Below are positions 1 to 64,000 of a DNA stretch of 64,000 nt, one piece after another. The DNA comes from an uncultured Gemmatimonadales bacterium (GTDB lineage: Bacteria; Gemmatimonadota; Gemmatimonadetes; Gemmatimonadales; GWC2-71-9). A model generated the notes under the pieces. That model was given only the letters and a program-made list of their open reading frames with translations. It made no database searches and was not told the DNA's origin. Positions within the stretch are counted from its first letter, which is position 1. Each line of letters opens with the position of its first letter. The stretch lies in NCBI GenBank assembly GCA_963817715.1, contig CAWFPG010000019.1:41484-105483 (forward strand). The letters run 5' to 3'. A program made the position numbers and the translations under genes.

Positions 1-860
1 GGAAGATCGGGCAGGGCGAGAAGGTCGCCGGGCCCTTGCAGCCGACGTGGTAGAGGCACCACGCCTTGCGGGCGTTGTCGTCGTCGAACTCCTCGACGAA
101 CTGGCCGGCATCGAAGTTGGCGCGGCGGGGACACTGATCGTGGATCCGGGCCCCGTAGGCGAACAGCGGCCGGCCGTCGCCATCGGTCTTGGGCAGCGCC
201 CCGAAGGTCAGGAAGTGCGCCACCACGGCCGTCACCACGTCGCCGATCGGCGGGACAGCCGGCGATGTTGACGACCGGCTTGTCCTTGATGATCTCGGAG
301 ACGCCGACCGCCCCGGTGGGATTGGGGCGCGCCGCCTGGACGCTGCCCCAATGGGCGCAGGCGCCGAGTGCCAGGATCGCCGACGCACCCGCTGCCGCCT
401 CCTCGAGAACCGTCTTGGCGGTGCGGCCGCCGATCGTGAGATAGACCCCGTTGTCGTTGAGCGGCACCGAGCCGGTCACGACCAGCAGGTACTTGCCGGC
501 GTTGTCCTTCATCGCCGACTGCAGCGCCGATTCGGCCGCGTGGCCCGAGGCGGCCATCAGGGTGTGCGAGTAGTCGAGCGAGATCAGGTCGAGGATCAGG
601 TTGCCGATGGTCGGCTCGGAGGTCCGGATCACGCTCTCGACGCAGCCGGTGCACTCCTGCAGCTGGATCCAGATCACGCTGGGCCGCTTCTGGGCTTGCA
701 GCGCGGTGGCCATCCGCTCGGCCGTGCTGCGGCCGAGACCGAGGATCACACAGAGTCCACCGGTAAACTCGAGAAAGTCTCGTCGCGACACACCGTTCTT
801 GGCGAGGTGTTCGCCGAGGGTGTCGCCCTCGGCCCAGGGATGGGCCAGTGGTCCGAACAT
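1..860 (-). CDS. hyaA: Group 1 [NiFe]-hydrogenase small subunit (Tat-exported); runs off the window; one apparent +1 frameshift near 252
   Basis: Manual translation from ATG at 860: MFGPLAHPW...SRRDFLEF (twin-arginine signal), QLQECTGC, GACAHWGSVQAARPNPTG, NIAGCP, then in the shifted frame HDQCPRRANFDAGQF...WCLYHVGCKGP. SD GGAGGTG at 866-872. Not in the ORF track because no stop is reached. Confidence 0.9.
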   Translation of the reverse strand, partial: MFGPLAHPWAEGDTLGEHLAKNGVSRRDFLEFTGGLCVILGLGRSTAERMATALQAQKRPSVIWIQLQECTGCVESVIRTSEPTIGNLILDLISLDYSHTLMAASGHAAESALQSAMKDNAGKYLLVVTGSVPLNDNGVYLTIGGRTAKTVLEEAAAGASAILALGACAHWGSVQAARPNPTGAVGVSEIIKDKPVVNIAGCPADRRRGDGRGGALPDLRGAAQDRWRRPAAVRLRGPDPRSVSPPRQLRCRPVRRGVRRRQRPQGVVPLPRRLQGPGDLLALPDL

Positions 861-1247
861 GTTGTCACCTCCGGCGGGCGCGCGATCCCGCCACCACGGG
901 AAACAGCCTACATCGGACTGCCAATGCGGGGAGCCGGGGGGCGCAGCGGCGTCTCAGGTCCTGCCTGGGGAGTGCGCGCAGCCGACCACGGCTCATGGGG
1001 ATACCACATGGTTCTGATTGTAGGAGAGAGTGGGGTGCCACGTAGTGGGGAAATGCCGTACAGCTCGAGGTGCAATGCCGAGGTGAGCGCTCGGTCTTTT
1101 GGGGTATCTGGAGTGCCCTGGGCAGTCAGCGCACCGGCGCCTCATGAGAATCTGTTCTCCAAACGCTGAACAGGAGCCGAAGAAACCTGCCCTCGGCGCC
1201 GGGCATCCTGTCTTCGCAGTATCCCTCCCAGCGTCGCTCGGAGCGAG

Positions 1248-1666
1248 TCACGACTTGGGGCGGAGCGAGAGTGTGAGGGTGACGGTCTGGTCGACATGGC
1301 CTGGCACGGTGCCGCGGAAGACCACCTGATGGTCGCGCGGCTCGACCCCGCCGTCGGCGACGAGGATCACGTCGGTGAAGTCGCGCAGCACCGTGGCGGG
1401 GCGGAACCCCACGACGATTCCCTCGGGGGCCTCGGCCACGAAGGTGATCGGTCCCTCGTAGCCGCCCGGCTCGCGAGTGATGTCGATCGAGATGTTGATC
1501 GGCTGGGCGACCTCGGCGATCCGCTGGCTGCCCTCGCGGATGGTCAGGACGTAGCCGGGCTTCTCGAGCGCCGGGTCGTCCGACAGGTCGCCGGTCGGGC
1601 CGGCCGGGCCAGTGCACGCCGCCAGGGCGATCATCATGCCGAGCGGGACCAGACGCGACGCGTCAC
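1248..1666 (-). CDS. Hypothetical lipoprotein
   Basis: Lipobox-like MMIALAAC followed by a beta-rich domain. Probable GTG start at 1666 overlapping the arfB stop needs a 1-nt indel; the in-frame ATG is at 1637. Confidence 0.6.
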
Positions 1667-2097
1667 TCCTCGGGCGGCGGCCGCCGTTGTCGCTTGAGTT
1701 CGCCACGCTGCTTCTTCTCCTTGATGCGCCGCTCGCGCGAGGCGCGGGTCGGCCGAGTGGGCTTGCGGCTCTTCGGGATGACCAGTCCCTGTCGCACAAT
1801 GGTCACAAATCGGGTCACCACCGCCTCGCGGTTGCGCAGCTGGCTCCGTTCGCCCTGGGCCACCAGGCGGAGCTTCCCCTCGGAGTTGAGTCGCGAGGCG
1901 AGTCGCTCGAGGAGGCGGGAGCGGTCATCGTCGTCGAGCGACGAGGAGCCGGCCACATCCCAGACCAGTTCGATCCGGGTCGAGGAGGTGTTCACGTGCT
2001 GCCCGCCCGGCCCGCTACTGCGAGTGGCGCGCAGCTCGAGCTCGGCCAGCGGGATCGCCAGCCGCTCGTTGATCCGGACCGGGTCGTCGATGGCCAT
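1663..2097 (-). CDS. arfB: Alternative ribosome rescue peptidyl-tRNA hydrolase ArfB (YaeJ)
   Basis: RSSGPGGQHVN GGQ motif, RSQLRNRE, basic C-terminal tail PTRPTRASRERRIKEKKQRGELK. Confidence 0.93.
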   Translation of the reverse strand: MAIDDPVRINERLAIPLAELELRATRSSGPGGQHVNTSSTRIELVWDVAGSSSLDDDDRSRLLERLASRLNSEGKLRLVAQGERSQLRNREAVVTRFVTIVRQGLVIPKSRKPTRPTRASRERRIKEKKQRGELKRQRRPPPEE

Positions 2098-2102
2098 GAG
2101 GG

Positions 2103-2144
2103 ACGCTAACCGGGGATCGGGCACCGCGGCAGAGGGTTTAGCTT
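2103..2144. promoter_or_regulatory. Back-to-back -10 boxes for probably leaderless arfB and larE transcripts
   Basis: TAGCTT (2139-2144, +) is 6 nt before the larE ATG; TAGCGT (2108-2103, -) is 5 nt before the arfB ATG; no SD sequences. Confidence 0.45.
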
Positions 2145-2150
2145 TCCGGG

Positions 2151-2948
2151 ATGCGCATGCTCGAGGCCCTCGCCGACTCTCTGCAGCCGCTCGGGCGGGT
2201 GCTGCTGGGCTATTCCGGGGGGATCGACTCGACCCTCCTGGCGGTGGTGGGGCGGCGGGCGCTGGGCCCCGATCGGTTCCTGGCGGCGCTCGGTGTCTCG
2301 CCCTCGCTCGGTGCTGCCCAGCACCGGCGCGCAGTGGCGCTGGCGGGGCAGTTCGATCTGCCGCTGGTCGAGCTGGCCACCGACGAACTCGACGACACCG
2401 CCTACCGTGCCAATGGCCTCGACCGCTGCTACCACTGCAAGCGCACCCTGTGGCGCCGACTCGGCGCGCTCGCCGCGACCGGCGGCTGGACCACCCTCAT
2501 CGACGGGACCAACGCCGACGATCTCGGCGAGCATCGCCCGGGTGCCCGGGCCGGCCGCGAGGCGGCGGTCCGCACCCCGCTGGCCGACCTGGGGTGGACC
2601 AAGGCCGACGTTCGCCGGGCATCGCGGGCGCTGGGCATCCCCGGCTGGGATGCGCCGGCTTCGCCCTGTCTCGCGTCGCGGATCCGGCCGCACCTCGAGG
2701 TCACGACCGATCGGCTCGGTCAGGTCGAGGCCGCGGAGGCGTGGCTCCGGCAGGCCGGGGTCGAGGGCGACCTGCGGGTTCGCCACCACGGCGACCTCGC
2801 CCGGATCGAGGTGCTGCCGGCGATGTTCGCGATGGTCGACCGGCTGCTCCCCGCGGCGGTCGGGGCATTCACCGCGCTGGGGTTCGCCGCGGTGGAGCGC
2901 GACCCCCGTGGCTATCGCCGCGGCTCCCTCACCGTGCTCGCCGGCTAG
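2151..2948 (+). CDS. larE: LarE-family ATP-dependent sulfur transferase (TIGR00268-like)
   Basis: PP-loop YSGGIDS, RCYHCK, DGTNADD...RPG, SPCLASRI, LRVRHHG. Confidence 0.88.
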   Translation: MRMLEALADSLQPLGRVLLGYSGGIDSTLLAVVGRRALGPDRFLAALGVSPSLGAAQHRRAVALAGQFDLPLVELATDELDDTAYRANGLDRCYHCKRTLWRRLGALAATGGWTTLIDGTNADDLGEHRPGARAGREAAVRTPLADLGWTKADVRRASRALGIPGWDAPASPCLASRIRPHLEVTTDRLGQVEAAEAWLRQAGVEGDLRVRHHGDLARIEVLPAMFAMVDRLLPAAVGAFTALGFAAVERDPRGYRRGSLTVLAG

Positions 2949-2951
2949 TCG

Positions 2952-3578
2952 ATGCGCTGCCTGGGCCGGGTCGTCTCCGCGATCGTGCTGATCCTGCTGC
3001 TCTCTGCGGGATGGCTCTACCGGGGCGAGATCACTCGTTACGTGCGTGGGGTGATCGACCCGATCTCGGTGGCGCGCCGCACCGGGGCACCAAGCGAGGC
3101 CGGGCGCACTTCGGCGAGGGCAAAGGTCTCCGAGCTGATCGCCGACCGACCCGATTCGGTGTTGCTGAATGCCAGCGAGATGGCCTCCCTGGTGGCCGAC
3201 GGCAGCGAATTGCTCGGGGTGCGTGGCGTTGATTCGGTGCGGGTCGAACTTGGCGACCGGCGGATCCGGGTCCGGGCGTTGATCGACCTGGCCCAACTTC
3301 CCGACCGGCTCCGGGCGGCGATCCCGGGGGCGGCCACCGACCGTGAAGAAGTCGTCGCGGAGGGGCCCCTCACGCCGGCGCGCCCGGGGGTGGCCGAGTG
3401 GCAGCTCGACCGGGTGGTCGTGCGCGGGCTGCCGTTGCCCGCCGGGCTGGTCGCGCGGGTGCTGGGCCGGCTCACCGGCCGCGAGAGCGATGGCAGGGTG
3501 TTGATCCGGATGCCCGATGCGATCGAGGGATTCCGGGTCCGTCCCGAGGGAGTCGCCCTGTATCGGAGTGCCCCATGA
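2952..3578 (+). CDS. Hypothetical protein with N-terminal membrane anchor
   Basis: 208-aa ORF, hydrophobic N-terminal helix, tight operon spacing with both neighbours. Confidence 0.7.
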   Translation: MRCLGRVVSAIVLILLLSAGWLYRGEITRYVRGVIDPISVARRTGAPSEAGRTSARAKVSELIADRPDSVLLNASEMASLVADGSELLGVRGVDSVRVELGDRRIRVRALIDLAQLPDRLRAAIPGAATDREEVVAEGPLTPARPGVAEWQLDRVVVRGLPLPAGLVARVLGRLTGRESDGRVLIRMPDAIEGFRVRPEGVALYRSAP

Positions 3579-4964
3579 CCGGTCGCCTGCTGGTGGTCGA
3601 CGACGAACGCTCGATCCGCGACATCCTCGCCCAGGTGCTCGGCTACGAAGGGCACGAGGTGGTGACCGCCTCGTCCGGCGGCGAGGCGCTCAATCTCTAC
3701 CGCCAACGGCCATTCGACCTGGTGCTGCTCGACGTCAAGATGCAGGGGATCGACGGCCTCGACGCCCTGAGCCAGTTGCGCCAGCTCGATCCCGAGGCGC
3801 GCGTGGTGATGATTTCCGGGCACGGGACGATCAGCACCGCGGTGCAGGCGGTGAAGGAGGGGGCGTTCGACTTCCTCGAGAAGCCGCTCGATTCCGACCG
3901 GTTGCTGGTCACGGTGTCGCGCGCCCTCGAACATCGGCGCCTGGCCGGGGAGAACGCCCGGCTGCGTGAGGGGCTCGCCCAGGCGACCGACACACGGTTC
4001 GCCATGGTCGGCGACTCGGCGGCGCTGCGCGCGATCCGCGAGCTGGTGGCCCGGGTCGGCCCCACCAACGCCCGGGTGCTGGTGACCGGGGAGAACGGCA
4101 GTGGCAAGGAGCTGGTGGCCAGGGCGATCCACGAGGCCTCGCCGCGGTGCGAGCGAGCCATTCGTGGAGGTCAACTGCGCCGCGATTCCCAGCGAACTGG
4201 TGGAGAGCGAGCTCTTCGGCCACGTGAAGGGGGCGTTCACCGGGGCGGTGGCCGACCAGACCGGCAAGTTCGACGCGGCCAATGGCGGTACGCTCTTCCT
4301 CGACGAGATCGGCGACCTGGCGCTGTCGGCGCAGGCCAAGATCCTCCGGGCGCTGCAGGAGGGGGTGATCGTCCGGGTTGGCGACTCGAAGCCGATCAGC
4401 GTCGACGTGCGGGTGATCGCGGCGACCAACCGCGACCTCGAGCAGGAGATCGCCGCGGGTCGCTTCCGCGAGGACCTCTACTTCCGGCTCAACGTGATGC
4501 TGATCCGCGTGCCGCCGCTCCGCGAGCGGGCCGAGGACATCCCGGCCCTGGTGTCGCACTTCGTGGCGGTGGTGGGGCGGGGGCCGGGGATGATGCCGAA
4601 GCCGTTCAGCGGCGACGCACTGCGCCGCCTGCAGCGGCGTCGCTGGCCCGGCAACGTGCGGGAGTTGCGCAACGCGGTCGAGCGGCTGCTGATCCTCTCG
4701 GCCGGTCCGGAAGTGACGGTCGAGGACATCGACCGGGTGCTGGCCCCGGACACCGGCCCGCCGCTCGACGCGGGGAAGATGGCCGAGGACGCCGGCGAGC
4801 AGACCTTCCAGGAGTTCCGTGAGGACGCCGAACGGGCGTTCCTCGTCGCCCGGCTCCGGGAGCACTACTGGAACGTGGCCGAGACGGCCCGGGTGCTGGG
4901 GATGCCGCGGTCGAACCTCTACAACAAGATCGAGAAGTACGGGATCGAGCGGGAGCGCGGATGA
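3575..4964 (+). CDS. Sigma-54-dependent response regulator (NtrC/NtrX family); apparent frameshift near 4148
   Basis: Receiver domain (LVVDDE, LLDVKM, FLEKP); GENGSGKE in ORF 3398-4822; [29 protein letters not shown] and the C-terminal HTH in ORF 4101-4964. Confidence 0.9.
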
Positions 4965-5452
4965 CGGACCAACGTGATTGGGACAAGGAACTCGCCAAGA
5001 TCGACCGGCTGATGGGGAAGGACCCCGGCAAGGCGCCCCCGGCGCCGGCCGGTGGCGAACGGGCCGGTCCACCTGCCGCCGCGAGCGGATCGCCGCCGGC
5101 TGCCCCGGCGCGAGCGGAGAGCCGACGGCAGGCGCCGACACCCACCGGGACGGCCCGCGGCGGCTTCGCGGTGTGGCTGATCACGCTGCTCGGGCCGGTC
5201 GGCGTGGTGGCGCTCACCGTGTGGCCCTATCCGCGCGACTGCGGCATGCTCTTGTGGGTGTACCTTGTCGGGGTCGCGGCGGTGCTGGCGGCGGGGATCT
5301 GGGCGATGCGCACCGCCTGGGAGAGTCGCCGCGGGTTGCCGATGGTGATCGGCCTGGCCACGCTGCTGGCCGCCCTCGTCCTGGCCACCGCCGAAGTGTT
5401 GCCCCGGGTGGGCTATGCTGCCCACGAACTCACCTGGACCTGTTCCACCTGA
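4961..5452 (+). CDS. Hypothetical membrane protein
   Basis: ATGA overlap with the upstream stop; charged N-terminus, Pro/Ala linker, three hydrophobic helices. Confidence 0.7.
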
Positions 5453-5466
5453 ACCGACATGGATCA

Positions 5467-6957
5467 ATGGCGAAGAACTTCAAGAACTTCATCGGCGGCC
5501 AGTGGGTCGCTCCCTCCACCGGTCGCTATTTCGAGAACCGCAACCCGGCCGACACCGGCGACCTGATCGGGCGCTTCCCGGATTCGGGCAAGGCCGACGT
5601 GACCGCCGCGGTCCGCTCGGCGAAGGCCGGCTTCGAGCAGTGGTCGCGGACCCCGGCCCCGCTGCGGGGCGACGTGCTGCGCCGCGTCGGCGACCTCATG
5701 ACCGCCCGGAAGGACGAGATCGCCGACCTGATGACCCGCGAGATGGGCAAGGTGGTGGCGGAGACCGCCGGCGACGTGCAGGAGGGCATCGACACGGCCT
5801 ACTACGCCGCCACCGAGGGACGGCGGCTGTTCGGGCACACGGTCCCGAGTGAGCTGCGGCAGAAGTTCGCGATGAGCGTGCGCCGCCCGATCGGGCCCGC
5901 GGGGCTGATCATGCCGTTCAACTTCCCGCTGGCGATCCCGACCTGGAAGGCGTTCCCGGCACTGCTCTGCGGCAACAGCATCATCATCAAGCCGTCGGAG
6001 GACGTCCCCCACACCGCGACGGTGCTGGTGGAGATCCTGCTCGAGGCGGGGCTGCCGCCCGAGGTGGTGCAGCTGGTGCATGGCGGCGGTGAGGTCGGCG
6101 CGGCGCTGGTCGCCCACAAGGACGTGCCCCTGATCTCGTTCACCGGGTCGACCGACACCGGTGCCAAGATCGGCGAGGTCTGCGGCCGGATGCACAAGCG
6201 GCTCTCGCTCGAGATGGGCGGCAAGAACGCCCAGATCGTGATGGACGATGCCGATCTCGACCTGGCGCTCGACGGCGTGCTCTGGGGCGCCTTCGGGACC
6301 ACCGGGCAGCGCTGCACGGCGACGTCGCGGCTGATCGTCCACCGCAAGGTCCACGACAAGCTGGTGAGCCGGCTGGTCGACGCCGCCGGCAAGCTGGTGC
6401 TGGGCGATGGCCGCCAGCCGCGGACCCAGGTCGGTCCGCTGATCCACGAGGCGGCCCGCGAGAAGGTCGAGCGCTACGTGGCGATCGGCCAGGAGCAGGG
6501 GGCCGAGCTGGTGCTGGGTGGCAGCCGTCCGCGCGGCCAGCGGACCCGCAACGGCTGGTTCTACCGGCCCACGGTCTTCACCAACGTCAAGCGCGGCTCA
6601 CGGCTCGCCACCGAGGAGATCTTCGGTCCGGTCCTGAGCGTGATCCGGGTGAACAGCTATGCCGACGCGGTGAAGGTCAACAACGAGGTCAAGTACGGCC
6701 TGTCGTCGGCGATCTACACCCGCGATGTCAACCGGGCGTTCCGCGCCATGGAGGACCTCCAGAACGGCATCACCTACGTCAATGCGCCGACCATCGGCGC
6801 GGAGGCGCACCTGCCGTTCGGCGGCGTGAAGCAGACCGGCAACGGGCACCGCGAAGGTGGCTGGGAAGTGTTCGAGTTCTACTCGGAGACCAAGGTCAAC
6901 TACGTCGACTTCTCCGGCACACTGCAGCGGGCACAGATCGACACGTACGACGTCTGA
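5467..6957 (+). CDS. NAD(P)-dependent aldehyde dehydrogenase
   Basis: PFNFP, IIKPSE, FTGST, LEMGGKN, GQRCTA (catalytic Cys), EEIFGPV, PFGGVKQTG. Confidence 0.95.
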   Translation: MAKNFKNFIGGQWVAPSTGRYFENRNPADTGDLIGRFPDSGKADVTAAVRSAKAGFEQWSRTPAPLRGDVLRRVGDLMTARKDEIADLMTREMGKVVAETAGDVQEGIDTAYYAATEGRRLFGHTVPSELRQKFAMSVRRPIGPAGLIMPFNFPLAIPTWKAFPALLCGNSIIIKPSEDVPHTATVLVEILLEAGLPPEVVQLVHGGGEVGAALVAHKDVPLISFTGSTDTGAKIGEVCGRMHKRLSLEMGGKNAQIVMDDADLDLALDGVLWGAFGTTGQRCTATSRLIVHRKVHDKLVSRLVDAAGKLVLGDGRQPRTQVGPLIHEAAREKVERYVAIGQEQGAELVLGGSRPRGQRTRNGWFYRPTVFTNVKRGSRLATEEIFGPVLSVIRVNSYADAVKVNNEVKYGLSSAIYTRDVNRAFRAMEDLQNGITYVNAPTIGAEAHLPFGGVKQTGNGHREGGWEVFEFYSETKVNYVDFSGTLQRAQIDTYDV

Positions 6958-7052
6958 GGACGGAGAGCAGAGAACGGAGAACGGAGAGCAGAGCACTCCA
7001 AGTGGCTCAGCGACCAATTCTCGCGTTCTCCGTTCTCCGCTCTCCGTTCTCC
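6956..7052. repeat. Inverted pair of heptamer tandem arrays (GAGAACG family)
   Basis: 6 units GAGGACG/GAGAGCA/GAGAACG at 6956-6997, a 20-nt spacer, then 5 complementary units (GTTCTCC) at 7018-7052. Confidence 0.9.
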
Positions 7053-7156
7053 GGTTCCTCCCCCCTTGCCCCCATCCGATCGCCCCGGGTATTCTCCGGC
7101 ACCTACCCACGACAGCTGTATTGCTCGGTAATGTCCACGCACGAAGAGGTTGTGCG

Positions 7157-8029
7157 ATGCGACCACTGCAGGTCCGCGGCGGCAGCCGCGGTGGCACCGG
7201 GGCAGACGAAGGTTCGCTCGACGTCTATCTCCGGGACATCAGTCGGTATCCGCTGATCACCAAGGCGGATGAAGTGGCCCTCGCGAAGCGGATTCGCAAG
7301 GGCGATCAGGAAGCCCTCGATACCCTCGTTCGCAGCAACCTCCGCTTCGTCGTCTCCGTCGCCAAGAAATACCAGAACCAGGGCGTGTCGCTCGCCGACC
7401 TGATCAACGAGGGCAACCTCGGGCTGATTCGTGCCGCCCACAAGTTCGACGAGTCGAAGGGGATCAAGTTCATCTCCTACGCGGTCTGGTGGATCCGCCA
7501 GGCGATCCTCCAGGCCCTGGCCGAGCAGTCGCGCATCGTGCGGGTACCGCTCAATCGGGCCGGCACGCTGCACCGGATCGGCCGGCGGACCTCGGCGTTG
7601 CAGCAGGAGCTGGGGCGCGACCCCACGGCCGGGGAGATCGCCGAGGGGATGGACCTCGACGTGGCCGAGGTGGAGCGGACGATGGCGATCTCGCAGAGCC
7701 ATCTCTCGCTCGACGCGCCGGTGACCCAGGGCGAGGACAACCGGCTGCTCGACTATCTCCCCGACCAGCACGGCCGTGGTCCCGACGCCGAGGCGATCGA
7801 CCATGCCCTCAGCGAGAGCATCGACAGTTGCTTCAAGTCGCTGCGGGAGCGCGAGGCACGGATCCTCCGGCTCTACTTCGGCCTCGACTCGCCCCAGCCG
7901 AAGACGCTCGAGGAGATCGGCGCCATGCTCGGGATCACCCGGGAACGGGTTCGCCAGATCAAGGAGAAGGCGCTGCAGCGACTCCGCCACCAGGGCGAGG
8001 CACGCGCACTGGAATCGTTCCTGAGTTGA
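7157..8029 (+). CDS. RpoD/SigA-family sigma-70 factor lacking region 1.1
   Basis: SLDVYLRDI, LVRSNLRFVVSVAKKY, DLINEGNLGL, KFISYAVWWIRQ, TLEEIG...TRERVRQI. Candidate -10 TATTCT at 7089-7094. Confidence 0.92.
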   Translation: MRPLQVRGGSRGGTGADEGSLDVYLRDISRYPLITKADEVALAKRIRKGDQEALDTLVRSNLRFVVSVAKKYQNQGVSLADLINEGNLGLIRAAHKFDESKGIKFISYAVWWIRQAILQALAEQSRIVRVPLNRAGTLHRIGRRTSALQQELGRDPTAGEIAEGMDLDVAEVERTMAISQSHLSLDAPVTQGEDNRLLDYLPDQHGRGPDAEAIDHALSESIDSCFKSLREREARILRLYFGLDSPQPKTLEEIGAMLGITRERVRQIKEKALQRLRHQGEARALESFLS

Positions 8030-8037
8030 GCCAGCAG

Positions 8038-8153
<116 letters not shown>

Positions 8154-8189
8154 CCGGCCGACCCTATTGCCCGGGCCGGGCCGTTCCGA

Positions 8190-8195
8190 TACCCT
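8190..8195 (+). promoter_or_regulatory. -10 box of a probably leaderless yajQ transcript
   Basis: TACCCT 6 nt upstream of ATG 8202; no SD. Confidence 0.4.
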
Positions 8196-8201
8196 CCCGG
8201 C

Positions 8202-8705
8202 ATGGCTACCACTGCATCGTTCGACGTGTCGACCGGTGTCGACCTCCAGGAGGTCGACAACGCCGTCAATCAGGCGCACAAGGAACTGACGTCGCGCTAC
8301 GACTTCAAGGGGACCCACTGCACGATCGAGTTCGATCGCGAGGCGGGGACGATCGCGCTCCATGCCGACGACGAGTTTCGCATGGACGCGCTGCTCGATA
8401 TCGTGCGCGGCAAGCTGATCAAGCGTGGGGTGCCGGTGAAGAACCTCGGCATCGGCGAGCTGATCCCCGCCACCGGCGCCTCGGTGCGTCGCACCCTGAC
8501 GCTGACGCAGGGAATCCCGCAGGAGACCGCCAAGCGGATCCAGAAGGCGATCCGCGACGCCGGCTTCAAGAAGGTCCAGGCCTCGATCCAGGGCGACGAG
8601 GTGCGGGTGAGCTCCCCGTCGAAGGACACCCTGCAGGAGGTGATGGCACTGCTCCGCGGTGAGGACTTCGGCGTCGAGCTGCAATTCGGCAACTACCGCG
8701 GATGA
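8202..8705 (+). CDS. yajQ: YajQ-family nucleotide/c-di-GMP-binding protein
   Basis: SFDVSTGVDLQEVDNAVNQA, RYDFKG, KVQASIQGDEVRVS, LQFGNYR. Confidence 0.92.
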   Translation: MATTASFDVSTGVDLQEVDNAVNQAHKELTSRYDFKGTHCTIEFDREAGTIALHADDEFRMDALLDIVRGKLIKRGVPVKNLGIGELIPATGASVRRTLTLTQGIPQETAKRIQKAIRDAGFKKVQASIQGDEVRVSSPSKDTLQEVMALLRGEDFGVELQFGNYRG

Positions 8706-9943
8706 CTCCCTCGGTCGTGTCGGTCGGGCTGGCCGCGATGCTCGCCGCCGGATCGTGCATGCCCCCCGACGAGCCCGCCGTGGTGCCGGGCCCCATCTCG
8801 GCCGAACCGCAGCTCCGGGTCGGTCTCTACGACGACATCGTCCGGCCACGGTTCACCGCCGACGGCGGGCTGCAGGTGATCGACCCCGACGAGGGTGAGG
8901 TCACCACGATCGCCCCCGCTGCCGAAGTGGCCGCCGTGGTGCGCGGTGACCTGGTCGGCCTCGAGTTCGGTGTACGACCACTCTCGCGCCGGGTCATGAT
9001 CCTCCGGCCAGTCGACGCCGATCGTCCGATCCGGATCAATGGCCGGCCCTATCGTGGCAGCCTGGAGCTGCGCCGGGGCGACGACGGCGTGCAGGTGATC
9101 AACCGGGTCGGACTCGAGTCGTATCTCGCCGGGGTGGTCGGCGCCGAGATGGGGCGCCGGGCACCCGGCGACGAGGCGGCGTTGGCGGCCCAGGCGGTGG
9201 CCTCGCGGACCTATGCCCTCAAGCGACTGGCCGAGGGTGGGTCACTCGCTGGCTATCATCTGGTGGCCACCGTCAACGCCCAGGTCTACGGCGGCATCAC
9301 CAGCGAAAATCCGATGGCCACCGCCGCGGTGGCCGCCACCCGTGGCCAGGTGCTCACCTGGCGGGGCGCCCTGATCGATGCCTTCTACTCGTCGACCTGT
9401 GGCGGGCGTTCCGAGGCGGCCAGCGATGTGTTCGTGGGTGGTGACCGGCCCTACCTGCGGTCGCAGCCCGATGTGGCGCCCGATGGAACGCCGTACTGTG
9501 CCATCTCGCCGCGCTACCGCTGGCACGAACGCTGGACCGCCGCCGAACTCGCGGTGATCCTGCGTCGGACCCTCGCCAGCGAGGGGCTGGCGACCGCGCG
9601 CGCCCGTGACCTGAGCGACCTGCGGGTGATCGACCGAACCCCGTCGGGACGGGTCGCCACGCTGGCCCTGATGGGGCGCGACGGCACCACCCTCGTTCGT
9701 GGCTCTGCGGTCCGCCGGGTGCTCCAGACGACGGCCGGTGGTCTGCTCTGGAGCGCCGACTTCACCATCCGGGTCGCCCGACGTGGAGGCCGGATCGAGC
9801 GGATCGAGGCCGAGGGCCACGGCTCCGGGCATGCGGTGGGGATGTGCCAGTGGGGCGCGATCGGCCGAGCCCGGGCTGGACAGGATTACCAGTCGATCCT
9901 GATGAGCTACTTTCCGGGGACCGAGCTGACGACGGTGTATTGA
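8702..9943 (+). CDS. SpoIID/LytB-domain protein (probable lipoprotein)
   Basis: YRGSLE, LESYLAGVVGAEM, AQAVASRTYA, YSSTCGG, GHGSGHAVGMCQWGA, ILMSYFPG. Confidence 0.9.
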   Translation: MTPSVVSVGLAAMLAAGSCMPPDEPAVVPGPISAEPQLRVGLYDDIVRPRFTADGGLQVIDPDEGEVTTIAPAAEVAAVVRGDLVGLEFGVRPLSRRVMILRPVDADRPIRINGRPYRGSLELRRGDDGVQVINRVGLESYLAGVVGAEMGRRAPGDEAALAAQAVASRTYALKRLAEGGSLAGYHLVATVNAQVYGGITSENPMATAAVAATRGQVLTWRGALIDAFYSSTCGGRSEAASDVFVGGDRPYLRSQPDVAPDGTPYCAISPRYRWHERWTAAELAVILRRTLASEGLATARARDLSDLRVIDRTPSGRVATLALMGRDGTTLVRGSAVRRVLQTTAGGLLWSADFTIRVARRGGRIERIEAEGHGSGHAVGMCQWGAIGRARAGQDYQSILMSYFPGTELTTVY

Positions 9944-9950
9944 ACACGAT

Positions 9951-10020
9951 GGTCGATGGTCGATGGTCGATGGTCGATGGTCGATGGTCGATGGTCGATG
10001 GTCGATGGTCGATGGACGAT
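9951..10020. repeat. Heptamer tandem array (GGTCGAT)9 + GGACGAT with degenerate tail to about 10050
   Basis: Nine perfect GGTCGAT units start 8 nt after the SpoIID stop. Confidence 0.95.
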
Positions 10021-10087
10021 GGTCATCGATGGTGGACGGTGGTCGACGATCGCCGATTCGCGAATTCGATTCCGAAGGGACCTGCGC

Positions 10088-11092
10088 ATGGCTGACCGGC
10101 TTCGTCTCGGCATTGTCGGCGCCGGTGCGGTGACCCAGGTCGGGCACCTGCCGGCGCTCAAGAAGGTGCGCGACATCGAGGTCGCCGGCATCTGTGACAA
10201 CGACCTCGGCAAGGCGCGGGCGCTTGCCGACCGGTTCGACATCCCGGTGGTGCACTCCGACATCGCCGAGCTGGTGGAGTACGCGCCGCTCGATGCGCTG
10301 CTCATCTGCAGCCCCAGTCACCTGCACGAGTCGCATGCCCTCACGGCGCTGGCCGCCAAGCTCCACGTGCTGGTCGAGCGTCCGATGGCGATGACCCCGC
10401 AGGGGGTCCAGAAGATCATCACCGCGCAACGCAAGCGCGATCGGGTGGTGATGTGCGGGGTACACCAACGCTACCGGCCCGACATCCAGATGATCCGCTC
10501 CTTCGCGCAGAGCGGTGAGCTCGGCGAGCTCGAGTCGATCCGGGCGTGGTGGTTCCTGGCCCGTGCCGGCCGTGCGTCGCTCGGGTGGCGTCAGCGTCGC
10601 GAGCAGTCGGGTGGCGGGGCGATGATGGACCTGGGGCACGCCCTGCTCGACCTCTCGCTCTGGCTGGCAGGGTTTCCCGAGGTGCAGCGCGTGTCGGCCG
10701 TCTTCCCCGAGAAGGGGAAGGGGGTGGAGCCGTCCGGTACCGCGATGATCGCGCTCAAGGGAGGATCGTCGATCCACATCGACACCAGTTGGCGCTTCGT
10801 CGGCCCGGGCGAGCGGTTCGGCCTGGCGCTGCGCGCGGCGCGTGGCTCGGCGCGGATCGCGCCGCTGGCAGTCTGGAAGGACTTCCATGGCGTGACCCGC
10901 GACGTGAGCACTGCCGGGGCCCATTCGCGCGAGACGCCGTTCCTGCTCGGCATCCGGGCGCAGTGGGCCCATTTCGTCGCCTCGATCCGCGGCGATGCGA
11001 CCGCCCCCGACCTGGCCGAGCACGCCACGACGCTCCGGGTGATGGAAGCGATCTACGAATCCGCCGAGGCGGGTCGCGACGTGGTGCCGTGA
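10088..11092 (+). CDS. Gfo/Idh/MocA-family oxidoreductase
   Basis: LGIVGAG Rossmann motif, HVLVERPM (EKP-like), GGGAMMDLGHALLD. The ORF-track start at 9956 is repeat-derived. Confidence 0.9.
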   Translation: MADRLRLGIVGAGAVTQVGHLPALKKVRDIEVAGICDNDLGKARALADRFDIPVVHSDIAELVEYAPLDALLICSPSHLHESHALTALAAKLHVLVERPMAMTPQGVQKIITAQRKRDRVVMCGVHQRYRPDIQMIRSFAQSGELGELESIRAWWFLARAGRASLGWRQRREQSGGGAMMDLGHALLDLSLWLAGFPEVQRVSAVFPEKGKGVEPSGTAMIALKGGSSIHIDTSWRFVGPGERFGLALRAARGSARIAPLAVWKDFHGVTRDVSTAGAHSRETPFLLGIRAQWAHFVASIRGDATAPDLAEHATTLRVMEAIYESAEAGRDVVP

Positions 11093-12369
11093 GGGGGTGG
11101 CGGCGGCTGGTCGGGATCGTTGCCGCGCCGCTCGTGGCGTGGCCGATGGTGGTATCCGCACAGGCGGTGGCCTCGCCGAGCCCGAAAGCGCCGGCGCAGC
11201 AAGCGGCGCCGCAACAGGCCATTCCCGGTCCTCACCTCGCCGTCTATCTGCTGACGATGGGACCGGGCGGTCCGATCTGGGAACGTTTCGGCCACAACGC
11301 GATCTGGATTCGTGATTCGACGGCCGGCACCGATCGGATCTACAACTTCGGGATGTTCGACTTTGCCGAGCCGGGCTTCATCCGGCACTTCGTGCAGGGA
11401 CGACCGCGGTACCGTCTGGCCGCGCTGAGCCTGGACCAGACGCTTGCCGAGTACCGCGCGACCCAGCGCACCCTCGAGTTGCAGGAACTGGCCCTCCCGA
11501 TCGCGGCGAAGGCACGGCTCGCGTACGATCTGGCCCAGAACGCCCTGCCGGCGAACGCCTACTATCAGTACGACTACTATCTCGACAACTGCTCGACCCG
11601 GGTCCGGGATGCGCTCGACCGGGCACTCGGTGGAGCGCTCCGCCGGGCCACCGAGGGGGTGCCGGCCGAGGGGAACTACCGCTTCCACACCCAGCGCTCC
11701 ACCGCCAACAACGCCTTCTACTATCTCGGCATCGAGGCGATGCTGGGGCGGCGCACCGACGCCCCGCTCGACCAGTGGGGCGAGATGTTCCTGCCGGCCA
11801 AGGTGCAGCAACGGATCCGGGAGCTCCGGGTGACCGGCGATGATGGCCGGGAGGTGCCGCTGGTGTCGCGCGAGGCGACGCTGCTCTCGTTCGACACCTA
11901 CCATGTGCTTTCCGCGCCACCGGACTGGACGCCGCGACTGCTGTTCGTGGGGGCGCTGCTCGCCGCGCTGATGGCCACCGGATTGCTCTCCGGCGGCGCC
12001 GGATTCGTCGGCCGGGCGACCATCGGCGTGTGGAGCGTGGTGGCTGGCGTGGCGGGGCTGGTCCTGGCCTATGTGGCGTTCCTCACCAACCACGTGATGG
12101 CGTCGGCCAACCTCAACCTGCTGCTGCTGTCGCCGTTCTGCCTCGCGCTGATGCCACTGCTGCTGGCCCACCGGCGTCGACCGGTGGCCGAACGGCTGGC
12201 GCTGCTCTACCTCACGCTGCTCTGGGTTGGCTCGGCGGTGGCGATGGTGGGCCTGTTGCAGCACAACCGCGAGATCGCCGCCCTGCTGGTGCTCCCCGGG
12301 ACGGCGGCGGTGTGGCTGGCGCTGGCGATCAACCGCCGACGCGCCGAAGCGCCGCCGCCGCCTCACTGA
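11089..12369 (+). CDS. DUF4105 (Lnb N-terminal-like) domain membrane protein
   Basis: GTG overlapping the upstream stop; FGHNAIWI, YNFGMFDF, YQYDYYLDNCSTR; four C-terminal TM helices. Confidence 0.8.
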   Translation: MRGWRRLVGIVAAPLVAWPMVVSAQAVASPSPKAPAQQAAPQQAIPGPHLAVYLLTMGPGGPIWERFGHNAIWIRDSTAGTDRIYNFGMFDFAEPGFIRHFVQGRPRYRLAALSLDQTLAEYRATQRTLELQELALPIAAKARLAYDLAQNALPANAYYQYDYYLDNCSTRVRDALDRALGGALRRATEGVPAEGNYRFHTQRSTANNAFYYLGIEAMLGRRTDAPLDQWGEMFLPAKVQQRIRELRVTGDDGREVPLVSREATLLSFDTYHVLSAPPDWTPRLLFVGALLAALMATGLLSGGAGFVGRATIGVWSVVAGVAGLVLAYVAFLTNHVMASANLNLLLLSPFCLALMPLLLAHRRRPVAERLALLYLTLLWVGSAVAMVGLLQHNREIAALLVLPGTAAVWLALAINRRRAEAPPPPH

Positions 12370-12982
12370 ATCCCGGGGCAGCCTCGAGAGCGGCGCGGAA
12401 GGACTTGGCGGCATCGGCCCGGTTCCCGGCGGCTTCCGACTCGAGGCCATGGCCGAATCGCACCAGGGCCTCGACCGGAATCCCCGGCGCCGTCCCACCG
12501 GGCGAACCGCCGACACCGGGCTGGGAAGTGAGCTGGTCGGCGAGGGCGGCGATCGCCTGGGCCAGCTGCTCACGCTTGACGTAGGCCGGGTCGCCGCGGA
12601 CCACCGCGATCGGCTTCCCCGTCGCCGCATTGATGATCCGGGCCTCGACCTGGATGTCGCCGTACTGGTCGAGGAGTGAGCCAACCACCAGGATCCTCGC
12701 CCCGGCCTGCTCGGCCGCCTGCCGCACCGTGGCGATGTCGATCCGGCCGGCGGTGCGCTCGTCGGGGACGGTGATCGGTACCACGGCGGTGGCGGCCCGC
12801 TCACCAAGGCGACTGCCGAGCAGGGCGGTGAGGGCCCGACCCAGGGCCTGATAGTCGTCGGGATCGAGTCCGACCGATCCACGGGTATCGAACCCGCCGA
12901 CCGAGACACCCCCCTGAGCCGCGAGGGCCGGGGCGGTGGTCGCAAGTGCAAGAGCGAGAAGAACTTGGCGCCGGATCAGCAT
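12329..12982 (-). CDS. Secreted protein with CsgG/FlgO-like alpha-beta domain and C-terminal TPR-like helices
   Basis: Signal peptide (ALAAQ), ILVVGSLLDQYGDIQVEARIINAATG, C-terminal AAKSFRAALEAAPGF. Confidence 0.6.
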   Translation of the reverse strand: MLIRRQVLLALALATTAPALAAQGGVSVGGFDTRGSVGLDPDDYQALGRALTALLGSRLGERAATAVVPITVPDERTAGRIDIATVRQAAEQAGARILVVGSLLDQYGDIQVEARIINAATGKPIAVVRGDPAYVKREQLAQAIAALADQLTSQPGVGGSPGGTAPGIPVEALVRFGHGLESEAAGNRADAAKSFRAALEAAPGFSEAAAALRRVGG

Positions 12983-13066
12983 GGCCGCTCCAGGTTGAAC
13001 CGAGGAGACCTTCACCGTAGGAGACGATCTGCGTGGCCCCGGTTGTACGCCGGGACCGGCGTTGGG

Positions 13067-13072
13067 TATATT
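13067..13072 (+). promoter_or_regulatory. -10 box for the rpmE-prfA-prmC operon
   Basis: TATATT in a locally AT-rich patch about 55 nt upstream of the GTG; SD GAGGAG follows. Confidence 0.45.
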
Positions 13073-13127
13073 TCCCGGCTATCGTGGTTCCGCAAGGGGG
13101 GCCACGACGTCCAGAGGAGAGGTACCC

Positions 13128-13343
13128 GTGAAGCCGAACATGCATCCCGTCTACCAGACGATCACGGCCCACTGCCAGTGCGGCAACACGTTCGAGACCC
13201 GCAGCACCACGTCGGGAATCAGCGTCGAAGTGTGCTCGCAGTGCCACCCGTATTACACCGGCAAGCAGCGGCTCGTCGACACCGCAGGTCGGATCGACCG
13301 GTTCCGTCGCAAGTACGCCACGGACACCAGCGCGTCCAGCTGA
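13128..13343 (+). CDS. rpmE: 50S ribosomal protein L31 (Zn-binding C+ type)
   Basis: MKPNMHP, CQCG...[23 protein letters not shown]. Confidence 0.95.
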
Positions 13344-13346
13344 TCC

Positions 13347-14405
13347 ATGGAGGCCCGACTCCGCCAGGCGCTCGCGCGGGCGGAGGAGGTCGCCCGGCAG
13401 CTGGCTGATCCGGCGACCGCCACCGATCCCGCCAAGCTGTCGACTCTCGGCCGCGAACACGCCCGGCTCCAGCCGATCGTGCGCGCGGCCGATGCGTTGC
13501 AGCGGGCCGACCACGAGCTCGGGGGCGCCCGGGGTCTCGCCGACGACGCGGACCCGGAGCTGGCGGCGATGGCCGCCGCCGACGTGGCCCGACTCGAGAC
13601 GCTCACCGCGGCGCTCCGCGAGGAGCTCGCCGAGCTGCTGGCTCCCCGTGATCCCCACGACGACCGCGATGCGATCCTCGAGATCCGGGCCGGGACCGGC
13701 GGCGACGAGGCGGGTCTCTTCGCGGCCGACCTGCTCCGGATGTACACCCGCTTCGCCGAGCGGCACCGGCTCACGGTCGAACCGCTGACGGTGAGCGAGG
13801 GGAACATGGGTGGCATTCGCGAAGCCATTGTCGCGGTGCGCGGCAACGATGCCTTCGGCCTGCTGCGGTGGGAGTCCGGCGTGCATCGGGTCCAGCGGGT
13901 GCCGGCGACCGAGCAGCAGGGACGGATCCACACCTCGGCCGCATCAGTGGCCGTGCTGCCGGAAGCCGAGGAGGTCGACGTCCAGATCGATCCCCAGGAC
14001 CTGCGCATCGACGTGTTCCGTTCCTCGGGGCCCGGCGGCCAGAGCGTCAACACCACCGACTCGGCGGTGCGGATCACACACATCCCGAGTGGGATCGTGG
14101 TGTCGCAGCAGGACCAGAAGTCGCAGCTCCAGAACAAGCTGAAGGCGATGGAGGTCCTCCGCGCCCGGTTGCTCGACCGCCGGATCGCGGAGCAGGAGTC
14201 GGCGCGGTCGGCCGAGCGCAAGGCGATGGTCGGGACCGGGGACCGGTCGGGGAAGATCCGCACCTACAACTATCCCCAGAGCCGGGTCACCGATCACCGC
14301 ATCGGGATGTCGCTGCACAATCTTCCGGACGTGCTCGATGGGCGCCTCGACGAACTGGTGACCGCCATCCGCCGCGCCTCGCGCGAGGAGATGGAGCGTG
14401 GCTGA
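13347..14405 (+). CDS. prfA: Peptide chain release factor 1
   Basis: EIRAGTGGDEA, ESGVHRVQRVPAT (PxT), SSGPGGQSVN, IRTYNYPQ. Confidence 0.97.
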   Translation: MEARLRQALARAEEVARQLADPATATDPAKLSTLGREHARLQPIVRAADALQRADHELGGARGLADDADPELAAMAAADVARLETLTAALREELAELLAPRDPHDDRDAILEIRAGTGGDEAGLFAADLLRMYTRFAERHRLTVEPLTVSEGNMGGIREAIVAVRGNDAFGLLRWESGVHRVQRVPATEQQGRIHTSAASVAVLPEAEEVDVQIDPQDLRIDVFRSSGPGGQSVNTTDSAVRITHIPSGIVVSQQDQKSQLQNKLKAMEVLRARLLDRRIAEQESARSAERKAMVGTGDRSGKIRTYNYPQSRVTDHRIGMSLHNLPDVLDGRLDELVTAIRRASREEMERG

Positions 14406-15246
14406 GTCGGTGGCCCCGACCCGCGAGGCCCTCTGGGCCGAGGCGACGGCGCGGCTCGCGGCGGCGGGGCTCTCGGAGCCACGCCGGGAAGCGCTGGCCA
14501 TCGCCGGCGATCTCGAGGCCGGGCGGCCGGTGCTGGCGCTCGATCCAGCGGCACCGGTTGCCGGGGAGTGGGCGTCGCGCTACCTCGCAGTGATCGCACG
14601 CCGCGCCCAGGGCGAGCCCCGGGCCCACGTGACCGGCACGATCGGCTTTCGTACCCTCGACCTCGCGATCGACGGTCGGGCGCTGATTCCCCGCCCGGAG
14701 ACCGAGGGGCTGGTCGAGGCGGCGCTTGCGCGGGTGCGGCACGGGGTGGCCGCCGACGTGGGGACCGGGAGTGGGGCGATCGCGCTCTCGCTGGCAGCGG
14801 AAGGGGCGTTCACCGAGGTGATCGGCACCGACCTGTCGGCCGACGCCCTCGCGCTGGCGCGCGAGAATGCCGCCCGCACCGGGCAGACGGTGACCTGGCT
14901 GTCGGGCGACCTGCTGGCACCGCTGGCCGGGCTGACGCTGGACCTGTTGGTGAGCAACCCGCCGTACCTGACGGAAGCCGAGCATCGAGAGCTCGATCCG
15001 GCGGTGCGACAGTGGGAGCCGGCGCGTGCGCTGGTGGGGGGACCCGACGGATTGGAGCCGTACCGCCGGTTGCTGGCCGGTGGCGGTGCGGTGCTGCGGC
15101 ATGAGGGTTGGCTGGCACTCGAGGTCGACGCCCGGCGAGCCGGGGCAACGGCCGACCTGGCCACGGCGCATGGTTGGTGCGCGGTGACCATTCTTGATGA
15201 CTTGTTTGGCCGTGCCCGGTACCTCCTGGCACGGTGGGAGGGATGA
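14398..15246 (+). CDS. prmC: Release factor glutamine methyltransferase
   Basis: LIPRPETE, DVGTGSGAIA, VSNPPY; follows prfA. Confidence 0.95.
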   Translation: MAESVAPTREALWAEATARLAAAGLSEPRREALAIAGDLEAGRPVLALDPAAPVAGEWASRYLAVIARRAQGEPRAHVTGTIGFRTLDLAIDGRALIPRPETEGLVEAALARVRHGVAADVGTGSGAIALSLAAEGAFTEVIGTDLSADALALARENAARTGQTVTWLSGDLLAPLAGLTLDLLVSNPPYLTEAEHRELDPAVRQWEPARALVGGPDGLEPYRRLLAGGGAVLRHEGWLALEVDARRAGATADLATAHGWCAVTILDDLFGRARYLLARWEG

Positions 15247-15599
15247 CGATGATCGACGAGAAGGCACAGGAACTCGGACGAATGATCGGCCAGTCGAATG
15301 AGTACCAGGCGATGCGGCGGGCGGAGCAGGCGCTGCGCGACGACACCGAGACCCAGGCGAAGCTCGAGACGATCTCGCGGTTGACGCGGGAATTCGATGG
15401 GATGATGGCCGAGGGCCAGTCGCCCAGCGAGGAACAGGCGAAGGAATACGAGACCACCCTGCGCGAGTTCGAGGCATCGCCGAGTGGCCAGGGCTACCTG
15501 GTGGCGCGCGCCAATGTCGACAAGCTGATGCAGCGCGTCAACAAGGCGATCGGCGAGGGGATCGAGCGGGGAGCGACCAGCGGGATCATCACGCTCTGA
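15243..15599 (+). CDS. YlbF/YmcA-family protein
   Basis: Helical 118-aa protein, AQELGRMIGQSNEYQ...YLVARANVDKLMQRVN. Confidence 0.7.
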   Translation: MTMIDEKAQELGRMIGQSNEYQAMRRAEQALRDDTETQAKLETISRLTREFDGMMAEGQSPSEEQAKEYETTLREFEASPSGQGYLVARANVDKLMQRVNKAIGEGIERGATSGIITL

Positions 15600-16268
15600 T
15601 GAGCCAGCGGCTGCTTCGTGGTGGTCGAGGGCCCCGAGGGGGCCGGCAAGAGCACCCTGGCCGCGGCGCTCACCGCCCGGATGCGCGCGGCCGGGATCGA
15701 GCCGGTGGCGGTGCGCGAGCCCGGCGGGACCCGAGTGGCGGAGGCGCTCCGACACGAGCTGCTCGACGCCGATCGGCACTGGACCGCGGAGCAGGAGCTG
15801 CTCTACATGGTGACTGCCCGGGCCGACCTCGTCGCACGGGTGATCGAGCCGGCGCTGGAGGCCGGACGGGTGGTGCTGTCGGACCGGTTCGACCTCTCCA
15901 CCCATGCCTATCAGGGCGCCGGACGCGGTGTGGTCACCGACCAGTTGCGCTGGGTCAACGCGGCCGCCACCGGCGGGCTGCGCCCCGAGGTGACGCTGGT
16001 GCTCGACATCGACCCCGCCGCGGGACGCGCGCGCCACAACCAGGCCGGCAAGGATGCCGACCGGCTGGAACGGGAGGACGCCGCCTTCCACGACCGGGTG
16101 GCGCGACACTACCGCGAGGCGACCGGTCCCGGGGTGCATCATCTCCGGGCGGACGCGTCTCCGGAGGCAGTACTGCGCGCGGCGTGGGGCGTGCTCCGCG
16201 AGGCGCGGGGTGACATCTTTCCAGTGATGCCGGAATCCGGGCTCGAACCCGGCAAGGGAGTGGAATGA
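15599..16268 (+). CDS. tmk: Thymidylate kinase (apparent indel just after the start)
   Basis: VVEGPEGAGKST, REPGGT, VLSDRF, DRLERE. ATG 15599 is out of frame; the in-frame GTG is at 15618. Confidence 0.92.
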
Positions 16269-17881
16269 CCGTGACGACCAATCGCCCCAGTGGGGCTCGC
16301 TGGCTGCTGGTGCTCTTGATCGGGGCCGTGTCCTTCGCCAGCGGTGGCTGGCTGCTGCACGGCGCCGATCGTGGGCCGGCGCTCACCGCCGACCAGCTCT
16401 TCCAGCGTGTCCTCGGCGCGGTCGAGACCTACTACGTCGATTCGCTGCCCGCCGACTCGCTGATGCACAAGGCCACCAAGGGGATGCTCGATCAGCTCGG
16501 CGATCCCTATTCCGTCCTGCTCGAAGGCGAGGACTATCGCCAGCTCACCGAGCAGACCACCGGCAACTATGGTGGTCTGGGGATCCAGATCGACGTGCGC
16601 GACGGCTGGATCACCGTCGTGGCGCCGCTGCCCGATACGCCCGCCGAGCGGGTCGGCATCGAGGCCGGCGATCAGATCGTCGCCGTCGAGGGCAAGAGCA
16701 CCCAGGGGCTCAACCAGGATGAGGCGGTCAAGACGCTGCGCGGCAAGCCGGGCAGCACCGTGAACATCCAGGTCCGGCGGCCGGGACTCTCGACCCTGCT
16801 GAAGTTCGCCATCACCCGCGAGGAGATCCACAACCGGTCGGTCCAGCCCGGCGCGCTGCTGGGCGACGGCATTGGCCTGGTCTGTGCTCAACCCGGTCAG
16901 CGAGACCTCCGGGGAGGAGCTCAAGAACGAGGTCGATCGGCTGCGTGCCAAGGGCATGCGCTCGCTGATTCTCGACCTGCGCAAGAACCCGGGCGGCCTG
17001 CTCGACCAGGGCGTCGAGGTCTCCGACCTCTTCCTCGACCCGGGCCAGCAGATCGTCTCGACCCGCGGTCGGGCCGAGGGCACCTCCAAGATCTTCGCGG
17101 CCGACTTCGGACCAGCCCTGGCCCGAGATGCCGGTGGTCGTGCTGGTGAACCAGTGGACCGCGTCGGCGGCCGAGATCATCGCCGGTGCCTTGCAGGACA
17201 ACGACCGCGCCGTGGTGGTCGGATTGCCGACCTTCGGCAAGGGACTGGTCCAGTCGTTGTTCAACCTCGGTGATGGCCGCGCCCTCAAGCTCACCACCGC
17301 CCGCTGGTTCACGCCGAGCGGCCGGAGCATCCAGCGCTCGTCGAACGATGAGGCCGAACAGCTGCGCCAGGTGCAGGCGATCGCCACCGGCACCGACTCG
17401 ATCGACGTCGACTCGCTGCCGGTGCGTCACACCGTCAGCGGTCGGATCGTGCACGGTGGCGGCGGCATCGTGCCCGACCGGATCGTGCGGGGCGACACCC
17501 TGACCGATGGCGAGAAGGCCTACGTTCGTGCGCTGGGCGGCAACGTGGCGGCCTACAGCGATGCCCTGGTGGTCGCGGCGCTCGAGATCAAGGAGCGCAA
17601 GCTGGCCACCAGCGAGAACTTCACCGTGACCGATGCGATGCGCCAGCTGGTCTACGCCAAGCTCGCCAGCAAGGGCGTCACGCTCACCGACGAGGAGAAG
17701 GCCGGCGGCCAGACGCTGCTCGACGACCAGCTCGGCTACCAGATCGCCCGCTACGTGTTCGGGCGACAGGCCGAGCTGCGCCGCAGCGGCCTGGACGACC
17801 AGCAGGTGCGCGAGGCGGTGCAACTGCTGCGCGCCGGGACGACGCCCGCGCGCGCTGATGTCGGAGATCACCGGGGAGTGA
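16265..17881 (+). CDS. S41-family C-terminal processing protease with PDZ domain; three apparent frameshifts (about 16878, 17110, 17845)
   Basis: LGDPYS, GLGIQI (PDZ), [35 protein letters not shown], spread over ORFs 16265, 16872, 17128 and 17633. Confidence 0.88.
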
Positions 17882-18723
17882 TCCCCCCGGCGGTCGCGGT
17901 GGTTGGTGGAGGGCGCGTCGGGCTGTCGCTCGCACGCGCCCTCGCCGATTCCGGGGGAGCCGTCGCGGTGCTCTCGCGGAGCGCGCGGCCGTTGCCCGCG
18001 CCGTTGGCACCAGCCACCGTGGCCTGGGAGCCCGCACTGGCCGCCGCCGACCTGGTCATCGTCGCGGTGCCCGACGATGCCGTCGCGACGGTGGCGCTTC
18101 GGCTCCGCGACGGCGGCGCGATCGGTGCCACCCAGGTGGTGCTGCACGCCTCCGGATCGCCTCGACCGGCATGCGCTGGCTGCGCTCGAGCCGACCGGGG
18201 CGTCGCTGGGCTCGTTCCATCCGCTCCAGACGCTGCGCGATCCGGCGGGCGAGCCCGGACGCGCTGGCCGGCGCGCCGGCGATCATCGAGGGTGAGCCGC
18301 GGGCCGCTCGCCGCGGCGCGGGCGCTGGCCGAGCGGCTCGGCGATGACGCCGGTCCTCGAGCTCCCCGCCGAGGGGAAGGCGCGCTACCACGCGGCGGCG
18401 GTCTTCGCGTCGAACTACCTGGTGGTGCTTGCCGACGTGGCGGGGCGGCTGGCCCGCGGCGCCGGGCTCGAGGCCACGCCGGGCCTCTTCCTGCCGCTGA
18501 TGCGCCGGACACTGGACCATCTCGGCGGCGAGTGACCCTGCCGCGGCGCTCACCGGGCCGGTCCGCCGCGGCGACGTCGGGCACGGTCCGGGCCCACCTC
18601 GAGGCCCTCGATCCGGAGAGCCGGGCGCTCTACGCCGCGCTGGGACGCGAGGCACTGGACCTGGCAGCACGCGAGGGACTCGACCGGGACACGGTCGGGG
18701 CGATCCGGAAGCTACTCGGGTAG
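17878..18723 (+). CDS. Rossmann-like/DUF2520 domain oxidoreductase; several apparent frameshifts
   Basis: [53 protein letters not shown] pieces in different frames. Confidence 0.75.
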
Positions 18724-18811
18724 CGGCAGGCGACAGGCGACAGGCGATGGGGCCGGCTCAACGCATTGAACCGGCCCTTCTTCTTGTCGCCTGTCGCGTG
18801 TCGCCTGTCGC
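18723..18811. terminator. Bidirectional terminator-like hairpin extended by inverted heptamer arrays (GCGACAG family)
   Basis: 4x GCGACAG-like units (18723-18750), core hairpin GGGCCGG-C-TCAA-cgca-TTGA-A-CCGGCCC, TTCTTCTT, then 4x CTGTCGC-like units (18784-18811), between convergent stops. Confidence 0.8.
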
Positions 18812-18812
18812 C

Positions 18813-19459
18813 CTACTGGTCCACGACCTTCACGCCCTTGGGCACCGTGAAGGTGAAGATGTCGGGTGGCAGGGTCGCGTTGGTCCGGATGTGCGACAGC
18901 GTCAGGGTGCGGACCTGGACCTTCTCGTCGATCTCGAAGCGGCGGGGAAGGGCGCTCTCCCGCTCGACCCAGACGGTGGCCCGCCGGAAGCGCATCGTCG
19001 GGATCGAGCGGCTCGAGGAGGACCACGTCGCACGTCGGTGCCCTCGAGCTGCTCGGACGCGGAGCCAGCTGGCGCGATACTTCTCGGCCGGCCGGTCGAG
19101 GAACCAGCCGATCAGGTTGTAGCCGTAGACCGGGTCGCCACGCATCGGCAGGCGCAGGACCTGGTCGGGCATGTTCTCCGGTTCGTAGATCCAGACATGC
19201 TGTCCATCGATCACGATCGCGCCACCCGCCGGGTCGGTGAATCGCATCGCGAAGCGCGACGGTCCCGCCTGATAGAGGGTGCCCCGGCTCTCGGGCTGGT
19301 CGACATAGGGATCGTCGATCTTCTGGCGGAAGTCGGCCTGGAAAGTGTGCAGCGTCTCGTAGGCGCGGGCCGCGCGGTTGAGGATCGCCTCGGCCGAGCT
19401 CTGCTGGGCCCGGAGCGGGGCGGGGAGGACCAGGGCGAGCGCCAGCAGCGCGGCGCCTC

Positions 19460-19463
<4 letters not shown>
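18813..19463 (-). CDS. lolA: Outer-membrane lipoprotein carrier protein LolA family (compensated frameshift near 19000-19060)
   Basis: Signal peptide, [51 protein letters not shown]. Confidence 0.8.
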
Positions 19464-20499
<1,036 letters not shown>

Positions 20500-20522
20500 G
20501 GCGGGGTCTTCCGTCGGGGACA

Positions 20523-23500
20523 TCAGGCTGCCTCGATCTGCTCGCCGAGCCGGACGCCCACGATCGTGGAGACGCCGGGCTCCTGCATCGTCACGCCGTA
20601 GACACTGTCGGCGGCCTGCATGGTGCGCGGGTTGTGGGTGATCACCAGGAACTGGGTCTGCGCCTTGAACTCGTCGAGCAGCCGCAGGAAGCGGCCCACG
20701 TTGGCGTCGTCGAGCGGCGCGTCGACCTCGTCCATCAGGCAGAACGGACTCGGCTTGGTCAGGTAGATCGAGAAGAGCAGCGAGGCCGCGACCAGGGTCC
20801 GCTCGCCGGAGGAGAGCAGGTGGATCCGCTGGGTGCGCTTGCCGCGTGGGGCCGCGTGGATCTCGATCTCCGACTCGAGCGGATCGTCGGGGTCGGTAAG
20901 CCGCAGGTCGCACTCGCCGCCGCCGAACAGGGTCTGGAACACATTCACGAAGTTGGTCCGCACCGCCGCGAAGGTCTCGGCGAAGAGGGCCTTGGCCGTG
21001 CCGTCGATCTCCCGGATCGCCTGCAGCAGCGACTGGCGTGCCGCGACGAGGTCGTCGCGCTGCGACTGCAGGAAGGCCAGCCGCTTCGACTCCTCGGCGT
21101 GTTCCTCCATCGCCAGCGGATTGACGATCCCGATCGCCTCGAGTGTGGTGACGATCCGCTCGGCCTCCTCCTCGAGGGTGGCCAGGTCGGCGTCGACCTG
21201 CGGGGCGATCGCCACCAGCTGGTCGAACGGTTGCTTCCACTCGGTCTCGACCCGTTCGACGATGCGGCGCCGTTCCGCCTTCGCCTCGGTGACCCCGACG
21301 GCCAGGCCGTGGTGCTCCTCGGTCATCGATTCGAGATGATGGCGGGCCTCGGCGAGTTCCGCCTCGGCCGCCTCGAGGCGGGTGGTCGCGGCCTGCAGGG
21401 TGCCGGATGCCTCGCCGGCCGCCTGCTCGAGCGCCACCAGCGCGGTGGCCCGTTCGTCGCGGCCACTCTGCCACTCCGCGCGGTGTGACTCGATCTCGGC
21501 AACATCGACCTCGAGCCGCTCGATCTCCGCGGTCCGCTCGGCGATCGTGGTCTCCGATTCGGCGATCACCCGCGCGGCGCGCTCGGCGGTCTCGCGGGCG
21601 GCGCGAAGCCGGGCCGAGACGTGGGCCTCCTGCACCTGCCACTCGCTGCGCGCCTCGCGCGCCACTTCCTGCTCGGAATCGAGCTCCGCCAGACGCCGCC
21701 GGCCGGCGACCAGCGCCTCGTCGAGGCGGCTGCGTTCGCCACCGCCCTCAGCGAGGAGGCGGTCGACTTCGTCACGACGGCTGGTCGCCCGGGTGAGGCG
21801 CTCGTTGTGGCGGGCCAGCTGCGCCTCGATCTCCTGCAGCTCACGATCGAAGTTGGCCACCCGGCGGACCAGGTCCTCCCGTATCGCGACCGCCTGACGC
21901 TCGGCCTCCCGGAGTGCCGCCGCGTGCTGTTCCGACTCAACCTGCTGCTCCTCGAGCCCGCCGATCGCGGCGACGGTGGCACGGTGGCGGCTCGCAGCCG
22001 CGGCGACGCCCTCGCCGGTGGTGGTGATCTGCTCGGCCAGTGTCTTCAGTTCGGCCCGCCGCTTGAGCGGACCGGTGCTCGACGCCGGGCCGGTGAGCCA
22101 GATCGAGCCGTCGGCCCGATGCACGCCGCGGCCGCCCTCGCCGAGGGGACGGGCTCCGCCAATCAGGGCAGCAACCCAGGGCGCCACCACCGGGTCGACC
22201 CGCAGTCGACTGTCGATGGCCCCCCCCGGCCGTGCCGGGCCGGGCTCGACGGGCAGCAGGATCAGGGTGCCAGGCTGTTCGGTGGCGTGCCACTCTCCGA
22301 CCCGCCTGACCGCCGCTTCGTCGCGCACCACCACCGCGTGGAGGAAATCGCCCAGCAGCTGCTCGGCGAGCTCGGCCTGTTCACTGTCGACGGTGATGAA
22401 GTCGGCAAGGGCGCCGAGGACACCGCCACCGAAGTCGCCCCGAGCGGCGAGCAATGCCGCGGCGGCCGGGGCGATGCCGACCCGGTCGCGCTCCAGTGCC
22501 TCGAGGGCGCCCCGCCGGGCGGTGAGGGTGGCGAGCTCCTCCTCGAGCGCCCGCCGCTCGGCGAGTTCGCGCGCCTCGCGGTCGCGAGCCTCGCGCAACC
22601 GCAGCCGGGCCTGCTCGGCCTCGGCGGCGCCGTGGCGGCTCTCGTCGGCGTGACGCTCGGCCACCGCACGGGCCTCGACCAGTCGCTCGCCGGCGATGCG
22701 CCGCTCGCCGGCCAGTTGATCGCGGTGGGCCTCGTCCTCCCCGATCCGCTCGTGCAGCGCGGCGAGCTCGCCGTCGAGTGCGGTGCGTTCACCCTCGAGT
22801 TGGCGCTGCTGCTCGGCGTGCTGTTGCAGTTGCTGCTCGAGGGTGCGCACCGTCTCGCGCTGGGTCGCCAGTCGCTCACGTCCCTGCTGCTCCGCCTCGG
22901 TGCGGCCAGCGAGCTCCGCCTGGATCCGGGCGTGGTCGGTCTCGGCGGTGGCCTGTTCTTCGACGGCCGTCTCACGATCGACGCGGGCCTGCTGGACCCG
23001 GAGTTCCAGGTCGCTCCGTTCGGCCTGGGCGCGCTGGCGCCGCTCGGCGGCGTTGGCCAGTCGCTCGGCGGCGACGGCGAGGTCGCCCTCCAGCTTGCCG
23101 ACCTCGAGCCTGGCCTGCGCCAGGTCGTCGACAACGGTGCTGCGGTGGCGTTCGGCGCCGGCCCGGGCCTGGGCCGCCTCGTCGCGGGCCGCCTCGGTGC
23201 GGGCCAGCCGTTCACGGCCACCCGGGATCGCCTCCGTCAGCTCGGCGTGGCGCTGCTCGAAGGTGATGGCGTCCTCGGCCAGCTTGGCGAGCTGTCGCTG
23301 GGTGAGCGCCACCGTGACGGCGAACTTCTCCTCGGTGAGGGCACGGTGACGCTCGGTCTTCCCCTTCTGGCGGGCGAGCGAGCGCAACTGTGACTGCACC
23401 TCGGCGATGAGGTCCTCGAGCCGCTGCAGGTCGGTCGCGGTGTCCTCGAGCCGTCGCGCCGTGGCGTGACGCCGATCACGGTAGAGCCCCACACCGGCCG

Positions 23501-23990
23501 CCTCCTCGAAGAGCGACCGCCGCTCCTCGGCGCGGTCGGAGAGGAGCAGGTCGATCAGCTTCGCCTCGATCACCACGCCCGCGTCGCTGCCGAGTCCGGT
23601 GCCGCGCAGCAGGTCGTGGATGTCGCGGAGTCGCGCCGCGTTGCGATTGAGCAGGTAGTCGCTCTGGCCCGAGCGCGACAGCCGCCGGGTGATCACGACC
23701 TCGGTGTACGGCGTCGGCAGTTCGCCACCACTGTTGTCGAGATAGAGCGAGACCTCGGTGACGTTGACCGGGCGGCGGGTGGCGGCGCCCTGGAAGATCA
23801 CGTCCTCCATCTTGCCGCCGCGAAGCAGTCGTGCCGACTGCTCGCCGAGCACCCAGCGCACCGCGTCGGAGACATTCGACTTGCCACAGCCGTTGGGGCC
23901 GACGATGGCCGTGACCCCCTCGTCGAAGGTGAGTGTCACGGTATCGGCAAACGACTTGAAGCCGGACAGCTCCAGCTTGGTGAGCTTCAT
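20523..23990 (-). CDS. smc: Chromosome segregation protein SMC
   Basis: [14 protein letters not shown], long coiled coils, hinge, [18 protein letters not shown]. Confidence 0.96.
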
Positions 23991-24083
23991 CGGGCCCTGA
24001 GGATCGGAGTTCAACGCGGGAAGGTCCCCACACGCCGGGAGGCGGGGCAGACCGCAATCCCCCAAAATAGCAGGGTGGCCCGC

Positions 24084-25532
24084 TCAGGGCTGCTGGTCGG
24101 CCGGGCTCCGGATGAAGTAGGGCCGGCCGAGGCGCTTGCCGTCGGCCTCGGCCTCCTCACGGGTGGCGTAGGGGCCGATCTGGACCTTGTAGCCGTCGCC
24201 CTCGGTGGTCGGCTCACGGAGGATCGCCCGGAAGCCGATCTGGGTCAGTTGCGACCGGAGGGCATTGGCGTACTCCCGATTCTGGGACGAGGTGACCTGG
24301 ACGAAGTACTGGTCCTTCTCGGCAGCCGCCGGCTGGTCGCCCCGGAGCGAGTCGTCGGTCGTGGCTGGGGGTTCCTCGGGCACCGCCCGGGCCAGCTCGT
24401 CGAGGTCGGGCGGCCGCGGCGCGGTGCGCTGATCGCGGGGTCGCCAGGGGATCGCGAGGAACACATCTCCGGCGGCGCCGTTGAGACGGGCCAGCGACTT
24501 CGGGGCGGGGGTGGTCAGGTCCCAGGTCAGGATGTCCTTGCCATCGCGGGTGACCATCGCCCGGCCGCCGCTCACCAGCGGAAGATCGGTGGCCCAGGGC
24601 GCGGGGATGGTCGCCGCCCGCTCCTCGCGAACCAGGTCGATCAGCCAGACCGAATCGCCCTGCTCGGGTCGGGCCAGGAGCCAGCGGCCGGAGCGATCCG
24701 GGCGGAGGTCGATCGCCGGCCCGGGGAGCGCCACCTCGCCGACCTGGGCGAAGTCGTTGTAGCGATCGAGGAGGACCACGTCACCGCGGGCACGGGCCAC
24801 GTAGAGCCGGTGGCCGCTGGGTGAGAAGGCGGCAGTGATCGGGCTCCCCTTGAGTCCGATGAACCGTGGCTTGCTGTTGCGAGCCGGATTGGAGTAGGCG
24901 ACGACCAGGCCGGAGTCGGTGGTGATCACCATCAGGTCGCCTGCCCAGGTGGTCGTGAGTGGACCGGCGGGCACCTCGAAGCGACCGACCTCGCCATCCT
25001 CGCGGAGGATCTGGATCACCCCCTCGCTGGGGGCGTAGGCCATCACCCGATCGCCGGAGGCCGGGAGCAGCCTGGTGTCGCGGCCGCCCACCACCGTGGC
25101 GCGGAAGACGCTGCGGCTGCGTCCGGCGAAGCGGATCGGATGGCGGTCCGAGTCGAGTCCCAGGACCACGCCGTCGGCGGTACCGTCGAGGTGGTCGGCG
25201 GCACTCAAGTAGGGGCGTGCCTTGCGCGCCTTGAGGTCGATGCCGATCACCTCACCGCGATGGTCGACCGCGTACACCATCTCATCCTCGAGATCGGTGC
25301 CGAGGGCCCGGTCGATCGGCGGCACGTTGCCCGGCACCCTCCACTTGAGCGGCAGCAGCGAGTCGGCTCGGTAGAGCGTGGCCGCGCCGCCACGGCTGGG
25401 CAGCCGGAGCAGGGCCTCCTCGTCGGGGATCCCGGCGGGAATCTCGCGCGGCCCCAGCGGCGGCGCGTCGTTGCCACACGCGACGACGCCCAGGGTGGCG
25501 AGCAGGAGCAGGGCAGGCGGGCGCAGGCTCAA
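24084..25532 (-). CDS. Lipoprotein with beta-propeller-like region and C-terminal SPOR domain
   Basis: TTG overlapping the upstream stop, LGVVAC lipobox, C-terminal YFVQVTS...YKVQIGPYATREEAE. Confidence 0.75.
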   Translation of the reverse strand: MSLRPPALLLLATLGVVACGNDAPPLGPREIPAGIPDEEALLRLPSRGGAATLYRADSLLPLKWRVPGNVPPIDRALGTDLEDEMVYAVDHRGEVIGIDLKARKARPYLSAADHLDGTADGVVLGLDSDRHPIRFAGRSRSVFRATVVGGRDTRLLPASGDRVMAYAPSEGVIQILREDGEVGRFEVPAGPLTTTWAGDLMVITTDSGLVVAYSNPARNSKPRFIGLKGSPITAAFSPSGHRLYVARARGDVVLLDRYNDFAQVGEVALPGPAIDLRPDRSGRWLLARPEQGDSVWLIDLVREERAATIPAPWATDLPLVSGGRAMVTRDGKDILTWDLTTPAPKSLARLNGAAGDVFLAIPWRPRDQRTAPRPPDLDELARAVPEEPPATTDDSLRGDQPAAAEKDQYFVQVTSSQNREYANALRSQLTQIGFRAILREPTTEGDGYKVQIGPYATREEAEADGKRLGRPYFIRSPADQQP

Positions 25533-28500
25533 AAGGTCGGCCCCAGCGAGATCGTCCAGAAGGCATTGGTGCCCGGACGCTTGATCGGCTTGGTGTAGTC
25601 GAACCGCAGGATGATGAAGCCGAAGAGGTTGATCCGGGCCGAGGCACCGAAGGATCGCAACGGGGCGCGGATCCGTACCGGCGACTCGCCGGGCTTGCGG
25701 TCGCGGAAGACCACCTTGCTGTTGGCATCCCATGCCACACCGGCGTCGTAGAAGAGCGCTCCCTCGACCGGCGGGATCGCCCGCGGCAGCCATTTCCACA
25801 ACGGCGACAGGATCGGGAATCGCAGCTCGGCGTTGAAGACGGCGATCGAGGTGCCGACCAGCTGGTCGAGGGCCGAGCAGCCGGTCGCGCTGGAGGGATC
25901 CTGGTCGAGGACCAGGCACTCGTTGCGGCGGAACGAACCGTAGGTGTAGCCACGCAGCAGGTCGGGGTAGCCGAGGTAGACCGAGAACCGGTCGGCATCG
26001 CGGCCGTTGCGGCCGAAGTAGAGCAGCCGGGTCGCAAAGGTGATCGGGCCGGCGATCCGCCGGTAGTTGCGCCAGTCGGCGGTGATCTGGTTGTACTGCC
26101 AGCCGCCGATGGTGGGGCTGATCTCGAAGCGGGCTCGATGGCCGAGGAACGGCCCGACGAACCCGAAGATGCTGTTGTCGTCGACCAGTGCCAGCGACGG
26201 CTGGGCGAACTGGGTCGTGCCGATCCCCTCCTTGTCGATCGAGGGATCGCGGGTGTAGTAGCCCGAGACCGGGTCGTAGTACTCGTTGAGTCGCAGGATC
26301 GCATCGTCGACCAGCGAGCCGCGCAGGCCGGCCTCGATCCGGCGGAAGCGCGAGAGCGGGTAGGTCGCCTGGGCGAACGCGGAGCGAAGCACGATCCGGC
26401 GAACACTGGTGGTGAGCAGGTTCTCGAAGGTCTCGGGGATCCGGGTGATCGAGCTCCCCTGATAGAAGAAGTACGGCTCCTGCTGCACGCCGACCGCCCA
26501 GTTGAGGCGGTGGGCGACGTTGGCATAGGCGGCCAGCACCTGGGCCTCCTCGATCCGGCCGTTGACGTAGCCGGAGAAGAGGAGCTGGTGGTTGCCGAGC
26601 ATGTCGCTCAACGAGATCGCGGTGCCGCCGAAGACACCGTTGCCGAAGTTGTCGCGGACATAGCCGATGGTCGGCCGCGCGACATAGTCGGGCGAGAAGC
26701 CGATCTTGTAGGGCCGCTCGGTGAAGGTGCTGGTGTCGGGGAGCCCCAGCGTGGCCGAGTCGTTGAGAACCGCGATGCTGAGCGGCGGCGGTGGCAGCAA
26801 CGAGTCGGGCACGGCGGCCACCGAATCGGCCCGGCGCAGCGCACCGGCCGAGGACCGGTAGAGGGCCGAGCCGCCGGCGGCCGCCGGCAGCGTGTCGCGG
26901 ACCGCCAGCGTGTCGCGGGCCTCCGCCGTGGGCGGCACCGCGCCGGGGAGCGCCGCCGCCATCGTCACGTCGGTGGCGCGCCAGGGCTCACCCTTGCGGT
27001 CGCGCGGGTGGTCGAGGGTGTAGATGTCGTACTTGCCGTCCTCGTAGTACACGAACGCCAGCCGGTCGACCTGGTGCGCCCACGAGATCGACGGGGAGAG
27101 GGGGGTGATCCCCTGCGCACCGGTGAAGAGGTCGGTGAGCTGGTACGACTCGCGGTTGTCGAGGTCGTAGAGGAAGATGTTGCTCACGCCGGTGCGATCG
27201 GAGACGTAGGCGATCGCGCGGCCGTCGGGCGACCACTGCGGGTCGACGTTCTTTCCCTGGTCCATGCCCGGCAGCAGGCTGATGCGACCGGTGGCCAGGT
27301 CGTAGGTGGCCAACCGGAAGTTGCCGATCTTCAGGATGTCGAAGTCGGTGTTCGGGCCCCGGTCGGTGGTGAAGGCGATGGTGGTGCCGTCGGGCGACCA
27401 GGCCGGGTGGAGGTCGGCGTCGCGGTCGTGGGTCAGCCGCTGGAGATTCGTCCCATCGGCGTTGATGATGAACAGGTCCGACAGGCCGCCGTCGTAGCCG
27501 GTGAACACCAGCTTGCTGCCGTCGGGGCTCCAGGCCGGGGTGGTGACGCCGTTGAGGTCGACCCGGATCCGCCGCACCTCGCGGTTGCGCACCGGATCGA
27601 TGATGACGATGTCGTCGCGCGGCCCGCGCTTGGCGGCCACTGCGATGTAGCGGCCGTCGGGCGACCAGCTCGCCGAGGAGTTGATGAAGCGGTAGGTCTC
27701 GTAGTCGCTGCTGAAGGTGCTCTTGAGCAGCCGGTGCAACACGTGGCCGCTGGGGACCTCGGCGAGATAGAGATCGACGAAGTAGAAGTCCTTCTCCGAG
27801 TAGTACGCGATCCGGGTCCCGTCGGGCGACAGGGCCGGCGCGAGGTGCAGCGTGCCGTCGCTCTTCTCCTCGGTCAGCACCGGGGTGGCGATCTGCGACG
27901 CCTTGGCCTGCTCGCGCAGCTGGGGGAGGTACTCCTTCTGGGTCGCGTCGCGCCACTGGTCGCCGAGCTGGACGAAGTCGAGCCCGATCACGCGGCGGAA
28001 CGCGCCCTCGAGCGATCCGGTCCGCGAGGCGGCGAGGATGGCACCGATCGCCTCGTCGCCCCAGCGCGCCCCGACGTAGCTCATGATCGCCTGGCCGAAG
28101 CGGTACGGGAAGATGTTCGGGTCGGTCTCGAGCTGGCGGATCGTCGGCAGCTTCCCCTCGGCGGCCGCGTCGCGGAGCCACATCGCCGTGTTGGGGTCCA
28201 CCGGGCCGACCGAGAGGTACTCGGCCATGCCCTCGACGAACCAGAGCGGCGGGTTGAGCGCGATGATCGTCTGCAGGCCACCGCCGGCCCGACCGCCGGA
28301 CCAGGTGTCGTACTGGAACTGGTGGACCATCTCGTGCTGCAGCACATGCTCGACGTCGCTGTACGCCCCGGTCAGCGGCAACACGTTGCGGTGCTTGAGG
28401 AAGTCGGTGAAGCCGCCGGTGCCCTCGCTCACCGCGCCCGACGTGGTGTTGGTCTGCTGGAAGTCGGAGTGCGAGGCGTAGAGGATGATCGGCTTGCGCT

Positions 28501-28738
28501 CGCGGAACTGGTGACGCAGCACGCGCGAGAGCCGGGCATAGGACCGCTCGGCCATCCGGGCCGCGTCGTAGGCCGCCTGCCGTTCCTCGGGGTAGTAGTA
28601 CACGTCGAAGTGCTCGGTCTCGAGCACCTGGAAGTCGAACGCCGAGTACTGGACCTTGTTCTGGCCGAAGTACTGGGCCGCGAGCGGCAGCGGCAGCGCC
28701 AGCATCGCGAGCAGCAGGGTGCGGAGCAGATGACGCAT
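25529..28738 (-). CDS. Omp85/BamA-TamA-type outer-membrane protein with N-terminal HExxH peptidase-like domain and PD40/TolB repeats
   Basis: Signal peptide, AQYFGQNKVQY, LQHEMVH...WFVEGMAEY, repeated PAWSPDG, beta-barrel C-terminus ending ...SLGPTF. Confidence 0.85.
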   Translation of the reverse strand: MRHLLRTLLLAMLALPLPLAAQYFGQNKVQYSAFDFQVLETEHFDVYYYPEERQAAYDAARMAERSYARLSRVLRHQFRERKPIILYASHSDFQQTNTTSGAVSEGTGGFTDFLKHRNVLPLTGAYSDVEHVLQHEMVHQFQYDTWSGGRAGGGLQTIIALNPPLWFVEGMAEYLSVGPVDPNTAMWLRDAAAEGKLPTIRQLETDPNIFPYRFGQAIMSYVGARWGDEAIGAILAASRTGSLEGAFRRVIGLDFVQLGDQWRDATQKEYLPQLREQAKASQIATPVLTEEKSDGTLHLAPALSPDGTRIAYYSEKDFYFVDLYLAEVPSGHVLHRLLKSTFSSDYETYRFINSSASWSPDGRYIAVAAKRGPRDDIVIIDPVRNREVRRIRVDLNGVTTPAWSPDGSKLVFTGYDGGLSDLFIINADGTNLQRLTHDRDADLHPAWSPDGTTIAFTTDRGPNTDFDILKIGNFRLATYDLATGRISLLPGMDQGKNVDPQWSPDGRAIAYVSDRTGVSNIFLYDLDNRESYQLTDLFTGAQGITPLSPSISWAHQVDRLAFVYYEDGKYDIYTLDHPRDRKGEPWRATDVTMAAALPGAVPPTAEARDTLAVRDTLPAAAGGSALYRSSAGALRRADSVAAVPDSLLPPPPLSIAVLNDSATLGLPDTSTFTERPYKIGFSPDYVARPTIGYVRDNFGNGVFGGTAISLSDMLGNHQLLFSGYVNGRIEEAQVLAAYANVAHRLNWAVGVQQEPYFFYQGSSITRIPETFENLLTTSVRRIVLRSAFAQATYPLSRFRRIEAGLRGSLVDDAILRLNEYYDPVSGYYTRDPSIDKEGIGTTQFAQPSLALVDDNSIFGFVGPFLGHRARFEISPTIGGWQYNQITADWRNYRRIAGPITFATRLLYFGRNGRDADRFSVYLGYPDLLRGYTYGSFRRNECLVLDQDPSSATGCSALDQLVGTSIAVFNAELRFPILSPLWKWLPRAIPPVEGALFYDAGVAWDANSKVVFRDRKPGESPVRIRAPLRSFGASARINLFGFIILRFDYTKPIKRPGTNAFWTISLGPTF

Positions 28739-28770
28739 CGGGGTCGTGCCTTTCGTCCTGCGGGATCGTC

Positions 28771-29097
28771 CTAGGACCGCGACACGAGCGGTGGCGCGTC
28801 CTGCCAGAGGCGCTCGAGGCGATAGAACGCCCGGGTCTCCGGATGAAACAGGTGGACCACGAAGTCCACGAAGTCGAGCAGTACCCATCGGCCGGTCGCG
28901 AGACCCTCGACATGATTGGCGGGGTAGCCCGCCTCGGCCAGCGCCTCGACCACCCCGTCGGCGATCCCTCGCACGTGGGCATCCGAGGTGCCCGAGGCGA
29001 TCACGAAGTAGTCGGCGGCATCGCTCAGGCCGCGCAGGTCGAGCACCAGCAGCTGCTGTCCCTTGCGGTTCTCGATCGCCTCGACGACCCGCGCCAC
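28771..29097 (-). CDS. rsfS: Ribosome silencing factor RsfS
   Basis: RKGQQLLVLDL, YFVIASG, WVLLDFVDFVVHLF, FYRLERLW. Confidence 0.93.
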   Translation of the reverse strand: MARVVEAIENRKGQQLLVLDLRGLSDAADYFVIASGTSDAHVRGIADGVVEALAEAGYPANHVEGLATGRWVLLDFVDFVVHLFHPETRAFYRLERLWQDAPPLVSRS

Positions 29098-29126
29098 CGG
29101 TTCCGGCAGCGTCTGCGCACGGGGGC

Positions 29127-30965
29127 TCAGCCATCCGGTTGATCCGGGGTGCCATCCTCCACCTGATAGCAGACCGCCCAGGCACCCGCCCCGACGTGCG
29201 TTCCCAGGACTGCGGTGGCCGGACCGACGAGCACCTCGCGGGGCTTGAACGCCGCCAGGAGTGCCGTGCGCACGCGCTCGGCGGTCTCGGGGGCCTCGGC
29301 ATGCACCACCCCGAAGCGAAGATTGGCGGGTCGCGGGTCGAGACGCTGTTTGAGCAGTGTCAGAACCCTCGGCACCACCTGGTCGTGACCACGAACCCGG
29401 TCGATCGGTTGCACCCTCCCGCCCTGGTCGATCTCGAGGATCGGCCTGATGTCGAGCAGTCCCCCGAGCCAGGCCCTGCCCCGGGACACGCGTCCCGACC
29501 GGATCAGGTTCTCGTAGGTCTCCACCGTCAGCAGCATCCCCGACTGTCCGCGAACCCTGGTCAGCTCGCGAACGATCGCCGCGGCGGGCCAGCCCGCCTC
29601 GGCCAGCTCCGCCCCCCGGAGCGCCAGCAGCCCGAGTCCCAGCGACGCGGTGCGGGAATCCAGCAGGGAGACGCCCGTGAGCCCTGCCGCCTGCACGGCC
29701 GCCTGGGCCGACGCATAGGTGCCCGAGAGCGCCCCCGACACCAGCACCCCGACGACCTCCTCGGCCTCCTCCCGGGCGGCGCGGAATGCCCGGACGAACT
29801 CCGCCGGTGCCGGCTGGGACGTGGTCGGCAGCTCGTCGGCTTCACGCAGCCGCCGATAGAACTCCGCCGGCTTGAGATCGACCCGGTCCCGGAAGGACTC
29901 GGTTCCGAACATCACCTGCATCGGCACCGCAATGATCCCGTGTCGGTCGAGGGTGCTGTCGGACAGGTCGTTGGTGGAGTCCACCACGATCGCGACCCGG
30001 CGACGGTCGATGTGCCCGAGCTGGCGATGCTGGGCCCGCATGTCGTCGGCCTTGCGGCCGGTGATCGTCCCCCAGCGCTCGGCGTAGGTGAAGACCGCAT
30101 CGGGGGTGTCGGTGTGGACATGAAGCTTGAGGATATCGCCGGCCACCGCGACGACCACCGAGCCGCCGAAATCGTGGAGCACCGCCCGCACGTCGTTGGC
30201 CGGCGGCAGTGCCTCCCCACGCACGAGGACCTCGGTGCAGTACTGGAAGTCACGTTCAGCGGCGATGTCGGCGAAGGCGGCCGGGATCGACGACCTCGCC
30301 CTGCCTGAGCGGGCGCCGCGGGCAGGATCGGGTCGCCATCGATCACGCGGACGACGCCCTCGATCATCCGCACGAAACCCTTGCCGCCGGCATCGACCAC
30401 GCCGGCTTCCTTGAGTACCGCCATCAGTTCGGGGGTCCGCGCCAGCACCCGCTCGGCCTCGGCCAGGAGCTGGCGCAGGAAGTGGCCGATGTCGGCCGAC
30501 TCGGCCGCGGCGCGCTCGGCGGCGACCGCGGCGTCGCGCGCGACGGTGAGGATGGTGCCCTCGACGAGGGTCGTCGAGCGCCTGCTCGAGCGGTGCTGGC
30601 CCCGCGCGCGCACCGCGCCGGCGACCTCGGGGGCGCCCGCGGTGGCGAGTCCCTCGAGTCGCTTCGCTGAAGCCGATGAGGAAGTGGGCCAGCATCATCC
30701 CGGAGTTGCCCCGGGCACCGAGCACCGCAGCCCGGGCCGCGGTGAGGCGGTATCGCCGGAGGGTCGCGTCGCCGAGCGCCCCGAGGGCGTCGGCGACGGC
30801 GCGCAGGGTCATCGAGAAGTTGGTGCCGGTGTCGCCGTCGGGGACCGGGAAGACGTTGATGCGATTGAGCTCCTCGCGCCCGGCCGCGACCCAGTCGCTC
30901 GCGGCGTGGAAGCCGCGAGCGAGCCGCGGTCCGTCGAGGTAGCCGATCCCGACGGGCGCCGTCAC
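29127..30965 (-). CDS. DAK2 (FakA-like)-DegV (FakB-like) fusion protein; compensated frameshifts about 30300-30760
   Basis: LNRINVFPVPDGDTGTN, ARGNSG, EGTILTV and GVVDAGGKG (shifted frame), YCTE, HVHT; then DegV DSTNDL, PTTSQP, SGALSGTY, HVGAGA. Confidence 0.85.
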   Translation of the reverse strand: MTAPVGIGYLDGPRLARGFHAASDWVAAGREELNRINVFPVPDGDTGTNFSMTLRAVADALGALGDATLRRYRLTAARAAVLGARGNSGMMLAHFLIGFSEATRGTRHRGRPRGRRRGARAGPAPLEQALDDPRRGHHPHRRARRRGRRRARRGRVGRHRPLPAPAPGRGRAGAGADPRTDGGTQGSRRGRCRRQGFRADDRGRRPRDRWRPDPARGARSGRARSSIPAAFADIAAERDFQYCTEVLVRGEALPPANDVRAVLHDFGGSVVVAVAGDILKLHVHTDTPDAVFTYAERWGTITGRKADDMRAQHRQLGHIDRRRVAIVVDSTNDLSDSTLDRHGIIAVPMQVMFGTESFRDRVDLKPAEFYRRLREADELPTTSQPAPAEFVRAFRAAREEAEEVVGVLVSGALSGTYASAQAAVQAAGLTGVSLLDSRTASLGLGLLALRGAELAEAGWPAAAIVRELTRVRGQSGMLLTVETYENLIRSGRVSRGRAWLGGLLDIRPILEIDQGGRVQPIDRVRGHDQVVPRVLTLLKQRLDPRPANLRFGVVHAEAPETAERVRTALLAAFKPREVLVGPATAVLGTHVGAGAWAVCYQVEDGTPDQPDG

Positions 30966-31415
30966 TCAGTCCTCGGCGGTGATGGTGACCTTCACCTCGG
31001 CATGGACGTCGTGCTGCAGCTTGATCGGCACGGCGTGGAAGCCGAGCTCCTTGAGCGGATGCTCGAGCTCCATCTTGCGCTTGTCGATCGTGAAGCCGTG
31101 CCCCTCGAGCTGCTCGGCGATGTCCGACGAGGTGACCGAGCCGAACAGCTTGCCGTCTTCGCCCGCCTTGGCGGTGAAGGTGAGGGCCAGCGCGCCGATC
31201 TGCGCCGCCAGTGCCTCGGCCTCGGCCCGTTCAGCGGCATCGCGCACGGCGCGTGCCTTGGCCTCGCCGGCGATCCGCTTCTTGTTGCCCTCGGTGGCCT
31301 CGAAGGCCAGGCCGCGCGGGAGGAGGAAATTGCGGGCGTAGCCGGGCTTGACCCGGACCAGGTCGCCGGTCTTGCCCAGCGACTCGATGTTCTCTCGGAG
31401 AATCAGCTCGATCAT
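30966..31415 (-). CDS. rplI: 50S ribosomal protein L9
   Basis: VKPGYARNFLLPRGLA, GKLFGSVT. Confidence 0.97.
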   Translation of the reverse strand: MIELILRENIESLGKTGDLVRVKPGYARNFLLPRGLAFEATEGNKKRIAGEAKARAVRDAAERAEAEALAAQIGALALTFTAKAGEDGKLFGSVTSSDIAEQLEGHGFTIDKRKMELEHPLKELGFHAVPIKLQHDVHAEVKVTITAED

Positions 31416-32377
31416 GACGAAGCTCCTTCGGGCGGCACCAATCGGTGCCGCAGGTCAAGCCAGATGTCCGCCAGCCCGGTCAGGGTGCAGACAGTCACGG
31501 CCAATGGTAACAGCACCAGGGCGGAACCAAACAGCAACAGTGAGAGGCCGAACGGGGCGGCCTGCAGGGCGGTCTGGATGACCGCCAGGCCGCGTCCGGC
31601 GTAGAGGGCCAGGACCAGCACCAGCAGGTTGCTCCCCAGCGCGGTCCAGCCGGCCGACAGCGGCGCCAGCGTCAGGGCGCCGGCCAGCACCAGCAGCCAG
31701 ACCAGATGGTCCGAAAAGGTGAAGTCGCGAAACGGCGGGGCCGGTCGCCCGATCGGTTCCGTCGACACCCGATGGTACCAGACCCAGGCGAGCCAGCCGC
31801 CAGCCAACGCGACGATCGCCAGCATCGCCGGGAAGAGATGAGCGGTCGCCTGCATCCCACGGGCGAATTCGGCCGCGGCCTCCGCCGCCGGGCCACCGCC
31901 GATCCCGGCACCGACCGGCGGCACGTCGGGGAGCGAGGGCTGCATCGTCCGGAGCGCGGTCCACTCCCACTGACGCACCGCGGTGACCAGGTCATTCCAG
32001 CCCAGCCCGAGCGCCGCGAACCAACCGGCGGTCGCCCCGGCCGCCACACCCACCGACAGCAGGGTGCGGCGGAAGAGCGACGGGATGTCGAGCAACGAGG
32101 CCACCACGAAGGCGCCGGTGAAGAATGCCCCGGCCGCCCGGATCGTCCGGTCGGTGAGCGTGGCCGGCATCCGCAGCATCACCAATGCGGCGGCCACACT
32201 GATGCCGATCCAGAGCCACTCGCGCAGGGTGCGCGGGCGGGAGAGGAGGAGCAGCAGCGTGAGCGGGCCCAGCAGGAACGTCTTGGGCGAAGTGAGCAGA
32301 TACCCCGCCAGCAACAACGGCATGGCCCACCAGGTGCGGCGCCCGGGTCGACCGGGCGCCACCGGGACGGTGGTCAG
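31412..32377 (-). CDS. DUF2232/YybS-like membrane protein
   Basis: Multi-TM ORF between rpsR and rplI, the usual YybS position; GLADIWLDLR C-terminus. Start uncertain (CTG 32377, GTG 32362 or ATG 32323). Confidence 0.65.
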   Translation of the reverse strand: MTTVPVAPGRPGRRTWWAMPLLLAGYLLTSPKTFLLGPLTLLLLLSRPRTLREWLWIGISVAAALVMLRMPATLTDRTIRAAGAFFTGAFVVASLLDIPSLFRRTLLSVGVAAGATAGWFAALGLGWNDLVTAVRQWEWTALRTMQPSLPDVPPVGAGIGGGPAAEAAAEFARGMQATAHLFPAMLAIVALAGGWLAWVWYHRVSTEPIGRPAPPFRDFTFSDHLVWLLVLAGALTLAPLSAGWTALGSNLLVLVLALYAGRGLAVIQTALQAAPFGLSLLLFGSALVLLPLAVTVCTLTGLADIWLDLRHRLVPPEGASS

Positions 32378-32595
32378 CCCCCGAATCCCCGGATGTAGGG
32401 GATCAGCGCGATCTCGCGGGCCCGCTTGATGGCGCGCGAAAGCTGCCGCTGGTGCCGGGCACAGGTGCCCGAGAGTCGCGACGGCAGGATCTTGCCGCGT
32501 TCGGTCAGGAAGCGCGACAGCAGCCGCTCGTCCTTGAAGTCGACGATCCGGACACTGCTCTCGCAGATGGCGCAGGTCTTGTTGGGGCGCGGCAT
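32374..32595 (-). CDS. rpsR: 30S ribosomal protein S18 (Zn-binding Cys type)
   Basis: CAICE, ERGKILPSRLSGTCARHQR, IKRAREIALIPY. Confidence 0.96.
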   Translation of the reverse strand: MPRPNKTCAICESSVRIVDFKDERLLSRFLTERGKILPSRLSGTCARHQRQLSRAIKRAREIALIPYIRGFGG

Positions 32596-32933
32596 CAGTT
32601 GTCGTCCTCCCCATCCTTGCCGGCGACGGCGCTGGACATCTGGGCGCCCTCGTCGAGGACGATCAGGTGGCGCAGCACGTCGTCGTCGAGCTTGAGCATG
32701 CGCTCGAACTCGGGCAGCGATTCGGGTGTGGTGGTGAACTTGGCGACCACGTAGTAGCCGGTCTCACGGTTGGCGATGGGGTAGGCGAGGGTACGCTTGC
32801 CCCAATGGCTGACCGCGATGGGCTCTTCGCCCTCGTGCGGCACCAGGGCGTGGTACTTCTCGAGCTTCTCGGTGATGGCGGGCTCTTCGAGCGTGCTGTC
32901 GAAGATGTACACCGCCTCATACGTGCGGGACAT
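32595..32933 (-). CDS. rpsF: 30S ribosomal protein S6
   Basis: MSRTYEAVYIF, WGKRTLAYPI, LDDDVLRHL. Confidence 0.96.
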   Translation of the reverse strand: MSRTYEAVYIFDSTLEEPAITEKLEKYHALVPHEGEEPIAVSHWGKRTLAYPIANRETGYYVVAKFTTTPESLPEFERMLKLDDDVLRHLIVLDEGAQMSSAVAGKDGEDDN

Positions 32934-33012
32934 CGGCACCTTCCTTCGGACTGGAGATGGCGCCCCGGGGCGGTGCGGCCCCGAGGAGGAGGATTGTGAG
33001 GGGGGCAATCTA
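32934..33012 (-). promoter_or_regulatory. rpsF promoter -10 and structured 5' leader (candidate S6:S18 autoregulatory RNA)
   Basis: -10 TAGATT at 33012-33007; leader has CTCCTCCT, hairpin CCTCGGGGC-cgcacc-GCCCCGGGG, then CCA and SD GGAAGG. Confidence 0.4.
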
Positions 33013-33029
33013 GCGGGAGGGGGGCTGGC

Positions 33030-33135
33030 GGTGAAGGGTGACGGGTGATGGGTGATGGGGCCGGAACCGCCTCGGCTGTTCAAGCCATTGCCCCACAAGG
33101 TGATGCAGGCCTGACGGGTCCCCATCACTCCTGAC
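33030..33135. repeat. Heptamer array (GGTGATG family) with a weak complementary arm
   Basis: GGTGAAG GGTGACG GGTGATG GGTGATG at 33030-33057; CCCATCAC/CCTGACC remnants at 33121-33136. Confidence 0.7.
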
Positions 33136-33141
33136 CGGCGG

Positions 33142-35387
33142 TTACTCCGGCCTCAGCACCAGGATCTGCTGCTCACGGCTGACTCGCTGGTCGCCGGCCT
33201 CGACGGTCACCATCAGCCGGTAGACGCCACCCTTGAGCTTGCCGAGGCCCAGCGACGCGGCGCACCGGGGTGACCGGACCGGTGGCCTGCCCGTCGGCGC
33301 GTGACGGTGACCTTGTCGCGGTTGCCGGGATCGAGGGGCACGATCGCGAAGGTGGTCCGATACCGGTCGCCAGCGGCGAGCCCGCTCACCTCGTAGTAGA
33401 GCTCCACCGTCTCGCCGGTGTGCCAGGTCCCCAAGGCATTGACGGGGAAGGCGCCGAGCGGTGTGGGCCACCCCGGATGACCTTCGCGGCCGGTCACCAC
33501 GTCGGAGAGGGCCAGCGCCCGGCCGTCGCTCACGGTGATGTTGCGGACCAGGGCATAGGCGCCGTCGGGGCCACCGTCCGCCCCGATCCGGACCGAGAGC
33601 TCCCACCCCCCTGGCGAGAGCGGCAGCTCGAACCAATCGGTGAGCTTGGCGTCGTCGGCCTCGGGCGGTTCGCCGAGGAAGCGGCGCAGGGTGTCGAGGG
33701 TGACGCGCGCGCCATCCGTGGGGCGATAGGCGACGATGTGGAAGCGTGGCTGCCAGAGCACCCGCCCGTCGGCCAGGGTGTCGGCATGGAGCTCGTGGAC
33801 CGGGATCGCGAAGGTGACCAGGGCGCGTCCGTCGTCGTGCGCCCCGGTGCCGAGTGCGAACGAGCGGATCTCGGCGTCCCAGGGCGCGAGGATGTCGGGC
33901 GAATCGGAGTCGGTGTGCCAGGCGAGCTGCGCATCGGCGCGCTGCTGACCGACAGCGTCCTTCACCTCATCGGTGCATGCCGGGGAGACCACCGACGATG
34001 ATGGCATCGCCAGGCGGTTGGCCGCCTCGCGGTACTGGGGCAGGAGCCGCGCCAGGGCCTCCCAGGCCCCCTCGTCGAGCGGGAGGTAGCTGACCATCGT
34101 GGTCGCGGCGTGCTTCCCGAATGGTCCGCTGTCAAATGGCCCGCCGCTGGTGCTGAACGTGACGACCCGCCAACTCCCCTCGATCCAGTAGATCCAGACC
34201 TCGCGGAGCACCGCACCGTTGGCGTCGTGGTCCGGCGGGGTGAGGCGTGCCAGCGGCTCGCCGTGGCGGAGGTAGGTGAAGCCGCGATGATCGAGCAGCG
34301 GCTCGGCGGCACGGAGGTCGCCGTCGAGGGTGGGGGGATGGATCGGCAGCGAGTCGACGAACGGCGTTGCGGAGCGGATGCAATCGGTGCCGCCGGCGAT
34401 GTACCAGAACCTGGTGTAGTTCCTCTTGGTCCAGGGCTTGGGCACACGGTAGTCGCGCATCGCCACCGTCCAGCGGCGGAGCTGCTCCTGCAGGCGCTGG
34501 CCCGGTGGCTGGCCGAGCGAGGCGTCGCGCTCGGCCCAGAATCGCAAGGCCCACTCGTGGACCCGGTGCCGTCCGGCGGCACGATCGAAACTCCGGAGCG
34601 AGTCGGCGTCGAGGATCCAGTCGAAGTCGCTGCGGTAGAGCTCACGGCCGCGCGGCGTGAGCGAATCGAGTCCCGCCCAGTAGTGCCGAGCCGCGATGGC
34701 GGTGTCGCCGATGGTGGCCAGCGAACGCGCCAGCTCCAGATCGATCACCGAACGGTCGGCGCCCAATGTCGCGGCGCGCCGGAAGGCCCGTACCGCCAGC
34801 GAATCGTGCCCAGCGGTCCGCTCGGCGCGTCCCTCGACCAGCAGGGCGTCGGGCAGTGGCGTATCGAGGGCAACCTCGCGCGTGAGGATCCGCTGCATGA
34901 CCGGACGCAGGTCGCGGTCCCCGCCGCGCTCGAGGTAGTGCACCGCGAGGGTCCGTGCGGGCAGGAACGCGGGATCGCGGGCGAGGGCCAGGTCGAGCTG
35001 GCGCCAGAGCGCCTCCTGGTGATCGTCGCCGACCCGCTTGCCGTCGGAGTTGATGACCGGTTCCTCGCCCAGTTCGAGCAGCAGGAAGGTCCGGGCCATC
35101 AGGTAGTGCGGCCAGGGACCATCGTGCCCGGCCGCTTCCTGATCAAAGAGGAAGAGGGCACGCTCGACGTCGCGACGATGGCCGTCGCGGACGTAACTCG
35201 CGAGGTAGCGCAGGCCATCGCGGAGGTGGCTGGGGAGGTCGGCCGTCTCGGCCGGGGCGATGCCGCTGTCGATGGCAACCTCGGCGGCGTCTCGGAGGCG
35301 CTCGTCGGCAGACTGGGCCCGGAGCGAGGGTCCGGGGAGGAGCAGCAGAAGACCAAGGCCACACGAGGCGCGGATGAACCAGGTCAT
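33142..35387 (-). CDS. Secreted GWxTD-like domain protein, paralog 3; apparent frameshifts near 33260-33300
   Basis: Signal peptide (SLRAQS), TPR-like helices, RFWAERD...EQLRRW, LLDHRGFTYLRHGEP, EVWIYW. The Ig-like C-terminus continues in ORF 33142-33636. Confidence 0.8.
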
Positions 35388-35390
35388 CGG

Positions 35391-37724
35391 CTACGGCTCG
35401 GGCTTCCGCGTCACCAGGATCACCTGCTCACGTGTGACCGAGCGGTCGCCCGCCTCGATGGTCACTCGGAGGAAGTAGCGGCCCGGCGCGAGATGTTCCA
35501 GGCCGACCGACTTCCTGGCGGTGGTGACCGATCCCACGGCGCGATCGATGGTGCTCACCTGGATGGCGGGGTGGGCCGCGTCGCTCTCGGGAGCCACCGC
35601 GAGCGTGGTGTGGAATTCGTCGCCGGCGGCGAGTCCACCGACCTGGTACCACAGCTCGACCGCGCCGTCATTGGGCCAGAAGCCCAGCGCGTTGACCGGA
35701 AAGGGGCCGTCGGGTGCCGGCCACCCCGGCTGGTCGCTGCGGCCGGTCACGACGTCGCTGAGTGACAGGCTGTCACTCGAGCCGAGGTCAAGGCTGCGGC
35801 GCAGCGCATAGCTTCCTGCCGTGGTGTCCCCCGGCTGCCTGGCAAGGACCGCCACCTGCCATCGGCCGGGTCCGAGGGGCAGGTCGAACCACCCCGTCAG
35901 GAAGCCGGTCGTCGTGCGCCGGGGAGCGGCGAACGCCCTGGTGGTGTCGATGTCGATGCGCCTGCCGTCGCCGAGTCGATACGCCACCAGGTGGAAGCGG
36001 AGCCGCCAGAGCACTCGCCCATCGTTGAGGGCCCGCGCCGTGAGGTCGGAGGTGGGGACCGCGAAGGTGATCAGGGCGCGTACGGAATCGTCGAGGCCCC
36101 GGCCGATCGCGAAGAACCGGTGCGTCGCACTCCACGGCTCGAGGATCGGCGGGCGCTCGGTATCGCTGTTGATGCCGATCACCGCGTCCTCGCGTTGCTG
36201 GACCACGGCAGTGTGCACGTCGGGCAGGCAGGTGCGCTTCTCGATTCCGCGGTAGTTGGCGATCCGGTTCGCCGCCAGGCGGTAGGCCGGCAGCATCCGC
36301 GCCAGCGCCTGCCACGCCTGGGCGGACTGCCATGGCAGGTAGCTCGACATCGTGGTCGCCGCGTCGTGCCCCAGGGCATCACTGCCGCGGAACTGGAACA
36401 CGCGCCACGCTCCCTCGGCCCAGTAGACCCAGACCTCTACACCGCGCAGCGATTCGTCGAGCCGAGCCCCCTCCTGGCCCGCCACGATTCCCGCGGTGGC
36501 GGCCGCATCGGCCTGGGGGCCGCCCTCCTCGGCTGCCACCGCCGGTGGGACTGCCCGCGCAAACGGTTCGCCATGGCGCAGGTAGATGATGCCCCGGTGG
36601 TCGAGCAGCGCCTCGCTGCTGCGAATGTCCCCGGGCAGGGCGGGGGGAACAACCGGCAGCTGCTGGTAGAACGACGACGCGTTTCCGACGCACTGGTCGC
36701 GGATGTCATCGAACGCGAAATCGACTCGGGTGCGGGCGATTCGCGTCCACGGGTTGTGGACCCGGAACGTGGCAAAGGCATAGACCCAGCGCCGCAGGTG
36801 CTCCACCTCCCGGTGGCCGCTATCCTGAACGGCCGCCGCATCGCGCTGTCCCCAGAAGCGGTGCATCCATCCCGCGACCTCGCTGTCAGGCACGGCATCG
36901 AAGGTCGCCAGCGAGTCGTCGTCGAGGATCCAGCCCAGGTCCTGACGGTAGAGCTGTCGGCCGCGGTCGGTGAGCTCGTCCACCCCCCGCCAGTAGGCCG
37001 CCCGGGCAGCCTCCGGTCGGTCGAGCGCCTCGAGGGTTCTCGCGCGCTCGAGCGCGACCACGGAGCGATCGGCACCGAGCTGGCCGGCGCGGTCGAAGAT
37101 CGCCAGGGCGATCCGGTAGTCTCCCTGGGTCCGCTTGTGCCGACCCCAGGCGACGAGCGCCTCCGGGAGCGGGTCGTGGCGGGAGACCTCGGTCGCAAGC
37201 GCCTCCTGCATGTCGTCGTGGAGCTCGCGATCACCGCCGGCATAGGCAAGATCCGACAGCAGGACACGGACGCGGAGGAAGTCCGGATCGCGGCGGAGGG
37301 CCTCATGGAGATGACGCCACATTGCTGCCAGGTGGCTCTCCCCGAGCCGGCTTCCCTCCGAGTCGAGCAGCGGGGCACCGAGATCGTGCAGCAGCAGGAA
37401 GGCGTGGGCCATCGCGTAGTCGGGCCACGCCCAATCGGGTCGCCTGATACTCGATCGCGCGAAACGGAACAGGGCCCGCTCCAGGGTGCCACGCTTCCCG
37501 TTGCGGAGAAACTGCGCGACTTCGTTCAGGCCAGTCTGCAGATCGCGGGCGACCGGGTCGTCGGCTTCCTGCTGGTTCGCCGTTGTGGCCGTCCCGATGG
37601 CATCATCGAGCTCGGCGAGGAGCCGGGTGTCGGCGGGCGACTGGGCGGCGATGGGAGCCGGGCAGCAGGCCAGCAGCCGTGCCATGAGCACGACCATCGG
37701 CACCAGTCGTCCCCCGGCCATCAC
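35391..37724 (-). CDS. Secreted GWxTD-like domain protein, paralog 2
   Basis: Signal peptide (PIAAQS), RFWGQRD...EHLRRW, LLDHRGIIYLRHGEP, EVWVYW. Confidence 0.82.
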   Translation of the reverse strand: MMAGGRLVPMVVLMARLLACCPAPIAAQSPADTRLLAELDDAIGTATTANQQEADDPVARDLQTGLNEVAQFLRNGKRGTLERALFRFARSSIRRPDWAWPDYAMAHAFLLLHDLGAPLLDSEGSRLGESHLAAMWRHLHEALRRDPDFLRVRVLLSDLAYAGGDRELHDDMQEALATEVSRHDPLPEALVAWGRHKRTQGDYRIALAIFDRAGQLGADRSVVALERARTLEALDRPEAARAAYWRGVDELTDRGRQLYRQDLGWILDDDSLATFDAVPDSEVAGWMHRFWGQRDAAAVQDSGHREVEHLRRWVYAFATFRVHNPWTRIARTRVDFAFDDIRDQCVGNASSFYQQLPVVPPALPGDIRSSEALLDHRGIIYLRHGEPFARAVPPAVAAEEGGPQADAAATAGIVAGQEGARLDESLRGVEVWVYWAEGAWRVFQFRGSDALGHDAATTMSSYLPWQSAQAWQALARMLPAYRLAANRIANYRGIEKRTCLPDVHTAVVQQREDAVIGINSDTERPPILEPWSATHRFFAIGRGLDDSVRALITFAVPTSDLTARALNDGRVLWRLRFHLVAYRLGDGRRIDIDTTRAFAAPRRTTTGFLTGWFDLPLGPGRWQVAVLARQPGDTTAGSYALRRSLDLGSSDSLSLSDVVTGRSDQPGWPAPDGPFPVNALGFWPNDGAVELWYQVGGLAAGDEFHTTLAVAPESDAAHPAIQVSTIDRAVGSVTTARKSVGLEHLAPGRYFLRVTIEAGDRSVTREQVILVTRKPEP

Positions 37725-40201
37725 TGTTCCTTGAGCACCGTGATGGTCCGTTCTCGCGAGGCGCTGGTGCCGTTCGCCGTGACCGTGACGGTCACGGTGT
37801 AGCTGCCGGGATCGAGATCCTTGAGCTGCACCGTGCGGCGGACCGAGGTGACCGGTCCGGCAGCCCGTCCGGTCCAGTCGACCTTCACACCGCGGCCACG
37901 GCGTCCCTGGGGCGACACCTCAAGCGCAGTGCTGTACTCGGCCCCGGCGGCGAGGCCGCGGAGTTCGAACCACAGCTCGAGCTGGCTGTCGCGGGACCAG
38001 GCGTTCCACGGGTTGAGCGGCAAGGCCTCGCCCCCCGCGTTCCAGACTGGCGCCCCCGACTCGCGTCCCATCACGAGGTCGCCGAGGGTGAAGGCGCCGC
38101 TCCCGCCGATGGCGATGTCGCGCTGCCGAGCCATCCCGCCGGTGCCGGCACCGTCCTGCGCGGCGAGCAGGCCCATCTCCCAGTCGCCCGAGGGCAGCGG
38201 GATCTCGAAGGTGCCGCTCAGGTAGGTGCCCTTGTCCAGTGACCGGGTCGCGAAGGTCCGCGTGGTGTCGATGAACCGGTTGGCGCCGGTTGCCGGGTCG
38301 AAGAAGGTGAGCCGGAAGCGGATCGGTACGAGGAGCCGGCCGTCGGGAATGTTGCCTCCGGTGCGCAGGCCGACCGAGGGGATCGCAAACGCCACGAGCG
38401 CCTTGCCGCTGCCGTCGTTGCCGCGGCCCAGCCCGTAGAACTGGCTGTAGAGCACGAACGGCTTCTCGAACGTCGGGGTGTAGGAGTCCTCGGCTGAGGC
38501 CACGGTGGCATTGGCTCGATCGGTCTTGATGAGCTGCTGAATCTCGTCCTGGCACGCACGGGGCTTCGAGAGGGCCGGAGTGAGCAGCATCCGTGCAATA
38601 CCGATGTACGACGGATCGAGGTTGGCCCGGGCGATGTAGAGATCGGGCCGCAGCGGCAGCACGGTGTTCAGCGTGGTCGGGGCCTGCAGCCCGAGCGCCT
38701 CCGATCCGGTGAAGTGCAGCATGCGATACGCGCCGTCGATCCAGTAGAGCCACGACTCGTTCTGGCGGAGCCGCTCGTCCATCAGCTGCTCGGCGCTGAG
38801 GCTCTTGGTGAACACGAAGGCCGAGTCGTGCAGGAAGCGCAGGATCTGGTCGCGTCGCTGCGTACCGGTTGGATCATCGCTCCCCTCGCCCCCGACCGGC
38901 GGTATGAACCAGGACACGTCGGCCGAGGAAAGCGCGGTGAACCCCGGTGCCTCGGATGTTGAAGCGACGTCGCTACGAGTGCCGCTGCTGATGCTCTTCG
39001 CGATCGGTTCGCCGTGGCGCATGTAGATGATCGCGCGATGGTCGAGCATCCGTTCGTCCTTGCGGATATCGCCGGGGTCGTGGGGCTCCTCGGCGATCAG
39101 GTCGTCGAGCGACCAGGCACCGGAGGGAACGCACTGGCCCTGCAGCGAGATGTCGAACTCGGTGCGCTTCATCTCGGTGCGGCGACTCGACGCCGGGATC
39201 CGGTACTCGTGTCGCACCCAGTTCCAGCGGCGGAGATGCTCGGTGAGGCGCTCGCCTGGCGCGCGCAGGTTCTCGGCGTCACGGCGGAGCCAGAAGCGCT
39301 GCATCCATGGGAGCACCGAGTCGCCGGGCAGCGCGTCGAACGCCGTGAGCGAGTCGGCAGTGGTGATCCACCACAGGTCGATATGATGCGCCAGCCGCGC
39401 GGCGGCCGAGGGGTGCACCAGCGACGCCCAGTATGCCGCGCGCGCGGCCACGGTGCGACCGAGGGCGTGGAGGGTCCGGGCGCGCTCGAGCTGGGTGAGC
39501 GCGGTGTCGCCGCCCAGCACCAGGACCGAGTCGAAGCGGGCCAGGGCGGTGGGCATGTCGTCGTCGGTGCGGGCGATCCGCCCCTCGACCAGCACGGCAC
39601 GCCAGTCGCTGATCGGCGGCGAGGCGTAGGTGTGCACGGTGCGACGGACCAGGTCGGTCTGGTCGCGATCATCGGTGGCCAGGGCGAGGCGGAGGAAGAG
39701 ATCCCGCGTGGGCACGAAGTCGGCATCGCGGTCAAGCGAGTTGGCGAGGTGACGCCAGATGGCGGAGGCGTTGCTCTCGCCGTCACGGATGCCGTTGCCG
39801 CCCTTGGGGACATACTCGTGCAGCTCGAGCGCGACGAGGGTGCGCGCCAGGCCGAACTCCGGCCACGGCCAGTCGCCCTCCTTCGCTGCCGCCGAGTTGA
39901 ACGCGAACAGCGCCTCGTCGATTTCCATGCGGTTGTCGCGCAGGTCGCCGTGGCGCATGACCCAGTAGGCGCGGCGCAGCTGACCGACCCGCCCCTCACC
40001 GACCTTGGAGGCGGCCTCCAGTCGATCGACCGCCTCGACCGTGGAGGCGGCCTCGACCGAGTCGACCCAGGCGGTGAGGGCGGCCTTGTCGGCGTCGGAC
40101 TGGGCGGCGAGCGACGGCGCGGCGGCCGCCAGCATGACGGCGAGGGCCGCAATCGGGGCCGTCCGCCGCAGGTGGGGGGCTGAGGAGAGCACGTCGCGCA
40201 T
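37721..40201 (-). CDS. Secreted GWxTD-like domain protein, paralog 1
   Basis: Signal peptide (SLAAQS), RFWLRRD...EHLRRW, MLDHRAIIYMRHGEP, ESWLYW. Confidence 0.82.
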   Translation of the reverse strand: MRDVLSSAPHLRRTAPIAALAVMLAAAAPSLAAQSDADKAALTAWVDSVEAASTVEAVDRLEAASKVGEGRVGQLRRAYWVMRHGDLRDNRMEIDEALFAFNSAAAKEGDWPWPEFGLARTLVALELHEYVPKGGNGIRDGESNASAIWRHLANSLDRDADFVPTRDLFLRLALATDDRDQTDLVRRTVHTYASPPISDWRAVLVEGRIARTDDDMPTALARFDSVLVLGGDTALTQLERARTLHALGRTVAARAAYWASLVHPSAAARLAHHIDLWWITTADSLTAFDALPGDSVLPWMQRFWLRRDAENLRAPGERLTEHLRRWNWVRHEYRIPASSRRTEMKRTEFDISLQGQCVPSGAWSLDDLIAEEPHDPGDIRKDERMLDHRAIIYMRHGEPIAKSISSGTRSDVASTSEAPGFTALSSADVSWFIPPVGGEGSDDPTGTQRRDQILRFLHDSAFVFTKSLSAEQLMDERLRQNESWLYWIDGAYRMLHFTGSEALGLQAPTTLNTVLPLRPDLYIARANLDPSYIGIARMLLTPALSKPRACQDEIQQLIKTDRANATVASAEDSYTPTFEKPFVLYSQFYGLGRGNDGSGKALVAFAIPSVGLRTGGNIPDGRLLVPIRFRLTFFDPATGANRFIDTTRTFATRSLDKGTYLSGTFEIPLPSGDWEMGLLAAQDGAGTGGMARQRDIAIGGSGAFTLGDLVMGRESGAPVWNAGGEALPLNPWNAWSRDSQLELWFELRGLAAGAEYSTALEVSPQGRRGRGVKVDWTGRAAGPVTSVRRTVQLKDLDPGSYTVTVTVTANGTSASRERTITVLKEQ

Positions 40202-40384
40202 GGAGCCTCGGGGGAGGGAGGATCCTTCAATTGTGGGGCTGATTGGCACGAATCGCCAGCGGAGGGGACGCGCCAGCGCTGATCGTCGCCACAGGCCGAT
40301 GCAACCCTCTCCGGCGCCGGGTCGTCTACAGCGACGTGCCGACGGGGCACTTCCGGCCCGCCGCCTTCCCGTTCCGGAGGATCC

Positions 40385-41908
40385 GTGTCCATTCGCTCGC
40401 GTGTGCTGCTCGTTGCCCTGGCTCTCGCCCACCCGCTTGGCCTGTCAGGCCAGGCGCCGGTTCCGACCACGACGACCGTGGCGCCGATGCGACCCGGCCT
40501 TGTCGCGATCCGTGACACGGTCGAGGCCTGGATCGCCCGCCGGGAGATCCCGTCGATGGCGATTGTCGTGGCCGAGGGCGACTCGATCATCTGGGACGAG
40601 GGGCTCGGGTATGCGGACCGCGAGGCGGGGGTGGTGACCAACACCAGCTGCACCTACCCGCTGGGATCGTTGGCCAAGGCGCTCAGTGCGACCGTGATGC
40701 TGACGCTGGTCGAGGCGGGCCGGATCGGGCTCGACGACCCGATTGCCCCGGCGCTCGCGCCGCTCTCCCTCCCGGCCGATGCGGGACCGATCGATGGTGT
40801 GACGGTGCGACGGATCCTCAACGCCTCCGCCGGCCTGCCGCACGGCTGGATGTCGTATGATCGCTTCGCCGACTATCCAAGTACGCCTGCCGCGCGCGCC
40901 GCGATGGTGCGCACCATCGCCCCGGTGGTGTTCGCACCGGGGGAGACCTGGGAGTACTCCAACGTGTCGCTGGGAATGGTGCAGTTCGTGGCCGAGGGGC
41001 TGACCGGCGAACGCTACGGCGATCTCGTTCGGCGGGTCCTCTTCCGACCGCTGGGCATGGACTCGAGCTACGCCGACGTGCGGCCCGACCTCTACGATCA
41101 CGTGGTGAGCCTCTACGACGACGATGGCCAGCCGATCAACGGTGGCTTCGCCGCCCCGGTCGGCGGGCTCTTCGCCCACGCCAGCGCCCACGACCTCTAT
41201 CGCTTCGGCCGGATGGTGCTGGGGCGACTGCTCCCCGACCAGCGTCCGGTGCTGTCGGACAGCAGCCGGGCGCTGATGCTCCACTATGCTGGCGGTCCAC
41301 GGAGTCCCTATGCGCTTGGCTGGTGGCGCGGCGACGAGCGGATCGTGGTCGACGGCCAGGTCGGTGGGGCCAACGCCCATCTCAGCATGGTGCCGAGTCA
41401 TGGGGTGGTGACCGTCTGTCTCCTCAACCAGACCTCCAATGGCTACGGGCGTGCCGACCAGATCTGCGACGCGATCACCTCGGTGCTGGTCCCCGAACTG
41501 GCGGGGAACTACGACCACGCCCTGCGCGACTTCCAGGCCACCTTCGCGACGCCCTACGAGGCCGGTGGGGAGCTCACGGGGCAGTGGACCGGCACGATCA
41601 CGACAGTGAACGGTCCGCTGCCGGTGACTCTGACCTTCGCGGCCACCGGTCCGCCGACGATCGCGATCGACGGCGGTGCGCCGCTGGCGCTGACCAACAC
41701 CATCTTCAACAAGGTTGGTCGCTTCAAGGGATCGTTCGAGCGGTACCTCCCCACCCCGGAGAATCGTGACGGACACGACCCCGCGCAGGCGCGGCTCTCG
41801 GTATCGGTGCGCGGCGATCGGGCGGAGGGGTATATCCAGGCGCGGTTCGCCACCGAACGGGGCAACTTCGCGATCCCGCTGTTCGTGCGACTGGCGCGCG
41901 GACCCTGA
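40385..41908 (+). CDS. Secreted serine hydrolase (beta-lactamase/AmpC-like family) with C-terminal extension
   Basis: Signal peptide, SxxK motif (GSLAKA), WEYSN, YALGWW. Confidence 0.85.
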   Translation: MSIRSRVLLVALALAHPLGLSGQAPVPTTTTVAPMRPGLVAIRDTVEAWIARREIPSMAIVVAEGDSIIWDEGLGYADREAGVVTNTSCTYPLGSLAKALSATVMLTLVEAGRIGLDDPIAPALAPLSLPADAGPIDGVTVRRILNASAGLPHGWMSYDRFADYPSTPAARAAMVRTIAPVVFAPGETWEYSNVSLGMVQFVAEGLTGERYGDLVRRVLFRPLGMDSSYADVRPDLYDHVVSLYDDDGQPINGGFAAPVGGLFAHASAHDLYRFGRMVLGRLLPDQRPVLSDSSRALMLHYAGGPRSPYALGWWRGDERIVVDGQVGGANAHLSMVPSHGVVTVCLLNQTSNGYGRADQICDAITSVLVPELAGNYDHALRDFQATFATPYEAGGELTGQWTGTITTVNGPLPVTLTFAATGPPTIAIDGGAPLALTNTIFNKVGRFKGSFERYLPTPENRDGHDPAQARLSVSVRGDRAEGYIQARFATERGNFAIPLFVRLARGP

Positions 41909-41938
41909 GCGGCATCGGATCTATCTTTCCGGGGTCCC

Positions 41939-42664
41939 TTGGCCGGGGTGCCCATCACGTCCCGTTTTCCCGATACCCGCCTCTCCGTCCTGGAAGCGCT
42001 GACCGACGCCGATCCCGAGACGCGTCGGGACGCAGCGGAGCTCGTGGTCCGCGCCTACCGTGGCCCGGTGGTCGATCACTTTCGGTGGCGCTGGTCGCTG
42101 GATGAGGCCGATGCGGAGGATCTGGCCCAGGAGTTCTTCGCAGCGGCCCTGGAGAAGGAGTGGCTGGGGCGGTTCGACCCTGCCCGGGGTCGCTTCCGGA
42201 TCTTCCTGCGAACCTGCGCCCAGCGGTTCGCCGCCAAGCGGCATGCGGCAGACGGCCGCCTGAAGCGAGGCGGCAACGCAGTGATCCTCTCGTTCGATGA
42301 CCTCGGGGAGCAGCCGCATGCAGACGATGTGGGGGCAGAGCAGCGATTCCGCACGGAATGGGTTCGCGCGGTGTTTCAGGCGGCGCTCGATGCATTGCGT
42401 GCCGAGGGAGAGGTGCAGGAACGCACGGTGCATCTCGCGCTGTTCGAGGCGTATGATCTGGCGGAGCACGACGCGGTCAACCGTCCCACCTATGCCGAAC
42501 TCGGGGCGCACCACGACCTGGGGGCATCACAGGTGATCAACCACCTGGCCTGGGCGCGGCGACGGTTCCGGCACCACGTGCTTGGGGTGCTCCGGCGTCT
42601 CGCGGCCAGCGAGGCGGAGTATCGGGAGGATGTGCGCGACCTGCTGGGGATCACGCCGCCGTGA
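41939..42664 (+). CDS. ECF-type sigma factor
   Basis: FPDTRLSVL, DAEDLAQEFF, FDPARGRFRIFL, LKRGG, C-terminal HTH; start TTG 41939 or GTG 41948. Confidence 0.82.
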   Translation: MAGVPITSRFPDTRLSVLEALTDADPETRRDAAELVVRAYRGPVVDHFRWRWSLDEADAEDLAQEFFAAALEKEWLGRFDPARGRFRIFLRTCAQRFAAKRHAADGRLKRGGNAVILSFDDLGEQPHADDVGAEQRFRTEWVRAVFQAALDALRAEGEVQERTVHLALFEAYDLAEHDAVNRPTYAELGAHHDLGASQVINHLAWARRRFRHHVLGVLRRLAASEAEYREDVRDLLGITPP

Positions 42665-43611
42665 GCCGGCTCTCTGACGCTGCGGTCGCGCGGATCAGCA
42701 GCCAGCTCCTGGTCCCGGCGTTGCCACCCCGATATCAGCCGATCACGGTGATCGGTCGCGGGGGAATGGGCGTGGTGTGGCGGGCACACGATCACGAACT
42801 CGATCGCGATGTGGCGGTGAAGGTGCTGGCGGAACACGTCGATGGCCCCGGGCTGGTGGCTCGGTTGCGGCGCGAATCGCGGATCCTCGCGCGACTCGAG
42901 CATCCCGGCGTGGTGGCCGTGCACGACGCCGGAGTGCTCGACGACGGCAGGCCATGGTACGTGATGCGGCTGGTGCGGGGCCAGGGGCTGGACACGGCGG
43001 CGGTTCGACTCACCCGGGGAGACCAGCTACGGGTGATGGCACGACTCGCCGAGACGATCGCGTTCGCCCATGATCGCGGGGTCGTGCACCGCGACCTCAC
43101 CCCGCGCAACATCATGCTCGGTCCGTTCGGCGAGGTGCTGGTCCTCGACTGGGGCGTGGCGCGAGAGAGCGGCCAGCCCGAGCCCGACGGGAGAGCCAGC
43201 ACCCCGGGCGTCGATGACACCATCGTCACCGATCACGGCACGGTGCTGGGGACGCCGGGCTACATGGCACCGGAGCAGGCGGCTGGGCTCCCGGCCGACC
43301 ACCGTAGCGATATCCACGGACTGGGAGCGATCCTGCGCGACCTCCTCGACGCCGGGGGCGACCCCGTGCCGCCGGCCCTCGCAGCGATCCGCGACCGCGC
43401 CCTCGCTCCCGATCCGGCCGCGAGGTATCCTGATCCCCTTTCCTTCCGGGATGATCTGGAGCGGTTCCAGGACGGCGAGCCGGTCTCGGCGCATCGCGAA
43501 CGACTCCACGAGCGACTGGGCCGGATCGGTTGGCGGTACCGGACCGCCATCCTGCTGGTGACCGGTTACCTCCTGATGCGCCTGCTGGTCCTGCTCTGGC
43601 GCGGCATCTGA
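42661..43611 (+). CDS. Hanks-type Ser/Thr protein kinase with one C-terminal TM helix
   Basis: GRGGMG, VAVKVL, HRDLTPRN, DWG, GTPGYMAPEQ; GTGA overlap with the ECF stop. Confidence 0.9.
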   Translation: MSRLSDAAVARISSQLLVPALPPRYQPITVIGRGGMGVVWRAHDHELDRDVAVKVLAEHVDGPGLVARLRRESRILARLEHPGVVAVHDAGVLDDGRPWYVMRLVRGQGLDTAAVRLTRGDQLRVMARLAETIAFAHDRGVVHRDLTPRNIMLGPFGEVLVLDWGVARESGQPEPDGRASTPGVDDTIVTDHGTVLGTPGYMAPEQAAGLPADHRSDIHGLGAILRDLLDAGGDPVPPALAAIRDRALAPDPAARYPDPLSFRDDLERFQDGEPVSAHRERLHERLGRIGWRYRTAILLVTGYLLMRLLVLLWRGI

Positions 43612-43735
43612 GCAACCTCAAGGGTCACCAGTCTGACGGGTAATGGCAGGGTACGGGGAACACTGGGCAACGGAGTTGTCGCCCGCAACACGCGGCCGCG
43701 AGTCGCGACCACCAACGCATCAGGGAGCCAGCAAC

Positions 43736-44098
43736 ATGGGCAAGCCACTCTTCGGCCTCATCCTCGGCGGCATTCTGGGGATCTTTGACGGCCTCTCGGC
43801 GCTGATCTCGGCCCCGGAAGTCCGGCCCGAGATCATGGGGATCGTCCTCGGATCGATGGGCAAGGGACTGGTCGCAGGGTTGGTTATCGGGTTCGTGGCC
43901 AAGAAGGTCCAGTCGCTCGCAATCGGGATCGTGGCCGGAGTCGTGGTGAGCGGGCTCCTTGCCCTTCCGTTTGCGATGGCTACCGATCCGACCACGGGGG
44001 AGAAGTACTTCTGGGAGATCCTGATTCCCGGAATGCTCGTCGGCCTGATCGTGGGATATGCCACCCAGCGCCACCAGCCCAAGGGGCGTGCGGCGTGA
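43736..44098 (+). CDS. Small four-TM membrane protein
   Basis: 120 aa with four Gly-rich hydrophobic helices; SD-like GGGAG upstream. Confidence 0.75.
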   Translation: MGKPLFGLILGGILGIFDGLSALISAPEVRPEIMGIVLGSMGKGLVAGLVIGFVAKKVQSLAIGIVAGVVVSGLLALPFAMATDPTTGEKYFWEILIPGMLVGLIVGYATQRHQPKGRAA

Positions 44099-44793
44099 GG
44101 CTTCGGTCGGACACGACCCCCATTCCGGCCATTGGGCATCAGACGGTGCGGGTCGTCGCCGCGCTTGGCATTCCAGCGTTGCTGGCCGCCCAGCAGCCGA
44201 TGGCCCCCGCGGGGTGGACCGCCCATCTCGATGCCAGCCAGCAGATGATCAATGGGCAGGAGGTCGCCCCCGGCGAGTGGCGCTTCGAGGCGATGCCGCC
44301 CGGGTGGCACATGACCACCACCGAACAGGGGGTGACCCTCACAGCCGACCGCCAGGTGCTCCACGGTCGCTGGGGAGTCGAGGTGGAACTCTATCTCTTC
44401 CCCGATCCGTCGGCTGCCCCGCTGGGCATCGCGTTGCAGGGTCGCGACGCCGAGTTGTCGCCGGATAGCGAGTTGCGGTTCCTGATGCGACGCGACGGCT
44501 CGACGGGGTTGCTGATGCACCTGAACGGTGCCGACACGATGCTGGTACCGTGGACGCGGGACACCGCGATCGTCCCGCATGCCGGTGGGGTGGAGAAGCA
44601 TGTGCTCCGGCTGGTGCACGAGCGCGACCGGGTGATCTTCTCGATCGACGGGCACGAAGCGTTCGTGGCACCGGCCGAAGGCGAGGGACATCGGGTGGCC
44701 CCCGGCCTGCGGGTCGGGCCCGGGTTGAACGTGCATGTGTCACGATTCGACGTGATCACGCCACGTGCACCGGCCAGGAGGCGAGGACCGTGA
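44095..44793 (+). CDS. Secreted hypothetical protein, possible ConA-like beta-sandwich
   Basis: Signal-like N-terminus, all-beta pattern; GTGA overlaps on both sides. Confidence 0.6.
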   Translation: MRLRSDTTPIPAIGHQTVRVVAALGIPALLAAQQPMAPAGWTAHLDASQQMINGQEVAPGEWRFEAMPPGWHMTTTEQGVTLTADRQVLHGRWGVEVELYLFPDPSAAPLGIALQGRDAELSPDSELRFLMRRDGSTGLLMHLNGADTMLVPWTRDTAIVPHAGGVEKHVLRLVHERDRVIFSIDGHEAFVAPAEGEGHRVAPGLRVGPGLNVHVSRFDVITPRAPARRRGP

Positions 44794-45734
44794 GCGCGGT
44801 GCGATGCGTCCCGGTTGCCGGATTGGCGCTCCTCGCCGTGATGCCGGTCGCCCCACTCGTCGCCCAGGAGGCGGTCGCCGCGCCCGATGGCTTGCGGCGG
44901 TACTCCCTGGTGTACACCACGCGAATCGATGGCGATCCGGAGTTGGTCACGCTCGACCTGACCTCGGGCGCGGCAACACGACTGACGACCGCTCCCGGGC
45001 TCGACCTGGGTGGCCGGGTGTCGCCGGACGGACGCTGGTTGGTGTACAGCACCATGCGGGACGGCAACCGGGAGATCTTTCGCGCGGCGCTCCCCGATGG
45101 GTCGGACCCCGTCAACCTCAGCCGGGATCCCGCGGAGGACCTGCTGCCGAGCTGGTCGTCCGATGGGCGGCAGATCGTGTTCTTCTCGACCCGTGGCCAG
45201 GCGCGCGGACCGCGTGGGGAGTTCGTCGGCCACCTGTATCGGATCGACGCCGACGGAGGCACGGCGCTCCGACTCACCCTCGCGCCGCTCGCCTCCTCGT
45301 TCGGAGGCGAACTCTCCCCCGACGGCTCGCATCTGCTCTTCGCCCAGGAGCAGGACGGCAATATCGATCTCCTGGAGATGGTCCTCGACGGCTCGGGCCG
45401 GACCATCCGGGTCACGACGGCGGCGGCCGCGGAGTACGGGGGACAATACTCCCCCGAGGGCGACCGGATCGCGTTCCATCAGGGTGGGGTGGGAGATGAG
45501 TCGCACCTAGTCGTGCTGGATCGCGGCACCGGGGTACAATCGGTGGTCACTTTGGGTCACCAGGACTATGGGCCATCCTGGTCACCGGACGGGGAGTGGC
45601 TGGTGTTCAGTCGGGCGCCGACCGGAAGCAACCTGTTCGGGATCTACGCGGTCCGGCTCGCCGACGGGCTGGTGGTGCCGCTGGTCGTCGGAGGGGTCGA
45701 CTCCCGCACGCCTTCGCTCTTCCGGACGCCCTAG
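44790..45734 (+). CDS. Secreted TolB-like (PD40) beta-propeller protein
   Basis: Signal peptide; repeated SPDGR, PSWSSDG, LSPDG, YSPEG, PSWSPDG. Confidence 0.85.
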   Translation: MSAVRCVPVAGLALLAVMPVAPLVAQEAVAAPDGLRRYSLVYTTRIDGDPELVTLDLTSGAATRLTTAPGLDLGGRVSPDGRWLVYSTMRDGNREIFRAALPDGSDPVNLSRDPAEDLLPSWSSDGRQIVFFSTRGQARGPRGEFVGHLYRIDADGGTALRLTLAPLASSFGGELSPDGSHLLFAQEQDGNIDLLEMVLDGSGRTIRVTTAAAAEYGGQYSPEGDRIAFHQGGVGDESHLVVLDRGTGVQSVVTLGHQDYGPSWSPDGEWLVFSRAPTGSNLFGIYAVRLADGLVVPLVVGGVDSRTPSLFRTP

Positions 45735-46450
45735 CGGAGCTGGATGCCCACCGATTTCGGCCCCACAAGGATCCGCGGTGCCAGTCCGAAGAGCGACACC
45801 CTGCCGTCGACCAGCTTCCCCGAGAGGATCCCGATCCCGGCGGCGGCGATCACGTCGCTGACCCAGTGGTGCTCGCCGATCACCCGTCCCACGGCGGTCC
45901 CGGTGGCCGCGCCATAGAGCAGGACACGCGGCAGCGGTCGATCGATGGCGTCGCCGAGGGTGGTGGCCAGCGCGAAGGCGGCGGTGGTGTGGCCGCTCGG
46001 CATCGAGGTGTAGCCCGAGAAGGGGCGAAGCACGCCGCCGTCGAGGTCGGGGTCCTGGAACGGTCGCTGCCGACCGATCACCTGCTTGAGGAACTCGACG
46101 GCCACGGCGCTGCCGGCGATCGCCACGGCGGTCCGCGCCGCGGTCCGCACCAGCGCCGGGCGCCGGGTGACCAGCCCGGTGAGCAGCAGCGCGCCGGCGA
46201 TGGGAACACTCACGCCCACCTCGCCGAAGCGCGACAGGTCACGAGCCGCGCCCGCCAGTGACTCCCGGTGGGGGTGGACCTGACGGGCGACGGGTTGATC
46301 CACGAACAGGGCGATGGTGATCGCAGCGCCTGTCACGGCGACCGGCTTCCAGCTGAGCCCTGCCGGGGTGTCCTGCGCCGGCAGCGCGGTCGGGCCGGCG
46401 AGCGCCAGGGCCAGCAGGAGGCACCCGACGCGACGCCAGGCTGACGTCAT
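45731..46450 (-). CDS. PAP2-family phosphatase
   Basis: KQVIGRQRP, SMPSGHT, GRVIGEHHWVSDV. Confidence 0.88.
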   Translation of the reverse strand: MTSAWRRVGCLLLALALAGPTALPAQDTPAGLSWKPVAVTGAAITIALFVDQPVARQVHPHRESLAGAARDLSRFGEVGVSVPIAGALLLTGLVTRRPALVRTAARTAVAIAGSAVAVEFLKQVIGRQRPFQDPDLDGGVLRPFSGYTSMPSGHTTAAFALATTLGDAIDRPLPRVLLYGAATGTAVGRVIGEHHWVSDVIAAAGIGILSGKLVDGRVSLFGLAPRILVGPKSVGIQLR

Positions 46451-47577
46451 GGCGTCACCAGCCGAAGCCAGCGCAATTCCCACGGTTCACTCTCGGTGGG
46501 CCGATGGACCAGGATCGAATCACCCTGGGCCAGCAGCACCTGGCAGCGCTCCGGGAGCCGGAACCGGGTCTGTGGCGCGCCATCGGGGCCAAGGCGCAGG
46601 TACTCGACGCTGTCGCGGCCGGGGATAACACTCCGCGCCATCAGGATGTCGCCGCTGGGCATCACGGTGAGGCCAGTCACGGCGGGGTGGAGCGTGTCGG
46701 AACGATCACGCATCGAGGCGAAGTCGTCGTCCTCGAGCGGTAGCAGCACCGAGGCCGCGCGCACCACCGAGTCGCGGATCGCCAGTTCGCGATCGGTCAC
46801 CGGGGGCCCGGCCGGACCATGGAGTGTCCAGCGCACGGTGCCGTCGGCTGCGCGACGCTGGACCAGGAACGGACTGCCCGGCGACCAGACGATGTCGCCG
46901 TCGGTCTCGAGCGCCCAGCTCGGCGACGCGGTGATGAGCGGTACCAACGGCGGTGCGAGCGGGCTGCCGCTGTGCATCCAGGGGACCGGGGTCGTCAACA
47001 CGTCGGTGCCGACCGAGTCGGAGATCCGGCGCAGCAGGGTCACCGTGAGCTTGCCGGCGCTGTCGGCATCCCAGCCCCGGATCGCCTGGCGGACGGGCGT
47101 GGTGCCGACATAGCCCAGCATGGTCATCGGTTGGTGCAACGGGAGGAGCTCGGTCTTCTCGAGACGCCCCTCCGCATTGAATCGGAGCAGCCGCCAGCCG
47201 CTGTCGGCGGTGACCACCCGGTAGCCTGAGCCGTCGGTCGCGATGGCCATCGCCCTGAGGTACTCGCTGCTGTCGCCCCCGGCCCGACCGATCGGGATGC
47301 CCATCGAGTCGCCAGCGCGCCAGACCCGGATGGTGCGGCCCGGTTCCCAGATCGCGATCCGCTGGGCATCGAGCCGATTGGCCACGGCAGAGTGGAGCGG
47401 GCAGTCGTCGTAGCCGAGGGCTGTGCAGAGCAGGGTGCCGTCCTCGACCGTCAATTCCGGGAGCGATGCGAGGTCGGCCTCGGTCACCGTTCGCTCGCTG
47501 ACCGTGGCGGTGGACGTCCCACCGCAGGCGGCGGCGAGGAGGAGGAGGCCGGTCGGGAAAAGCTGCCGCATGATCAT
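46447..47577 (-). CDS. Hypothetical lipoprotein, probable beta-propeller
   Basis: Lipobox LLLLAAAC; beta-strand repeats. Confidence 0.7.
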   Translation of the reverse strand: MIMRQLFPTGLLLLAAACGGTSTATVSERTVTEADLASLPELTVEDGTLLCTALGYDDCPLHSAVANRLDAQRIAIWEPGRTIRVWRAGDSMGIPIGRAGGDSSEYLRAMAIATDGSGYRVVTADSGWRLLRFNAEGRLEKTELLPLHQPMTMLGYVGTTPVRQAIRGWDADSAGKLTVTLLRRISDSVGTDVLTTPVPWMHSGSPLAPPLVPLITASPSWALETDGDIVWSPGSPFLVQRRAADGTVRWTLHGPAGPPVTDRELAIRDSVVRAASVLLPLEDDDFASMRDRSDTLHPAVTGLTVMPSGDILMARSVIPGRDSVEYLRLGPDGAPQTRFRLPERCQVLLAQGDSILVHRPTESEPWELRWLRLVTP

Positions 47578-47582
47578 CGTCC

Positions 47583-48680
47583 TCAGGTGTTGAAACGGAA
47601 GAGCATCACGTCGCCGTCCTGCACCACGTACTCCTTCCCCTCGGCCCTGGAGAGCCCCTGTTCGCGGGCTGGCTTCCAGCCGCCGACCCGCACGAAGTCG
47701 TCGTAGCCCACCGTCTCGGCGCGGATGAAGCCGCGCTCGAAGTCGGAATGGATCTCGCCGGCGGCCTCGGGCGCGCGCGCGCCGCGCCGGACGGTCCAGG
47801 CGCGGACCTCCTTCTCGCCGGCCGTGAAATAGCTCTGCAGGCCGAGCAGCCGGTAGGCGGCCCGGGCCAGGCGATCGAGTCCAGACTCGTGTACCCCGAG
47901 CGCCTCCAGGAATTCCGTCCGATCCTCGGGGGCCAGCTCGGCCAGCTCGGCCTCGACCTTGGCGGAGAAGATCACCACCTCGGCCGGTTCGCCGCTGGCA
48001 GCGATGGCGGCGCGGAGCGCCTCGACGTGGGGGTTGCCGTCGACCAGTTCGTCGTCGCGCACGTTGGCGGCGTAGAGCACCGGCTTGGCGGTGAGGAGGT
48101 TGAAGGTGCGATAGGCCGTCTGCTCCTCGCTGCTCGGCACCACGGTGCGCGCCATCCGGCCGGCGCCGAGTGCCTCGGCGAGTCGCTCCAGCAGCGCCCG
48201 CTCCAGCTTGGCCTGCGCCTCACCCGTGCGGGCGGCCCGGGTCGCCTTGTCGAGCCGCTTCTCCACCGTGGCGAGGTCGGCGAGGGCCAACTCGGTCTCG
48301 ATGATCTCCTTGTCGCGAACCGGATCGACGGCACCCATCACGTGCTGGATGTCGTCGTCGGCAAAGCAGCGCACCACGTGCACGATCGCATTGACCTCGC
48401 GGATGTTGGCGAGGAACTGGTTGCCCAGCCCTTCACCCTGCGAGGCCCCCTCGACCAGGCCGGCGATGTCGACAAACTGCACGGTCGCCGGGACGATCCG
48501 CTGGGGGGCGACGAAGCGGGCGATCGCCCCGAGTCGCTCGTCGGGCACCTCGACGACGCCGGTGTTGGGCTCGATGGTGGCGAAGGGGTAGTTGGCGACC
48601 AGCGCGCCGGCGCGGGTCAGCGCATTGAACAGGGTCGATTTGCCGACGTTCGGGAGGCCGACGATTCCGAGAGAGAGCAT
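47583..48680 (-). CDS. ychF: Redox-regulated ATPase YchF
   Basis: [45 protein letters not shown]. The ORF-track extension to 48923 is repeat-derived. Confidence 0.97.
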
Positions 48681-48683
48681 GCG

Positions 48684-48718
48684 GGTCGATGGTCGATGGT
48701 CGAGGGTCGATGGTCGAT
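48684..48718. repeat. Left inverted arm: 5 GGTCGAT-type heptamers
   Basis: GGTCGAT GGTCGAT GGTCGAG GGTCGAT GGTCGAT, 3 nt from the ychF start codon. Confidence 0.95.
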
Positions 48719-48732
48719 GAAACGTGGGGCGG

Positions 48733-48738
48733 AATCTA
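48733..48738 (-). promoter_or_regulatory. Candidate -10 box (TAGATT) for ychF
   Basis: The same TAGATT hexamer precedes rpsF (33012-33007) and tRNA-Gln (54882-54877) on the minus strand. Confidence 0.45.
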
Positions 48739-48796
48739 GTGCCGTAGCGGCGGATCCGGTTCCCCGAGGGGCCTGGTGGTCGCGCACTGTTCCGGC

Positions 48797-49156
48797 ATGG
48801 GTGATTTCCGGCGACTGGAGGTCTGGCGGGCGGCGCACCAAGCCGCCTGCGAGGTCTATCGTCTTTCGGCGAGCTGGCCGCTGGACGAGCGGTTCGGCCT
48901 GACATCCCAGATCCGTCGTGCATCCGTTTCCGTCGTCTCGAACATCGCCGAGGGTGCCGGACGGATGTCCGACCGAGAATTGTGCCGGTTCGTCCGGATC
49001 GCCCGAGGGTCGAACCAGGAGGTGCTGGCCCAGGTGCTGATCGCCGAATCGCTCGGATTCCTGGCGCCCGATGAGGTCACCACCCTGAGGCGGCGAGTCG
49101 AACGGATCGGCGCGATGCTCTCGGGGATGCTCAAGCGATTGGGGCGAACGGCCTGA
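48797..49156 (+). CDS. Four-helix-bundle protein (23S rRNA intervening-sequence protein/TIGR02436 family)
   Basis: FRRLEVW, ERFGLTSQIRRASVSVVSNIAEG, FVRIARGSNQE; 119 aa; antisense to its neighbours. Confidence 0.92.
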   Translation: MGDFRRLEVWRAAHQAACEVYRLSASWPLDERFGLTSQIRRASVSVVSNIAEGAGRMSDRELCRFVRIARGSNQEVLAQVLIAESLGFLAPDEVTTLRRRVERIGAMLSGMLKRLGRTA

Positions 49157-49168
49157 ACCGTTCGCCCC
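49141..49168. terminator. Perfect 11-bp hairpin with the four-helix-bundle stop codon in its loop
   Basis: GGGGCGAACGG-cctgaa-CCGTTCGCCCC; no U-tract. Confidence 0.6.
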
Positions 49169-49203
49169 ATCGACCACCGACCATCGACCCTAGACCATCG
49201 ACC
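49169..49203. repeat. Right inverted arm: 5 ATCGACC-type heptamers
   Basis: ATCGACC ACCGACC ATCGACC CTAGACC ATCGACC, directly abutting the hppA stop codon. Confidence 0.95.
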
Positions 49204-51264
<2,061 letters not shown>

Positions 51265-51295
51265 GGTCTCGTGCTGAAGTGGAGGTGGGCGGGAG

Positions 51296-51862
51296 TCAGT
51301 GATTATAGCGGTTCATGGCGGTCTCGATGCCATCGGTGGCCCAGCAGGTCACCGCATCGCACATCTCGTCGAGCAACTCGTCGAGCACCGCCCGTTCGTC
51401 GGGTCGGAATCGCCCGAGGACATAGTCGGCCAGATCGTCGTATTCCGGCGGCTTCGGCCCCACCCCGATCCGCAGCCGGGCATAGTCCTGCCGCCGGAGG
51501 TGGGCCTCGACGCTCTTCAGGCCATTGTGGCCCCCGGCCGAGCCGGCCCCTCGCAGCCGAAAGCGCCCCAGGGGCAGGGCCGCCTCGTCGACCAGCACCA
51601 GCAGGTCGCTGGTCGGGTCCCAGTTGGGGGAGCGAAGTGCCCGCAGGGACTGGCCGCTGAGGTTCATGTACGTCGTCGGCTTGAGCAGCCGAACGGGGAC
51701 GCCGTCGAGCGTCCCCGTCGTCGCGACGGCCTGGTCGGCGCGACGAAACGGCCCGAAGCCGCCTCGCGCCGCCAGCCGGTCGAGCAGGATCCAGCCGGCG
51801 TTGTGCCGCGTGCGCTCGTATTCGGGGCCGGGGTTGCCGAGCCCCACGATCGCCTTGGCCAC
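51296..51862 (-). CDS. pth: Peptidyl-tRNA hydrolase
   Basis: [36 protein letters not shown]. Confidence 0.96.
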
Positions 51863-51871
51863 CGGCCCGCC

Positions 51872-52543
51872 CTACTCGGCGTCGCCGGTCTCGGCCTCGT
51901 CGTCGTCCTCGGCCTTGCCCCGCTTGATGACCTCGGGCTCACCCTCGGTCTCGGGCTCCTCCTCGGCGACTTCCTCGGTCTCGACCCGGGCCGCCAGCAC
52001 CGCGACGACCGAGACATCGTCGTCGTGCTGGATCTCGGCGTTGGGGACGGTCACCTCGCTGACATGGATCGACTGGCCGACATGCAGCGGTGTGACGTCG
52101 ACGTCGACGTGCTCGGGGATGTTGCCCGGCAGGCACTTGATCGTCAGGCGATGGAGCTGGTGATCGAGCACGCCACCCTGGTTGCGCACGCCCTCGGCCA
52201 CACCGACGAGCCGGACCGGGACGTCGACGACGATCGGTTCGCCGGCGACGACCGCATAGAGGTCGACGTGGATCACGTCGGCCCGGCGGACCGGGTTGCG
52301 TTGCACCTCGCGCACGATCGCCTTGACCGGCGTCGCCCCGTCGATGGTGACGTCGATCAGGACCGTCTCGGCGCCGATCGTCTCCAGCAGTTGGCCGACG
52401 GCCTTGTGCTCGAGCTCGATCGGTTGGGGTTCACGGCCGTGGCCGTAGATGACCGCCGGGATCTTCCCCTCGCGGCGCAACGAGCGTGCGATGCCCTTGC
52501 CTGTGTTCGTCCGCGAGGCCGCGGTCAGCGTGACTGCTTCCAT
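51872..52543 (-). CDS. rplY: 50S ribosomal protein L25/general stress protein Ctc
   Basis: RSLRREGKIPAVIYG, HVDLYAV, VPVRLVG, acidic tail. Confidence 0.95.
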   Translation of the reverse strand: MEAVTLTAASRTNTGKGIARSLRREGKIPAVIYGHGREPQPIELEHKAVGQLLETIGAETVLIDVTIDGATPVKAIVREVQRNPVRRADVIHVDLYAVVAGEPIVVDVPVRLVGVAEGVRNQGGVLDHQLHRLTIKCLPGNIPEHVDVDVTPLHVGQSIHVSEVTVPNAEIQHDDDVSVVAVLAARVETEEVAEEEPETEGEPEVIKRGKAEDDDEAETGDAE

Positions 52544-52568
52544 TCCCGTCTCCGTCTCCGTCGTGTGC

Positions 52569-53522
52569 TCAGTCGAAGAGCGCGCTCACCGACTGGTCGC
52601 TGTGCGTGTAGCCGATCGCCTTGGCCAGGAGGCCGGCGATCGAGAGTACCCGGAGCGCCGGAAAGTGGCGCTCGGGGGGCAGGGCGATCGTGTTGGTGAC
52701 CGCCACTTCAGTCACCGGAGCCGACGCGAGCCGCTCCACTGCCGGACCCGACAGCAGGGCGTGCGTCGCGCAGATGTAGACGTCGCGGGCGCCCAGGCGC
52801 TTCAGCGCATGGACCGCCTCGGCCATGGTGCCGCCGGTGTCGATCATGTCGTCGGGGATGATGCAGTTCTTCCCCGCCACGTCGCCCACCACGTGCAGTG
52901 CCTCGGCCTTGTTGGGGCCGCTGCGCCGCTTGTCGATGATCGCCAGAGTGCCGTTGAGCCGCTTGGCAAAGCCCCGCGCCATCTTGGCCGAGCCGACATC
53001 CGGCGCGACCACCACCACGTCCTCCAGCTTCTTCTGCCGGTAATGCTGCACGAACACCGGCGCCGCGTAGAGATGGTCCACCGGCAGGTCGAAGAACCCC
53101 TGCAACTGGTGCTGGTGGAAATCCATTGCCAGCACCCGGTCGGCCCCCGCTCCGGAGACCATGTTGGCCATCAACTTGGCCGAGATCGCCACCCGCGGCT
53201 GGTCCTTGCGGTCCTGGCGGGCATAGCCGAAGTAGGGGATCACCGCGGTGATCCGCGCCGCACTCGCCCGACGCGCCGCATCCATCAGCAACAGCAACTC
53301 AAGCAGGTTCTCGGCCGGGGGGTTGGTCGACTGGATGATGTAGACGTCCCGCCCCCGCACGTTCTCGTCGATCTTGACGAAGATCTCACCATCGGCGAAA
53401 CGCCGAAGCGTCACCCGGCAGAGCTCGGTGTCGAGCTGCTGGGCGATCTCCTCGGCGAGCGGTCGGTTGGCCGACCCGCTCATGAGGAGCATGGGCTTCG
53501 TCACGAGTGGCAGTTCCGTCAT
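52569..53522 (-). CDS. prs: Ribose-phosphate pyrophosphokinase
   Basis: FADGE, PYFGYARQDRK, APDVG, DKRR, DDMIDTGGT. Confidence 0.97.
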   Translation of the reverse strand: MTELPLVTKPMLLMSGSANRPLAEEIAQQLDTELCRVTLRRFADGEIFVKIDENVRGRDVYIIQSTNPPAENLLELLLLMDAARRASAARITAVIPYFGYARQDRKDQPRVAISAKLMANMVSGAGADRVLAMDFHQHQLQGFFDLPVDHLYAAPVFVQHYRQKKLEDVVVVAPDVGSAKMARGFAKRLNGTLAIIDKRRSGPNKAEALHVVGDVAGKNCIIPDDMIDTGGTMAEAVHALKRLGARDVYICATHALLSGPAVERLASAPVTEVAVTNTIALPPERHFPALRVLSIAGLLAKAIGYTHSDQSVSALFD

Positions 53523-53580
53523 GATGACAGCCCGAAAAGATACCGGACCGGAGCGGGCCCGGTCAACTCCGGAGGGGTGG

Positions 53581-53805
53581 TCAGGGTTCGGCGGCGAGTG
53601 AATCGCGGAGGGCGTTGTGGGCCCGGGCCGTGTCGGCTGCCCGGAGGGCGCCCCGGACCCCGGCGGCGCCGGGGAGGACGGTCGAGGCGCCGATCATGCT
53701 GTCGCGCTGGGCCCGGGTGGGCTGCTCGGCCGGTTGCTCGGGTTGGCCACCGCAGCTGGCAGCCAGGAGGGTGACGCACAAGAGCCGGACCAGGGCCCGG
53801 CTCAG
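53581..53805 (-). CDS. Small hypothetical lipoprotein
   Basis: Signal peptide SRALVRLLCVTLLAASC; the frame opens at CTG overlapping the upstream TGA. Confidence 0.55.
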   Translation of the reverse strand: MSRALVRLLCVTLLAASCGGQPEQPAEQPTRAQRDSMIGASTVLPGAAGVRGALRAADTARAHNALRDSLAAEP

Positions 53806-53981
53806 AATTCCCTCCGCTTCATCTCCTTGAACAGCTTCTGGGAGTCGTCCTTCTGCCCCTCCTCCTCGGGTCGCTTGGTCGCCTCGAGGGTGGGGTCGAT
53901 GAAGCGGGCCCGGCGCGATCGGTTGCTGGCCGACTGACCGGTGGTCTTGCGGATCAGCGCCTCGAGTTCCTTGTCCTTCAC
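53802..53981 (-). CDS. Small basic hypothetical protein (59 aa)
   Basis: GTG start, MKDKELEALIRK...QKLFKEMKRREF, strong GC3 codon bias. Confidence 0.6.
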   Translation of the reverse strand: MKDKELEALIRKTTGQSASNRSRRARFIDPTLEATKRPEEEGQKDDSQKLFKEMKRREF

Positions 53982-54003
53982 GCGGCGTCTCCGGTGGTGG
54001 GTG

Positions 54004-54073
54004 GGTGAATGGTAAAAGGTAAATGGTGAATGGGAAGGCGGCGCGCGCTCCCATTCACCATTCACTGTTCACG
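54004..54073. repeat. Inverted heptamer arrays (GGTGAAT family) around a GC hairpin
   Basis: GGTGAAT GGTAAAA GGTAAAT GGTGAAT, GGGA...TCCC core, then ATTCACC ATTCACT GTTCACG. Confidence 0.85.
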
Positions 54074-54109
54074 GTGTCCCGGCGCCGGTCCCGGACCGGC
54101 AGCCGTGCA

Positions 54110-54643
54110 TCAGGGAACCGCCTTCTCCACCTCGCCGATCGTCCACTGGGTGGTGCGGTCGGCGACCTTGGTCCGGACTGCGGCCACCATGTCGGGGGTC
54201 ACCGCCGAGGCAGAGTTGCCCCACGACGACCGCTCGTGGGTGACGATCGCCGCGATCTGCTCGTCGGAGAGCGACTCCCACGGCGCCATCACGCTGTTGA
54301 ACTCCTGGCCCTTGACCGTGACCGGGCCCTGGAGCCCCTTGAGCACGATGGCGATCATCCGGTCGGGCGACTGCATGTTGACGATGTCGGAGCCAGCCAG
54401 CGGCGGGAACGCCCCCGGCATGCCTTCGCCCGTCGGCTGATGGCAAACCGAGCAGGTGTTGGTGTACTCGGTCTCGCCGTTGATGCCTGCCTGCTGGGCC
54501 GGAGCCGGAGTCTCGGCGGCGGCGGCCATCCCGCCGGTGTCACCGCTGGCGGCCTCGCCGCCTTCCTTGGCACCGCCGCAGGCGATCAGGCCGAGGGCCA
54601 GCGCCGCGGTGAACGAACGGGAGACGAACTTCGAGGTCAACAT
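54110..54643 (-). CDS. Class I cytochrome c lipoprotein (c552-like)
   Basis: Lipobox LGLIAC, CSVCH heme motif, GAFPPLAGS, VMAPW (axial Met), WGN. Confidence 0.9.
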   Translation of the reverse strand: MLTSKFVSRSFTAALALGLIACGGAKEGGEAASGDTGGMAAAAETPAPAQQAGINGETEYTNTCSVCHQPTGEGMPGAFPPLAGSDIVNMQSPDRMIAIVLKGLQGPVTVKGQEFNSVMAPWESLSDEQIAAIVTHERSSWGNSASAVTPDMVAAVRTKVADRTTQWTIGEVEKAVP

Positions 54644-54790
54644 CGTTGGCTGCTCCTGGAATCGAGAGGTCACGAACGCCGGTCCGGTCGGGCATTTCCG
54701 ACGTCCGGCCATCCCTCTAAAAAAGCGGATGGGACCGACTTTCGCGAGGGGGTACCACCGACGGGAGGGAATGTTCCCCGTGAACTGCGA

Positions 54791-54861
54791 TTGCCCCGGG
54801 TGGACTCGAACCACCATAGCCGGATCCAAAGACCGGAGTCCTGCCATTGGACGACGGGGCA
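54791..54861 (-). tRNA. tRNA-Gln (TTG)
   Basis: TGCCCCG/CGGGGCA acceptor stem, D-arm TCCAATGGCAGGA, anticodon loop CTTTGGA, T-loop GTTCGAGT; CCA not encoded; canonical position after ispE. Confidence 0.95.
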
Positions 54862-54876
54862 GCATGACCAGCCCAG

Positions 54877-54882
54877 AATCTA
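54877..54882 (-). promoter_or_regulatory. Candidate -10 box (TAGATT) for tRNA-Gln
   Basis: 15 nt upstream of the tRNA 5' end. Confidence 0.45.
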
Positions 54883-54899
54883 GGCGAGGGGAGGCTGGG

Positions 54900-54945
54900 G
54901 AGAACGGAGCGACGGAACGACGGAGCACGGGGCGGGCCTCCGTCA
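54900..54945. repeat. Degenerate 7/8-mer array (GAGAACG family) pairing with the ispE stop region
   Basis: GAGAACG GAGCGACG GAACGACG GAGCACG; on the minus strand tGACGGAG overlapping the ispE stop pairs with CTCCGTC. Confidence 0.6.
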
Positions 54946-55800
54946 GCCATTGGTCGTGGCGATCAGCGTTCCGTGCTGGCGCCCGAGCTGGCTGGCGGCC
55001 GCGTCGCGGTCGCGTTGGCTGCGATAGACGGCGACGAGGGCACTCCCCGAGCCGGTCATCCGGCAGAGGAGCGGCCTGGTGCCGGCCAGCGCCTCGAAGG
55101 TGGCCTTGAGCGGCGGGTGTCGGCCGAAGATCGCCGCCTCGAAGTCGTTGCCGCTCAGCCGGGCGAGGTCGGCCCAGTCGCCGAGCAGTGACAGGTCGAG
55201 GGCCACGCTGCCGCGACCACTGGAGCCGGCCCGGATGGCATCGACCCAGCCGTAGGCCTGGGCCGTCGCCACCCGCTGCTCGGGGACAACCAGCAGGACC
55301 GGCCTCGTGGGGAGGGCCGGCAGCCGGAGCAGTCGGGTGCCGTGTCCCCACGCGAGGGCCAGCGGCGTGTCGGCCAGGAAGAACGGCACGTCGGCGCCGA
55401 GCCGGGCGGCGAGGTGGAAGAGCTCAGCGCGGGGGATGGCATTGTCGGCGAGCCGGTTGACGGCCAGCAGTGCCGCGGCGGCATCGCTGCTGCCGCCCCC
55501 GAGGCCGGCGCCAGCGGGGATCCGCTTGGTGAGTCGCATCGCCACCCCGAAGCGCCGCCCGGTTGCCGCCAGGGCCGCCTCGGCGGCTCGCCAGGCCAGG
55601 TTCTCCTCGACCGCTCCCACGTCGGCACCCTCGACGGCGAGCGTGATCCCCTCGGCGGTTCGTTCCACGACGAGTTCGTCGCCGAGGTCGAGGCGGCAGA
55701 AGAGCGTCTCGAGGCCGTGCATCCCATCGGCCTCGCGGGCCAGCACGCGCAGGAAGAGGTTGACCTTGGCGGGGCAGGTGAGGGTGAGCGGATCGCTCAC
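54943..55800 (-). CDS. ispE: 4-diphosphocytidyl-2-C-methyl-D-erythritol kinase
   Basis: PAKVNLFL, KRIPAGAGLGGGSSDAA, LGADVPFF, NDFE, MTGSGS. Confidence 0.96.
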   Translation of the reverse strand: MSDPLTLTCPAKVNLFLRVLAREADGMHGLETLFCRLDLGDELVVERTAEGITLAVEGADVGAVEENLAWRAAEAALAATGRRFGVAMRLTKRIPAGAGLGGGSSDAAAALLAVNRLADNAIPRAELFHLAARLGADVPFFLADTPLALAWGHGTRLLRLPALPTRPVLLVVPEQRVATAQAYGWVDAIRAGSSGRGSVALDLSLLGDWADLARLSGNDFEAAIFGRHPPLKATFEALAGTRPLLCRMTGSGSALVAVYRSQRDRDAAASQLGRQHGTLIATTNG

Positions 55801-56804
55801 GAGGCGGCCTCACGGGCGGCCCGAATCGAGAGGCCGGTGGTGACCAGCGACCAGGCACCCATCAGCGTGATCGGCACGAACGACATCACGTGGTAGGCGA
55901 TGGCGTACGCGAGTGCGACGTCGGCCGGCACGCCGAAGAAACTGCCGAGCGGGATGACGATCCCGGCCTCGAACACGCCGACGTAGCCGGGCGAGCTGGG
56001 CAGCGCGATGCCGATGACCAGCAGCCCCTGCATGATCAACGCTCCGGTGAACGGCACGCTGATACCGAAGGCGCGGAACGCAATCCAGAAGGCAGCGGCG
56101 TTGAGCAGCCAGAGCGCGAGTGACCACGCCGCCACCGGGAGCGCGCGCCGCGGGTCACGGAGGGCACCGAGGCCCGCCAGGAGTCGCGTGACAAGGTCGA
56201 CCACCCGGTCCCGCAGGCGACCGGCGGGCAGCAGGAGCTCGGTGGCACCCAGGGCGAGGCGGGGGCGCCAGGCGAGGATGGCCGCCACCACCAGTGCGAC
56301 GACCAGGGCGATCCCGATCAGGGTGGCCTTCGACGCGAGCGCACTGCCGGCCGGGAGATCGGTCAACAGGAAGCCAAGTCCCATCAACCCGAGGGTGACC
56401 AGTCCATCCAGTACCCGTTCGATGGCGAGGCTCGAGAGGGCACTCGAGAACGGCACGGGGCCGAGTCGCGAGACCACCCCCATGCGCAGCACCTCGCCGA
56501 GCCGGAACGGCAGCACATTGTTTCCGGCGAAGCCGATCGTGATCGCGTGATAGAGTGCCCGATCGGGTACCGCGCCCCCATCCTCGCGCCTGAGCAACAG
56601 GCGCCATCGCGGGACGCGCAGCGGGAAGGTGAGGGTCGCGAGCACCACGGCGACAAGCATCGGGACGATGTGCATCGCGGTGATCTGGTCCCACACGTCA
56701 CGGAACGGTGTCTTGCGAAACCCGAACCAGATCAGGATCGCCGAGATGGCGAGCCCGAGCAGCAACTGCAGCCAGCGCCGCCCGCCGCGCTCAGGCTGCG
56801 TCAC
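55797..56804 (-). CDS. Lysylphosphatidylglycerol synthase TM/UPF0104 flippase-like membrane protein
   Basis: RWRLLL, GNNVLPFRLGEVLR, ERVLDG, LPSSPGYVGVFE; GTG start at 56804. Confidence 0.85.
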   Translation of the reverse strand: MTQPERGGRRWLQLLLGLAISAILIWFGFRKTPFRDVWDQITAMHIVPMLVAVVLATLTFPLRVPRWRLLLRREDGGAVPDRALYHAITIGFAGNNVLPFRLGEVLRMGVVSRLGPVPFSSALSSLAIERVLDGLVTLGLMGLGFLLTDLPAGSALASKATLIGIALVVALVVAAILAWRPRLALGATELLLPAGRLRDRVVDLVTRLLAGLGALRDPRRALPVAAWSLALWLLNAAAFWIAFRAFGISVPFTGALIMQGLLVIGIALPSSPGYVGVFEAGIVIPLGSFFGVPADVALAYAIAYHVMSFVPITLMGAWSLVTTGLSIRAAREAAS

Positions 56805-58683
56805 GAGCCAGCGGCACGAGATCGAGCAGTTCGTCGAGCAGTGGTCGGAGTCGTTCCAGCGACACCGTCGGCTCGGCGAGGATCCCCGAGAGCTCGGCGT
56901 GCACCTCTTCGGCCCTGGCCACCGCCCGGTCGCCGCGATACAGCAGCTGGTCGATCGCCAGCGGTGGCTCACCGATCAGCGCATCGAGGGAGGGCGGCTC
57001 TGCAGCGCGCTCGTGCTCCAACTCGCTCCGGCGGGCGAAGCCCGACTCGAGACGGCCGGGTTCACCGGGCGCGATGTCGGGGATGGTGATCGTGTCATCC
57101 GGCGCGAGCGACTCGATCGGGACAATGGGGAGCGCCGACTCGAGCTCGTCGGAACCATCCCGATCGGGGGCCAAGCTCTCGATGCTGACGACGGTGAGTT
57201 CCTCCTCGATCGTGATGGTGGTCTCGATCGTGTCGGGTGCCAGGTCGGCAATGGCGACCACCGGCTCCGGATCGGGAGCGAAATCGTCGATCGATGGAGC
57301 GGCGTCGTCGATCGGGGCCGCTTCCGGTGCCAGCGCTTCGATCGCCACGATCGGGGTGCCGACGAGGTCCTGGTCCGGGACCTCGCTGTCGATCGTCTCG
57401 GGCTCTGCCGGGGGTGGTGCGGCGATCGCCGGACGAACGATCACCGCATCGGGGTCGAGGCGGTGCACGATGCGGTCGCGCTGCACGGCCAGCTCCCGGG
57501 CCTCGGGGTGGTCGCCCGCCTCGACGAGGAAGCGACCGGCCTCGCGAAGCAGTTCCAGGAAGCGGTCCGGCTCGCGGGCGGCGCGGCCGTGACCGATCGC
57601 CGCCGTGATCGCCGTGGCCAGCGGGGCGACAAACTGCCCGGTGCCGCTCTTGGGTGGCATGCTGGTCAGGGTGCGATGGAGCACGAAGAGGCGCAGGTCG
57701 CGGGCGACCGGCGAGCTGTGGCGCTCCAGCGAATCGGCCTGGAGCAGCAGGTGGTCGCCCACGCCGACCAGCTCGAGCGCCACCGGTGGTGCTGCCGGCA
57801 TCTGGCTCGGCGGCGTTCCGGCCTGAAGGATGGCTGGTTCCCCATCGGGGGCCAGGTCGTCGATCGCGACCACGTCGTGCTCGGCGGCGAACGATTCGAG
57901 CAACCGCTTGGCGATGGCATCGACTCCCGGCGGGACGACCACCCGACCATGGTCGGCGACCGACTTGGCCATCGCCGAGAGGGCGTCGGCGGCATCGGCG
58001 AAGACCGCCCCCACATCGGGCGGCGCCGGGATGTCGCCGAGCAGCGAGCGAGTGGTCATCTCCATCGCGTCGAGCAGCTCGGGGAGCGGCGAGAGCTCAC
58101 TCGACGCGCCGACACCGCGGAGCGAGCGCATCCGCTCGAGCACCGCCGCCAGCGCGGCCGGCGGATGGAGCGGAGCCAATGCCCGGGAGGCCTCGAGCAG
58201 CGACCCGGCAATCAGGCTCGATTCGCGGGCAATGAAGGCGCGAACCCCGGGACTGAGCGATGAAGCCGGCTGCAGCGGCCGATCGTCGTCCTCGCTCGGG
58301 GCGGCGGCGGGCTGGCCCGTGGCCACCCGCTCCAGTCGTTCGGCCAGGGTGAGCGCCTGCCGGTCGTCGGCGGCTTCCCACGATGTGGCGCGAGAGACCA
58401 GGCCCCGCAGGGTGTCGAGTCCCTCGCGCCAGGCGGCCCGGGCATGCGGTTCCCACCCGAGTGCGTGGTCGCGGACCTGACGGGCGACGCCCTCGAGCGC
58501 CGCCGCCGCCCGGGCGAAGGTGCCCAGGCCGGCCATCAGGGCCGCGCCGCGCAGCGCCCGCGCTCCGCGCACCAGGCGCTCGGGGTCGGGCATGTCGGCC
58601 CGCGCCGCGAGCGGCTGCAGCTCGGCGAGGTACTCCGTCGCCTCGAGGGCGAAGAACTCCGCGCGGCGGTTGGTCCCGTTCAC
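56791..58683 (-). CDS. Hypothetical protein with two Hpt-like helical domains lacking the phospho-His and a repeated I(E/D)xLAPD motif
   Basis: FFALEATEYL...ARALRGAALMAG and MRSLRG in place of H(T/S)LKG; 6-7 internal motif copies. Confidence 0.7.
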   Translation of the reverse strand: MNGTNRRAEFFALEATEYLAELQPLAARADMPDPERLVRGARALRGAALMAGLGTFARAAAALEGVARQVRDHALGWEPHARAAWREGLDTLRGLVSRATSWEAADDRQALTLAERLERVATGQPAAAPSEDDDRPLQPASSLSPGVRAFIARESSLIAGSLLEASRALAPLHPPAALAAVLERMRSLRGVGASSELSPLPELLDAMEMTTRSLLGDIPAPPDVGAVFADAADALSAMAKSVADHGRVVVPPGVDAIAKRLLESFAAEHDVVAIDDLAPDGEPAILQAGTPPSQMPAAPPVALELVGVGDHLLLQADSLERHSSPVARDLRLFVLHRTLTSMPPKSGTGQFVAPLATAITAAIGHGRAAREPDRFLELLREAGRFLVEAGDHPEARELAVQRDRIVHRLDPDAVIVRPAIAAPPPAEPETIDSEVPDQDLVGTPIVAIEALAPEAAPIDDAAPSIDDFAPDPEPVVAIADLAPDTIETTITIEEELTVVSIESLAPDRDGSDELESALPIVPIESLAPDDTITIPDIAPGEPGRLESGFARRSELEHERAAEPPSLDALIGEPPLAIDQLLYRGDRAVARAEEVHAELSGILAEPTVSLERLRPLLDELLDLVPLARDAA

Positions 58684-59396
58684 CGACGGGCCTCGTCGAT
58701 CACCCGGCGCATCTCGCGGGTGGCAGGGCCGATGCCGATGAAGATCGCGCGCGCGACCAGGGTGTGACCGATGTTGAGCTCCTCGATCTCGGGGATCCGG
58801 GCCACCGCAGCGACGTTTGCGACGGTGAGCCCATGGCCGGCATGCACGGCCAAGCCCAGGCCGGCGGCATGTGCCGCGGCCTGGCGGAGTTCGTCGAGGG
58901 CTGCGGGGCCCTCGGTCCAGGTCAGGGAGTATCGGCCGGTGTGGAGTTCCACCGCTGGCACGCCAAGACGATGGGCCTGGTCGATACTAGCTGGGTCAGG
59001 GTCGATGAAGAGGGAGAGATGGATCCCGGCGTCGCCGAGCCGGGCGATCGCCCGCTCCAGCCCGGCATCGGTCCGGGAGAGGTCGAGCCCGCCCTCGGTG
59101 GTCACCTCCTCGCGACTCTCGGGGACCAGGGTCGCCTGATAGGGCCGCAGCTCGGTGGCCAGGTCGACGATATCGTCGCGGGCGGCGAGCTCGAAGTTGC
59201 AGACCGTCGTCACCCCGGCCGCCAGAGCCCGGGCGTCGGCGTCCTGGACGTGTCGCCGATCCTCGCGGAGGTGGAAGGTGATGCCGTCGGCCCCGTGGGC
59301 CTCGGCCTCCCGGGCCGCGGCTGTCGGATCGGGTTCGTCGGTTCGGCGTGCCTGCCGCACCGTCGCGACATGATCGATGTTCACATAGAGTCGCAT
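58680..59396 (-). CDS. pdxJ: Pyridoxine 5'-phosphate synthase
   Basis: VNIDHVATVRQAR, HLREDRRH, TLVPE, TTEGG, ELHTG, AGHGL, ELNIGH. Confidence 0.97.
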   Translation of the reverse strand: MRLYVNIDHVATVRQARRTDEPDPTAAAREAEAHGADGITFHLREDRRHVQDADARALAAGVTTVCNFELAARDDIVDLATELRPYQATLVPESREEVTTEGGLDLSRTDAGLERAIARLGDAGIHLSLFIDPDPASIDQAHRLGVPAVELHTGRYSLTWTEGPAALDELRQAAAHAAGLGLAVHAGHGLTVANVAAVARIPEIEELNIGHTLVARAIFIGIGPATREMRRVIDEARR

Positions 59397-59461
59397 CGTT
59401 CGCGTCCCCGACTTGCCCATGGTTACGTTTCGCGTCGGACCGCCCCATATCGGAGGATCCC

Positions 59462-59941
59462 GTGTCCCAGTCCGTGTCGCGCCTCGCCCTGTTGGCGGTG
59501 GCCATTGTCAGCGTGTCGGCCGTGCCGCTCACGGCCCAGTCGAGCAACAAGGGTGCCGAGTCACCGTCAGCCGCCGTGGAGGAGTTTATGCGCGCGGCGG
59601 CGGACAGCAACCTCACCCGGATGGCCGAGCTCTTCGGCACCGAGAAGGGATCGGCCGAACAGACCGGCCACCCCAGTGACTATCCCAAGCGGATGGTCAT
59701 CATGCAGGCGGCGCTCCACGACGTGCTGGTCCGGGCCCAGGCCGAGACCGACATGGGGAAGAAGAACCACAGGCTGGTCACCGCCGAGATCGCCCGCGGC
59801 GGGTGCAAGGTCACCGTGCCGATCATCGCGGTGAAGGCGAAGACCGGCTGGCTGATCCGCGAGTTCGACCTGACGGCCGTCTGGGACGGGATCAACCGCC
59901 CCTGCGTGGGCACCGGCAAGGTCGGGAACACCGGGGGCTGA
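59462..59941 (+). CDS. Secreted hypothetical protein
   Basis: SD GGAGG, GTG start, signal peptide ending PLTAQ. Confidence 0.7.
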   Translation: MSQSVSRLALLAVAIVSVSAVPLTAQSSNKGAESPSAAVEEFMRAAADSNLTRMAELFGTEKGSAEQTGHPSDYPKRMVIMQAALHDVLVRAQAETDMGKKNHRLVTAEIARGGCKVTVPIIAVKAKTGWLIREFDLTAVWDGINRPCVGTGKVGNTGG

Positions 59942-59949
59942 CGAGGCGT

Positions 59950-60357
59950 TCAGCGATCGACGGCAGGGGACTCGGTCAACTCGATCAGGATCCCGTCGGT
60001 CGCCTTGGGATGGACGAAGGCGATCCGGCAGCCGCCCGCCCCGGTACGGGGTTGATCGTCGATGAGGGTGTAGCCTCCGGCCCGGCAGCGCGCCAACGCG
60101 GCGTCGAGGTCCGGCACCCGGTAGCAGACGTGGTGGATTCCCGGTCCGCGCCGTGCCAGGAACCTGGCAATCGGGGAGTCGGGCTCGGCGGGTTCGAGGA
60201 GTTCCACCTCGGAGCCGCCGAAATCGAGGTGAACGATCGTGGCGCCGTCGGCGGTCTCCGGACCGCGTACCGGCACACCCAGCACGTCGCGGTAGAACCG
60301 GAGCGCCGACTCGACGCTCTCGACCGCGACACCGATGTGAGCAATGGTCGGCTTCAT
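59950..60357 (-). CDS. mce: Methylmalonyl-CoA epimerase (VOC family)
   Basis: IAHIGVAV, VELLEP, IARFLARRGPGIHHVCY, FVHPK..GILIEL. Confidence 0.88.
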   Translation of the reverse strand: MKPTIAHIGVAVESVESALRFYRDVLGVPVRGPETADGATIVHLDFGGSEVELLEPAEPDSPIARFLARRGPGIHHVCYRVPDLDAALARCRAGGYTLIDDQPRTGAGGCRIAFVHPKATDGILIELTESPAVDR

Positions 60358-60399
60358 GGCCGGAATATCTAACCTGGTGGCACGAGGAGTGAAGAGACG

Positions 60400-60732
60400 A
60401 TGAGCGGACAAACGGTCGCGGTGACCGATGCGACATGGGCCAGCGAGATCGAGCAGGCCAAGGGGCTGGTGCTGGTGGACTTCTGGGCTGCCTGGTGCGG
60501 ACCGTGCCGAATCATCGCCCCCACCCTCGACGCCCTGGCGAGTGAGTACGCCGGCAAGGCCAAGATCGCCAAGCTCGACGTGGACGCGAACCAGCAGAGC
60601 GCCATGAAGTTCAACGTCCGCTCGATTCCGGCAGTGCTCTTCTTCAAGGACGGCAAGCACGTCGATTCCCTGATCGGCGCCTACCCACGCGCCGCGTTCG
60701 AGCAGAAGATCCAGCAGCATCTGGCGGCCTAG
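60400..60732 (+). CDS. trxA: Thioredoxin
   Basis: DFWAAWCGPC, FNVRSIP; SD GAGGAG. Confidence 0.96.
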   Translation: MSGQTVAVTDATWASEIEQAKGLVLVDFWAAWCGPCRIIAPTLDALASEYAGKAKIAKLDVDANQQSAMKFNVRSIPAVLFFKDGKHVDSLIGAYPRAAFEQKIQQHLAA

Positions 60733-60739
60733 GCCCCCT

Positions 60740-60814
60740 GAGAGCGGAGAGCGGAGAGCGGAGAACAGGGGCCACCCCGTTCACCGTGCTCTGTTCTCCG
60801 TTCTCCGTCCTCGG
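60740..60814. repeat. Inverted heptamer arrays (GAGAGCG/GAGAACG family)
   Basis: 3x GAGAGCG + GAGAACA, GGGG-cca-CCCC core, then TGCTCTG TTCTCCG TTCTCCG TCCTCGG. Confidence 0.88.
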
Positions 60815-60828
60815 GTTTTCTTTGGGGC

Positions 60829-61662
60829 ATGACCCCCGGCACCCTCTACGTCATCGGCACCCCCCTCGGCAACCTGGGCGATCTCTCGACCCGGGTGATC
60901 GAGACGCTTCGCACCGTGCCGGTGGTGGCGGCCGAGGACACCCGCCGCACCCGGGGCCTGCTGAGCGCGATCGACGCCCATCCCCAGCGGCTCCTCTCCT
61001 ATCACGCCCATTCGCGCCCCGACCGGCTGCGCCTCTTGGTCGAGACCCTGATCGAGGGCCGCGACGTGGCGCTGGTGACCGATGCCGGCACGCCGGGCGT
61101 GAGCGATCCCGGGGCTGCGCTGGTGGCCGAGGCGCGGCAGGCCGGGGCCACGGTGGTGCCGGTGCCCGGGCCGAGCGCCGTGGCGACGGCCCTTTCGGCC
61201 TCCGGGCTCCCGGCGGACCGCTACGTCTTTGCGGGCTTCCTGCCGCGGAAGGGGCGGGAGCGCGCGGCGGCCCTGTCGCAGGTGCTCACGTCGCCGGTGA
61301 CGGTCGTCCTGTTCGAGGCGGCCAACCGCTTGGCCGATCTGCTCGAGGAACTCGGTGAGACGGCCAGTGAGCGGCCGGCGGTGGTCTGCCGCGAACTCAC
61401 CAAGGTCCACGAGGAATGCCGCGATGGCACGCTGACCGACCTGGCCCGGCATTATCGCCAGCACCCGCCACTCGGCGAGGTGACCGTGGTGCTCGCCGGT
61501 GGGCCGCCGCCCGCTGCACCGGTGGTCGATCCCGCCGAGGTCGGGGCGGCGATTCGCACATGGCTCTCCGAGGGCGAATCCCGACGTGCCGTGGCCCGTA
61601 GGGTGAGCGCCGAATTCGGCCTTCCCCGCAACGAGGCATACCGGTTGGTGATGGACGCATGA
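60829..61662 (+). CDS. rsmI: 16S rRNA (cytidine1402-2'-O)-methyltransferase
   Basis: LYVIGTPLGNLGD, AEDTRRT, DAGTPGVSDPG, PGPSA, RELTKVHEE. Confidence 0.95.
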   Translation: MTPGTLYVIGTPLGNLGDLSTRVIETLRTVPVVAAEDTRRTRGLLSAIDAHPQRLLSYHAHSRPDRLRLLVETLIEGRDVALVTDAGTPGVSDPGAALVAEARQAGATVVPVPGPSAVATALSASGLPADRYVFAGFLPRKGRERAAALSQVLTSPVTVVLFEAANRLADLLEELGETASERPAVVCRELTKVHEECRDGTLTDLARHYRQHPPLGEVTVVLAGGPPPAAPVVDPAEVGAAIRTWLSEGESRRAVARRVSAEFGLPRNEAYRLVMDA

Positions 61663-62336
61663 CGACGACACGCAGATGGTCGCTGGGCGCAATCCTGCTG
61701 CTGGCGGCGGCGGGGGCCACTCCACTCGCTGCCCAGGACCTGCCGACCGTCGGACGCCTGCACTACGACGGTGGTGGCGACTGGTACGCCAACCCGTCGA
61801 GCTTGCCGAACCTGCTCACCGCGATCCGGGAGCGCACGGCGATTCCGGTGGCGACGCGCGAGCGGGCGGTGAAGCTGACCGATCCCGATCTCTGGGATCT
61901 CCCCTATCTCTATGTGACCGGCCACGGCAATATCGCGTTCTCCGCGGAGGAGGCGGCGATCCTGCGCCGCTGGGTGCTGCGCGGTGGCTTTCTGCACGTC
62001 GACGACAACTATGGGCTCGATGCGTCGTTCCGGCGGGAGATCGCCAAGGTTTTTCCCGATCGGCCGTTGGTCGAGGTGCCGCTCGACCATCCGATCTACC
62101 ACCTCATCTATGACTTCCCGGACGGGGTCCCGAAGATCCACGTGCACGACGGCAAGCCGGCGCAGGGGTTCGGGATCTTCATCGATGGGCGGTTGGCGGT
62201 CTACTACACGTATCAGAGCGACCTCGGCAACGGCTGGGAGGATCTCGAGGTGTATCACGATCCGCCCGAGAAGCATGAGGCCGCGTTGCGGATGGGTGTG
62301 AACCTCTTCAGCTACGCGATGGGGTACGGCGGATGA
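61659..62336 (+). CDS. DUF4159 domain protein
   Basis: YDGGGDWY, PYLYVTGHG, GGFLHVDDNY, DLGNGWED, ALRMGVN. Confidence 0.85.
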   Translation: MTTTRRWSLGAILLLAAAGATPLAAQDLPTVGRLHYDGGGDWYANPSSLPNLLTAIRERTAIPVATRERAVKLTDPDLWDLPYLYVTGHGNIAFSAEEAAILRRWVLRGGFLHVDDNYGLDASFRREIAKVFPDRPLVEVPLDHPIYHLIYDFPDGVPKIHVHDGKPAQGFGIFIDGRLAVYYTYQSDLGNGWEDLEVYHDPPEKHEAALRMGVNLFSYAMGYGG

Positions 62337-64000
62337 CGCTGCGCGAGGCGCTCGACCACTCGGCGACGCCGCTTCGGCGGGCCACCGCGCTGCGCCGCCT
62401 GGCCCCAGGTGTGGTCGCCGCGCTGGCGGTGCTCGCCCTGGCGGCGTGGCTGCTGCGCCTCGGCTGGGGGAGCCCTGCGCGCCTGGTGCTGGCTGGCTGG
62501 CTCCTCGCACTGGTGGCGCTCGTCTCGGCGCTGGTGGTGGCTCGGCGTGCGGTCACGGCGCTCGCGGCCGGGGCCGTCGCCCGTCGCCTGGAGCGGGCCG
62601 GGGCCTGGCGGTTCGGATCGCTCTCGACGCTGCTCGATCCGCCGCTGGCCGACACATCGATGGCGCTGCATGCCCTCGCCGCCGAGCAGCAGTCGGCCCG
62701 GGTCGCCGGCGAGGCCGCCGCGGTGCTCGATCCCGAGGTGGCCGACGCGCGCCTTCGCGTGGTGCGACTGGCCGGTGTGGCCCTGGTGCTGCTCGCCATG
62801 CTGGCGTTGGCGAGGCCGATCGGCGGGGCGGCCGCGATGCTCTGGCGACCCTGGGACGCGGTGCGGGCCCTGGTGGTGCCGGTGCAGCTGGCGACCGACA
62901 CGCCGGTGGTCGATCGCGGCGCCACGGTGCAGTTGCGCATCGACGCCCTGGGACAACGTCGCGCGACCCTGTTCACCCGCGCGCCGGGTGAGGGCTGGCA
63001 GGAGCGCGAGGTCACGCTCGACGCCGGCGGCCATGCCGTGGTCGAGACCGCGCCGCTCGATGCCGATTTGGTGGCGCGGGTGACCGCCGGGGGACGAACG
63101 TCCCGTGACGTGAGGGTCGCAGTTCGCCTGCCGGCCTTCCTCGGTTCGCTCACCGTCACCGCCCACTATCCGGCGTATCTCGCCCTCGACGACGAAGTGG
63201 TGCCGGTCGACGGCGACACGCTGGTGGTGCCCGAGGGCACCGAACTGACGCTGGTCGGTCGCGCCACGACGCCGCTGGCCAGCGCGCTGCTGCTGGGCGA
63301 CGACGGCGACGACTCGCTCGTCGTCGCCGGTCCGCAGTTCCGCGGCTCGCTGGTGCCCGCTGCCAGCGGTTCGTGGCAGTTGCAGGTGACACCGACCCAG
63401 GGAGGCACCCTCGATGGCGTGCCACCGCCGCTGCGGATCCGGGTGGTTGCCGACACGGCGCCGGTGGTCACGGTGCCGGTTCCCGGCGTCGATACCGTGG
63501 CCCCGCCGTCGCGGCGGTTGCCGCTGGTGGTGGCCATCGAGGACGACCACGGCCTGCGCGGAGCCAGGATCGAGACCCGCCACGGCGCCGGGCCGGTCCG
63601 CACCGTGGCCTTGTCGCTGGGGCCGACGCCCGGCGATCGGGCCCTCATCTCGATCGGCCTCGATCTCGATTCGCTGGGCCTCCAGGCCGGTGACACGCTG
63701 CGCTATGTCGCTGTTGCGATCGACAATGCGCCGCGCGCACGGATCGGGCGCTCGCGCGAGTACCTGGTGATCATGCCGACCGAGGCCGAGCAGCGCTCGG
63801 CACGATCCGAGGCGACAGGCGAGGCGGCAAGCGCGCTCGACTCGCTGGTGTCGCAGGCCCGCCGTGCGCAACGCGCCGCGGAGGACCTGGCACGGGAGCG
63901 GACCCGGGGCGAGACCCAGCGCGCCGGGGAGAGCGGCGAGCCGATGTCGGCCGAGGCGGCGCGTCGTGCCGAGCAGGCCGCCGAGGCGCAACAGCAGGTG
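62333..64000 (+). CDS. Large membrane-anchored protein (DUF4175-like), truncated by the window end
   Basis: ATGA overlap; N-terminal TM helices, Ig-like segments (D.APVV, DDHGL), coiled coil starting; usual partner of DUF4159. Confidence 0.65.
   Translation, partial: MTLREALDHSATPLRRATALRRLAPGVVAALAVLALAAWLLRLGWGSPARLVLAGWLLALVALVSALVVARRAVTALAAGAVARRLERAGAWRFGSLSTLLDPPLADTSMALHALAAEQQSARVAGEAAAVLDPEVADARLRVVRLAGVALVLLAMLALARPIGGAAAMLWRPWDAVRALVVPVQLATDTPVVDRGATVQLRIDALGQRRATLFTRAPGEGWQEREVTLDAGGHAVVETAPLDADLVARVTAGGRTSRDVRVAVRLPAFLGSLTVTAHYPAYLALDDEVVPVDGDTLVVPEGTELTLVGRATTPLASALLLGDDGDDSLVVAGPQFRGSLVPAASGSWQLQVTPTQGGTLDGVPPPLRIRVVADTAPVVTVPVPGVDTVAPPSRRLPLVVAIEDDHGLRGARIETRHGAGPVRTVALSLGPTPGDRALISIGLDLDSLGLQAGDTLRYVAVAIDNAPRARIGRSREYLVIMPTEAEQRSARSEATGEAASALDSLVSQARRAQRAAEDLARERTRGETQRAGESGEPMSAEAARRAEQAAEAQQQV

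Follow-up and report, generated by a model that had tools for sequence, protein, structure and literature searches.

Tandem exported paralogs with a GWxTD-like central domain in a Gemmatimonadales bacterium

Genes, domains and surroundings of the triplet

The window, i.e. the whole stretch of 64,000 nucleotides analysed, contains three co-oriented open reading frames on the minus strand, g3, g2 and g1, whose ends abut or overlap.

37721-40201, minus strand: g3, predicted exported paralog, 826 aa from MRDV (frame open up to 40432)
35391-37721, minus strand: g2, predicted exported paralog, 776 aa from ATG
33213-35387, minus strand: g1, predicted exported paralog, 724 aa as assembled
g3 residues 1-33: signal peptide, cleavage between LAA and QS
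g2 residues 1-26: signal peptide, cleavage between IAA and QS
g1 residues 1-24: signal peptide, cleavage between LRA and QS

The g3/g2 junction reads TGATG and gives an overlap of 1 nt, or of 4 nt if g2 starts from the alternative GTG at 37724 to yield a protein of 777 aa; the database copy of g2 (P0004) has 776 aa. The g2/g1 junction reads TAG-ccg-ATG. These reading frames and junction sequences bear out the original prediction of co-oriented tandem genes with overlapping or abutting ends. All three products begin with a cleavable signal peptide (cleaved between A and QS), and their pairwise identities over nearly the full length are 45% (g1/g2), 34% (g2/g3) and 33% (g1/g3). At the level of sequence, g3-g2-g1 is shown to be one tightly coupled operon of paralogs that are predicted, from their signal peptides, to be exported by Sec. 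In each protein, the signal peptide is followed by TPR-like helices, a central GWxTD-like alpha/beta domain, a helical linker, and two Ig-like beta-sandwiches.

About 39401-39994, minus strand: g3 TPR-like region
38660-39400, minus strand: g3 GWxTD-like domain
38099-38473 and 37724-38098, minus strand: g3 Ig-like domains
36963-37556, minus strand: g2 TPR-like region
36339-36962, minus strand: g2 GWxTD-like domain
36150-36338, minus strand: g2 helical linker
35775-36149 and 35394-35774, minus strand: g2 Ig-like domains
34086-34649, minus strand: g1 GWxTD-like domain
33522-33896 and 33216-33521, minus strand: g1 Ig-like domains, the second truncated

In g3, an extra insert of ~60 aa, conserved in g3 orthologs, separates the GEP motif from the beta-sheet. 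The full-length AlphaFold model of g2 (pLDDT 86.9, pTM 0.85) suggests a compact multidomain unit, with about 13 paired helices at residues 30-250 (pLDDT above 90) and two C-terminal beta-sandwich domains, which confirm the previously proposed Ig-like C-terminus. TPR families of Pfam were matched in g2 only (TPR_19, 20.2 bits vs a cut-off of 25; TPR_14, 17.7 vs 23.5), and the TPR matches in a PDB profile search were weak (E 0.14-0.9). Foldseek with the full-length model retrieved only beta-sandwich proteins (transglutaminase, RbmA, and arrestin) and helical TPR/HEAT-like repeat proteins, and matched no enzyme core. For the central GWxTD-like domain, which AlphaFold models with confidence, no PDB entry of related fold was found. 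Searches of g1-g3 against Pfam and NCBIfam found no catalytic family. Likewise, no profile similarity to BamE/SmpA_OmlA was detectable in the half of the domain that carries RGxxYxxxGxP...W.Y.

Judging from domain composition, the resemblance to transglutaminases (factor XIII and TG2) and Vibrio cholerae RbmA (Foldseek E 1e-6 to 1e-4; TM-scores normalised to RbmA about 0.38) resides in the C-terminal Ig-like domains of the triplet, with the transglutaminase C-terminal barrels as the likely matched part. The identity is only 9-12% and the triplet proteins lack a transglutaminase core; the resemblance is that of a common scaffold fold and is uninformative on function. We also considered the proteins as type IX secretion cargo and rejected this, as TIGR04183 (Por_Secre_tail) had no match in the triplet; at E <= 0.01 this model matched only one unrelated gene, C5:307255-307473, in the source genome. 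SprA and PorV-family genes do occur in that genome.

The following features lie upstream of g3.

40230-40270, minus strand: conserved DNA element, 30-70 nt upstream of the start of g3
40264-40270: CGTCCCC, part of the element
40244-40258: palindrome-like TGGCGATTCGTGCCA, part of the element
40230-40241: CAGCCCCACAAT, part of the element
40385-41908: beta-lactamase-fold gene (Pfam Beta-lactamase, 162.6 bits), between the triplet and the sigma/kinase pair
41939-42664, plus strand: ECF-type sigma-like gene (Pfam Sigma70_r2, 27.2 bits)
42661-43611, plus strand: Ser/Thr kinase gene (Pfam Pkinase, 100.8 bits)

By alignment, the element is common to the regions upstream of the first (g3-type) gene in three other MAGs (L001, L003, and L004), and might act as promoter, operator, or leader; no Rfam family matched it, and a scan of the upstream region for the sigma-70 consensus found nothing. 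The sigma/kinase pair is divergent from the triplet, directly adjoins the first family gene in L002, L003, and L004 (tblastn synteny), and is a possible regulator of the triplet. Comparison of the relatives' loci revealed no conserved partner gene beside the triplet, the neighbours being housekeeping genes.

Relationship to the GWxTD family

The GWxTD domain family (PF20094, TIGR04514) is widespread and, to our knowledge, has not been assigned a function; no paper mentioning the domain came up in a full-text search. All three genes have the FWxxRD helix on the upstream side and the GxP and ExWxY elements on the downstream side.

34524-34541 (g1), 36840-36857 (g2) and 39278-39295 (g3): FWxxRD motif, as FWAERD, FWGQRD and FWLRRD
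34281-34298 (g1), 36591-36608 (g2) and 39032-39049 (g3): LDHRG signature, as LLDHRG, LLDHRG and MLDHRA
34185-34202 (g1), 36420-36437 (g2) and 38741-38758 (g3): ExWxYW strand, as EVWIYW, EVWVYW and ESWLYW

The EHLRRW-type segment is EQLRRW in g1 and EHLRRW in g2 and g3, and the LDHRGxxYxRHGEP-type motif reads LLDHRGFTYLRHGEP in g1, LLDHRGIIYLRHGEP in g2, and MLDHRAIIYMRHGEP in g3. GWxTD before RG is absent, with PLLDH-RG (g1), ALLDH-RG (g2), and RMLDH-RA (g3) instead. Thus, the motifs and AQS-ending signal peptides listed in the original prediction recur in all three copies, except that g3 has A in place of the G of LDHRG. The D of FWxxRD, the G and P of GxP, and the W and Y are invariant in alignment A3; D295, R312, D375, R377, W432, and Y434 (g2 numbering) are invariant over the whole superfamily alignment, and H376 and H384 within the clade.

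When A3 was compared by hhalign with A4, an alignment of canonical GWxTD proteins every one of which carries PF20094, the probability was 97.5% (E 7.8e-12, 122 columns), with LLDHRG aligned exactly on GWKTDRG, and the full-length profile matched canonical GWxTD with 94% probability (E 1.3e-7). Furthermore, 21 of the 23 domain segments scanned alone matched TIGR04514 at E <= 0.1. The curated cut-off of this model is 28 bits, against which full-length g2 scored 15.6 bits, g2 and g3 scored 16.5 and 15.2 bits in the genome scan, and the g2 domain alone scored 19.3 bits; full-length g1 and g3 had no match to it at E <= 1, and PF20094 matched none of the three proteins. Another paralog of the source genome, C9a, passes TIGR04514 at 46.8 bits and is a full-length homolog of g3 (E 1e-30), and provides a transitive link between the triplet and the family. 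The curated cut-off is not reached (15-19 vs 28 bits), while the profile-profile comparison and the segment matches uphold the description of these proteins as GWxTD-like; on the evidence of these profiles, the central domain is genuinely, though distantly, homologous to GWxTD.

Canonical GWxTD proteins have the same core as the triplet (FWxxRD helices, xxxxRGxxYxxxGxP turn, and ExWxY strand), and both groups are exported and contain Ig-like beta-sandwich domains. However, the signature GW-x-T-D of the former corresponds to x-L-L-D-H in the latter (W to L, T to D, and D to H), and the triplet proteins, unlike the canonical ones, carry a Cys-bearing insert of ~35-50 aa just upstream of the motif. 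While the Ig-like domains precede GWxTD in canonical proteins, the order in the triplet is TPR, GWxTD-like, Ig, Ig. This difference in domain order, the changed signature, and the scores below curated cut-offs agree with the predicted distinct subfamily. The canonical proteins of Gemmatimonadota have 480-495 aa, and two are encoded in the source genome (C5:308761-310248 and C3:88676-90160). The former gene is preceded by genes for a CarboxypepD_reg/Plug receptor-like protein, a protein bearing a CTD, and a barrel of the PorV family, an order also found in L013 and L014; the triplet, in contrast to canonical genes, does not adjoin TonB-receptor-like or PorV-like barrel genes.

The triplet architecture is shared by 3024 clusters (50% identity) at E <= 1e-3. 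Matches occurred in 53 of 151 sampled genomes of the phylum, all in family f1 or f3; among the genomes sampled, the range is restricted to the Gemmatimonadota family of the source organism and a single sister family. Each of 24 sampled genomes of the same genus has 4-22 matched segments, and the branch is usually multi-copy, often in tandem arrays. The rewritten signature is not peculiar to the triplet: GWxTD is absent from all 144 best representatives of the family, 73 of which have DD-R[GAS] and 50 DH. The position of the final D of GWxTD is occupied by D, H, Q, or N in the family and is <90% conserved in canonical proteins. The Cys-bearing insert occurs in 69 of 74 DH members vs 11 of 75 DD members, and the clade of the triplet is, by its signature and insert, a DH-plus-insert subfamily.

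The source genome encodes eight further relatives, of which seven are DD and one is DA; a second tandem triplet, on another contig (C9:80994-87780), is among them. One paralog of the family, C9e, carries a fused CarboxypepD_reg domain (50.1 bits). The DD-RG branch, to which this second triplet belongs, is homologous to g1-g3 over the full length (26-28% identity, E down to 1e-30) and has the same domain order, length, tandem layout, and signal peptide cleaved between A and Q, but keeps the Asp (xxDDRG), mostly without the Cys insert. Some of its members pass TIGR04514, and public annotation calls them hypothetical or TPR repeat proteins.

Conservation and history of the locus

Among the fetched loci, g3-g2-g1 has 1:1 orthologs in at least the three MAGs L001, L003, and L004, in fixed order and strictly 1:1 down to 53-64% identity. 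The g3 orthogroup has a support of 100/100 in the tree, and the identity of the Cys-bearing insert is 71-92% within orthogroups vs 26-40% between paralogs. L002, L007, and L009-L011 carry just one copy at the syntenic position, and across the genus the locus has from 1 to 3 copies, or more. These comparisons show that two rounds of tandem duplication produced the triplet from a gene flanked by a PAP2 gene and by rpsF-rpsR-DUF2232-rplI, and that all three orthogroups are retained in one subclade of the genus; it is an ordinary lineage-specific tandem expansion.

The last part of g1 is disrupted in the source assembly.

33142-33300, minus strand: frameshifted g1 3' end, with the C-terminal strands continuing in another frame to TAA at 33142-33144

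DNA alignment with the intact L001 ortholog located two 1-nt insertions, at ~33290 and ~33245, which cause the assembled frame to terminate prematurely at 33213 and not at 33142. The end given in the original prediction, 33142, is thus the stop of a different frame. Three-frame translation placed the last ~24 conserved residues (GVYRLMVTVEAGDQRVSREQQILVLRPE) out of frame, and this tail is intact in L001, L003, and L004. No stop codon interrupts the conserved peptide in the out-of-frame tail, so the lesion must be either very recent or an assembly error. The two insertions, the truncated last domain, and the variable copy number among relatives might indicate neutral tandem amplification, in which the copies are redundant and decaying without division of labour and g1 is becoming a pseudogene. 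We regard this as highly improbable, because the three orthogroups are intact in L001, L003, and L004 despite divergence to about 53% identity, features peculiar to each orthogroup have been kept (the ~60-aa insert of g3 and the conserved Cys-bearing inserts), and the g1 tail is still free of stops.

The same loci bear on whether g3, g2, and g1 form one obligate hetero-oligomer in the periplasm or envelope, with the inserts as inter-subunit interfaces. Junctions that permit translational coupling, the fixed order of strict 1:1 orthologs, and inserts conserved within each orthogroup are all compatible with such a complex; however, relatives with only one gene at this position imply that the ancestral protein works alone, the copy number of the locus varies within the genus, and tandem arrays are a general trait of the family, the second, unrelated triplet on C9 being one of them. 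The single-copy relatives and the frameshift of g1 in this assembly tell against the earlier suggestion of a heterotrimeric envelope complex, which we now consider quite unlikely.

Possible functions and significance

The best reading, to which we give about an even chance, is that the triplet is a diversified set of envelope binding proteins and not one obligate complex. The proteins would be non-enzymatic binding (adaptor) proteins, periplasmic or associated with the outer membrane, in which the TPR and Ig domains would supply scaffolding and the GWxTD-like domain would dock on an envelope partner. Each copy would have its own partner or ligand through the insert, which is nearly fixed per orthogroup and diverged between paralogs. 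Docking on an envelope partner is transferred by homology from canonical GWxTD proteins, which are encoded in TonB-receptor-like/PorV-like barrel modules; the link to outer-membrane barrels is observed only for these canonical genes and would extend to the triplet by homology. The CarboxypepD_reg fusion of C9e also speaks for such a link, whereas the housekeeping neighbours of the triplet, among which no partner gene is conserved, count against this reading.

Because the GWxTD-like domain has no PDB fold relative, "non-enzymatic" is an argument from absence, and the invariant D, R, D, R, W, and Y might just as well make up a catalytic or sugar-binding site. In that case, the domain might be a new-fold module with an envelope polymer as its substrate (peptidoglycan, LPS, or exopolysaccharide), in which an active or metal site has been altered by the D-to-H change together with the conserved RHGEP histidine, and substrate specificity differs per copy. 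The six superfamily-wide invariant residues, the two clade-specific histidines, and the association of DH with the Cys-bearing insert would suit such enzymes, and a fold without PDB relatives is compatible with any function. Nevertheless, this is unlikely: no enzyme family or enzyme fold was matched, the variability of the GWxTD D position is unusual for a catalytic residue, and TPR and Ig domains such as those on either side are characteristic of binding proteins. A bolder proposal, that the DH-plus-insert clade is a new GWxTD offshoot forming either an insert-assembled heteromeric periplasmic machine or a new-fold enzyme set, controlled by the ECF sigma factor and Ser/Thr kinase via the palindrome, seems to us very unlikely.

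The triplet by itself bears on no long-standing question. The curated GWxTD models miss a large branch of about 3,000 50%-identity clusters with its own architecture and a changed signature, so that annotation pipelines under-count the family. Given its confident AlphaFold model and a fold unlike any in the PDB, the central domain would be a sensible choice for structure determination. The orthogroup-specific insert and the contrast with canonical genes that adjoin TonB-receptor-like/PorV-like barrels could serve as first guides to GWxTD function.

Organization and surroundings of the tandem genes

The window has a G + C content of approximately 70%, and positions 33213-40432 are filled by three long open reading frames on the minus strand. 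Judged by their translations, the three genes (g3, g2, and g1) are clearly paralogs, with pairwise identities over nearly the full length of 45% for g1/g2, 34% for g2/g3, and 33% for g1/g3.

Features of the triplet region in the window
40230-40270: upstream element with CGTCCCC, palindrome-like TGGCGATTCGTGCCA, and CAGCCCCACAAT, common to the orthologous upstream regions of loci L001, L003, and L004
37721-40201, minus strand: g3, likely start ATG 40201
40097-40105: A-Q signal-peptide site of g3
35391-37721, minus strand: g2, likely start ATG 37721 or GTG 37724
37638-37646: A-Q signal-peptide site of g2
33213-35387, minus strand: g1, likely start ATG 35387
35310-35318: A-Q signal-peptide site of g1

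Because the g3 stop codon and the g2 start codon overlap (TGATG) and only 3 nt separate the g2 stop from the g1 start, the genes form one operon with junctions permitting translational coupling. All of the motifs listed in the original prediction were found in the triplet, with the minor exception that g3 reads MLDHRA where G had been given. The three-gene arrangement was also confirmed, but g1 had been placed as ending at 33142, while its assembled frame stops at 33213. The conserved C-terminal strands of g1 run on in a different frame to 33142, and alignment with the intact ortholog of L001, a locus fetched from a related MAG, located two single-base insertions at approximately 33290 and 33245. 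The tail is intact in L003 and L004 as well, and the g1 frameshift reflects either an error in the assembly or a truncation that happened very recently.

The triplet is bounded on one flank by a conserved gene for a 376-aa lipoprotein-like protein and a PAP2 gene, and on the opposite flank by rpsF-rpsR-DUF2232-rplI; no envelope partner gene was conserved next to it. Genes for an ECF-sigma-like protein and a Ser/Thr kinase are located divergently upstream of the first family gene in L002, L003, and L004, and this pair is not at the equivalent position in L001, L007, L009, and L010. In the window, g3 is separated from the pair by a beta-lactamase-fold (serine hydrolase) gene at 40385-41908, whose 507-aa product has a signal peptide. 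Since tblastn found no counterpart in the fetched related loci, this gene looks like a local insertion. The element before the g3-type start is conserved in four genomes as CGTC(C/T)CC, TGGCG-N5-7-CGCCA, and CAGCCCCACAAT; it had no Rfam match, and a scan for sigma-70 promoters and terminators gave chance-level results.

Relationship of the central domain to GWxTD proteins

An AlphaFold model of g2, built with 27 homologs, reached a pLDDT of 86.9 and a pTM of 0.85, and predicted the following parts.

Predicted parts of the g2 protein (AlphaFold)
N-terminus, before the TPR-like helices: signal peptide
Residues 30-250: approximately 13 TPR-like helices
Residues 255-462: alpha/beta central domain
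Residues 463-525: helical linker
Residues ~534-647 and ~659-772: two beta-sandwiches

Foldseek comparison of the full-length model with the PDB returned only beta-sandwich and helical-repeat (TPR/HEAT-like) proteins with low TM-scores and is uninformative on function, and a sequence-profile search of the PDB gave weak TPR matches only. Pfam and NCBIfam scans of the full-length proteins yielded TPR, PKD, and GWxTD matches, all below threshold. The sole curated model to recur was TIGR04514 (GWxTD_dom), which g2 matched at 15.6 bits against a cut-off of 28 and over model positions 4-67 only. Thus, the GWxTD HMM search suggested as a check fell short with full-length proteins, although remote homology emerged by other routes. 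When central-domain segments were scanned in isolation, 21 of 23 matched TIGR04514 at E ≤ 0.1, and no second family recurred. The window's own genome also encodes two canonical GWxTD proteins and a graded series of relatives reading DDRG or DARG, some of which exceed the TIGR04514 cut-off (e.g., C9a, a paralog on contig C9, at 46.8 bits) and show homology to g3 along their whole length (tblastn E 1e-30). Furthermore, profile-profile comparison of the central-domain alignment of the triplet's family with an alignment of canonical GWxTD proteins (480-495 aa, all annotated with PF20094) gave a probability of 97.5% and an E-value of 7.8e-12. Taken together, these three lines of sequence evidence establish the central domain as a remote GWxTD homolog, and the distinct subfamily proposed originally is borne out. 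No support was obtained for the idea that the domain's second half is BamE-like.

In the profile alignment, ALLDHRGIIYLRHGEP lies opposite GWKTDRGRIFVKYGRP, so that W is replaced by L, T by D, and D by H. Compared with canonical GWxTD, a block of approximately 35 residues with a conserved Cys is inserted immediately upstream of the altered motif. No relevant paper came up in a literature search on GWxTD, PF20094, and TIGR04514. The triplet represents a variant within a domain family that is already known.

Extent and history of the family

A word-based search with g2 returned 45 proteins, and the few with a source name were Gemmatimonadales MAG proteins annotated as 'hypothetical' or 'TPR repeat protein'. 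When 1.84 billion cluster representatives were scanned in full with an HMM, 3024 matched at E ≤ 1e-3, and 642 also passed E ≤ 1e-30. A sample of 151 genomes from across the phylum contained 53 with a match at E ≤ 1e-30, all of them in the window's own family (f1) or a sister family (f3), and the proteins are absent from family f2; all 24 sampled genomes of the same genus had several matches (4-22 matched segments apiece). In the best 144 representatives, the two residues preceding R-[GAS] were DD in 73, DH in 50, DQ in 7, and DN in 3, and the GWxTD motif was found in none. The Cys-bearing insert was present in 69 of 74 DH proteins versus 11 of 75 DD proteins. The signature counts therefore indicate that LLDH marks a sizeable clade inside a larger DD-type family and is not peculiar to this locus. 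Both the rewritten signature described in the tandem set and the tandem habit belong to a large lineage-restricted family.

Elsewhere in the window's own genome (C9:80994-87780, outside the window), another tandem triplet of independent origin shows this architecture, with DDRG or DARG replacing GWxTD; two of its proteins exceed the TIGR04514 cut-off outright, and the third does so only with adjacent in-frame matches summed. A divergent PP2C-type phosphatase gene (87838-89052, read by eye) lies upstream. Judged by eye, the neighbors of this second triplet resemble ribonucleotide reductase, gamma-carbonic-anhydrase-like, PP2C phosphatase, MurQ, and gamma-glutamyltranspeptidase genes, with no envelope partner among them. 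One canonical GWxTD gene (C5:308761) is the last of a conserved four-gene module (C5:300024-310248, outside the window), following a CarboxypepD_reg/Plug receptor-like gene, a gene for a large type IX CTD protein, and a PorV-family barrel gene (NF033709, 121.6 bits). Loci L013 and L014 share this order, with orthologs 39% and 54% identical. An SprA homolog (C5:321648-327761) lies 12 kb from the module. A TPR-type paralog (C9e, C9:158085-161678) carries an N-terminal CarboxypepD_reg domain (PF13620, 50.1 bits), a domain type that also heads Oar/SusC-like outer-membrane receptors.

Whether the triplet is conserved could be answered from the related loci: 1:1 orthologs of g3-g2-g1 are present in L001/L008, L003, and L004, with identities of 63-78% (g3), 53-71% (g2), and 54-82% (g1), and other relatives differ in copy number. 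In two sampled genomes (G021 and G071), the coordinates likewise point to three copies in tandem. Only one copy occupies the equivalent site in L002, L007, and L009-L011. In L005 and L006, a single full copy is accompanied by a relative of approximately 500 aa upstream. The heterotrimeric complex envisaged originally lacks support: an obligate assembly of g3, g2, and g1 would suit the coupled junctions and fixed gene order, but single-copy relatives and varying copy number make it improbable.

A maximum-likelihood tree separated the genes into three orthogroups, all supported at 95/93 or better. The g3 group is sister to the g1, g2, and single-copy genes. Among the latter, those of L002, L005, and L006 nest within the g2 group, and the rest share an unresolved polytomy with the groups of g1 and g2. 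The long-term retention of all three orthogroups makes neutral, decaying duplicates very improbable. Identity in the insert (g2 residues 321-370) reaches 71-92% among members of one orthogroup but only 26-40% between paralogs, and g3-type proteins share an additional insert of approximately 60 aa. Both features are in line with subfunctionalized copies.

Export signals and proposed role

A-Q signal-peptide ends (AQS, AQQ, and AQE) are very frequent in this genome. They occur in g1, g2, and g3, in the majority of the remaining GWxTD-family paralogs, and in the PorV-like barrel, receptor-like, and PAP2 proteins. Of the AxA-like sites matched by a crude regular expression, 14.3% of those at N-termini and 2.6% of those in protein interiors were followed by Q. 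The pattern resembles the 'Q-rule' (N-terminal pyroglutamate) of Bacteroidetes, the original paper on which does not mention Gemmatimonadetes (PMC5837995). The triplet proteins were rejected as type IX cargo because they have no CTD.

The triplet proteins are exported, compact, and multidomain, with binding-type modules around a GWxTD-like core, and no enzyme signature was found in them. Conserved residues (g2 numbering) include C345, C499, H376, and H384. Invariant D/R/D/R/W/Y residues (D295, R312, D375, R377, W432, and Y434) and a clade-specific His pair would be in keeping with a new-fold enzyme or sugar-binding set, which we regard as unlikely. The family is multi-copy and tandem-arrayed, with conserved paralog-specific inserts. 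With about even confidence, we propose that the triplet proteins are adaptor or binding proteins, which would sit in the periplasm or at the outer membrane; each paralog may recognize a separate partner or ligand, while the GWxTD-like core would dock onto an envelope component.

Follow-up and report, generated by a model that had tools for sequence, protein, structure and literature searches.

A four-helix-bundle gene enclosed by inverted heptamer arrays at the hppA-ychF junction of a Gemmatimonadales bacterium, and its possible pairing with a dispersed repeat family

Introduction

Why should a gene of the four-helix-bundle (4HB) family, the "23S rRNA IVS protein" family, stand between two protein-coding genes, antisense to both and sealed by inverted arrays of a heptamer, in a genome where similar heptamer hairpins recur at many other places? 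The question is raised by positions 48684-49203 of the window, by which we mean the whole 64,000-nucleotide stretch of DNA analysed here. The first-pass annotation, made from the sequence, had proposed that the locus repeats the architecture of an rRNA intervening sequence within an mRNA operon, that the other heptamer hairpins of the window are the same element without cargo, and that a transposase-less mobile or RNA-processing system might be at work. The protein family itself, PF05635, is very large and has a solved structure, and we know of no role for it outside retroelements.

Layout of the cassette

The segment 48684-49203 is a single unit that fills the gap between hppA and ychF, with the order array, leader, ORF, hairpin, array that had been described for it (Table 1). 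Only 3 nt separate its left array from the ychF ATG (48680-48678, minus strand), and the right array directly touches the hppA stop codon (49204-49206). The leader measures 77 nt, close to the earlier estimate of about 78 nt. The hairpin at the end of the ORF is present as had been claimed, its length being a perfect 12 bp rather than 11 bp, and its stem overlaps both the ORF stop codon and the start of the right arm.

Table 1. Features of the hppA-ychF cassette and of gene-less heptamer arrays, in window positions
Feature	Position	Strand	Basis or remark
ychF (GTPase)	47586..48680	-	PF06071 (E 1.3e-37) and PF01926; downstream gene of the operon
Left arm, GGTCGAT x5 (one unit is GGTCGAG), purine-rich	48684..48719	.	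TRF, period 7, 5.1 copies, 93% matches
Leader, 77 nt	48720-48796		Between left arm and ORF
Leader motif, AATCTAGTGCC in gene sense, GGCACTAGATT in operon sense	48733..48743	-	Conserved across junctions
4HB gene, 119 aa plus stop, antisense to hppA and ychF	48797..49156	+	PF05635, TIGR02436
Perfect 12-bp stem, 6-nt loop	49140..49169 (49140-49151 / 49158-49169)	.	Inverted-repeat search
Right arm, ATCGACC-type x5 (ACCGACC and CTAGACC variants), pyrimidine-rich	49167/49168-49203	.	TRF, 80-88% matches
hppA (H+-translocating pyrophosphatase)	49204..51264	-	PF03030 (E 1.9e-258); upstream gene
Gene-less hairpin, GAGAACG / complement	6956..7053	.	TRF; pair list C19:48453-48536
Gene-less array, CGATGGT (rotation of GGTCGAT), 11 copies	9947..10050	.	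TRF; C19:51430 in family list
Gene-less hairpin, GCGACAG family, central GGCCGG...CCGGCC stem	18723..18812	.	TRF; pair list C19:60210-60295
Gene-less hairpin, GAGAGCG / CCGTTCT-type arms	60740..60812	.	TRF; pair list C19:102223-102291

Matched by eye the two arms agree at 31 of 35 positions, the same figure as in the first-pass annotation; their complementarity is 89% over 37 nt, and 83% over 41 nt when GTGGGGCG/CGCCCCA is counted. Folding of both strands gave structures in which the arm stem closes the whole cassette (z of -5.6 and -6.6 against shuffles), with a predicted length of 35-41 bp on transcripts of either strand. Consensus scans over 48550-49350 returned no sigma-70 promoter and no intrinsic terminator. 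Words from the window occurred in 20 sequencing runs, nearly all of them metagenomic DNA; in the one metatranscriptome, reads fell on conserved parts of hppA and ychF alone, with zero depth over the cassette.

The four-helix-bundle protein

That the antisense ORF belongs to the 4HB family was confirmed by profile searches, in which its 119-aa product scored 119 bits against PF05635 (E 1.3e-34; cut-off 33.8) and 111.9 bits against TIGR02436 (E 1.6e-32; cut-off 24). The closest solved structure is PDB 2GSC (XCC0516 of Xanthomonas campestris; E 1.9e-23 over residues 5-117), which was deposited with five chains. PF22296 (bAvd) gave E 7.8e-5 and 23.6 bits, under its 40-bit cut-off. The gene product matched only these two Pfam families, PF05635 and bAvd, and no HUH/Y1 (IS200-like) transposase.

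Orthologues at the hppA-ychF site showed dN/dS of 0.14-0.35, where this was computable. Within the close clade, the proteins from this site are 44-50% identical to the present one, against 89-95% for the adjacent end of hppA, and in a tree those from seven close-clade genomes formed one group (SH-aLRT 86). Near-identical 4HB paralogs were absent, branches running to 0.4-0.6 changes per site. From the single clade of site proteins, the low dN/dS and the modest identity we conclude that, as judged from these comparisons, the 4HB gene at hppA-ychF is old at its site, functional and quickly evolving, its arms changing in concert.

The hppA-ychF junction in related genomes

We compared the junction in the 25 related genomes, the present one counted, that keep hppA and ychF adjacent. 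The empty and short alleles for which the first-pass annotation had proposed to search do exist beside filled ones. An intact antisense 4HB gene with inverted arms occupies 9 junctions, including the present one; 9 others are empty (12-36 nt), and 5 hold remnants, two of which keep the arms, the inner hairpin and the leader without the ORF. In another remnant junction nothing of the gene survives beyond its 5' half; the sister genome has an empty junction, and no target duplication is visible. The last 2 junctions, from more distant members of the same order (gaps of 371 and 121 nt), contain no arrays and no 4HB match and were left unclassed.

Genomes G001 and G026 form a clean filled/empty pair. 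Neither in this nor in the other filled/empty comparisons at hppA-ychF was a target-site duplication found, and there is no enzyme in the cassette. In the genomes with empty junctions hppA is more divergent (71-75% identity over the last 150 aa), so that the hppA side may not be strictly orthologous there, while the ychF side is orthologous. The gene is syntenic at this site, but with arrays, rather than without them as the earlier annotation had allowed would count against its reading. Mobility of the gene cassette, which that annotation had suggested, is not borne out: the same site is used in nine genomes, the site proteins form one clade, and both target duplication and enzyme are wanting.

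The units of the nine filled junctions differ: GGTCGAT (here), GAAGTCG, GTCGTAG (twice), AGTCCTG, AGTCGTG, CTTGGGC plus AGTCGTG, AGTTGTG, and a degenerate GACAGGT, most of them sharing a GTCG core. The leader motif GGCACTAGATT (operon sense, 48743-48733) is kept in 14 of 14 filled or degraded junctions; its retention even where the ORF is lost suggests that it serves ychF. The operon-sense CTAGATT / TAGATT within it is plausibly an outward -10 box and probably restarts ychF transcription, although the consensus scan returned no full promoter here.

Six heptamer families and six 4HB genes

In the 3.6-Mb assembly (21 contigs), with arrays counted at three or more units, there are 364 arrays of period 7, against 2-42 for periods 5, 6 and 8-11. 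When one mismatch is allowed, 340 of the 364 sort into six unit families: GGAGAAC (78 arrays), GGTGAAT (65), GCGACAG (62), TACGAGA (56), GGTCGAT (43) and CGATAGA (36). Arrays are 21-124 nt long (3-17 units, variant units included), with no sharp peak at five, and a typical arm has 3.5-6 units.

An iterated profile search of all six-frame ORFs found six 4HB paralogs, and a Pfam search of the genome returned the identical six. All six are bracketed by inverted arrays, each by a different one of the six families. Set against about 4 of roughly 2,700 other genes, this bears out the suggestion in the first-pass annotation that array-flanking would mark 4HB paralogs. If families were drawn at random from the array pool, six genes would fall in six distinct families with P about 0.013, a figure that rests mainly on one genome. 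The cassette at 48684-49203 is the sole gene-bearing member of the GGTCGAT family.

A sensitive scan found same-family brackets of the right polarity around about four other larger inserts, comprising two ordinary genes, a 72-aa zinc-ribbon ORF and a 114-aa ORF of unknown family. A candidate for a seventh cargo, the ORF at C5:318131-318635, was set aside, having no Pfam match.

Gene-less hairpins

Between the arms of the 128 short inverted pairs of arrays lie spacers of 5-109 nt. The purine-rich unit stands on the 5' side and its complement on the 3' side in 127 of these pairs, a polarity that holds on both strands because the element is palindromic. By crude gene calls, 41% of the short pairs have convergent neighbours (background 19%) and 9% have divergent ones (background 19%); the median distance from the 3' end of the adjacent gene is 5 nt, and a quarter of the pairs touch or overlap a stop codon. 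The spacers are locus-specific, and many contain a strong GC stem, GAAGGCCGG-N12-16-CCGGCCTTC, which is present in all six families. Gene-less members are therefore heptamer arms around ordinary terminator-like stems, not copies of one mobile sequence.

The view that these other hairpins are the cargo-less form of the cassette thus stands in part, namely in the common period, polarity and unit families, and fails in that they are not simple deletion copies of it; this origin we reject since the centres are locus-specific, and orthologous between genomes though the arms differ. By eye, one gene-less copy resembles the cassette leader (CCGGTTCCCCGAGGGG); nothing systematic was seen. Nor do the elements here look like an insertion sequence or MITE, as there is no transposase in the cassette and no target duplication in the filled/empty comparisons, and the hairpin centres are locus-specific.

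At least 13 of the 31 syntenic intergenic sites that hold arrays in either of two relatives (G010 or G012) also hold arrays here, of a different family. Two aligned examples both read as stop codon, arm, orthologous central stem and opposite arm, with arms of GGAAGTC vs GACGATA at one and GTCGTAG vs GGAGAAC at the other. Differing arms around orthologous stems mean that the arms were replaced, or were independently written around the same terminator. On this evidence slippage alone and ordinary transposition would both explain arm replacement poorly. At two sites of the present genome where a short hairpin had seemed to be missing, alignment revealed a hairpin of another family; as both are occupied, these comparisons gave no clean filled/empty pair of gene-less hairpins.

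Cassette units and dispersed families across genomes

At least four cassette sites keep their synteny across the genus. The C9 cassette, with GCGACAG here, corresponds to cassettes with GGTGACT, CGATGAT, GGTGAAC, GAGATCG, GATGATG and GCGAGAG in six other genomes; the C6 cassette, with GGTGAAT here, to cassettes with GGTGAAC and GTGACCT; and the C4 cassette, with TACGAGA here, to a degenerate GAGAGAA cassette and to an unarmed gene. These shared sites, together with the single clade of hppA-ychF proteins, indicate that insertion of a 4HB gene is rare and old.

Dispersed families follow the cassette units. With up to one mismatch allowed for it, (GGTCGAT)x3 has 73 matches here and 0-9 in each of 40 relatives; (GTCGTAG)x3 has 0 matches here, 112, 246 and 96 in the three genomes that carry GTCGTAG at hppA-ychF (one of them ORF-less), and 80 in a fourth whose arms there are AGTCCTG/AGTCGTG. 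In 364 kb sampled from G012, the 34 arrays belong to just two families, and each of these uses the unit of one of the two well-armed cassettes in that genome. In 400 kb sampled from G010 there are 81 arrays, of five families. Both intact cassettes of G010 have their units among these families, as does its ORF-less hppA-ychF remnant; the last two families, GGTGAAC and GCGAGAA, which have no gene there, match the units at the syntenic C6 and C9 sites of sister genomes. The gene-less families of G010 are as long and as pure as those with a gene. Since they have not decayed, the protein is not needed for arrays to persist, and the idea that it maintains them is contradicted.

The density of arrays is 9-20 per 100 kb in the present genome, G012 and G010. 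Other members of the order gave about one real array in 232 kb sampled (a genome without a 4HB gene), zero in 200 kb (a genome with eight unarmed 4HB genes) and two in 200 kb (a genome with a single armed 4HB gene). The match between cassette units and dispersed families is what a master-copy model predicts, in which the unit at a cassette changes, new hairpins follow and old families linger.

A proposed cognate gene-repeat pair and its rivals

By comparison of genomes, the cassette at 48684-49203 is a resident, vertically inherited 4HB gene cassette that has not recently been mobile, an architecture of the intervening-sequence type placed in an mRNA operon. We suggest, with a probability of about 0.45, that the cassette and the GGTCGAT family form a cognate gene-repeat pair, in the manner of REPINs and RAYTs but with a non-enzymatic protein. 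The patterns that point to such a pair are the placement of the six paralogs in six families, the polarity of the arms, their position after stop codons, and the tracking of units across relatives; the spread of array lengths (3-17 units, with no sharp peak at five units) speaks against it.

Under this pairing the cassette arms would act as the family's master copy or specificity partner, and host replication or repair enzymes would write new hairpins about terminator stems already in place, old heptamer families persisting after the unit or the gene has changed. The flow may also be the other way, in that dispersed arrays could convert the cassette arms. The stem, in RNA, might end or insulate transcripts and would likely be an RNase III substrate, by analogy with rRNA intervening sequences, and the conserved outward motif would probably restart transcription into ychF. 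The 4HB protein would most likely recognise some five copies of the heptamer of its family, much as TRAP-type rings read their repeated RNA words; a possible target is the single-stranded purine-rich 5' arm, read by a protein ring during transcription. The polarity, the post-stop position and the arms of 3.5-6 units would fit a ring that reads the purine arm.

The arrays might instead be an independent repeat system, and the 4HB gene a selfish insert that seeks the apical region of hairpins already in place. The filled, degraded and empty alleles at hppA-ychF, with the clean G001/G026 pair among them, are what such a cargo would leave; gene-less hairpins far outnumber gene-bearing ones, G010 has undecayed families without a gene, and PF05635 genes occupy rRNA helices elsewhere (PMC4990558). 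We nonetheless think it unlikely. Four or more shared cassette sites and one protein clade make insertion rare and old, there are no near-identical paralogs and branches are 0.4-0.6 changes per site, and random landing would seldom give one gene to each of six families (P about 0.013). An independent repeat system also sits badly with cassette-site units and dispersed families that change together between genomes, and with the lack of arrays in genomes that have only unarmed 4HB genes. Less probable still is that gene and arrays have no functional link, slippage-prone microsatellites having grown beside strong intergenic hairpins and the gene being bracketed because it needs a terminator or insulator. 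Array lengths of 21-124 nt and variant units are as slippage predicts, ordinary terminator-like GC stems occupy many hairpin centres, a few ordinary genes are bracketed too, and arrays persist without a cognate gene. Slippage leaves unexplained, however, why there are a few genome-specific unit families, why unrelated units stand on both arms at orthologous sites, and why the purine arm comes first in 127 of 128 pairs; periods other than 7 are not enriched, and the bracketing of six of six 4HB genes compares with about 4 of roughly 2,700 others.

Copying through RNA would be a further route to the arrays, if the gene were a retroelement remnant whose product is an Avd accessory protein and whose cassette RNA is reverse-transcribed near hairpins. 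The protein does share a clan with Avd and matches PF22296 with E 7.8e-5, and diversity-generating retroelements recognise their targets by way of an adjacent hairpin or cruciform. Against this, the bAvd score of 23.6 bits is under the 40-bit cut-off and the neighbourhood contains no template/variable repeat pair. A search for PF00078 reverse transcriptases gave no match in the present genome and a match in only 1 of 20 relatives; for the present genome this refutes the model, barring an unrecognised polymerase family beside the cassettes or co-occurring with them, and we rate it as very improbable overall. Hairpin centres that are locus-specific and orthologous while their arms differ do not fit ordinary copy-and-paste transposition either.

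Significance

Each of the six genes carries a heptamer of its own, and the same heptamer builds dozens of hairpins without a gene just behind other genes; in this way a protein family to which no function is assigned becomes linked with bacterial heptamer repeats that had lacked an explanation. The genus is an unusually clean natural experiment, with fixed cassette sites, changing units, and dispersed families that track the units; this makes the idea of a cognate reader directly testable, and offers a model of how repeat families succeed one another. A wider and more doubtful proposal is that PF05635 pentamers are the missing sequence-specific readers of bacterial heptamers, each paralog taking about five copies of its own word, controlling post-stop hairpins (termination, read-through or RNA stability) and, jointly with host enzymes, writing that word around terminator stems, so that rRNA intervening sequences, Xanthomonas GGGAATC and cyanobacterial STRR repeats would be faces of one gene-repeat symbiosis. 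If true, it would join three loose ends, namely the origin and meaning of the ORF-bearing rRNA intervening sequences, the function of PF05635 and the excess of intergenic 7-base tandem repeats, and if such proteins control post-stop hairpins they would add a new layer of 3'-end regulation.

Comparison with known systems

ORF-bearing intervening sequences of 23S rRNA are known from Coxiella burnetii (helix 45), Leptospira and Brucella (Warrier et al. 2016, PMC4990558); in Coxiella the stem is 28 bp long and includes three copies of GACAGAT, at the first of which RNase III cuts (PMC4990558). The likeness claimed for the present cassette is well founded, as size (about 0.43-0.52 kb), complementary termini (a stem of about 28-40 bp) and a PF05635 (S23p) ORF in the loop all agree, and in both the stem includes tandem heptamers (GACAGAT in Coxiella). 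Unlike those sequences, the cassette lies between two protein-coding genes and not in a 23S rRNA helix, its ORF is antisense to the host transcript, and its arms share their family with dozens of hairpins that lack a gene. The present ORF is unbroken and shows purifying selection; that of Coxiella is in decay and probably not translated (PMC4990558). RNase III cutting is established for the Coxiella intervening sequence and would be a prediction for the present cassette.

The nearest repeats, a comparison in which we include cyanobacterial STRR repeats, are the heptamers of Xanthomonas and Nostoc. Rehm et al. (2015, PMC4692102) found GGGAATC in more than a hundred of the gaps between Xanthomonas genes. 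It forms convergent pairs in 70-75 of these gaps, and its mean distance from the gene upstream is 28 nt (PMC4692102). The arrays here are of the same type, with period 7, an intergenic position near the 3' end of the upstream gene, and many convergent pairs. The same study reads the Xanthomonas and Nostoc heptamers as G-quadruplex formers and names no protein partner (PMC4692102); the units here are not G4-prone, and six families coexist. The 2GSC protein has a homologue in X. vasicola (82% identical) whose gene sits between accB and accC, with GGGAATC-type units to its left and CCCATTC-type units to its right, so that a 4HB gene is flanked by that very Xanthomonas unit. Among 80 loci from many phyla, found by a search with the X. 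vasicola/2GSC-type protein, 19 were armed by a loose criterion, the 5' arm being purine-rich in 17 of these. We found no paper in the literature linking PF05635 genes with dispersed heptamer arrays.

Avd of the diversity-generating retroelements, a nucleic-acid-binding accessory protein, belongs to the same protein clan, but the present system has no reverse transcriptase and no template/variable repeats, and its bAvd score falls under the cut-off. TRAP and HutP-type ring proteins read repeated RNA words. They serve as a working analogy only, for an oligomeric ring with a subunit per repeat on the 5' side of a terminator stem; their fold is unrelated, and they read spaced triplets, whereas the 7-nt units here follow one another without gaps.

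REPIN-RAYT systems pair REP doublets with a domesticated Y1 transposase (Nunvar 2010; Bertels & Rainey 2011). They differ from the present system in their protein, which here is a four-helix bundle of some 120 aa lacking any HUH/Y1 nuclease motif, so that catalysis must come from the host, and in their repeat, which here is a tandem 7-nt array, not a fixed palindrome of 20-30 nt, with arms that appear to be written around existing locus-specific stems. In both systems a single gene, passed on vertically, stands between oppositely oriented copies of its own repeat, and this repeat also recurs after genes as hairpin-forming units; several gene/repeat pairs share a genome, and the repeat populations are lineage-specific.

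Possible further cargo of the heptamer arrays

In one cassette of this genome with arms of the GAGAACG family, the place of the four-helix-bundle gene is taken by a 114-aa ORF that had no Pfam match (C5, Table). The left arm of this cassette is 71 nt long and 409 nt separate the arms, a size like that of the four-helix-bundle cassettes. Homologues of the ORF were found in eight relatives at 29–50% identity, as a fast-evolving family, and several of them adjoin heptamer arrays; the family may be a second cargo of heptamer cassettes. The zinc-ribbon ORF on C10 lies in an insert of 242 nt, with the purine-rich arm 5' and its pyrimidine-rich complement 3'.

Table. Array-bracketed ORFs and gene-less array pairs in the genome
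Feature	Location	Arms or context
Cassette with an ORF other than the four-helix-bundle gene	C5:318131–318635, outside the window	GAGAACG family
Bracketed 72-aa ORF, membrane-anchored zinc-ribbon	C10:98319–98616, outside the window	GCGACAG
Chimeric array locus	window 8038–8155	GGAGAAC left, CCATTCA right
Central stem	C5:623058	short-hairpin spacer
Central stem	C11:416652	short-hairpin spacer
Central stem	C3:130574	short-hairpin spacer

Spacers of the short hairpins

About one third of the short hairpins (gene-less inverted array pairs) carry in their spacer a recurring central stem, GAAGGCCGG-N12-16-CCGGCCTTC, common to all six heptamer families; the C3 and C11 examples have near-identical spacers. 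At the chimeric locus in the window, eight copies of the left unit face a right array complementary to the GGTGAAT family; the two arms cannot pair, although the purine-then-pyrimidine polarity is still present.

The hppA–ychF junction in relatives

In one relative (G009, contig C280), two hppA paralogs stand in tandem; identity to the query is 84% for one and 75% for the other. Genomes whose junction is empty have only the more divergent of these types beside ychF, and the hppA side of the junction therefore has its own history. The junction cassette of another (G022, locus L036) has an extra short hairpin, built from the cassette's own unit, nested in the stretch that separates the gene's 3' end from the arm on the hppA side; one arm of this cassette combines AGTCCTG and AGTCGTG units.

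Comparison with Xanthomonas

In Xanthomonas vasicola, the accB-accC operon is split by a homologue of the crystallised XCC0516 (locus L141), flanked by imperfectly complementary arms of GGGAATC-type units, the published Xanthomonas heptamer.
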